Positions 1 through 32,000 are shown, numbered from the stretch's first letter. The stretch is DNA of 32,000 nt from Microcystis aeruginosa NIES-843 (GCF_000010625.1 NC_010296.1:660001-692000), one strand, 5' to 3'. The notes: a model not told the origin generated them from the letters alone. Numbers and translations: made by a program.

Positions 1-632
1 AGATAGGCTTCCTCTTCATCATTTGCTTTAGTATTTTCAACATATACTAATCCATGATTAAAATTCACCTGTCCATTATCTACTTTCAAAACCAAACTCT
101 TGTTTATCGATTGAATAGATGCAGAAAAATCAGAATCGTAAAGTTCTGAAGCAATTCTTCTTGTGATTAGCTCTGACCACTTTTTACTCTCTAATTGTAG
201 TTCGGAACGTACAATTAAATCTCGATATCTCAATCCAACTCTTGTGTAAAAAGATGGTTTATATATTCTTTCAAAAATTGTAACTGCGAACTCCAATTTT
301 TCCCTGAAATATTCGTATCTTTCGTATGCAGATGTCGTGAGCGCAATCAAATCTTTATCAACAGCTAACTTCCATTTTTGATCTTCTGATTTAAAAATAT
401 AGGCACTATTGTTAGGTAGCGGCAAATTAAATTGTTGAACGACCTTGGCAATTTCAGGAGGTATCTGTGGTTGAGTACGTTCAAAAAGTGGATATTGAAA
501 TCTGATCTCATCTTGAAATTCAACAGGTTCTTGATGAGATATTTTTAATATAGGTGGAAAGGTCAATTGACAAACCACCTCGAATAATGGATTGTACTCG
601 TAAATGACACGATCAAACTCTGGTAGTTTCAT
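1..632 (-). CDS. TIGR04255-like conserved hypothetical protein, N-terminal ~210 codons only (gene runs off the window start)
   Basis: Absent from the ORF track because it is open at the window edge. Reverse-strand ATG at 630-632, then an uninterrupted frame to position 1 (MKLPEFDRVIYEYNPLFEVVCQLTFPPILKI...YTRVGLRYRDLIV...). The N-terminal NPL-EV-CQL-F and GLRY motifs recall the TIGR04255 family from memory. Confidence 0.6.
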   Translation of the reverse strand, partial: MKLPEFDRVIYEYNPLFEVVCQLTFPPILKISHQEPVEFQDEIRFQYPLFERTQPQIPPEIAKVVQQFNLPLPNNSAYIFKSEDQKWKLAVDKDLIALTTSAYERYEYFREKLEFAVTIFERIYKPSFYTRVGLRYRDLIVRSELQLESKKWSELITRRIASELYDSDFSASIQSINKSLVLKVDNGQVNFNHGLVYVENTKANDEEEAY

Positions 633-1132
633 TGACTCATGCTAATCTATGTAATGCTTGCATGGCAATTATACCATAAAACGACAACGATTGACAATAT
701 TTAGTAATATTTTAATAAAATGGCAGCGGTTTCGCCTGTATTATATCTATCTTTACACAAATAAACCCAAATAATTTTTTACATCTAATTGTCTGAATAT
801 TTAAAAATCAATATTTAAAATATATTAAAAAAGTCGAATAAAAATTGAAAAGACGACTTGTGCTATAAAAACTCAAAAGGGATGATAGTGTCGAGTTTTC
901 CGATAGGTTGGGAAAAACGATTACTGTTGTCACCATGGCCGAAAATTCCCTCCGTTTCCCCACCCACGAGGATCGACCTTGACCCTACAGGACTGATATT
1001 TTCCCATCTTTAGCAGAATATCGGCATCTAGAAGAGGGTGCGATCGCACGGCAGTTATAGTTGAGAGGGTGTGTTACACTAGCCTTAAGGCACTGTGTAG
1101 GCCGTAATCGAATTACTTCTCAACAATCCATT

Positions 1133-1381
1133 ATGATAAAAAATCTACGAGTTAGTTATGATGGAATGGTTTTCCGTCCCGAAGAAAAGATTGAATTAGA
1201 ACCCAATACCCATTACATCATCCAAATTATTTCTCGGGAAGATCCACTAGAAAATAACCATAAAAATGCTTGGGAACTGTTAGAAGAAATGGCTGGCACC
1301 TATGAAGCTCCAGAAGATTGGTCAAGGGAACACGATCATTATTTATATGATACTCCCAAAAGAAATATAAGCGATGAATAA
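1133..1381 (+). CDS. Small antitoxin-family protein (DUF104/AF2212-like), partner of the downstream PIN gene
   Basis: The tracked ORF 1061..1381 starts at a TTG. The internal ATG at 1133 gives MIKNLRVSYDGMVFRPEEKIELEPNTHYIIQI, typical of this antitoxin family. Its 3' end overlaps the PIN gene start by 8 nt. Confidence 0.65.
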   Translation: MIKNLRVSYDGMVFRPEEKIELEPNTHYIIQIISREDPLENNHKNAWELLEEMAGTYEAPEDWSREHDHYLYDTPKRNISDE

Positions 1382-1784
1382 GTCCAAACTTTTTTTAGAT
1401 ACGGTCTTTATCCAAGCAATTCTCAATCCTCATGATCAATATCATCAAATTGCTATGCAGTTCCTCCCCTATGTAAAAAATGCAACAGCAGTTTGGGTTA
1501 CTGAAGCCATTTTTATGGAGGTTGGTAATGCTCTTAGTCATTACAATCGTCCTAAGGTTTCTGCCTTTATCAAGCAATGCTATCAAACCGATAATTTATT
1601 CGTTGTTACTATCACTTCTACTCTTTTTCAAAAAGGCTTAAAGCTCTACGAATCAAGAGCTGATAAAAGCTGGGGATTAGTAGATTGTTTTTCTTTTATT
1701 GTTATGGAAGAAAATCAAATTACCGACGCTTTAACTTCAGATGTTCATTTTATTCAAGCAGGTTTTCAAGCTTTACTACGATAA
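1374..1784 (+). CDS. PIN-domain toxin (VapC-like)
   Basis: 136 aa. N-terminal LFLDTVFIQAIL with the acidic D, a mid EA...EV motif and C-terminal TSDVHF. Overlaps the upstream antitoxin, consistent with translational coupling. Confidence 0.7.
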   Translation: MNKSKLFLDTVFIQAILNPHDQYHQIAMQFLPYVKNATAVWVTEAIFMEVGNALSHYNRPKVSAFIKQCYQTDNLFVVTITSTLFQKGLKLYESRADKSWGLVDCFSFIVMEENQITDALTSDVHFIQAGFQALLR

Positions 1785-1814
1785 TTAATTAGCGATCACC
1801 ATTTAGTTAAAGAT

Positions 1815-2033
1815 ATAATTTTACGGCAAGCGCGAAGATGAAAGGACTTTCTAGGCCGATAATTTCTCGATTCTAACCGATCGAAGCCCGGAAGGTGTAG
1901 GCGAACCGAAAACCCTCTCCATTAAGGACCCGTGTTAAAATCGTTAATCATGCTATTGTCTAGAAGCGACCTATGCCGAACTTAACCTTAAGCAATGAAC
2001 AAGTTATCGACTTATTCAAACAACTCCCCGAAG
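1815..2033. repeat. 219-bp block (about 158 bp upstream region plus the first 20 codons of antitoxin 1973..2212), copy 1 of 2
   Basis: Aligns by eye, base for base with a handful of substitutions, to 3734-3952 (ataattttacggcaagcgcgaagatgaaaggactttctaggccgataatttctcg...caactccccgaag). Confidence 0.9.
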
Positions 2034-2212
2034 ACCAGAAACGGGAAGTTTATAAAATTCTCATTCTCAGTCAGTGGAGACAGTTGGAACCAGTATTTAA
2101 TGAAGGAGCAGAAAGAGCTAGAATCGTAGCCAAAGAACGCGGCTATGATTGGGATACCATGACGGAAGACGAGAGAGAAGAATTTATCGATGAAATCGTT
2201 CACGAAAAATAG
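1973..2212 (+). CDS. Putative antitoxin (small acidic protein coupled to the PIN gene)
   Basis: 79-aa ORF. Its TAG stop overlaps the GTG start of the downstream PIN gene (TAGTG). The antitoxin assignment rests on context only. Confidence 0.5.
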   Translation: MPNLTLSNEQVIDLFKQLPEDQKREVYKILILSQWRQLEPVFNEGAERARIVAKERGYDWDTMTEDEREEFIDEIVHEK

Positions 2213-2640
2213 TGACCTATGTAGTTGTTTTTGATACAAATATATTAATCTCTGCTTGGCTGTCTAAAAACAGCCCTACATTTTCCTGTTTATCGTTAGC
2301 GAAGACGGGATCGGTATCTTCAGTAACTTGCCAAGAGATTTTAGACGAATTATCCGAAAAACTCCAGCAGAAATTTCAAATATCTGAACGGGGACTTAGA
2401 GAATATATCGCGGAAATTCGTCAATTTTCTAGCCTTGTTCCGATAACAAGACAACTGAGAGCGGTTCCCAACGATCCCGATGACGATATGATCATAGAAT
2501 GTGCGATTGTTGGCAAGGCTACCCATATTATCACGGGGGACAAACATCTTCTTTCACTGGTTGAATATCAAAATATTCAGATCGTGAAAGCAAAAGATTT
2601 TCTGGACTTTTTAGATCAAAATAATAACCATCAATTATGA
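2212..2640 (+). CDS. PIN-family toxin (TIGR00305-like putative toxin component)
   Basis: 142 aa: VVVFDTNILISAWLSKN...DDDMIIECAIVGKATHIITGDKHLL, the typical PIN acidic-residue pattern. Confidence 0.7.
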   Translation: MTYVVVFDTNILISAWLSKNSPTFSCLSLAKTGSVSSVTCQEILDELSEKLQQKFQISERGLREYIAEIRQFSSLVPITRQLRAVPNDPDDDMIIECAIVGKATHIITGDKHLLSLVEYQNIQIVKAKDFLDFLDQNNNHQL

Positions 2641-2827
2641 ACTTTACTCAATGGGATTTTATTAAAAGATATTCGCGAAGCAAGATTATCCGCAGGAGAC
2701 GTGGGAACCTTGGTAGAAAAACATCAAATCGAGGGATTAGAAAGGGGTTATAGTGTCGAGTTTTCCGATAGGTTGAGAAAAACGATCGCCCTACCAAAGA
2801 CGTTGAATACCGTACCGATCTAAAATA

Positions 2828-2964
2828 AGACCTCTTGCAAAAGTCTTAAGTCGATCCTTGTACAGCAACATTTTTGAAGATTATCAACTACTAATAAATA
2901 ATTAACTGAAAGTCCTTCCCATTATTGTTTCTATCGTTTGTTTTCGGATTTATGCAAGAGGTCT
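2828..2964. mobile_element. 137-bp MITE whose ends match those of the IS5-superfamily element at 19426-20643
   Basis: The ends agacctcttgcaaaag ... tatgcaagaggtct are inverted repeats and match the IS termini (agacctcttgcata / tttgcaagagttct). A 3-bp direct repeat ATA flanks it (2825-2827 and 2965-2967). Confidence 0.8.
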
Positions 2965-3239
2965 ATAGTATCTACACTAATAATCGGAATATTTTCAACA
3001 ATGGCTTGAGCTACCAGAAGGCGATCAAAGGGGTCTTTATGATAAAAAGGAAGGGTGATCAGCGCATCCGTATGTTCTGGTGTGATGGCAAGGATATTAA
3101 ATTGATATTGATTAAGGCATACGTCGATAAAATCTTTGTAAGATTGATGTAAAATGAGTTTACCGATACTGATTTTGATGGCGATTTCCCAATAGGATGC
3201 TGGGCTGATTAATATTTCGTTATTTTGGTTAATAATTAG

Positions 3240-3425
3240 GGTTCTTCGTTACTTGGTATGGTTCAATAGGGGGGCATAAATCGACTAAATCCTTATCTGG
3301 CAAGAGACTTAATTGATTAGTTCGCTCTAGATCGAAAACAATTGACATAAATCCCCGAATGTCTTTCTATATAAGAGTTTCATTCCTTGTAACCCTGTCC
3401 GTTGCATAAGACAAACCGAAGAACC
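3240..3425. mobile_element. 186-bp MITE, copy 1 (inverted relative to the copy at 11587-11774)
   Basis: Terminal inverted repeats ggttcttcg...cgaagaacc. 8-bp TSD ataattag at 3232-3239 and 3426-3433. The reverse complement of 11587-11774 aligns along the full length. Confidence 0.85.
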
Positions 3426-3507
3426 ATAATTAGTTGATGGGCGGCGCTACTTAGTGGGGATTCGTTGAGTGTGTACCAAAGCAGAGTATGGGTATCGATT
3501 AGACATT

Positions 3508-3735
3508 TCAATGCAGATACTCCGCGAAGTCTTGTAAGTGTTCTTCATCATCGGCCACGATGGTAATCATTCCTTTACATAGGCCAGGCCCCGGACGTTG
3601 GGGAGATGTGGGGGTTTGCCCGATTAATTTGGCTAGTGGGAGATTATTATCGGTAATCAACAATTCTTCCCCCGGTTTGAGATTGTATATCAGTTCGGGC
3701 AGTTTGGCTTGAGCTTCTTGGAGAGAGACAATCAT
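3508..3735 (-). CDS. Phd/YefM-like antitoxin, now orphaned beside the disrupted vapC
   Basis: 75 aa: MIVSLQEAQAKLPELIYNLKPGEELLITDNNLPLAKLI...ITIVADDEEHLQDFAEYL. The stop overlaps the vapC TTG start. Confidence 0.65.
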   Translation of the reverse strand: MIVSLQEAQAKLPELIYNLKPGEELLITDNNLPLAKLIGQTPTSPQRPGPGLCKGMITIVADDEEHLQDFAEYLH

Positions 3736-3952
3736 AATTTTACGGCAAGCGCGAAGATGAAAGGACTTTCTAGGCCGATAATTTCTCGATTCTAACCGAT
3801 CGAAGCCCGGAAGGTGTAGGCGAACCGAAAACCTTCTCCATTAAGGACCGGTGTTAAACTGATTAATCATGCTGGTGTCTAGAATTGACCTATGCCGAAC
3901 TTAACCTTAAGCAACGAACAAGTTATCGACTTATTCAAACAACTCCCCGAAG
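3734..3952. repeat. 219-bp block, copy 2 of 2 (duplicate of 1815-2033)
   Basis: Same sequence as copy 1. Here the 20-codon antitoxin 5' end (MPNLTLSNEQVIDLFKQLPE) runs into A-stop at the breakpoint after ccccgaag. Confidence 0.9.
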
Positions 3953-3962
3953 CATAGCAAGA

Positions 3963-4202
3963 ATGAGCCTTAATAATATGAGCAAAATTTCGATCGAAGT
4001 CAGTCCCGAAGCGGCAGAAGTCTATCAATCCGCATCCCCGGAGGAACAAGAACGCGTCCGGGTTCTTGTCGATTTGCTAATTAGAAAGCCAGTTAACAGC
4101 GATATCGATTTCTTGAGAAAACTAATGGACGAAATTAGTGATGAGGCGGAAGCTAGAGGATTAACCCCCGAAATTTTAGAATCTTTACTAAATGAGCCTT
4201 GA
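3963..4202 (+). CDS. Putative antitoxin (start uncertain; the tracked ORF begins at TTG 3885 inside the duplicated block)
   Basis: MSLNNMSKISIEVSPEAAEVYQSASPEEQERVRVLVDLL... Its 3' end overlaps the next PIN-like ORF start by 11 nt (that ORF starts at ATG 4192; stop TGA at 4200-4202). Confidence 0.5.
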   Translation: MSLNNMSKISIEVSPEAAEVYQSASPEEQERVRVLVDLLIRKPVNSDIDFLRKLMDEISDEAEARGLTPEILESLLNEP

Positions 4203-4392
4203 ATATTCTTTTATTCTCGATACCAACGTTTTAGTAAGCGCGCTTCTGTCGAAAAACGGCAAAGCTCGTCAGGCATTAGACAAAGCCCAAAATATCGGCA
4301 AGCTTTTAATGTCCGAATCTACTTTGTTAGAATTGATCACTGTTTTCAATCGTCCCAAATTCGATATTACACAGGAGCATATTTTACCATGA
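4192..4392 (+). pseudogene. Truncated PIN toxin (N-terminal 66 aa only)
   Basis: MSLEYSFILDTNVLVSALLSKNGKA... parallels the N-terminus of the 142-aa PIN at 2212..2640. It stops at 66 aa, overlapping (ATGA) the start of the next cassette. Confidence 0.6.
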
Positions 4393-4712
4393 ATATTACC
4401 TTAAATCCCGAATTAGAACAGTTAATTAACTCTCAATTATCGACAGGGAAATATAATAGCGTTGAAGATTTATTGAAAGACGCTTTGTTAAATTTAGCGG
4501 ACAAACAAAACCGTCAGGCTTTAAGCAAAAAAGTTAAAGAACTCTTCGATAAAACTCAATCCTTACCCGGCGTTCAGGATATTACCGAAGAAGAGATCGC
4601 CGAAGAAATTGAAGCGTACCGAAGAGAGGGCTTAAAAGAAAAATGGGCTAAATGGTTTCAAGAAGTTGAAGAAATGGAATTTCCTGCCTCTGAAATTAGT
4701 GAAAAGGACTAG
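4389..4712 (+). CDS. ParD/RHH-type antitoxin-like protein
   Basis: MNITLNPELEQLINSQLSTGKYNSVEDLLKDALLNL resembles the ParD (COG3609-type) N-terminus. Lies upstream of a PIN gene. Confidence 0.6.
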   Translation: MNITLNPELEQLINSQLSTGKYNSVEDLLKDALLNLADKQNRQALSKKVKELFDKTQSLPGVQDITEEEIAEEIEAYRREGLKEKWAKWFQEVEEMEFPASEISEKD

Positions 4713-4756
4713 GAAAATCTTTTGATGGATAAATATAAACAACAGGGATTGATCCT

Positions 4757-5137
4757 ATGATCCTGTGCGATACTGCCCCTTTATTCTGTTCGGTAGATAA
4801 ATCTCAGCCACGACATCAAGCAGTTAAAATTTTTATCGAGAATGAGTCCTCTTATCTAATAACAACTTGGGCTTGTTTTACCGAATCCATGTATCTCTGC
4901 TTGCAACGTGGGGGATGGTCGATGCAAGCTCAACTCGGTAAATTGCTATTGAAGAAAATGGTACGGTTAGCCTCGATCGAAGAAAAAGATTATCCTCGAT
5001 TACTGTCACTGATGGAAAAATATAAAGATCGCCCAATGGATTTAGCTGATGCGACTTTAGTCGTAACGGCTGAGAATTTAAAAATCAAACGAATTTTAAC
5101 CTTCGATTCCGATTTTTTCTCGGTCAGCATCATTTAA
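4757..5137 (+). CDS. PIN-domain toxin (VapC-like)
   Basis: 126 aa: MILCDTAPL...DLADATLVVTAENLKIKRILTFDSDF. Confidence 0.65.
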   Translation: MILCDTAPLFCSVDKSQPRHQAVKIFIENESSYLITTWACFTESMYLCLQRGGWSMQAQLGKLLLKKMVRLASIEEKDYPRLLSLMEKYKDRPMDLADATLVVTAENLKIKRILTFDSDFFSVSII

Positions 5138-5270
5138 TCTGGTCATTGTCCTTGCCTCTGTTGATCAATTTCTTCTTCCTTTATATCCTGTTTTCAGTAT
5201 TTCTGCAAAACTGAGATGCCCTCTCAGAAAATCGGGGCAGATTTTTTTTTTGCTACTCCTTATCATTCTT

Positions 5271-5414
5271 GGTAGAGGGGGATTAAACGAGCATAATAAG
5301 GGACTCTTAAGACAATTCTTGCCCAAGAAGACGAATTTTAAAATCCTGAAGCCAAAGGAGGTAGAAAGAGCCGTAAACTTAATTAACAATCGAGGTGGCT
5401 CCATAACAGCTTAA
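5271..5414 (+). pseudogene. IS30-family transposase C-terminal remnant
   Basis: The plus frame reads GRGGLNEHNKGLLRQFLPKKTNFKILKPKEVERAVNLINNR. This parallels the conserved IS30 C-terminus (RGtNENtNGLLRQyfPKgtdls...eel..v...lNnRPRK). No upstream catalytic region is present. Confidence 0.55.
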
Positions 5415-5421
5415 GCTAGAG

Positions 5422-5874
5422 CTAGTAAATATAAATAGCACCCTGTTGATTGATGTTAAAGGTGGTATAACCGGGGGTACTCCCCGGAACTTTGGTGACA
5501 GTAATCGTGACTAAATTATCATCATTGACCTCTACGGCATAGATTAAACTAGAAGAATAGGGATCTGCGGCGGCATTAGCCCGATTAATCAGAATATATG
5601 CTGGAATTACCAAACCTCTTAGGTTTGTCTCCGTACCTGGAGATAATAATTGGGGAGAGGAATTAATATTGGCCGATAAGTCATAATTGAGGTCAATATC
5701 GGTTTGATTGATGATTTTAATCTCCACGGGACGACTCGTATTCACCCTAGCAACAGGCTGCCAAGGACCGGGTTGAAAGGTGGTAGCGGGGGGATTTTGA
5801 GCGGGTAGAGAGGAGGGAAAAGCTAATCCCAGACTGAAGACGAGGGAAAGAGTTAAAAAGCGATCGCATTTCAT
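5422..5874 (-). CDS. Secreted hypothetical protein (signal peptide)
   Basis: The tracked ORF is 5422..5901. The internal start gives MKCDRFLTLSLVFSLGLAFPSSLPAQ, a signal-peptide-like N-terminus. No recognisable domain. Confidence 0.6.
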   Translation of the reverse strand: MKCDRFLTLSLVFSLGLAFPSSLPAQNPPATTFQPGPWQPVARVNTSRPVEIKIINQTDIDLNYDLSANINSSPQLLSPGTETNLRGLVIPAYILINRANAAADPYSSSLIYAVEVNDDNLVTITVTKVPGSTPGYTTFNINQQGAIYIY

Positions 5875-6105
5875 AAATAAATCCTGGTCTAGGGTGTTCA
5901 TCCTATTTTAGGAAGGTATCTCCAATGTTTTATACTTGAGTAGAAGCTTTTGAAATTGTCTATAGCGGTGAGTCATCAGCTATCGGGGGAAGATCCTAAG
6001 CTTCCCTGATTTTGCTCTATAAACAAGGCTAAATACACCTTTTTTTCTCTAGAAGTTTCCCTAGTAACCCCTATCAACGGTTTAATTTAGGTTGAGATTG
6101 ATTAT

Positions 6106-6957
6106 ATGCCTACCATCGACATATCGGGAGTATCCCACAGTTACGAGTTATTTTCGCCCCGAGCAGATAAACCGGTTTTAGTCTTTATACACGGTTGGCT
6201 GCTGAGTCGTCACTACTGGCAGCCTTTGGTAGATATTCTCTCCTCGGATTATCCCTGTCTAGTCTATGATCTCCGGGGCTTTGGCGACTCCCAAAAAATC
6301 ACCTCTAACAGTCCTCCTAGCAGTTATAACCTTGAATCCTACTCCCAAGACGTTATTACCCTTCTTAACCGCTTAAACCTCGATGCTGCTTGGTTAGTTG
6401 GTCATTCCCTCGGTGGTAGTGTTGCTTTGTGGGCCGCAGATAGCTGCCCTGAACGGATTAAAGGGGTAATCTGTATGAATGCCGGCGGTGGCATCTATCT
6501 AAAGGAGGAATTTGAGCGATTTCGGGAAGCCGGAAGACAGATTTTAGAGAGAAGACCGCCTTGGTTGCCCCGTGTTCCCTTTATTGATGTTTTATTCTCG
6601 CGGATGATGGTCAAGCAAACCCTAGGTAAAAAATGGGGCAAACAGCGCGTGATTGATTTTGTCCGGGCCGATTACCAAGCGGCCCTAGGGTCACTTTTGG
6701 AAACCACCACTATCAGCGAAGTTCATCTTTTACCCCAGATTGTCTCCCGTCTCCCGCAACCGGTCTATTTTCTGGCGGGGAAAGAGGATACGATTATGGA
6801 AGTTAAGTACGTTAACCATCTGGCCAGTTTTCATCCTTTGTTTGAAACTGGCAGCAACGTCATTGAGTTATCCGATTGTGGTCATTTTGCTATGCTGGAA
6901 CAAACAGCAGCGGTGGCCCAAAAGATGATGGCTATTTTACATCAGCATCGCAGTTAG
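6106..6957 (+). CDS. Alpha/beta-fold hydrolase
   Basis: 283 aa: VLVFIHGWLLS, nucleophile elbow GHSLGG, C-terminal CGHFAMLE. Confidence 0.8.
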   Translation: MPTIDISGVSHSYELFSPRADKPVLVFIHGWLLSRHYWQPLVDILSSDYPCLVYDLRGFGDSQKITSNSPPSSYNLESYSQDVITLLNRLNLDAAWLVGHSLGGSVALWAADSCPERIKGVICMNAGGGIYLKEEFERFREAGRQILERRPPWLPRVPFIDVLFSRMMVKQTLGKKWGKQRVIDFVRADYQAALGSLLETTTISEVHLLPQIVSRLPQPVYFLAGKEDTIMEVKYVNHLASFHPLFETGSNVIELSDCGHFAMLEQTAAVAQKMMAILHQHRS

Positions 6958-7025
6958 AACCTTTAGGTAAGCGCATTCTTGAACTTTTTCAACAGTTTCT
7001 TAACTCCACCAACAGTGAACTAATA

Positions 7026-7168
7026 CTAAATCCGTTGAGTATAGGCTACTTAAGTAGGTAGGCACAATTATTTGTAGGATGGGTTAGCGGTAGCGTAACC
7101 CATGCGGGCGTTGGGTTTCATGCTTCAACCCAACCTACGTTCTAAATCCGTTGAGTATAGGCTACTTA
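7026..7168. repeat. 27-bp direct repeats flanking a small double-hairpin palindromic element
   Basis: ctaaatccgttgagtataggctactta occurs at 7026-7052 and 7142-7168. Between them lies gtaggatgggttagcggtagcgtaacccat...gttgggtttcatgcttcaacccaacctac, with ends GTAGGATGGGTT / AACCCAACCTAC. Confidence 0.85.
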
Positions 7169-7405
7169 TGAAGACAGGCAAAAGGCACTCATGCAAAAGG
7201 CAAAAGTGGAAATAAATAATCAGTCTTTAATAACTGGATTTAGTGTAAAAACTCAAATCTGATCCCCGATAGCTGTCTGGGAGTCTCCTACTTAGGGTTG
7301 GCTGAATAAATGTGAAATATAGACGAGGTAAGGGTTTTAGATGCCTGTTTCGCTCCCACAGGTGCAAGATTTTGAGAGAATCGTGGTTCAAAACCTTGCA
7401 TCTTC

Positions 7406-7472
7406 GGGGCGAAGCATTTCGGATAGGAAATCTACGGTTTCAGCGATAGGTTATGCCCGAATGCTTCGCCCC
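7406..7472. repeat. 67-bp long-stem palindromic element, copy 1 (3' of the minus-strand gene ending at 7494)
   Basis: ggggcgaagcatttcgg ... ccgaatgcttcgcccc forms a ~16-bp stem. The same element, with its loop inverted, occurs at 24139-24204. Confidence 0.85.
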
Positions 7473-7493
7473 TACTTTTTCAGCAAACTCTAA

Positions 7494-9458
7494 TTAATTT
7501 CTTAGGCCATAATTAAAACTCAATAACTTTAACCATAGGCGAGGATTGTCTTTTTCTAGCCAGCTTTGGGAGTTTTTTAACCATTGGGAAAACCAGGGAC
7601 CGAAAAGCAGATTTTTGACTCCATCAAGGCTAAAATCGAGATAGGAACCCAACCAACGAATTAAATCCTGACTGCCAGCCATTTCTGCTATCCATAACAG
7701 TAAAGCGGGGTTTTTTCTGGCCGCTTTAATTGCTAAACGGCTAAAGGTCAACCAATCGGTTTTATCCTTAATAAAAGTTTCGGAAATCTCCGGCGGTTCG
7801 TCGGCCAATAAACCGAAAAATGTGTTTAACATGGCGTTAATTCTTTGGGGTGGTAAGGTTTTTCCCGTGGGAACCATCATTCCTTTAGAAAATAACCAAG
7901 TTACCGCCACATTACTTTGATAGGCCCGCACGTTTTCTAGGTCTTTAGCTGTTAGTAAATCGTGTTTCAAGGCCAGATCCAAAAGATGGGTTAAGCGCTC
8001 TAAATTACGCACCAAAGAACCGAACCCAGTAAAAATTAAGGGTGATTGCAGGGAGGCGGCATCACCGATGGCTAAAATGCGATCAAAGGAGACAATTCGA
8101 TCTTTTTTCCCTGTGCTAAAATGCCCCGGTATATAACCAAAGGTGGGTTTTTTCCAAGTTAATTTTTCTGGGTCACACTGTCGATATTCGGGCAAAATAG
8201 TAAAGAAATCTTCGTACATTTCCAACAAAGAACCGGGGTTATCGGGATGGACTTGATGATAGTGAAATAGATAAAAGGTTAATTCTTTTCCTTCCCCCGG
8301 AAATAATTCCCAAATTAATTGCCTACCTTTAGAAATATCGCCATGGGAATTTAAGACATCGCCATAGTGAGAATCCCACACCACCGGATCGAATCCTTCT
8401 ACTACTGCCCCCACCGTCGGACAGACACTATCAAAGGCACGCACTCCATTTAATTGCCAGGCAATGGCAGAGGCTGAACCCATGGCATCAATCAATAAAC
8501 GGCATTTTATCTGTTGAATTTCCCCGCTATGATTAAGGGTGACAGTAACACTATTGGCAGTAATATCAGCCTTGATAAATTCCGTTTGATCGAGAATTTT
8601 ACCGCCATGATCCTGTATTTTTTTACCGCAGGATTGCAGCAATTTATCGGAATTAATGGCGATATTTAAAACCGTGGGAGTATGGAGAATTTCGGCTTTC
8701 AGATGGGGGGGATTATTGCCATCAAAAAACTTATTAAAGCCATCGATGTATTCTTGGAAGATTAATTCCTCGAATTCTTCGGCAGTAAATAAGCCTAAAT
8801 TAATTAAACTTTGAAACTCCGATCGAGAGATATTCCATTCCCGATTCATTCGTCCGAAAGGTAGTCTTTCTACTAAGAGGACTCGATAACCTAATTTGGC
8901 CATCTGTGCGGCGTGAATTGCCCCCAAGGCACCACCAATATAAATTAAGTCGTAGGTGATGGGATGATCATTTTCCTCACTACTAGAGAAAATTACTGGC
9001 TGCGGTTGTTGGGGATTTTTGGCACTGTCGCGCCAACGTTTTTCCCACCAGTACAAACGTTCTAAGTCTGCCTCTCCTTGGGGCATTTTGCGGAAGTAGT
9101 GAACCGTTAGGGGATAGTCCGCTTCTAAATCTGTAAAAATTGAGTGATTTTTTTGATCGATGTTTGGTATCGTGCTAAACTGCGGCGGAAAACGCTTTTG
9201 TAAAGCTCGATCGAGCTGCCGAGTCAGGGATGTTTCTTGAGAATGCGATCGCTCACCCCAGCGGAAAACTTTTAAATAAGTAGTCCGTTGCAGCGTCCAG
9301 ACAAAAATCGATAATTCGATCGCCTCCGATAAGCGCAATCTCACCCCGTTAGGTGTATTTGTCTTGACACCGCTTGCGGGTTGCCAATCGGATTGTAACC
9401 ACTGACAAACGGCGATCGAGTCGGGAGTCGGAATTTCTCTGTAAAGTATCTCTCTCAT
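7494..9458 (-). CDS. FAD-dependent oxidoreductase, CruA-type lycopene-cyclase-like
   Basis: 654 aa. Rossmann motif DLIYIGGALGAIHAAQMAKLGYRVLLVE lies after a ~170-aa N-terminal extension. The size and layout recall cyanobacterial CruA/CruP, but the specific CruA assignment is uncertain. Confidence 0.55.
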   Translation of the reverse strand: MREILYREIPTPDSIAVCQWLQSDWQPASGVKTNTPNGVRLRLSEAIELSIFVWTLQRTTYLKVFRWGERSHSQETSLTRQLDRALQKRFPPQFSTIPNIDQKNHSIFTDLEADYPLTVHYFRKMPQGEADLERLYWWEKRWRDSAKNPQQPQPVIFSSSEENDHPITYDLIYIGGALGAIHAAQMAKLGYRVLLVERLPFGRMNREWNISRSEFQSLINLGLFTAEEFEELIFQEYIDGFNKFFDGNNPPHLKAEILHTPTVLNIAINSDKLLQSCGKKIQDHGGKILDQTEFIKADITANSVTVTLNHSGEIQQIKCRLLIDAMGSASAIAWQLNGVRAFDSVCPTVGAVVEGFDPVVWDSHYGDVLNSHGDISKGRQLIWELFPGEGKELTFYLFHYHQVHPDNPGSLLEMYEDFFTILPEYRQCDPEKLTWKKPTFGYIPGHFSTGKKDRIVSFDRILAIGDAASLQSPLIFTGFGSLVRNLERLTHLLDLALKHDLLTAKDLENVRAYQSNVAVTWLFSKGMMVPTGKTLPPQRINAMLNTFFGLLADEPPEISETFIKDKTDWLTFSRLAIKAARKNPALLLWIAEMAGSQDLIRWLGSYLDFSLDGVKNLLFGPWFSQWLKNSQSWLEKDNPRLWLKLLSFNYGLRN

Positions 9459-9579
9459 CTTGATTTAGCTATTACACCTAAAAATCGTCTGATTACGCTA
9501 GACTACACAAAAAGTTTTCTGAAAAAAGTTTAAAAAACTTTACATACCTAGATTAATACACAGCCAGGACCATCTGATT

Positions 9580-9822
9580 ATGAATTATCCCATCCCGACT
9601 ACCCCCGAAGAAATTGCCGCCCTCCGACAGCGCCCCGTGGACGAGGAGATGATCGCTGCCGTGATTGCGGGAATCATTAGAATGGCCCGCGCCCAGGGTC
9701 AATCTCTCGATGATCTGACTGAAGAAATTCTCGCAGAAGACCCGATTTTAGATCAAGTGCAACGACGTTGGTTAAGTCAGCTTTTGACTAATGCTTGGCA
9801 AAATTTAGCTGAATGGGTGTAA
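9580..9822 (+). CDS. Small conserved hypothetical protein
   Basis: 80-aa ORF with coding-like composition, followed 7 nt later by the next gene. No motif recognised. Confidence 0.5.
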   Translation: MNYPIPTTPEEIAALRQRPVDEEMIAAVIAGIIRMARAQGQSLDDLTEEILAEDPILDQVQRRWLSQLLTNAWQNLAEWV

Positions 9823-9829
9823 TTGAGCG

Positions 9830-10645
9830 ATGGAATGGCTAACAATCACTCTCGCTGGTGTTTTGACCCTGTTAACTCCCGCAGGGGCAATTATCGATAC
9901 GGTTTTAGCCCATACCCTTCGCTCCCAAGTCCAAAAAGTGGAACAATTAGCCGTCAGGGTCGATAATACTCCCAATTATCAGGCTCTGCAAGGCAAAATC
10001 GATCGAGTTCGCATTTCTGCACGGGGAATTTATCCCCTTGCTGATGTTCGCATTGAGAAGATCGAGCTAGAAACTGAGCCAATTAGCCTCGATTTGCGGC
10101 GATTACAGCAAAAAAACAGCAGTTTAGCCGCCGCCTTGCGCCGACCGGCTGCGGGGGCATTGCATCTTGTCCTCACGGAAACTAATGTTAATCAAGCTTT
10201 ACAATCGGCAGCGGTCAAAGAACAAATTCAGACCCTGATTAATAATCTGATTCCCTCTAGGGAAGAATCGAGCAGCACAAAATATCAACTTAGTCAAGCA
10301 AATTTTAACTTTCTTAATAATAATCGAGTCGCCCTCAGCCTGCAGCTAGAGACACAACGGCCAGACGAACCAGCAGCCACCCTCAATCTGAGCTTAGAAG
10401 TGGGATTTAAGCTAGTGCAGGGGCGAAAAATCGAGCTTATTGACCCCACAGCCACTCTTAATGGTCGTCGCATCTCCTCGCGCCTTCTCAAGGGGTTTGC
10501 CGAGGGTATATCCACCCAGTTAGATTTAAAAAACTTCGAGAAACAAGGAATTATCGCCCGCCTTCTCCAATTGCAGATCGACGATGATAAGCTGAGTATA
10601 GCCGCCTTTGGCAGCATTGAACCTCGATCGGGGAACCCCAATTAA
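9830..10645 (+). CDS. DUF2993/LmeA-like membrane-anchored protein
   Basis: 271 aa. N-terminal hydrophobic segment, then repeated ...V.V.N.P...L.GKIDRVRISARG.. strands. The family call is from memory. Confidence 0.5.
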   Translation: MEWLTITLAGVLTLLTPAGAIIDTVLAHTLRSQVQKVEQLAVRVDNTPNYQALQGKIDRVRISARGIYPLADVRIEKIELETEPISLDLRRLQQKNSSLAAALRRPAAGALHLVLTETNVNQALQSAAVKEQIQTLINNLIPSREESSSTKYQLSQANFNFLNNNRVALSLQLETQRPDEPAATLNLSLEVGFKLVQGRKIELIDPTATLNGRRISSRLLKGFAEGISTQLDLKNFEKQGIIARLLQLQIDDDKLSIAAFGSIEPRSGNPN

Positions 10646-10700
10646 ATTTAACGGTCGGAAAACAGGAGATCGGAAGTGGGAATTATGAATTATCAATTAT

Positions 10701-10878
10701 GAAGTGGGGTGGTGGGGAAGTGGGGAAGTGGGGAGACCACTTCGTGCGCGTTGCGGGGGGAGAATAAAAGCGTTCGACTGCTCACTTAAAACTGATAACT
10801 GCTCACTTAAAACTTAAAACTTAAAACTGATAACTGATAACTTAAAACTGATAACTGATAACTGATAACTAATAACTG
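10701..10878. repeat. Microsatellite block: G-rich octamers, a conserved GC core, then TTAAAAC/TGATAAC heptamer arrays
   Basis: gaagtggggtggtggggaagtggggaagtgggga; core gaccacttcgtgcgcgttgcgggggg; ctgctcacttaaaactgataa x2, then mixed heptamers running to 4 nt before the ATG at 10883. Confidence 0.9.
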
Positions 10879-10882
10879 AATT

Positions 10883-11563
10883 ATGCCTAGTTCTCGCTCT
10901 AGTGATAAAATCTCTTTGCCTTGGATAATTGGTATCGGCCTCGCTTTATTTACTGCTGGTGGGGCCACTGCTTGGTTTGCCGTCCATCACCTATCTTTCT
11001 CCCAGAAAACCAGCGAAAACCCGATTGAATCTCCCACTCCAGCGCCGATAAGTCAATCACCAATTGTTGAACCGGTTTCTCCCGGTCCAGTGGAGACAAG
11101 TCCAACAGCAACTCCTGCAGCTATTCCTGTTAGGGAAACTCGACAGGTTTATTGGTTAAAAGTGACTGATACGGGTAATCAATTAGTCAGCCAAGAAATT
11201 ACCGTTCAAAAAGCGGATAGCGGCGAGGGAGAGTTAACAGCAGTATTGCAAACTCTATTAGCTGGTCCAAGTAATCCTCAGGATATGACTACTATTCCCG
11301 CCGGGACTAAATTACTTGATTTAAAAGTAGATAAAACGGGAATTAAGATTAATCTCTCGCGCGAGTTTGGCAATGATGATGGCCCTGATATGTTGATCGG
11401 TCGTTTGGCACAAATCATCTATACTACTACTACCGAGGATTCCAATGCCAAAGTCTGGATTCAAGTGGAAGGAAAACCCCTAGAATTACTAGGAGAAGGC
11501 CACGGTATTGAAGTGGCCCAACCGATGACTCGTAAGTTTTTTGAGGAGAATTATCAATTGTAA
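10883..11563 (+). CDS. GerMN-domain protein with N-terminal membrane anchor and Pro-rich linker
   Basis: 226 aa: WIIGIGLALFTAGGATAWFAV anchor; LQTLLAGPSNPQDMTTIPAGTKLLDLKVDKTGIKINLSREF is typical of GerMN. Confidence 0.65.
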   Translation: MPSSRSSDKISLPWIIGIGLALFTAGGATAWFAVHHLSFSQKTSENPIESPTPAPISQSPIVEPVSPGPVETSPTATPAAIPVRETRQVYWLKVTDTGNQLVSQEITVQKADSGEGELTAVLQTLLAGPSNPQDMTTIPAGTKLLDLKVDKTGIKINLSREFGNDDGPDMLIGRLAQIIYTTTTEDSNAKVWIQVEGKPLELLGEGHGIEVAQPMTRKFFEENYQL

Positions 11564-11586
11564 GTTTTCCGCGCCTTTAAATTGTT

Positions 11587-11774
11587 GGTTCTTCGGTTTG
11601 TGTTATGCAATGGACGGGAGTTATAAGGGGTGAAACCCTTATATAGAAAGACATGGCTGCGATTTTTGCCAATTGTTTTCAATCTAGAACGAGCTAATCA
11701 ATTAAGTCCCTTGCCAGATAAGGATTTAGCCGATTTCTGCCCCCTGATCGAACCATACCAAGTAACGAAGAACC
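11587..11774. mobile_element. 188-bp MITE, copy 2 (same family as 3240-3425)
   Basis: Ends ggttcttcgg...cgaagaacc. 8-bp TSD aaattgtt at 11579-11586 and 11775-11782. Confidence 0.85.
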
Positions 11775-11802
11775 AAATTGTTGTTGCCATAGCGAATTGA
11801 GA

Positions 11803-12864
11803 TTAACTAGGGGGATTAGTGGGGGGATAGGGAAAAAAAATCGGATAGGGAATTTTAATTCCTTCTTGCTGATAGCGTCGGTGTAGGAGTTTAATAAATT
11901 CGTGTTTAATGGTGAGGTGTTGAAAAAATTCTTCTTCTACCACCTTGAGATAAACCGTCAGCACAATGCTATAGTAATCGAATTTATGATAACGAATAAA
12001 GGGTTGATAGTCACCGAGTTGAGGTTGCAATAACTGGGCGATTTCTTGCATAACTTCTAGGGTAACTTTTTCGACTTTTTCTAAGTCACTATCGTAACTA
12101 ATGCCCACTTCCACGGGAACCAGTAGGGAGTGATCTGGTAAACTATAGTTACGGAAACTAGAAGAAATGATCTGAGCATTGGGAATTACCAAAAGATTAT
12201 TGGTAATTTCTTCGATGACTGTGCATCTTAAATCCACATCTCGCACATAACCAGCTTCTCCCGTTCTCAGTTCAATATAATCTCCCGGTCTAACTTTTTT
12301 GGAAGTGATAATATTAATCCCTGACATTAAATTAGCTAGGGTATTTTGGAGAGCTAAACCGAGGGAAACACCCCCAATACCCAAGGCAGTAAGCATGGGA
12401 GTGATCGAAATACCAATCGAGCTTAAAATAAGCAAAAAACCGCAGCTAAAAATCAGAACTTTGGCGAGAAATTCAAATAGGGAAGTTAGGGAAGAAATGC
12501 CATCATCTCCCGTGGTATAAACTCGTAATATTTCCACGGATAATTGAGCAACAACCCAAGTAGCTGAAGCTAAAAAAGTCACTAGCAGAAATTTTTTGCT
12601 CAGGAGAATGAGGGAGGGAAAGAGGGGAAGATTGGGAAGGGAGAGGGCAATATTTAAACCCAAAAGTCCGAACCAAAGTATGCTTAATCCACGAAGGGAA
12701 CGTAAAACCCCTTCCGAGAAACGCAGGTTTTTTTCTCTGGCAATCGATAAAAGTTGACTGACAACGCGCTGTTCTACGAGCCATCCCAACAGCAGGAAAC
12801 TGAGGATGATGGTGATAGGTAAGATAATATAGGGCCAATCTTCCAGTCTGGTTAATAGGTTCAT
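11803..12864 (-). CDS. Mechanosensitive ion channel (MscS family)
   Basis: 353 aa. Multiple TM helices, then GIGGVSLGLALQNTLANLMSGINIITSKKVRPGDYIEL, the MscS pore/beta-domain signature. Confidence 0.8.
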   Translation of the reverse strand: MNLLTRLEDWPYIILPITIILSFLLLGWLVEQRVVSQLLSIAREKNLRFSEGVLRSLRGLSILWFGLLGLNIALSLPNLPLFPSLILLSKKFLLVTFLASATWVVAQLSVEILRVYTTGDDGISSLTSLFEFLAKVLIFSCGFLLILSSIGISITPMLTALGIGGVSLGLALQNTLANLMSGINIITSKKVRPGDYIELRTGEAGYVRDVDLRCTVIEEITNNLLVIPNAQIISSSFRNYSLPDHSLLVPVEVGISYDSDLEKVEKVTLEVMQEIAQLLQPQLGDYQPFIRYHKFDYYSIVLTVYLKVVEEEFFQHLTIKHEFIKLLHRRYQQEGIKIPYPIFFPYPPTNPPS

Positions 12865-12892
12865 TGCTAGAGGGTTAGAAAAAGATGCAGTT

Positions 12893-13384
12893 TTGTCTTA
12901 TATTATTCTCCATTTGCCTATCTCTAGCAGGAGCGGTGGAATTTTGGGGCAAAAAGTTGCAAAATGTAAAGAGAAACTCACCTTTCCTTCGGCGGCCTTC
13001 GTGAATAGTCAGTTATTTAAACCAAAATTCGGGCTTTATCGATTCTTAATGGTTATAATCGTGGTTTTGTTCCTGATTAGCACCTATTTAATCACCTTTC
13101 ATCTGGCTAAGATGTCGGATCCCTACATTAAAGAGGTGTTATCCCTACAAGGTAATGTCAGTCGCGGTTACGAAATCTTTCAGATTAACTGTGCTGCTTG
13201 TCACGGTCAGTTTGCTGATGGCATCGTCGGACCGAGTTTAGAGGACGTTTCCCATCGCAAATCGAGAATTAGTCTGATTGAACAGGTAATTAGCGGTAAA
13301 ACCCCACCAATGCCGAAATTTCAGCCCGATACTCAAGCTATGGCCGATTTATTGGTTTATTTAGAAAATATTTCAAAAAACTGA
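12893..13384 (+). CDS. Membrane-anchored c-type cytochrome (possibly CytM-like); start uncertain (TTG 12893, GTG 13001 or ATG 13049)
   Basis: Hydrophobic anchor MVIIVVLFLISTYLITF; heme motif CAACH; PPMPKF downstream. Confidence 0.65.
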   Translation: MSYIILHLPISSRSGGILGQKVAKCKEKLTFPSAAFVNSQLFKPKFGLYRFLMVIIVVLFLISTYLITFHLAKMSDPYIKEVLSLQGNVSRGYEIFQINCAACHGQFADGIVGPSLEDVSHRKSRISLIEQVISGKTPPMPKFQPDTQAMADLLVYLENISKN

Positions 13385-13393
13385 CTTGAAAGA

Positions 13394-13671
13394 GGGTGTA
13401 GGGTGTAGGGTGTAGGGTGTGGGGTATAGGGAAGGAAACCTCTTTCGTCTCTGGTGGTGAAAACTTTTTCATCGGGACTGACTCTTGGCTGACATTGATG
13501 GTAAGCTAAGACCCATTGAAACTGGGTGGGGAAGTGGGGAAGTGGGGAAGTGGGGAATGGGGGAATGGGGAATTTCAACTAAAACCCTAAAACCCTAAAA
13601 CCCTAAAACCCTAAAACCCCAAAACCCTAACACCCTAACACCCCCCGCAACGCGCACGCAGTGACCACCCC
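13394..13671. repeat. Three consecutive G-tract microsatellites plus a conserved GC core (inverted relative to 10730-10760)
   Basis: (gggtgta)n at 13394-13431; (ggggaagt)n/(ggggaat)n at 13527-13572; (aaaaccct)n at 13581-13646; core ccccccgcaacgcgcacgcagtgaccacccc. Confidence 0.9.
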
Positions 13672-13768
13672 AAAACCCAACCCCTGAGCGACTGATAAAT
13701 TTTACTTATATAGAAAAATTTTGCTTCTATTTGGGTACGCTAGTAGAGACACTTAACGATAAATACTT

Positions 13769-15910
13769 ATGTCTTGGCATTCCCAAGTTGAACCGGCAAT
13801 TATCCAAGGGGATTTCTGGCAAGTTAGCCAGTTTTACGAAGAACTGATAGAAAGAGAACCCCTAGAAATTAGTCATTATTGGTATTTAGGATTAGCCTAT
13901 CTTTTAGAAGCTAGGGAAGAAGAAGCACAAACCACATGGTTATTCGTCCTCAGTCAAGGGGATGAAGGGGAAATGACTGCGTGGACAGCAGATTTAGTCA
14001 ATATTTTGGATGGGGAAGCGCGCAGACAATTAGAGTTAGGCAATTTAGAAACCAGTTGGTTAATTCGAGGACATATTCGCGAGATTAGTCCCGATAATAT
14101 TGATAATTTACTGCGGTTTATTTTATTAGCAATTAATTTGAATTATTTTGAAAAAGAGCAGTTAAAAACTTGGTTATTTGTCGATGTGTTAAAAATCAAT
14201 GATTTCCAGAGTCTAGAGTTAAGTTTATTAGCAGAAGTTTTAGAAAAATTTCTCGATTATCAGATACCAGAAACTGTCCCTTACTTAGAGGCAATATTTC
14301 AATCTAACTGTCAGCGAAAAACTTTCATCAAAGTAGTAGAAGCTAAATTACCTTCTCTAGCCATACCATTGGCTATTGATATTATTAATACTTGTTTAGC
14401 AGTAGAACCAGGGCAAATTTATCTGTTAGCTGAACTGTATCAATGTTATTTTTATAATCGAGATTTTGCTGCTGCTATGCAAGTAGCTAGTCAATTAAAA
14501 ACAAGTTGTCAAGGGTTGCCTTCTCAAGCTGTAGCTGATTTTCTTGCTCTTTATGTCAAATTATTTAGTGGTAATTGGGTCGATATTAAGGCAGATGTTG
14601 AAGAATATACAGAATCCTTGCAAAAAAGTATCACTAATCGAGAATGTCCACGATTATTGGATGCACCATCCCTAGCAATTTTATCCCCTCTAGTTTACCT
14701 AGAAGATAACCCACGAAAAAACCGTTACATTAGTAATTGTGTTGGTCAACTTTTTCAGGAATATGTTTGCAATAATTATAAGGGTAATTTTCTTCACAAA
14801 TCGACCATTAAAGATACCAATAAAGTTCTAAAAATTGGCTATATTGCCCATACTTTATATAATCATTCTATCGGATTAATTTCTAGGTGGTTAATGAAGT
14901 ATCATGACTATAATGAGTTTCATGTCTCTTTATACTTAGTATCTCAACAAGAAGATTATATCACTGAAAATTTTTTTAAAAATCAGGTAAATGCTTGCTA
15001 TAACTTACCGATTGATCCTCAAATGATTGCTGAAAAAATTAGTGAAGATAATATTGATATTTTGGTAGATTTAGACAGTATCACTAATAACACAACTTGC
15101 CAAGTCATGGCACTAAAACCCGCACCAGTACAAGTGACTTGGTTAGGTTTTGATGCGTCAGGAATTCCTGCAATTGATTACTATCTTGCTGATAATTACG
15201 TTTTACCAGCAGATGCACAGGAATATTACCGAGAAAAAATTTGGCGCTTACCTAATTCCTATATTTGTGTGGATGGTGTCGAGGTTGCTTACCCCTCTCT
15301 CCGAAGAGATGATTTAGGGATTCCAGAGGATGCAATTAATTACTTAACCGTACAAACGGGGGTTAAACGTAACCCTGAAACTATTCGACTTCAGCTACAA
15401 GTTTTAAAGGCAGTTCCTCATAGTTATTTGAGTATTCAAGGGTTAAGTGATGCTAAATCAGTAGAAAAATTATTTTTCAAAGTTGCCGAGGAAGAAGGAA
15501 TTAATTATGAGAGATTAAAAATCTTCCCTCTCTATCCCACGGGAATTTATCGAGCAAATTTAAGGATAGCTGATGTGGTTTTAGATACCTATCCTTTTAC
15601 GGGAGGAATGACGACTTTAGATGTGCTGTGGATGGGGATACCTTTAGTTACAAAAGTTGGTCAACAATGGTCATCGAGAAATAGTTATACTTTAATGGTT
15701 AATGCGGGAATTAGTGAGGGTATTGCTTGGAGTGATGAGGAGTATATCGACTGGGGGATTAAGTTAGGTAAGGATGAAAACCTGAGACGCAAAGTTATCG
15801 CTAAATTAGATGAATCTAGACAAACTTCCCCGATTTGGAATGCACGTCAGTTTACTAAAGATATGGAAAATGCCTATCGTCAAATGTGGCAAATCTATTG
15901 TGAAAGTTAA
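13769..15910 (+). CDS. TPR-like N-terminal / GT41 (SPINDLY-type O-GlcNAc-transferase-like) C-terminal protein, paralog 1
   Basis: 713 aa. C-terminal half: LKIGYIAHTLYNHSIGL, NIDILVDLDS, ALKPAPVQVTWLGFDASGIPAIDYYLAD, YRANLRIADVVLDTYPFTGGMTTLDVLWMGIPLVT. These match the COG3914/Glyco_transf_41 pattern. Confidence 0.8.
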   Translation: MSWHSQVEPAIIQGDFWQVSQFYEELIEREPLEISHYWYLGLAYLLEAREEEAQTTWLFVLSQGDEGEMTAWTADLVNILDGEARRQLELGNLETSWLIRGHIREISPDNIDNLLRFILLAINLNYFEKEQLKTWLFVDVLKINDFQSLELSLLAEVLEKFLDYQIPETVPYLEAIFQSNCQRKTFIKVVEAKLPSLAIPLAIDIINTCLAVEPGQIYLLAELYQCYFYNRDFAAAMQVASQLKTSCQGLPSQAVADFLALYVKLFSGNWVDIKADVEEYTESLQKSITNRECPRLLDAPSLAILSPLVYLEDNPRKNRYISNCVGQLFQEYVCNNYKGNFLHKSTIKDTNKVLKIGYIAHTLYNHSIGLISRWLMKYHDYNEFHVSLYLVSQQEDYITENFFKNQVNACYNLPIDPQMIAEKISEDNIDILVDLDSITNNTTCQVMALKPAPVQVTWLGFDASGIPAIDYYLADNYVLPADAQEYYREKIWRLPNSYICVDGVEVAYPSLRRDDLGIPEDAINYLTVQTGVKRNPETIRLQLQVLKAVPHSYLSIQGLSDAKSVEKLFFKVAEEEGINYERLKIFPLYPTGIYRANLRIADVVLDTYPFTGGMTTLDVLWMGIPLVTKVGQQWSSRNSYTLMVNAGISEGIAWSDEEYIDWGIKLGKDENLRRKVIAKLDESRQTSPIWNARQFTKDMENAYRQMWQIYCES

Positions 15911-15927
15911 TCAGGGAGAATTAAACC

Positions 15928-18087
15928 ATGTCTTGGCAAAATGAAGTTAAAACCGCTTTAGAAAACAATCAATACGATATTGTTAGTCAGTTTTACGAAG
16001 AACTGATAGAAAGAGAAACCACAGAAATTAGTTATTATTGGTATTTAGGATTATCCTATCTTTTGCAAGGAAGAGAAGAAGAAGCACAAGCTACTTGGTT
16101 ATTTGTCTTCACTCAAGGAGATGAACAGGAAACCGAGTCATGGCTGCTAGAATTAAGCAATATTTTAACTACCGAAGCTAACCGACAAATAGAGTTAAAA
16201 AATCTAGAAATCTCTTGGTTAATTCGTAAACATCTACAGGAAATTAATCCCAGTTATCTCGATAATTTACTGCACTTAACCCTCGTTGAAATTAAATTAA
16301 ATAGATTTGATCCTCAACAACTGCAAGAATGGCAAATACTAGAATTAATTACTCAGGGTTCAGTTAACTCTCAATTATTGGAACGGGTAGTAATTGCCCT
16401 CATACCTTACACCCATAAATATACCATAGAATTAGTTCGGCTAAGTTTACCCTATCTGTCGAATTCTTTAAAACTTCTGGATCATATTTTAAAAATTACT
16501 CGTCAGGTAGCGTTTCAAAAAAAACTACCTCTTTATTCGGTAGATTTGGCGGAAGCTTTTTTACCACTTTATCCCGAAAGTTGGTACTTACAAGTTAATT
16601 TATTTTGGTTTTATATCTCTTCAGATGACTATGACAAAGCAATAAATTTAGCAAATAAGTTGAAAAAGAAAAGTCAGACAATTGATTTGAAAATGTTTAG
16701 TCAATCTCTCCTCTTTAATGGCTCTTTACGAGCCTCAAAATGGAATGACATTCCTAGTATTTGTCAAGAGTATAAACACTTAATTAGAGAATTTCTAGAA
16801 CAAAACCCCCAAGATATACATCCCTTAGTTAGAGAAAATTTACTAACAGTTATGAATCCGATTTCCTACTATGAAGATAACCCGAAAGAGAATCGACCGC
16901 TTTTAAGTCAGATTGGCAGTTTTTTTCAAACAACCTACAAAGAAATGCTGGGTTTTCAAGAGGAAAGTTTTGACAAACCGAGAGAAGATAATGCCAATAA
17001 AAAACTTAAAATTGGTTACATTGCCCAAAGCTTAAAACGTCATCCCGTGGGTTTATTGAGTCGTTGGACTATTAATTATCACAATCGTGAGCAGTTTGAT
17101 ATTCACCTTTATATGGTGAGTCAACCTGTGGATGAAATCACTAAACAATGGTTTTCTAATCCCGCAGATAAAATCTATCATGCTACTGCTGATTCCTTAG
17201 TAACCTATCGCAAAATTAAAGAAGATAACATCGATATTCTTGTGGATTTAGATAGTGGTACTGGGGCAATCGTTGCCAAAGTTATTGCCTTAAAACCTGC
17301 TCCTATTCAAGTTAACTGGTTAGGTTTTGATGGTTCCGGTTTACCCGCAGTAGATTATCTTTTAGCGGATCCTTATGTACTACCAGAAAATGCCCAAGAA
17401 TATTATCAAGAAAAAATCTGGCGTTTACCTGATGCTTTTGTTGCTGTGGATGGTTTTGAAATAGCCGTTCCTACCCTGCGAAGAGAAGATTTAGGTATTA
17501 ATAATGATGCGGTTATTTATCTAAGTTCTCAAACGGCAATTAAGCGTAATCCTGCGATGATTCGCTTACAAATGCAAATCATCAAATCCGTACCTAATAG
17601 TTATTTCCTGATTCAAGGAGTTGCTGATGATAATTCCCTCTGGGATTTATTCTGTCAAATTGCCGCAGAAGTTGGGGTAGAAACTAATCGAATTAAGATG
17701 CTTCCTCTCTATCAGACGGAAACCTACAGGGCAAATTTAGCCATCGCTGATGTGGTTTTGGACACCTATCCCTTTAACGGTGGTACAACCACCCTAGAAA
17801 CCCTCTGGATGGGAATTCCTCTGGTGGTTAAAGTGGGGCAACAATGGTCATCACGCAACGGTTATACTTTAATGATGAATGCGGGAATAACTGAGGGTAT
17901 ATCTTGGAGTGATGAGGAATATGTGCAGTGGGGAATTAAGTTAGGATTGGATAGAAATTTAAGAGAAGAAGTCCGTTGGAAACTCCGAAAGTCTCGTCAT
18001 ACATCTCCCCTCTGGAATGCCAAACAATTTACCAGAGATTTAGAAACTGCTTATCGGCAAATGTGGAATATTTATTGTCAATCTTAG
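15928..18087 (+). CDS. TPR-like / GT41 protein, paralog 2
   Basis: 719 aa, collinear with paralog 1. Starts 17 nt after its stop. Confidence 0.8.
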   Translation: MSWQNEVKTALENNQYDIVSQFYEELIERETTEISYYWYLGLSYLLQGREEEAQATWLFVFTQGDEQETESWLLELSNILTTEANRQIELKNLEISWLIRKHLQEINPSYLDNLLHLTLVEIKLNRFDPQQLQEWQILELITQGSVNSQLLERVVIALIPYTHKYTIELVRLSLPYLSNSLKLLDHILKITRQVAFQKKLPLYSVDLAEAFLPLYPESWYLQVNLFWFYISSDDYDKAINLANKLKKKSQTIDLKMFSQSLLFNGSLRASKWNDIPSICQEYKHLIREFLEQNPQDIHPLVRENLLTVMNPISYYEDNPKENRPLLSQIGSFFQTTYKEMLGFQEESFDKPREDNANKKLKIGYIAQSLKRHPVGLLSRWTINYHNREQFDIHLYMVSQPVDEITKQWFSNPADKIYHATADSLVTYRKIKEDNIDILVDLDSGTGAIVAKVIALKPAPIQVNWLGFDGSGLPAVDYLLADPYVLPENAQEYYQEKIWRLPDAFVAVDGFEIAVPTLRREDLGINNDAVIYLSSQTAIKRNPAMIRLQMQIIKSVPNSYFLIQGVADDNSLWDLFCQIAAEVGVETNRIKMLPLYQTETYRANLAIADVVLDTYPFNGGTTTLETLWMGIPLVVKVGQQWSSRNGYTLMMNAGITEGISWSDEEYVQWGIKLGLDRNLREEVRWKLRKSRHTSPLWNAKQFTRDLETAYRQMWNIYCQS

Positions 18088-18099
18088 CGGATAAAAACT

Positions 18100-19440
18100 A
18101 TGCAATGGCATCAAGACACACAAACCAACTTAAACGACAACAATTATCAACTGGTGGTGCAGTTTTATGAACAATTAATTGAAAACAATTCTCCAGCAAT
18201 TGAGGATTATTTTTATCTAGGATTAGCCTATCTTTTACAAGATAGAGAAGAAGACGCGCAAGCTACTTGGTTACTGGTGTTGAGTCAAGCAGCCGAATCA
18301 GAATTATCGGGGTGGATAGAAACTTTAACTCAAATCTTAGATGCAGAGGCAACCAGACAAGAAAATTCCCAAAGACTAGAGACAAGCTATCTAATTCGAT
18401 TGCATCTACAAAACCTTAATCCTAGTTTTTTAAATAATCTCCTGCATCTGATGGAATTAGAAATACAATTCCAAAATTTTGCTATGGAAAAGTGCAATGA
18501 TTGGTGTGTATTTGAACTGTTAGAGAATACAGCTACAGCAGCAATTAATCTTGATTTACTGCTGGGAGTGACAGAAAAAGTTTTAATCTACCCCTGCACT
18601 AATACCATCCACTTTTTAGAATTAGCAGCCTTACATATCAATAATCCAGAAATAATTGCGGCCAAAGTTATCTCAGCAATTGTCAATTATGCTTATCAAC
18701 AAAAGCAAAGTGTATTTGCCATTAATTTAGTAGAACTTTGTTTGCGCTTTCTACCAGAGGATTTATACTTACAAAATAGTTTGTTTAATCTTTATAAAAC
18801 CACCACTGTTGACTATAAAAAATCTCTAGAAATTGCCGAAAATTTTTATAAAAATTGCCAGACAACTACTGAAAAGCTCTTGGGAATTTCTCTAGTGATT
18901 GGTATTTTACAAGCTAAGGGAGACTGGGGAAATTTACCTAAATTTATCGATGAATTAATACAACTAATCGAGGGACAAATTAATGCCGAACAATTTAATG
19001 CACTTCCCTTTATTATCGACTCTATTTTGGGAGTTACTAGCTGTCTTCCCTACTATCAAGATAATCCCAAAATTAATCGCTATTTACAAAGTAAACTAGC
19101 GGAAATTTTTCAAGCAGATGTAAGAACCCGCTATAACTATATTGCTCCTGTTTATTATCCAAAATCTCCAGCAAGAAAAATAAAAATTGGTTATATTGCC
19201 CATACTCTCCGTCGTCATTCTGTGGGTTGGTTAAGTCGCTGGTTATTTCACTATCATAATCGAGATAAATTTGAAATTTACACCTATTTTGTCACCCAAG
19301 CAGCAGACGAAATTACTCAAAAATGGTTTAAGAATAACTCAGATTATAGCTATAACTTGCCAGCAAAAATTGAACAAATAACTGCCCAAATTCGTCAAGA
19401 CAAATTAGATATTTTAGTGGATATTAGACCTCTTGCATAA
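18100..19440 (+). pseudogene. TPR-like / GT41 protein, paralog 3, N-terminal part (native sequence ends at 19425, then reads into the IS)
   Basis: Collinear with paralogs 1 and 2 up to ...QDKLDILVDI. The last 5 codons (the last 4 residues, RPLA, plus the stop) come from the IS terminus. Confidence 0.85.
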
Positions 19441-20643
19441 TTTTTTTATGGTATAATATAAGGTTTTGCTTTTTTCTCAATTCTTAGATTGAAGTGGAAA
19501 AAAGAATAAAATGTGATCTTAGGTCAGGAAATCATCTATAATTTTGCTATGTTTATTAGCAAAATTATGGATTATCAAAACTTATCAGATGAACAATTCA
19601 AACGCCGTTTCGGTGTGTATAAACAAACCTATAGAAAGATGGTAGAATCAGTAAAAAGTGTTGAAGCCGACTCTAATTCACCATCTAAAAGGGGACCGAA
19701 ACCTAAACTATCTATAGAAGAACAAGTTTTAGTAACGTTAGAATATTGGCGAGAATATAGAACATATTTTCACATTGGTACAAGCTGGGAACTATCAGAA
19801 TCAACTATATGTCGGATTGTAAATAAGACGGAAAAAATGCTTTTACAATCGGGAAACTTCCGTTTAAAAGGAAAAAAAGCTTTACTCAATCAAGCAGAGA
19901 TACCGGTCATAACGGTAATGGATGTAACGGAAACTCCCATTGAACGCCCCCAAAAGAAACAGAAAGATTTTTTTTCGGGTAAAAGAGGTTATCATACTTT
20001 AAAATCCCAATTAGTAGCTGATCAAAATACAAAGGAAATTATCTGTGTCTTTTGTGGGAAAGGTAGAGGTCATGATTTTAGTTTATTTAAAAAAAGTCGA
20101 GTTCGTTTTCATCCTTTAACTACCAGCATAGAAGACAGTGGTTATCAGGGAATAGCTGCATACCATAGTAATAGTTATACACCGAAAAAGAAATCGAAAA
20201 ATAGAAAATTAACAGAGTTAGAAAAAGAGTATAACAAGGCTTTAGCCAAAGAAAGGATTATCATTGAACATATAAATAGGAAACTCAAAATCTTTAAAAT
20301 CTTATCCTGTAAATATCGGAATCGTCGTCGAAGATATAGTTTAAGAGTTAACTTGTTGGCGGCTATTTATAACTGTGAGTTAGGGATAGGTATAGCAGCT
20401 TCTTAAAAGTTGCCTAAAGATTAATCAAGTCAAGGAGAATTTATTCTCAATTTTTATAATTGAGATAGTTTGTGCCGCTTAAATAAAGAGGTTTTGATAA
20501 CCAAATTAAAGCAGCTCTAAAGAGTTTTGAGTTAAAAGTTAAACTTCAAGTTTTCATTCAGGACAAATGTACTGATTAACTAATTTTTTGGGGAAAATTA
20601 GTTAACCCATCATTATAACATATAATTAATTTGCAAGAGTTCT
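19426..20643 (+). mobile_element. IS5-superfamily (DDE_Tnp_4/Harbinger-like) insertion sequence, 1218 bp
   Basis: Imperfect TIRs agacctcttgca / tgcaagagttct. 3-bp direct repeat ATT at 19423-19425 and 20644-20646. Contains a single transposase ORF. Confidence 0.85.
19567..20406 (+). CDS. Transposase (HTH + DDE_Tnp_4-like)
   Basis: The tracked ORF is 19513..20406; the probable ATG gives MDYQNLSDEQFKRRFGV... It then reads ...VTLEYWREYRTYFHIG...VMDVTETPIERP...GKRGYHTLKSQLVAD...SIEDSGYQG...ERIIIEHINRKLKIFKIL. Confidence 0.8.
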   Translation: MDYQNLSDEQFKRRFGVYKQTYRKMVESVKSVEADSNSPSKRGPKPKLSIEEQVLVTLEYWREYRTYFHIGTSWELSESTICRIVNKTEKMLLQSGNFRLKGKKALLNQAEIPVITVMDVTETPIERPQKKQKDFFSGKRGYHTLKSQLVADQNTKEIICVFCGKGRGHDFSLFKKSRVRFHPLTTSIEDSGYQGIAAYHSNSYTPKKKSKNRKLTELEKEYNKALAKERIIIEHINRKLKIFKILSCKYRNRRRRYSLRVNLLAAIYNCELGIGIAAS

Positions 20644-21474
20644 ATTGATAGCTTAACCAATAATACAACTTATCTAGTAATGGCCTTAAAACCAGCACCG
20701 ATACAGGTAACTTGGTTAGGATTAGATGCGTCGGGAATCCCTGCGATTGATTATTTTATTGCCGATAACTACGTTTTACCCGAAAATGCTGAAGAAATTT
20801 ATTCAGAAAAAATCATCCGACTTCCTAACTCTTATTTATCCGTGGATGGTTTTGAAGTGGGTGTTCCCACTAGGAGAAGAACTGATTTAAATATTCCCGA
20901 TGACGCTATTATTTATCTGACCGTGCAATCGGGATTAAAACGCACCTTAAACATGATTTGTCTGCAATTGCAGATTCTCCAACAGGTTCCTAATAGCTAT
21001 ATCTTAATCAAAGGTTTTGCCGACAAAGAAACCATTCGAGAATTATTTCTCAAAAGTGCCGACGAATTGGGAATTAGTCAAGATAGATTAAGATTTTTGC
21101 CCAATGATTTCAATGAGGAAACCCATCGCGCTAATCTAGGAATTGCTGATATAGTTCTCGATACCTATCCCTATAGTGGTGCTACCACAACCCTAGAAAC
21201 CCTCTGGATGGGGATTCCTTTAGTCACTAGGGTTGGTGAACAATTTGCAGCCCGCAATAGCTATACTTTTATGAAAAATGCCGGCATTAGTCAGGGTATA
21301 GCTTGGAGTGATGAAGAATATGTGCAGTGGGGAATTAAGTTAGGATTAGATGAAAATTTAAGGGAAGAAGTCCGTTATCAATTACGTCAATCTCGTCATA
21401 CATCTCCCCTCTGGAATGCCAAACAATTTACCAGAGATTTAGAAACTGCTTATCAACAAATGTGGAATATTTAG
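20644..21474 (+). pseudogene. TPR-like / GT41 protein, paralog 3, C-terminal part
   Basis: The frame continues from 19425 after removing the IS and one ATT: DILVD-I-DSLTNNTTYLVMALKPAPIQVTWLG... The restored length is 717 aa, against 713 and 719 aa for the intact paralogs. Confidence 0.85.
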
Positions 21475-21602
21475 GGTGCATCTCATTTTTGTCAATCTAC
21501 TAAGTTGGGATTTTTAAGGGAAAACTCTCTTTTAAAATTGGGCTTTACTTCCGATTTTATCGCTCAATCCAAGCTTTTGGGGGGTTCTACCCCCCAAACC
21601 CC

Positions 21603-21647
21603 TAGGGTTGATTCATAGTAGGGTTGATTCATGAATCAACCCTACCC
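21603..21647. repeat. 45-bp palindrome-containing element, copy 1, embedded in GC-rich hairpins
   Basis: tagggttgattcatagtagggttgattcatgaatcaaccctaccc is identical to 24799-24843. Confidence 0.85.
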
Positions 21648-21951
21648 AAACCCCCCGTTGGGGGCGTGGCGCCGCCCCCAAACCCCGGAGCGCATTAGTT
21701 TTTCGGTGGGCTGCTTACAGGTAGTTGTTAATACTTTTGTACGCATTTGAGAGTGACTGATAATTGCTGATTGTCGGTATTTTTGCAAATGTGAGATGCA
21801 GCCTTCCTACCTTCTCCCCACACCCCACACCCCGCTCCCCTGGTGTTAGGCCCAGAGAGACCCTAATAGCTAAAGAAACTGCGCGATTAGATACCAAAGT
21901 CCTTCACAGATAGAAGATAATCAATATTTATCAGTATTGGAAGCCTTCAGC

Positions 21952-23343
21952 ATGGTTCATTTAACGCCCAATCCTAGCTATAGTTTAAGTCTCAAGATAG
22001 AAATCCCCAATCAAGCGGGAACCTTCGCTTCTGTCCTCAATGCGATCGCCGATGTCGGGGGTAATTTAGGGCAAATTTCTCTGATCGAACGCAATTTAAA
22101 GATTAGCACCAGAGAAGTGATGGTTGATGCCGCTAGTACCGACCAAGCGGAACAGATTATCGCCGCGGTTAAAGCTCTACCGGATGTTAAACTCCTGAAA
22201 GTTTCCGATCGCACCTTCGATCTCCATCGTCGGGGTAAAATCTCCATTGAGAGTCGTATTCCCCTCACCTCCCAAGATGACCTGGCCATGGCCTACACCC
22301 CCGGAGTTGGTCGCATCTGCACCGCTATCGCCCACGACCCCGAACAAGTGTACTCATTGACCATCAAGGGCAACACCGTCGCTGTAGTTACCGATGGTAG
22401 CGCGGTATTAGGATTAGGAAATCTCGGGCCAGAGGCTGCCCTACCAGTAATGGAAGGGAAGGCAATGTTATTCAAGGAATTCGCCGGAATTGATGCTTTT
22501 CCCATCTGTTTAGCCACCCAAGACCCCGAAGAAATCATCGCAACCGTCAAAAGAATCGCTCCGGTTTTTGGGGGTATTAACCTAGAGGATATCGGCGCTC
22601 CACGCTGTTTTGAAATCGAGAAACGTCTGCGAGCGGAATTAAATATTCCCGTTTTCCACGATGATCAACACGGTACAGCGATCGTTTCCCTGGCTGCCCT
22701 GATTAATGCCCTCAAATTTGTCAAAAAATCGCTTGATACAGTCAAAATCGTCATTAATGGTGCGGGTGCAGCGGGAATCGCCATCGCTACTCTCTTTAAA
22801 ACCGCAGGAGCTACAAATATAATCCTCTGTGATTCCCTTGGTATCCTCTCCCAAAAACGGGACGATTTAACCCCAGAAAAACAAGCTTGGGCCGTAGCCG
22901 CCAGTGGTAAGCTAGGTGATGCTCTTAAAGGCGCTGATGTCTTCCTGGGGGTGAGTGTACCGGGGGTATTGACTCCCGAAATGGTCAAGGGAATGGCTAA
23001 AGATGCGATCGTGTTTGCCATGGCTAATCCGATTCCCGAAATTCAACCGGAATTAATCAATGATTTGGTGGCAGTGGTGGCTACCGGACGCAGCGATTAT
23101 CCCAATCAGATCAATAATGTTCTCGCTTTCCCCGGATTATTTCGCGGGGCCTTGGACTGTCGCGCTAGGGCAATCACCGATAATATGTATCTGGAAGCGG
23201 CCAAAGCGATCGCTTCTTTGATCACTCCTGCTAATCTCAATCGAGAGAATATTATTCCCTCGGTTTTTGATAGTCGTGTAGTTACGGCTGTGGCCGCCGC
23301 CGTTCAACACGCTGCTCGTCAAGATGGAGTGGCCGGGGAATAA
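21952..23343 (+). CDS. NAD(P)-dependent malic enzyme with N-terminal ACT-like domain
   Basis: The tracked ORF starts at TTG 21937; ATG at 21952. Motifs: LAMAYTPGVGRIC, VVTDGSAVLGLGNLG, FGGINLEDIGAPRCFEIE, VFHDDQHGTAIV, INGAGAAG. Confidence 0.85.
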   Translation: MVHLTPNPSYSLSLKIEIPNQAGTFASVLNAIADVGGNLGQISLIERNLKISTREVMVDAASTDQAEQIIAAVKALPDVKLLKVSDRTFDLHRRGKISIESRIPLTSQDDLAMAYTPGVGRICTAIAHDPEQVYSLTIKGNTVAVVTDGSAVLGLGNLGPEAALPVMEGKAMLFKEFAGIDAFPICLATQDPEEIIATVKRIAPVFGGINLEDIGAPRCFEIEKRLRAELNIPVFHDDQHGTAIVSLAALINALKFVKKSLDTVKIVINGAGAAGIAIATLFKTAGATNIILCDSLGILSQKRDDLTPEKQAWAVAASGKLGDALKGADVFLGVSVPGVLTPEMVKGMAKDAIVFAMANPIPEIQPELINDLVAVVATGRSDYPNQINNVLAFPGLFRGALDCRARAITDNMYLEAAKAIASLITPANLNRENIIPSVFDSRVVTAVAAAVQHAARQDGVAGE

Positions 23344-23374
23344 TGTAATTATCTTGCAGGAGGGTAAGTAAACC

Positions 23375-24109
23375 GTGAAACCGATCGATGATATTCCCGA
23401 AGCTTTGCGGGACAGCCAGTACAGAAAAACTACTAATCCTAATGGTCTAATAGCGATCGCAAGCGGTTTACTCGCTCTGGTGGGAACCGGCATAATTGCC
23501 CTAGCAGTCTTGAATCGTCCCCCTGCTACCGTAAAAAAACCGGTTATTAACCCCTCCCCCCTGATTAAAGCCACTCCTAGCCCCATTGAGAACATTCTAG
23601 GTCATTTACCCTATGAAGAGGCTCCAGAGACGGAATTAGCCCCCATTACTGGGGATGGTGCTATGCGTTTAAGGAAACCGGCAGCCAAAGCTTTTATCCA
23701 GATGCAGAGTGACGCGAGGAGGTCGGGGGTGATTTTAATGCCGATTTCCGCATTTCGATCGAAAGCAACCCAAGACAAGCTCTTTTTTGAAGTTAAAGAA
23801 CAACGCAATCAGGAAACCCGCAAACGAGCAGAAGTGAGCGCACCTCCGGGTTACAGCGAACATCATACCGGTTATGCGATCGATATTGGCGATGGTCGCG
23901 CTCCCGCAACAAATTTAAGTAGCAGTTTTGCTAATACTGCCGCTTTTCGTTGGTTGCAAAATAACGCTGCCCAGTATAGTTTCGAGTTATCTTTCCCTGA
24001 AAATAATCTCCAGGGTATTAATTATGAACCCTGGCACTGGCGTTTTGTCGGGGATAGTCACAGTTTAGAAACTTTTTATAAAGCCCAACAATTAGGAAAA
24101 CAAAAATAA
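23375..24109 (+). CDS. M15-family D-Ala-D-Ala carboxypeptidase-like (VanY-type) peptidase with membrane anchor
   Basis: 244 aa: SAFRSKATQDKLF, PGYSEHHTGYAIDI, EPWHWRF zinc-peptidase motifs. Confidence 0.8.
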   Translation: MKPIDDIPEALRDSQYRKTTNPNGLIAIASGLLALVGTGIIALAVLNRPPATVKKPVINPSPLIKATPSPIENILGHLPYEEAPETELAPITGDGAMRLRKPAAKAFIQMQSDARRSGVILMPISAFRSKATQDKLFFEVKEQRNQETRKRAEVSAPPGYSEHHTGYAIDIGDGRAPATNLSSSFANTAAFRWLQNNAAQYSFELSFPENNLQGINYEPWHWRFVGDSHSLETFYKAQQLGKQK

Positions 24110-24138
24110 GATAACCTTATCGGCAATTGCGTCCTGTA

Positions 24139-24204
24139 GGGGCGAAGCATTCGGACAATAACCTATCGCTGAAACCAGAGATTTTCTATCCGAATGCTTC
24201 GCCC
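24139..24204. repeat. 66-bp long-stem palindromic element, copy 2, followed by a T-run (possible terminator of the peptidase gene)
   Basis: ggggcgaagcattcgg...ccgaatgcttcgccc, then gtactttttcaacttttt. Lies between 53-bp direct duplications of the gene's 3' end. Confidence 0.8.
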
Positions 24205-24335
24205 GTACTTTTTCAACTTTTTAGAAAACCCAACAATTAGGAAAACAAAAATAAGATAACCTTATCGGCGATCGATGGCATTTTCTGGAATTAATTACTA
24301 AAATAGGATTATATTGTATTGTGAGTGTTTCTAAT

Positions 24336-24680
24336 ATGTCCAAGCCGGTAGAATACTTAACAAATGAGCAAGGGGAACGAGTTGGGGTTTTATTAGACTG
24401 GAACACCTATTCTCGATTTGCCAATTCATTAGGACTCGATGAAGATTGTTTGATTGGTTTGAGTGTGGATGAATTAAAAGCGCTGGCAAGTTGTCAATTG
24501 TCCCTCGTAGAGCAAACCCGTTTAGATGATTTAGTGACGAGAAATGCAGAATCTTTACTCTGCGCTGATGAAGTAGCTGAGTTAGATGAGTTGTTGGCAA
24601 AAACAGATCAATTAACAATTCTTAAAACTCGTGCCAGATATACGCTAAAGTGCTTGGAACAAGGTACGACAGCAGCGTGA
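24336..24680 (+). CDS. Small hypothetical protein (antitoxin-like size; function unknown)
   Basis: The tracked ORF starts at GTG 24321; the ATG at 24336 gives MSKPVEYLTNEQGERVGVLLDWNTY... No confident family. Confidence 0.45.
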   Translation: MSKPVEYLTNEQGERVGVLLDWNTYSRFANSLGLDEDCLIGLSVDELKALASCQLSLVEQTRLDDLVTRNAESLLCADEVAELDELLAKTDQLTILKTRARYTLKCLEQGTTAA

Positions 24681-24798
24681 GTGTTTATATTCGGATGGGG
24701 TTTTCCCGGTCTGACAGGAGAGAGGGATGCAGAAACTCCGATTCTATCTTGTAAGTCATGACCAAATCTTCTTAGCCTACAATTAAAAATAAGCAAGG

Positions 24799-24843
24799 TA
24801 GGGTTGATTCATAGTAGGGTTGATTCATGAATCAACCCTACCC
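24799..24843. repeat. 45-bp palindrome-containing element, copy 2
   Basis: Identical to 21603-21647. Sits in the putative promoter region of the NACHT gene. Confidence 0.85.
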
Positions 24844-24910
24844 CTGCTAGGGGTTGGGGGGTTGCCTTTTTCCTCGTCTCAACAGGTAATTTAAATACTT
24901 GACAGCATCA

Positions 24911-27583
24911 ATGATTGACTGGACTCCCTATCTCAAATCAATCTCGGACTCGGAAAAGTACGCCCAGTGGGAGACATTTTACACCCTCACGGACGTAGAG
25001 GGAAAAACACGCCCAGCGAAAACTGCACCTTTGCTAAGGGATTTGTGGGTACAGACGATTGAAAAAGAACCACAAAACCGACAAGAAAGACCAGAAAGAC
25101 CAGAAAAAACCGAAAGATTCACGGTTTTAGATGGTTTACGCAAGTATGCAACTAATCACGTTCTTTTAAAAGGTCGTCCCGGTTCAGGAAAATCGACCGC
25201 TTTAGCCAGATTATTATTAGAAGAATCCGTAGCGGTGCAAAGCTTGCGCCTAAATCAACAAAATCAGGCTAAAATCATTCAAATTCCCATTCTCATCGAA
25301 TTACGCTTGTATGAAACCTCAATTCTTGATTTAATTTTACAATTCCTGAAACGCCATAAATTAATTATTGATAGTAATACCCTAGAAAGTTGGCTGTTAG
25401 AAAATCAGAATTTTAGACCATTATTATTATTTGATGGTATCAATGAATTGCCCTCGGAAGCTGCGCGACAGAATTTAAAAAACTTTCGCCAGCAGTATGC
25501 AGAAATTTCGATGATTTTCACCACAAGGGATTTAGGCAGCGACGACTTAGATATTGAAAAAAAGCTGGAAATGCTCCCCCTGAGCGAAGCACAGATGCGG
25601 GATTTTGTCAAGGTCTATTTGCCCGAAAAAGGCGAAGAAATGCTTAAACAGTTGGGAAATCGTCTCAAGGAATTTGGCCAGACTCCTCTGCTTTTGTGGA
25701 TGCTTTGTTCAGTTTTTGATAATAATCAGAACAAAATTCCTGCTAATTTAGGCTTAGTTTTCCAGATTTTTACAGGAATTTATGACAAGAAATTAAAAGC
25801 AGATGTTCCTACTTACCAAGAATCGCGGGATTGGTGGCGAGAATTGCTGCAAGTGTTAGCTTGGAAAATGAACCAAGGGGAGTCAAAAACTGAGATTCAG
25901 GTGGCTATTTCCCGAACAGAAGCAGAGGAAGAATTAAGCAAATTTATAAAAAATAAAGGATTCCCAGAATATTACAGTAAGCAGTGGTTAGAAGATTTAT
26001 TGAAATATCATCTAATTCACCTAGAAGGTAATGATAAAATTGCTTTTCGCCACCAACTGATTCAAGAATATTACACGGCTGAGGAATTAAAGAAAAAGTT
26101 ACCCCATCTCAGGGATGAGCAGTTACAGTGGGACTATTTAAATTATCTCAAATGGACGGAACCTATGGCGTTGCTGCTGGGGTTATTGGATAATGAAACC
26201 CAAGCAAAACGGGTGGTTAAATTAGGGTTAGAGATTGATTTAAAATTAGGAGCGAGGTTAGCAGGAGAAGTCAACTTTAAGTTTCAAAAGCAGACAGTGG
26301 GGTTAGTGCTGCGGTTGGATGTACCAAAACGGTTTAAGGTGGAGTTATTGGGATTAACAAAGTCTAATGAAGTTGTTAATGAGTTAAGTCAAGCTTTAAA
26401 AGACTCTGATGAGGATGTTCGTCGGAACGCAGCCGAGGCTTTGGGTGAAATTGGCTCGGAAAAAGCCATTCCGGGATTAATCAAGGCTTTAGAAGACTCT
26501 GATGATGATGTTCGTAGGAAGGCAGCCGAGGCTTTGGCTGAGATTGGCTCAGAAACAGCCATTCCGGGGTTACTCAAGGCTTTAAAAGACTCTGATAGGT
26601 ATGTTCGTAGGAGTGCAGCCGAGGTTTTGGCTGAGATTGGCTCAGAAACAGCCATTGCGGGATTAATCAAGGCTTTAGAAGACTCTGATAGGTTTGTTCG
26701 TAGTAGGTATGTTCGTAGGAGAGCCGCCGCGGCTTTGGGTAAAATTGGCACAGAAACAGCCATTGCGGGATTAATCAAGGCTTTAGAACACTCTGATGGG
26801 GATGTTCGTTTCCAGGCAGCATTCGCTTTGGGTAAGATTGGCTCAGAAACAGCTATTCCGGAGTTACTCAAGGCTTTAGAACACTCTGATGATGATGTTC
26901 GTGGGGAGGCAGCCGAGGCTTTGGCTGAGATTGGCACAGAAACAGCCATTCCGGGATTACTCAAGGCTTTAGAAGACTCTGATGTGTTTGTTCGTAGGAA
27001 GGCAGCCTTCGCTTTGGGTAAGATTGGTTCAGAAACAGCCATTCCGGGATTACTCAAGGCTTTAGAAGACTCTAATCAGTATGTTCGTAGCAACGCAGCC
27101 TTCGCTTTGGGTAAGATTGGTTCAGAAACAGCCATTCCGGGATTACTCAAGGCTTTAGAAGACTCTAATCAGTATGTTCGTAGCAACGCAGCCTTCGCTT
27201 TGGGTGAAATTGGCTCAGAAACAGCCATTCCGGGATTACTCAAGGCTTTAGAAGACTCTGATGAGGATGTTCGTAGCAACGCAGCCTTCGCTTTGGGTGA
27301 AATTGGCTCGGAAACAGCCATTGCGGGGTTACTCAAGGCTTTAGAAGACTCTAATCAGTATGTTCGTAGCAACGCAGCCTTCGCTTTGGGTGAAATTGGC
27401 TCAGAAACAGCCATTCCGGGATTACTCAAGGCTTTAGAAGACTCTGATGAGGATGTTCGTAGCAACGCAGCCTTCGCTTTGGGTGAAATTGGCTCGGAAA
27501 CAGCCATTGCGGGGTTACTCAAGGCTTTAGTGGGACTTAAACGCCAAATAAAGATCAAATCGAGTATAATCGTTAAAGAGTAA
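24911..27583 (+). pseudogene. NACHT-type P-loop NTPase + 12 HEAT units: 5' part of an IS-split NLR-like gene (native sequence ends at 27530)
   Basis: Walker A GRPGSGKST; LLLFDGINEL; then tandem 31-aa units ETAIPGLLKALEDSxxxVRxxAAxALGxIGS. The last 17 residues (VGLKRQIKIKSSIIVKE), the first of which spans the junction at 27530/27531, are encoded by the IS end. The TTG at 24899 is an alternative start. Confidence 0.85.
27159..27530 (+). repeat. Perfect tandem duplication of a 186-bp (two-HEAT-unit) block
   Basis: 27159-27344 and 27345-27530 read identically base for base. The whole array has 93-bp periodicity from about 26368 to 27530 and from 28898 to about 29570. Confidence 0.85.
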
Positions 27584-28893
27584 GCACTTTACGTTGAAAG
27601 ATCAGCGATGAAAGAGACAACCCCAGCCGCGATGCCCCCATGCTTTGACCGATGGTGTCGGCGGTTTGACAATTGCTTCAAAAACGAAGCGCAAAAAAAC
27701 GGCTTCAGACAATATTTAGGAGGATTATTAGGGGAAAGTGAGCGGAAAAACCTCACTCAAATGGCCAATAATGCCGTCGGAGTAGTTTATAACCGATTAC
27801 ATCACTTTTTGACCGAATCTCCCTGGTCAGACCGTCAGGTGAATGAATGTCGGTTGCAAGTGATGAACCAATGCCGCCAGACGCAAATCCCCCGAGGATT
27901 TTCCCTGATTGTCGATGACTCAGGACATCGAAAAAGTGGCAATCTGACCGCCGGAGTTGGCAGGCAGTACCTAGGAGAAATTGGCAAGACAGACAACGGA
28001 ATAGTCGCCGTCACTACCCATCTCTACGACGGCAAAAAAAGTGTCCCCCTAGACATTGAAATTTATCAACCGGCTAGTTCCTTAGCCGAGGGGAAAGAAG
28101 ACAAAGAATTTAAGAAGAAACCAGAGATAGCGATAGATTTAATTGACCGGAGCTTAACCAGAGGCTATCGACCGAAAATCGTCTTAATAGATGCTGGTTA
28201 TGGCAACAACACAAATTTTCTCAAAGCCCTGGAAGAAAGAAAGCTAAAATACTTAGGAGGATTGGCAAAAAATCGAAAAGTAATTATTGAAAAAGAAGGG
28301 GGTGTGGAAGAAACAATCCAGCTTGAGCAACTAGCAAAAAGCCTATCAGAAAAGGATTGGGAGAAAATCACCCTAAATCTAGATAAAGAAAAAACGGTTT
28401 GGGTAGCGGTATTCAGAGCGAAAATATCTCAACTAGAAGGAGAAAGGAACTTGGCGATCGTCATGAATGCAAGTTCAATGGAAAAAGCCACAGAGGTGGA
28501 CTATTTCATCACCAATGTAGTTGAGGCAGATACAGTAACAGCTTCGTGGATAGTGAGGACTTACACCGAAAGAAATTGGGTGGAAGTATTCTACCGAGAA
28601 GCCAAAGGATGGTTAGGGTTAAGGGAATATCAAGTCAGGGATAAACGAAGCTTACTTCGTCATTTTATCCTGGTGTTTTGTGCCTATACATTTATCCTGT
28701 GGCATAAGTTAACTGGGGGATTGCAAAGGCAGTGGGCGAATCGACCTTTAAACACTTTTGTGGAAGCCTTGGAAGCTTTTCGGACAGCGATGTCTTTCCG
28801 TTTCTTTGAGTGGCTGACCGAGAATCGGGATGTGTTTGCCGCTTACAAAGCCAGTTTAGGCTTTGTTTGGGCTTGAAATTTGTTTAAGTCCCA
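27531..28893 (+). mobile_element. IS701-family insertion sequence, 1363 bp
   Basis: 12-bp perfect TIR tgggacttaaac / gtttaagtccca. 4-bp TSD TTAG at 27527-27530 and 28894-28897. Contains a single 422-aa transposase ORF. Confidence 0.85.
27608..28876 (+). CDS. IS701-family (DDE) transposase
   Basis: 422 aa: ...FRQYLGGLLGESERKNLTQMA...LHHFLTESPWSD...LIVDDSGHRKSG...GVGRQYLGEIGKTDNGIVAVT...VLIDAGYGNN... These motifs are typical of IS701-type transposases. Confidence 0.8.
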   Translation: MKETTPAAMPPCFDRWCRRFDNCFKNEAQKNGFRQYLGGLLGESERKNLTQMANNAVGVVYNRLHHFLTESPWSDRQVNECRLQVMNQCRQTQIPRGFSLIVDDSGHRKSGNLTAGVGRQYLGEIGKTDNGIVAVTTHLYDGKKSVPLDIEIYQPASSLAEGKEDKEFKKKPEIAIDLIDRSLTRGYRPKIVLIDAGYGNNTNFLKALEERKLKYLGGLAKNRKVIIEKEGGVEETIQLEQLAKSLSEKDWEKITLNLDKEKTVWVAVFRAKISQLEGERNLAIVMNASSMEKATEVDYFITNVVEADTVTASWIVRTYTERNWVEVFYREAKGWLGLREYQVRDKRSLLRHFILVFCAYTFILWHKLTGGLQRQWANRPLNTFVEALEAFRTAMSFRFFEWLTENRDVFAAYKASLGFVWA

Positions 28894-28897
28894 TTAG

Positions 28898-30342
28898 AAG
28901 ACTCTGATGATTATGTTGTTCGTTGGAGCGCAGCCGAGGCTTTGGCTGAGATTGGCACAGAAACAGCCATTCCGGGGTTACTCAAGGCTTTAGAAGACTA
29001 TGATGATTATGTTCGTAGGAAGGCAGCCTTCGCTTTGGGTAAGATTGGTTCAGAAACAGCCATTCCGGGATTACTCAAGGCTTTAGAAGACTCTGATGAG
29101 GATGTTCGTCGGAACGCAGCCGAGGCTTTGGGTGAAATTGGCTCAGAAACAGCCATTCCGGGATTACTCAAGGCTTTAGAAGACTCTGATGATGATGTTC
29201 GTAGGAACGCAGCCTTCGCTTTGGGTAACATTGGCTCAGAAACAGCCATTCCGGAGTTACTCAAGGCTTTAGAAGACTCTGATGATTGGGATTGGTCTGG
29301 TAGGAACGCAGCCTTCGCCTTGGGTAATATTGGCTCAGAAACAGCCATTCCGGAGTTACTCAAGGCTTTAGAAGACTCTAATGAGTATGTTCGTGGGAAG
29401 GCAGCCGAGGCTTTGGGTAAAATTGGCTCGGAAACAGCCATTGGGGGGTTACTCAAGGCTTTAAAAGACTATGATGAGTATGTTTGTTGGAACGCAGTCG
29501 AGGCTTTGGGTAAGATTGGCTCAGAAGCGGCGATGACTGAACTTATCAAATGCCTGAAAAATCCTGATTTTGTCACATTAAATGATGGCTATACTCTCTC
29601 TCCAGCTAGAGAAGCACTAGACACAATTCAAAACAAACTTAAATACTATCACCCCCTCTCCCAACCCATGAATCAACAAGTTTACATCTCCTACAACTGG
29701 CAAGAAGACAGCAACGAAATGGCTAATCAACTCGTCCAAGCTTTTGCCGCTAAAGGAATTGAGATTATTCGGGATAAAACCCACACCAGCTATAAAGACT
29801 CCATCAAAAACTTTATGCGGCAAATTGGACAGGGGAAATGTGTCGTCGCCGTCATCAGCGATAGATACTTAAAATCAGAAAACTGTATGTTTGAATTAGT
29901 AGAAATTGCCAGAAATGGTGACTTTTATCAAAGAATATTCCCGATTATTTTACCAGATGCCAGAATTCATAAAGACTTGGAGCGCATAGACTACCTGAAA
30001 TATTGGGAAGACGAAAAAGCAAAACTACAAGCAAAATACAAACAAATTGATTTAGCTAAAACTAATAGTATCATGGCGACATTAAACTTGTATGATGAAA
30101 TCAGGGGCAATATTGATAATCTAACTAATATTCTTAAAGATATGAATACTCTCAATATCGACTTACACCGCCAATCGGAATTTGCAGCTATGATTCAAAA
30201 AGTAGAAACTAAACTTGCAGAGGATAGTCAAAAATTATCTAATCAATCTCCAGTCAAGTCAGAATCTAAATATACTATCCATGCCAAAAACGTCCAGATT
30301 ATTGAAAAAGGTGATGGACAGATTCAGGATTCTAGTTCGTAG
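28898..30342 (+). pseudogene. 7 HEAT units + C-terminal TIR domain: 3' part of the IS-split NLR-like gene (the tracked ORF starts at internal TTG 28942)
   Basis: The frame is continuous with 27530. TIR-like: QQVYISYNWQEDSNEMANQLVQAFAAKGIEIIRDK...KCVVAVISDRYLKSENCMFELVEIA, followed by a helical ~130-aa tail. Confidence 0.8.
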
Positions 30343-30391
30343 TTGTGCTTAAGCGGGTGCGTCTCGCATTTGCAGAAATACCGAAAACTTT

Positions 30392-30420
30392 TCGCCTTAA
30401 AAGGCGAGGTTTTAAACCCG
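30392..30420 (+). terminator. Possible weak intrinsic terminator after the TIR-encoding ORF
   Basis: tcgcct-taaa-aggcga hairpin followed by ggttttaaacccgatttttt. The stem is short, so this is tentative. Confidence 0.3.
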
Positions 30421-30447
30421 ATTTTTTGATAACTTTTAATTGCTGAC

Positions 30448-30711
30448 ATGACTAAATATCTAAACATTACTGAAACAGGACAAAAGCTGGTTGAATGGTC
30501 TGAGCAAATGACTGACGAACCTATTATTATTACCAAAGAAGGTCAACCCATTATGGTTGCCCTGAATTACGCTCAAATTGAATCTTGGTTGGAAACTCTT
30601 GATATTTTACAAGACAAAGAGTTTGCCGAAATCCTATCTGAAGCAATTCAACAGGATCAATCAGGACAAAGAATTACTTGGGAAGATGCTAAAAAACAAC
30701 TCGGTTGGTAA
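30448..30711 (+). CDS. Phd/YefM-family antitoxin
   Basis: 87 aa: ...EPIIITKEGQPIMVALNYAQIESWLETLDILQD... The stop overlaps the toxin ATG (TAATG). Confidence 0.75.
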   Translation: MTKYLNITETGQKLVEWSEQMTDEPIIITKEGQPIMVALNYAQIESWLETLDILQDKEFAEILSEAIQQDQSGQRITWEDAKKQLGW

Positions 30712-31019
30712 TGGAATATCAAATACAATTAATTCCTCTTGCTTTAAGCTTTTTATCTAAAATTACCGATAAACGCATTCAGCAAGAAATTCGCAAACGG
30801 ATTGAAAAGCTAAAAATTGAACCAGATAAACAAGGTAAAGCCCTTTCAGGTAAACTTAAAGGATATCGTAGCGTTAGGGCAGTTGGTCAAAGATATCGGA
30901 TTGTCTATCGTGTTGAAGAAGCTCAAATTATTGTTATTGTTATTGGAGTTGGAATTCGTAAACAAGGTGATAAAAAAGATATTTATGCCCTTCTTGAAAA
31001 ATTAATTAATAATGAATAA
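30711..31019 (+). CDS. RelE/ParE-family toxin
   Basis: MEYQIQLIPLALSFL...LSGKLKGYRSVRAVGQRYRIVYRVEEAQIIVIVIGVGIRKQGD..IY. The tracked ORF starts 6 nt upstream at a TTG. Confidence 0.75.
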   Translation: MEYQIQLIPLALSFLSKITDKRIQQEIRKRIEKLKIEPDKQGKALSGKLKGYRSVRAVGQRYRIVYRVEEAQIIVIVIGVGIRKQGDKKDIYALLEKLINNE

Positions 31020-31067
31020 AATATGGGTTATGACAGAACTGCTAAACCAATAGGTTCTTGCTGAATC

Positions 31068-31277
31068 GTGAGATATACACCTATTACTTTTTCAGAGATA
31101 GCCAGTTTTGGAGAGGATAGTCAAAATATTCCTGCTTCTTCTGAAAAAAACGCATCCCTATCATCTATTACCTATGATTTCAGAGGAGCTACCATTGGCA
31201 ATTTAGCTCATAATGTGCAAGGAAGCCAACAGAATTATCCCCAGCAACCTAATAACAATAACCCAGAGAAAAAATAA
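31068..31277 (+). CDS. Small Q/N-rich hypothetical ORF (GTG start); may not be a real gene
   Basis: 69-aa ORF ending 1 nt before the HEAT gene ATG. Low-complexity C-terminus. Confidence 0.25.
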   Translation: MRYTPITFSEIASFGEDSQNIPASSEKNASLSSITYDFRGATIGNLAHNVQGSQQNYPQQPNNNNPEKK

Positions 31278-31278
31278 C

Positions 31279-31788
31279 ATGGTTCAGCAACTTAATAACA
31301 CCCAAATCGCCATCAATACTTTATTGAATAAACTCAACGATTCTCTCCCCCAGATCCGCGCTAAAGCTGCCGAAGCCTTGGGCAAAATTGGCAATAGCAG
31401 CCTTGCCGACACCTTAGTATCCCATTTAATAGGAGAAAATGATCTTAATGTTCGCCTAAATCTGATTCGAGCTTTAGGAGAAATTGGCAATGAATCCGCA
31501 ATTCCTTATCTAGCTTCCTGCTTATCTGATACTAATCCCGATATTCGGATAATCACGGCGGAATCTATCGGAAAAATTGGTAGTGAAAAAGCAATATCCT
31601 ATCTCATTCAATCCCTACAAGATACGGAAGTAAAAGTTCGTGTCACAGCCACAATTGCTTTAGGTGAAATTGGACTAGAAGATGTTATTCCTGATCTAGT
31701 AAATGTTTGTTCCGATGAAGATGATAGCGTTCGTTTCAGTGCTGTTGATGCCCTCGGTAAAATTGGCTCTCGTTATGCAGTAAACTGA
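31279..31788 (+). CDS. Stand-alone HEAT-repeat (PBS-lyase type) protein
   Basis: The ATG at 31279 gives MVQQLNNTQ... with five diverged units (IRAKAAEALGKIGN, VRLNLIRALGEIGNESAIPYL, IRIITAESIGKIGSEKAISYL, VRVTATIALGEIGLEDVIPDL, VRFSAVDALGKIGS). Confidence 0.7.
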   Translation: MVQQLNNTQIAINTLLNKLNDSLPQIRAKAAEALGKIGNSSLADTLVSHLIGENDLNVRLNLIRALGEIGNESAIPYLASCLSDTNPDIRIITAESIGKIGSEKAISYLIQSLQDTEVKVRVTATIALGEIGLEDVIPDLVNVCSDEDDSVRFSAVDALGKIGSRYAVN

Positions 31789-31789
31789 T

Positions 31790-31900
31790 ATGAAATTGAG
31801 TACAGAATCCCTCGATTTAATTATCAGAACTCTTGCCAAAAGACTATTCACAGACAAGAACCCAAGTATTCGGATTAAAGCCGCTCAATCCTTATTTTGA
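31790..31900 (+). pseudogene. Short HEAT-unit fragment in a different frame immediately after the HEAT gene stop
   Basis: 36-aa ORF MKLSTESLDLIIRTLAKRLFTDKNPSIRIKAAQSLF. It looks like the next HEAT unit displaced by a frameshift or stop at 31786-31790. Confidence 0.4.
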
Positions 31901-32000
31901 TCCCCCTAAATCCCCCTTTTCAAGGGGGAATTGAATTCGACGTATCGCTTTCATTCAGAGAAATGTTCTCAGTTTTGCCATTATGGATGCTATAATTAGG

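Follow-up and report, generated by a model that had tools for sequence, protein, structure and literature searches.

The gene described here, from Microcystis aeruginosa NIES-843, was one open reading frame until an IS701-family element entered unit 13 of its HEAT repeat array. The allele is an insertion-inactivated pseudogene, non-functional in this strain. Our explanation of the locus as a whole, which we consider probable, is that it holds an IS-inactivated allele of a cyanobacterial single-gene NLR-like protein, in which a NACHT NTPase is followed by HEAT repeats and then by a TIR domain with its TIR-C extension. The gene lies in a stretch of 32,000 nucleotides (NC_010296.1:660001-692000), called the window below, and all positions are counted from its first letter. 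The locus comprises the following features.

24899-27530, plus strand: 5' segment of the split gene, codons 1-877 and the first base of codon 878; probable start ATG 24911
25151-26383, plus strand: NACHT (NOD) module, by Pfam NACHT and the fold match of the P0002 model
25172-25198, plus strand: Walker A, GRPGSGKST, with the Lys98 codon from 25190
25421-25447, plus strand: Walker B, LLLFDGINE, after which come the winged-helix and helical subdomains
26384-27530, plus strand: HEAT_PBS units 1-12 and the start of unit 13, by Pfam and repeat analysis
27527-27530, unstranded: left copy of the TTAG target duplication, from the sequence
27531-28893, plus strand: IS701-family insertion sequence with 12-bp perfect inverted repeats; transposase ORF 27608-28876
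28894-28897, unstranded: right copy of the TTAG target duplication, from the sequence
28898-29541, plus strand: remainder of HEAT_PBS unit 13 to unit 19, by repeat analysis
29542-29676, plus strand: degenerate capping unit and linker (KCLKNPDF...IQNKLKYYHPL), kept in TIR-bearing and TIR-less alleles
29680-30024, plus strand: TIR domain, by Pfam TIR_2, alignments and Foldseek
29893-29895, plus strand: putative catalytic Glu1210 in NCMFELVEIA, by alignment to L6, RPV1 and Roq1
30025-30243, plus strand: TIR-C helical extension with invariant W, L, Y, N and F positions, by homologue alignment; name from Table S1 of Kibby et al.
30244-30342, plus strand: haplotype-specific low-confidence tail and stop codon, created by insertion of a toxin-antitoxin cassette
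30234-31126, plus strand: 893-bp insertion relative to L088, a TIR-bearing allele that lacks the cassette, by allele comparison
30219-30233 and 31112-31126: 15-bp direct repeat AGAGGATAGTCAAAA flanking the 893-bp insertion
30448-30711, plus strand: Phd antitoxin in the 893-bp insertion
30705-31019, plus strand: ParE/RelE toxin in the 893-bp insertion
31068-31277, plus strand: orphan 69-aa ORF whose 3' part is the displaced ancestral NLR C-terminus, motif SSITYDFRGATIGNLAHNVQGSQQNY
31279-31788, plus strand: 169-aa HEAT_PBS protein, whose gene comes immediately after the NLR gene in every allele type

An IS701-family element splits one gene

The insertion is 1363 bp long (27531-28893), lies inside codon 878, and has the DDE transposase, terminal inverted repeats, and short target duplication that define the IS701 family. 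Specifically, its 422-aa transposase (27608-28876) scores 344 bits on NCBIfam model NF033540 (cutoff 150) and matches Pfam DDE_5 at 1.8e-43. The termini are perfect 12-bp inverted repeats, TGGGACTTAAAC, a motif that occurs three times at no more than one mismatch, versus 0.16 occurrences expected. A 4-bp target-site duplication, TTAG, stands at 27527-27530 and 28894-28897.

The upstream frame terminates in GLLKAL plus one base, with codon 878 split in phase 1. Joining 27530 to 28898 yields a 4077-nt frame whose sole stop is terminal. The frame end, the TTAG pair, and the in-frame join all reproduce what the original prediction had described. That prediction counted 1358 codons from the TTG at 24899; the frame stands, and the start does not. 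Because every homologue begins MIDWTPY, we reassign the start to the ATG at 24911, which is probably the true one and would give a protein of 1354 aa.

Intact alleles exist elsewhere, as a proposed search for an uninterrupted copy was meant to establish. In other Microcystis genomes, this locus holds continuous orthologues 754-1191 aa in length. At least seven unbroken alleles were read, and two of these sit at this locus on complete chromosomes: one of 1191 aa in NZ_CP169647.1 and one of 1126 aa in NZ_CP191408.1. Both have VanY upstream and Phd downstream, and in NZ_CP191408.1 ParE and the genes for the 69-aa and 169-aa products were detected downstream too. Other intact syntenic alleles encode 868 aa (L001), 862 aa (L005), and 865 aa (L088), and more distant single-ORF NACHT-HEAT-TIR proteins are 48-57% identical. 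Together, the inverted repeats, the TTAG duplication, the exact restoration of the frame, and the intact alleles bear out the claim that the two ORFs flanking the IS701 copy are one gene. In the window strain, the insertion uncouples a NACHT fragment with somewhat more than 12 HEAT units from a TIR fragment with somewhat more than six.

The NTPase is NACHT-class

Pfam NACHT (PF05729) matches residues 88-242 with 28.4 bits when the N-terminal 500 aa are scanned (cutoff 26.7) and 25.6 bits when the full-length protein is scanned. Both nucleotide-binding motifs accompany the profile match: GRPGSGKST fits the Walker A pattern GxxxxGK[ST], and LLLFDGINE fits the Walker B pattern hhhhDGxxE. An AlphaFold2 model of P0002, a 97%-identical short allele (pLDDT 79.7), retrieved with Foldseek NLRC4 (3.6e-11), NLRP3 (3.9e-9), and NOD2 (7e-9), ahead of Apaf-1 and ORC. 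Judged by this predicted fold, the NTPase is NACHT-class and nearest to animal NLRs, in agreement with its earlier description as a NACHT-type P-loop NTPase. The 496-aa module has no significant sequence match in the PDB and was identified there by fold search only.

Neither the N-terminal 83 aa nor the TIR-C region with its tail matches a Pfam family. The P0002 model places short helices, a disordered linker, and strands joining the NTPase sheet at the N-terminus, and a hidden N-terminal effector sought in this model was not found. The earlier statement that this region has no obvious enzymatic motif is upheld. When the NACHT and TIR parts were scanned against NCBIfam and PADLOC, neither a family nor a system was assigned; the only matches, to mad8, bSEFIR, and PDC-S66, were weak. 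The PADLOC Avs models did not match the N-terminal 500 aa, for which mad8 was the sole hit (E 3.9e-5).

The HEAT array varies in sequence and in length

Pfam recognizes 19 HEAT_PBS stretches, and Tandem Repeats Finder reports a period of 93 bp. The predicted count of 19 units is correct. Their supposed uniformity is not: 16 of the 19 are exactly 31 aa long, and three carry 1-5 extra residues. Certain positions of the unit are far more variable than its framework. At six of the 31 positions, nonsynonymous and synonymous differences stand at 464:33, compared with 444:164 at the other 25. Among alleles, the number of repeats spans 1-19. These sequence patterns suggest a hypervariable array undergoing sensor-like diversification. 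Because the repeat number varies, the TIR domain has no fixed position relative to a NACHT ring, and such a variable distance sits poorly with a rigid-geometry model of activation.

The C-terminal domain is a TIR domain

The original prediction placed a TIR-like domain at the C-terminus, with a Glu in the catalytic position. By profile and by fold, the domain is a real TIR. Residues 1139-1253 score 55-57 bits on Pfam TIR_2 (cutoff 28) and 27 bits on Pfam TIR (cutoff 21.3). In a Foldseek search of the PDB, the top 34 matches are all TIR domains (probability at least 0.97, mostly 1.00; target-normalised TM-score up to 0.69), and the PDB sequence matches are the plant proteins L6, RPV1, Roq1, and RUN1. 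Glu1210 aligns with the Glu of L6 (CLMELAEI), RPV1 (CLDELVKI), and Roq1 (CLEELVKI), which we take to be the catalytic residue of TIR NADases. All 38 homologues, whose identity to the window sequence runs from 39-97%, have this Glu, and the surrounding S..NCM[FY]EL is invariant or nearly so. From the fold and the position of the Glu, we infer that the domain has NADase activity.

The helical tail noted earlier after the TIR domain is present, and proves to be a conserved TIR-associated extension already named TIR-C. Matching loci in reference genomes number 414, and in 71 of the 80 best matches the TIR/TIR-C module stands at the C-terminus of the ORF. The presence of the TIR is polymorphic among alleles. 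With this copy broken and many alleles lacking the TIR, its function is dispensable.

Allelic states and surroundings of the locus

The alleles form a series: no TIR, TIR, and TIR with a toxin-antitoxin cassette. Homology to the TIR-less allele stops at 29658. In TIR-less alleles and in those without the cassette, the 169-aa HEAT_PBS gene starts 2 nt past the NLR stop. The gene is surrounded by housekeeping genes and toxin-antitoxin modules, unlike a classical defence island.

Upstream, a 119-aa ORF (24321-24680) is present in the TIR haplotypes L001 and L013 and absent from the TIR-less L004. It was considered as a partner and set aside: it was undetected in the TIR-bearing L008 and L010, and its RelB-like match is negligible (E 0.16). 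We treat it as an unrelated orphan antitoxin-like gene.

A conserved G/N/Q-rich motif of about 25 residues (S-I-T-Y-D-x-R-G-A-x-I-G-N-L-A-H-N-V-Q-G-x-Q) was also observed at the C-terminus of the family. It closes TIR-less NACHT-HEAT alleles, TIR-bearing alleles, and relatives that are 67% identical over the TIR module. In the window, it is orphaned at 31068-31277, displaced by the toxin-antitoxin cassette. The motif agrees in length and composition with the BASS-type amyloid signalling motifs described by Dyrka et al., which are about 25 aa long and rich in G, N, Q, V, and I. A BASS is common to the terminus of an NLR and that of a partner effector; a search for other proteins with the motif returned only 69-aa orphan ORFs and no such partner. 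That it is an amyloid-like signalling element at the NLR C-terminus strikes us as a long shot. If it were, NACHT-HEAT proteins, once activated, would hand on a prion-like signal, whether among themselves or to different proteins. Alleles with a TIR would then be "all-in-one" derivatives, and the locus would be a natural series alternating between templated and built-in effector output.

A proposed function and its alternatives

We consider it likely that the intact protein is an abortive-infection sensor encoded by one gene, its TIR NADase being switched on by oligomerisation. The notion is that a trigger, for which a phage protein is the most plausible candidate, binds to the HEAT array, and that the NACHT module, once freed by this binding, exchanges nucleotide and forms oligomers. 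The oligomer would bring the C-terminal TIRs together and assemble NAD+-cleaving active sites. Depletion of NAD+, or production of a signalling nucleotide, would then halt growth of the infected cell.

Production of a nucleotide could be the entire task of the TIR. In the manner of Thoeris or of plant TNLs, its product, a cyclic ADP-ribose isomer or a related nucleotide, would switch on a separately encoded effector, in place of killing through bulk loss of NAD+. The nearest solved relatives are indeed plant TNL TIRs, and the conserved TIR-C and C-terminal motif could serve as interaction surfaces. However, the window ORFs scanned and the called-gene tables of L001 and L004-L007 yielded no ThsA-like effector partner and no other partner that would sense a nucleotide (SLOG, Macro, SIR2, SLATT, or the like), and the distant homologue P0069 stands alone among housekeeping genes. 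We think this arrangement unlikely.

It is quite unlikely that the protein serves no antiviral purpose and instead acts as a switch for programmed cell death or kin conflict in colonial cyanobacteria, or watches over some host process, of which the phycobilisome would be one. Bacteria that are multicellular or form colonies do show an enrichment of NACHT and TIR conflict systems, and the HEAT_PBS protein downstream in all allele types could be a guarded host partner. Against this idea, the hypervariability at certain repeat positions, together with the polymorphism for presence or absence, is consistent with an arms race against a non-self ligand that keeps changing, and we find no link to phycobilisome genes. 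The original prediction had speculated that the array might monitor phage factors targeting phycobilisomes. That link is rejected: HEAT_PBS is a repeat type and the sole connection, and the downstream HEAT protein falls far below the NblB (74.8 bits; cutoff 300) and CpcE cutoffs.

The TIR could also be a non-catalytic scaffold, or have nucleic acids as its target, an activity reported for certain plant TIRs. The L7 TIR-dsDNA complex (7x5l) is among the Foldseek matches, and the Trp found in L6 four residues before the Glu is replaced by Asn in the window subfamily. Yet the Glu and its surrounding motif are wholly or almost wholly conserved across the 38 homologues, the pattern expected of a catalytic site, and we judge this reading very improbable.

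Finally, it is exceedingly improbable that the two ORFs are naturally separate NACHT-HEAT and HEAT-TIR genes: Microcystis viridis NIES-102 does show the family as 754-aa and 293-aa products, but these end in unrelated, out-of-family tails, suggesting that this gene too is disrupted, and the two-gene alternative is refuted because uninterrupted orthologues, with no stop at the junction, occupy the same locus.

Relation to known systems

The protein chosen for comparison is catalogued. Table S1 of Kibby et al. (bioRxiv 10.1101/2022.07.19.500537) lists in clade 22 WP_110543657.1, from Microcystis aeruginosa, with the domain string NACHT+HEAT_2x3+TIR+TIR-C. Likeness to it was judged from species, domain string, and domain coordinates, all of which agree. 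Specifically, the two share genus, domain order, TIR-C, and an effector at the extreme C-terminus. The window copy differs in its larger number of repeats (19), its IS701-family split, and the displacement of its C-terminal motif by the toxin-antitoxin cassette. By these features, the gene appears to belong to clade 22 of the bacterial NACHT proteins, the NACHT-HEAT class. Kibby et al. describe the bNACHT class as anti-phage and note effectors placed after repeats. The tested bNACHT proteins have N-terminal effectors or none, whereas the effector of the window gene is C-terminal, and none of the clade 22 entries of Table S1 that were read has a tested-protein label. Because that table already lists such a Microcystis protein, the domain order is not new, and the novelty that the original prediction had implied for an effector after the repeats falls away.

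Other systems share parts of the design. Avs/AVAST proteins likewise combine a STAND NTPase and a repeat sensor in one polypeptide, and in both a ligand is expected to drive oligomerisation and the oligomer to drive the effector; Avs proteins, however, have N-terminal effectors and mostly TPR-like sensors, while the window NTPase is NACHT-class by predicted fold. Plant TNLs (RPP1 and ROQ1; TIRs of L6, RUN1, and RPV1) supply the solved TIRs that come closest in both sequence and fold, including alignment at the catalytic Glu, and also join a STAND NTPase, a TIR, and a repeat sensor. Their order is TIR-NB-ARC-LRR, with the TIR first, whereas here the NACHT NTPase and HEAT repeats precede it. SARM1 (ARM-SAM-SAM-TIR), which is among the Foldseek matches, offers a possible analogy: an alpha-solenoid precedes a C-terminal TIR NADase activated by oligomeric proximity. 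It differs in having no NTPase, in that its SAM domains form a constitutive ring, and in that its ARM domain is an allosteric inhibitor. In bacterial ROCO-type LRR/WD40-Roc-COR-TIR proteins, a TIR/TIR-C module of this subfamily (about 44-51% identity) forms the extreme C-terminus of a large polypeptide that likewise joins a switch to repeats, but their switch is a Roc GTPase and their repeats precede it.

With the class and a Microcystis protein already catalogued and the window copy a pseudogene, the value of the locus as a discovery is small. It is, rather, a natural example of an NLR-like protein with its effector after the sensor repeats, an arrangement listed in censuses. As a test-bed, the family provides alleles with 1-19 near-identical HEAT units, with and without the TIR, with and without the toxin-antitoxin cassette, and with position-specific diversification of the repeats. 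Two questions can thereby be approached: how a C-terminal TIR is activated when its distance from the NTPase ring varies, and whether repeat shuffling may be a source of recognition diversity in a bloom-forming cyanobacterium.

One NLR gene, split by an insertion element

The NLR-like NACHT-HEAT-TIR gene (24899-30342, + strand) is read in the window as two long ORFs separated by a transposase ORF. The features at the interruption are as follows:

24899-27583, + strand: upstream long ORF (ORF call)
28942-30342, + strand: downstream long ORF (ORF call)
Between the two long ORFs: transposase ORF, 422 aa (ORF call)
27531-28893: IS701-family element, 1363 bp, with perfect 12-bp inverted repeats TGGGACTTAAAC at both ends
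27527-27530 and 28894-28897: TTAG target duplication flanking the element

Against a cutoff of 150, the transposase reaches 344 bits with NCBIfam IS701, and it matches Pfam DDE_5 at 1.8e-43. The inverted-repeat motif has three matches in the window at one mismatch or fewer, versus 0.16 by chance. Deleting the element and one TTAG copy yields a 4077-nt frame of 1358 codons with a single terminal stop; the insertion point follows the first base of codon 878, within HEAT unit 13. Perfect inverted repeats, the target duplication, and a frame that is open once the element is removed confirm the original prediction that one gene has been split. All of its sequence statements hold, and so does its structural interpretation. 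Its count of 1358 codons from the TTG at 24899 is reproduced, but the likely start is the ATG at 24911, giving 1354 aa, because all homologues begin with MIDWTPY.

Searching other genomes revealed uninterrupted alleles at the syntenic locus, which has malic enzyme and VanY genes upstream and Phd/ParE, a 69-aa ORF, and a gene for a 169-aa HEAT protein downstream. Two of these alleles lie in complete chromosomes:

L001: 868 aa
L005: 862 aa
L088: 865 aa
Microcystis sp. BLCC-F210, complete chromosome: 1191 aa
M. ichthyoblabe FBCC-A1114, complete chromosome: 1126 aa

The IS copy is absent from the NLR locus of both BLCC-F210 and FBCC-A1114. Remoter NACHT-HEAT-TIR proteins, 48-57% identical in the NTPase module, are likewise encoded by single ORFs, one of them in an unrelated neighbourhood. 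The intact syntenic alleles and these remoter proteins refute the notion of two naturally separate genes, NACHT-HEAT and HEAT-TIR.

In the complete genome of Microcystis viridis NIES-102, the orthologue is represented by two products (P0048/P0141), NACHT-HEAT at 754 aa and HEAT-TIR at 293 aa. Each of them finishes in an unrelated tail, which suggests that the same gene was disrupted independently in that strain.

In the window genome, the NLR gene is inactivated. The predicted 5' product carries NACHT, approximately 12.5 HEAT units, and an 18-residue foreign tail, and the 3' ORF encodes 6.5 HEAT units followed by TIR, without the switch. The perfect duplication and inverted repeats, together with the otherwise open frame, indicate that the insertion is recent.

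Domains of the repaired protein

Pfam places NACHT at residues 88-242 (28.4 bits versus a cutoff of 26.7, with the N-terminal 500 aa scanned alone); a sequence comparison of the module with the PDB gave no significant match. The fold was therefore taken from an AlphaFold2 model (mean pLDDT 79.7) of P0002, a natural allele of 754 aa that shares 97% identity with the window protein across the NACHT part. The model's top fold matches are NLRC4 (3.6e-11), NLRP3, and NOD2, with Apaf-1 and ORC ranking behind, so the NACHT-type assignment holds. The first ~85 residues, predicted to carry no enzymatic motif, had no family match in the profile scan, and in the P0002 model they form short helices and a disordered linker, together with strands added to the NTPase sheet. 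Neither approach exposed a hidden N-terminal effector.

The HEAT array (26384-29541) has a period of 93 bp. Pfam recognizes the 19 HEAT_PBS stretches that had been foreseen; exactly 31 aa applies to 16 of them, the other three carrying small insertions. When the 16 canonical units are compared against one another, variation concentrates at positions 10, 11, 14, 15, 22, and 30 (F/E at 18). Nonsynonymous differences are in strong excess at these six positions, 464:33 relative to synonymous ones; for the remaining 25 the figures are 444:164. Certain units have exactly the same DNA sequence (100% identity). This pattern fits a recognition surface diversified through repeat shuffling. The number of units in natural alleles spans 1 to 19; assembly collapse may account for some of the short ones.

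The C-terminal TIR-like domain is upheld by TIR_2 at 1139-1253 (Pfam, 55-57 bits, cutoff 28) and by a predicted structure of the last 263 residues (pLDDT 76), whose top 34 PDB fold matches are all TIR domains. These include RUN1, L6, RPS4, RPP1, SPARTA, BtpA, and AbTir, with SARM1 lower in the list. In sequence alignment, Glu1210 (NCMFELVEIA, 29893-29895) pairs with the Glu of L6 CLMELAEI, RPV1 CLDELVKI, and Roq1 CLEELVKI, the position described in the literature for the catalytic Glu of TIR NADases. As anticipated for a catalytic-position residue, it is invariant in 38 of 38 aligned homologues (39-97% identical to the window sequence). The motif's S, C, and M are equally invariant, and so are several positions in the extension that follows. 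That extension, originally described as a helical tail, is helical but is a conserved module already labelled TIR-C by Kibby et al. (bioRxiv 10.1101/2022.07.19.500537). Residues past TIR-C are modelled with low confidence and are restricted to the window's haplotype.

Allele types and neighbouring genes

Three allele types exist at the NLR locus:

Type A (L004, L006): NACHT-HEAT ending in the conserved motif SSITYD(L/F)RGATIGNLAHNVQGxQQNY...PEKK, with neither TIR nor toxin-antitoxin
Type B (L088): type A gene with TIR and TIR-C placed ahead of the motif, single ORF
Type C (window): type B plus an 893-bp Phd/ParE cassette at a 15-bp direct repeat

The window features concerned are:

24321-24680: 119-aa ORF between VanY and the NLR gene
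30219-30233 and 31112-31126: 15-bp direct repeat AGAGGATAGTCAAAA flanking the cassette
30448-30711: Phd/YefM antitoxin, in the cassette
30705-31019: ParE/RelE toxin, in the cassette
31068-31277: 69-aa ORF, ancestral NLR C-terminus, now displaced
31279-31788: 169-aa HEAT_PBS protein, always next after the NLR gene

The cassette sits within the NLR gene, at its 3' end, and cassette-free alleles exist (L088). Its insertion gave the gene a new tail and stranded the motif in the 69-aa ORF. The segment with TIR, TIR-C, and the toxin-antitoxin pair is present in some alleles and absent from others at one fixed locus (window 29658-31161 versus L004 8247-8293), and the Microcystis homologues found commonly include alleles of 800-830 aa that lack the TIR. 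The motif of the 69-aa ORF, SSITYDFRGATIGNLAHNVQGSQQNY, closes alleles with and without TIR (L004, L006, L088) and is kept at the extreme C-terminus in relatives that share 67% identity across the TIR module. By its length and its G/N/Q/V/I-rich composition it resembles bacterial amyloid signalling (BASS) motifs, which are described as following TIR2 and CHAT effectors. Because a search for a partner protein carrying the motif found none, an amyloid-signalling role is a lead only.

In types A and B, which lack the cassette, the 169-aa HEAT gene starts 2 nt past the NLR stop, a spacing that suggests co-transcription; its product may be a partner of the NLR protein. The best NCBIfam match of that product is NblB, at 74.8 bits far under the cutoff of 300, which leaves the earlier speculation about phycobilisome monitoring unsupported. 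The 119-aa ORF, whose sole profile match is a negligible RelB-like one (E 0.16), was detected in TIR haplotypes L001 and L013. It is missing from TIR-less L004, and neither of the TIR-bearing L008 and L010 showed it.

Elsewhere in the window, segment 1815-5120 includes genes for PIN-domain toxins (2212-2640 and 4757-5137) and aligns, in the opposite orientation, with DNA that in other strains directly follows the NLR locus (L004 9640-12345, L001 13023-13763). The window genome therefore carries an inversion or relocation on a ~20-kb scale. A 654-aa ORF (7494-9458, - strand) has no Pfam match at E < 1e-5.

Proposed mode of action

The analysis shows the protein's parts, their order and conservation, and the intact Glu at the catalytic position; how they could act together is suggested by what NLRs, Avs proteins, plant TNLs, and SARM1 do. 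The HEAT solenoid would bind a trigger, the NACHT module would then oligomerise, and the clustered TIR domains would form active NADase sites, stopping the cell. Given the range of 1 to 19 units in natural alleles, the TIR cannot keep one set place with respect to the NTPase ring. This variability favours activation through induced proximity or through release of the TIR from a HEAT clamp, rather than the suggested return of the effector to the N-terminal position by the solenoid. No ThsA-like partner was found nearby in the called-gene table of L001 or among the scanned window ORFs, and direct NAD+ depletion would thus be the simpler output. PADLOC and NCBIfam scans placed the protein in no system.

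Effector-last order among NLR-related proteins

Beside characterised Avs and bNACHT proteins (bacterial NACHT NLR-related proteins), the domain order is unusual, as first proposed. The claim of an unusual architecture was nonetheless overstated, because the bNACHT census already holds the class, including a protein from Microcystis whose domain string is identical (clade 22, Table S1; Kibby et al., bioRxiv 10.1101/2022.07.19.500537). The same clade includes NACHT-HEAT-TIR proteins of Nodosilinea and Halomicronema, versions with C-terminal caspase and PNPase, and versions with N-terminal EAD8 and trypsin.

An exhaustive profile search returned 3508 representatives at E < 1e-3. With one genome per species, 414 loci encode TIR/TIR-C relatives. 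Among the best 80 of the 414, TIR/TIR-C ends no more than 60 aa from the ORF end in 71, and at least 600 aa precede it in 34. Its partners include NACHT-HEAT, LRR or WD40-Roc-COR, and TPR/EAD proteins. C-terminal placement is the rule for the window's TIR subfamily. The window gene adds a pseudogenised copy to this catalogued class, and the modest added value of the locus lies in its allelic series and its repeat diversification.
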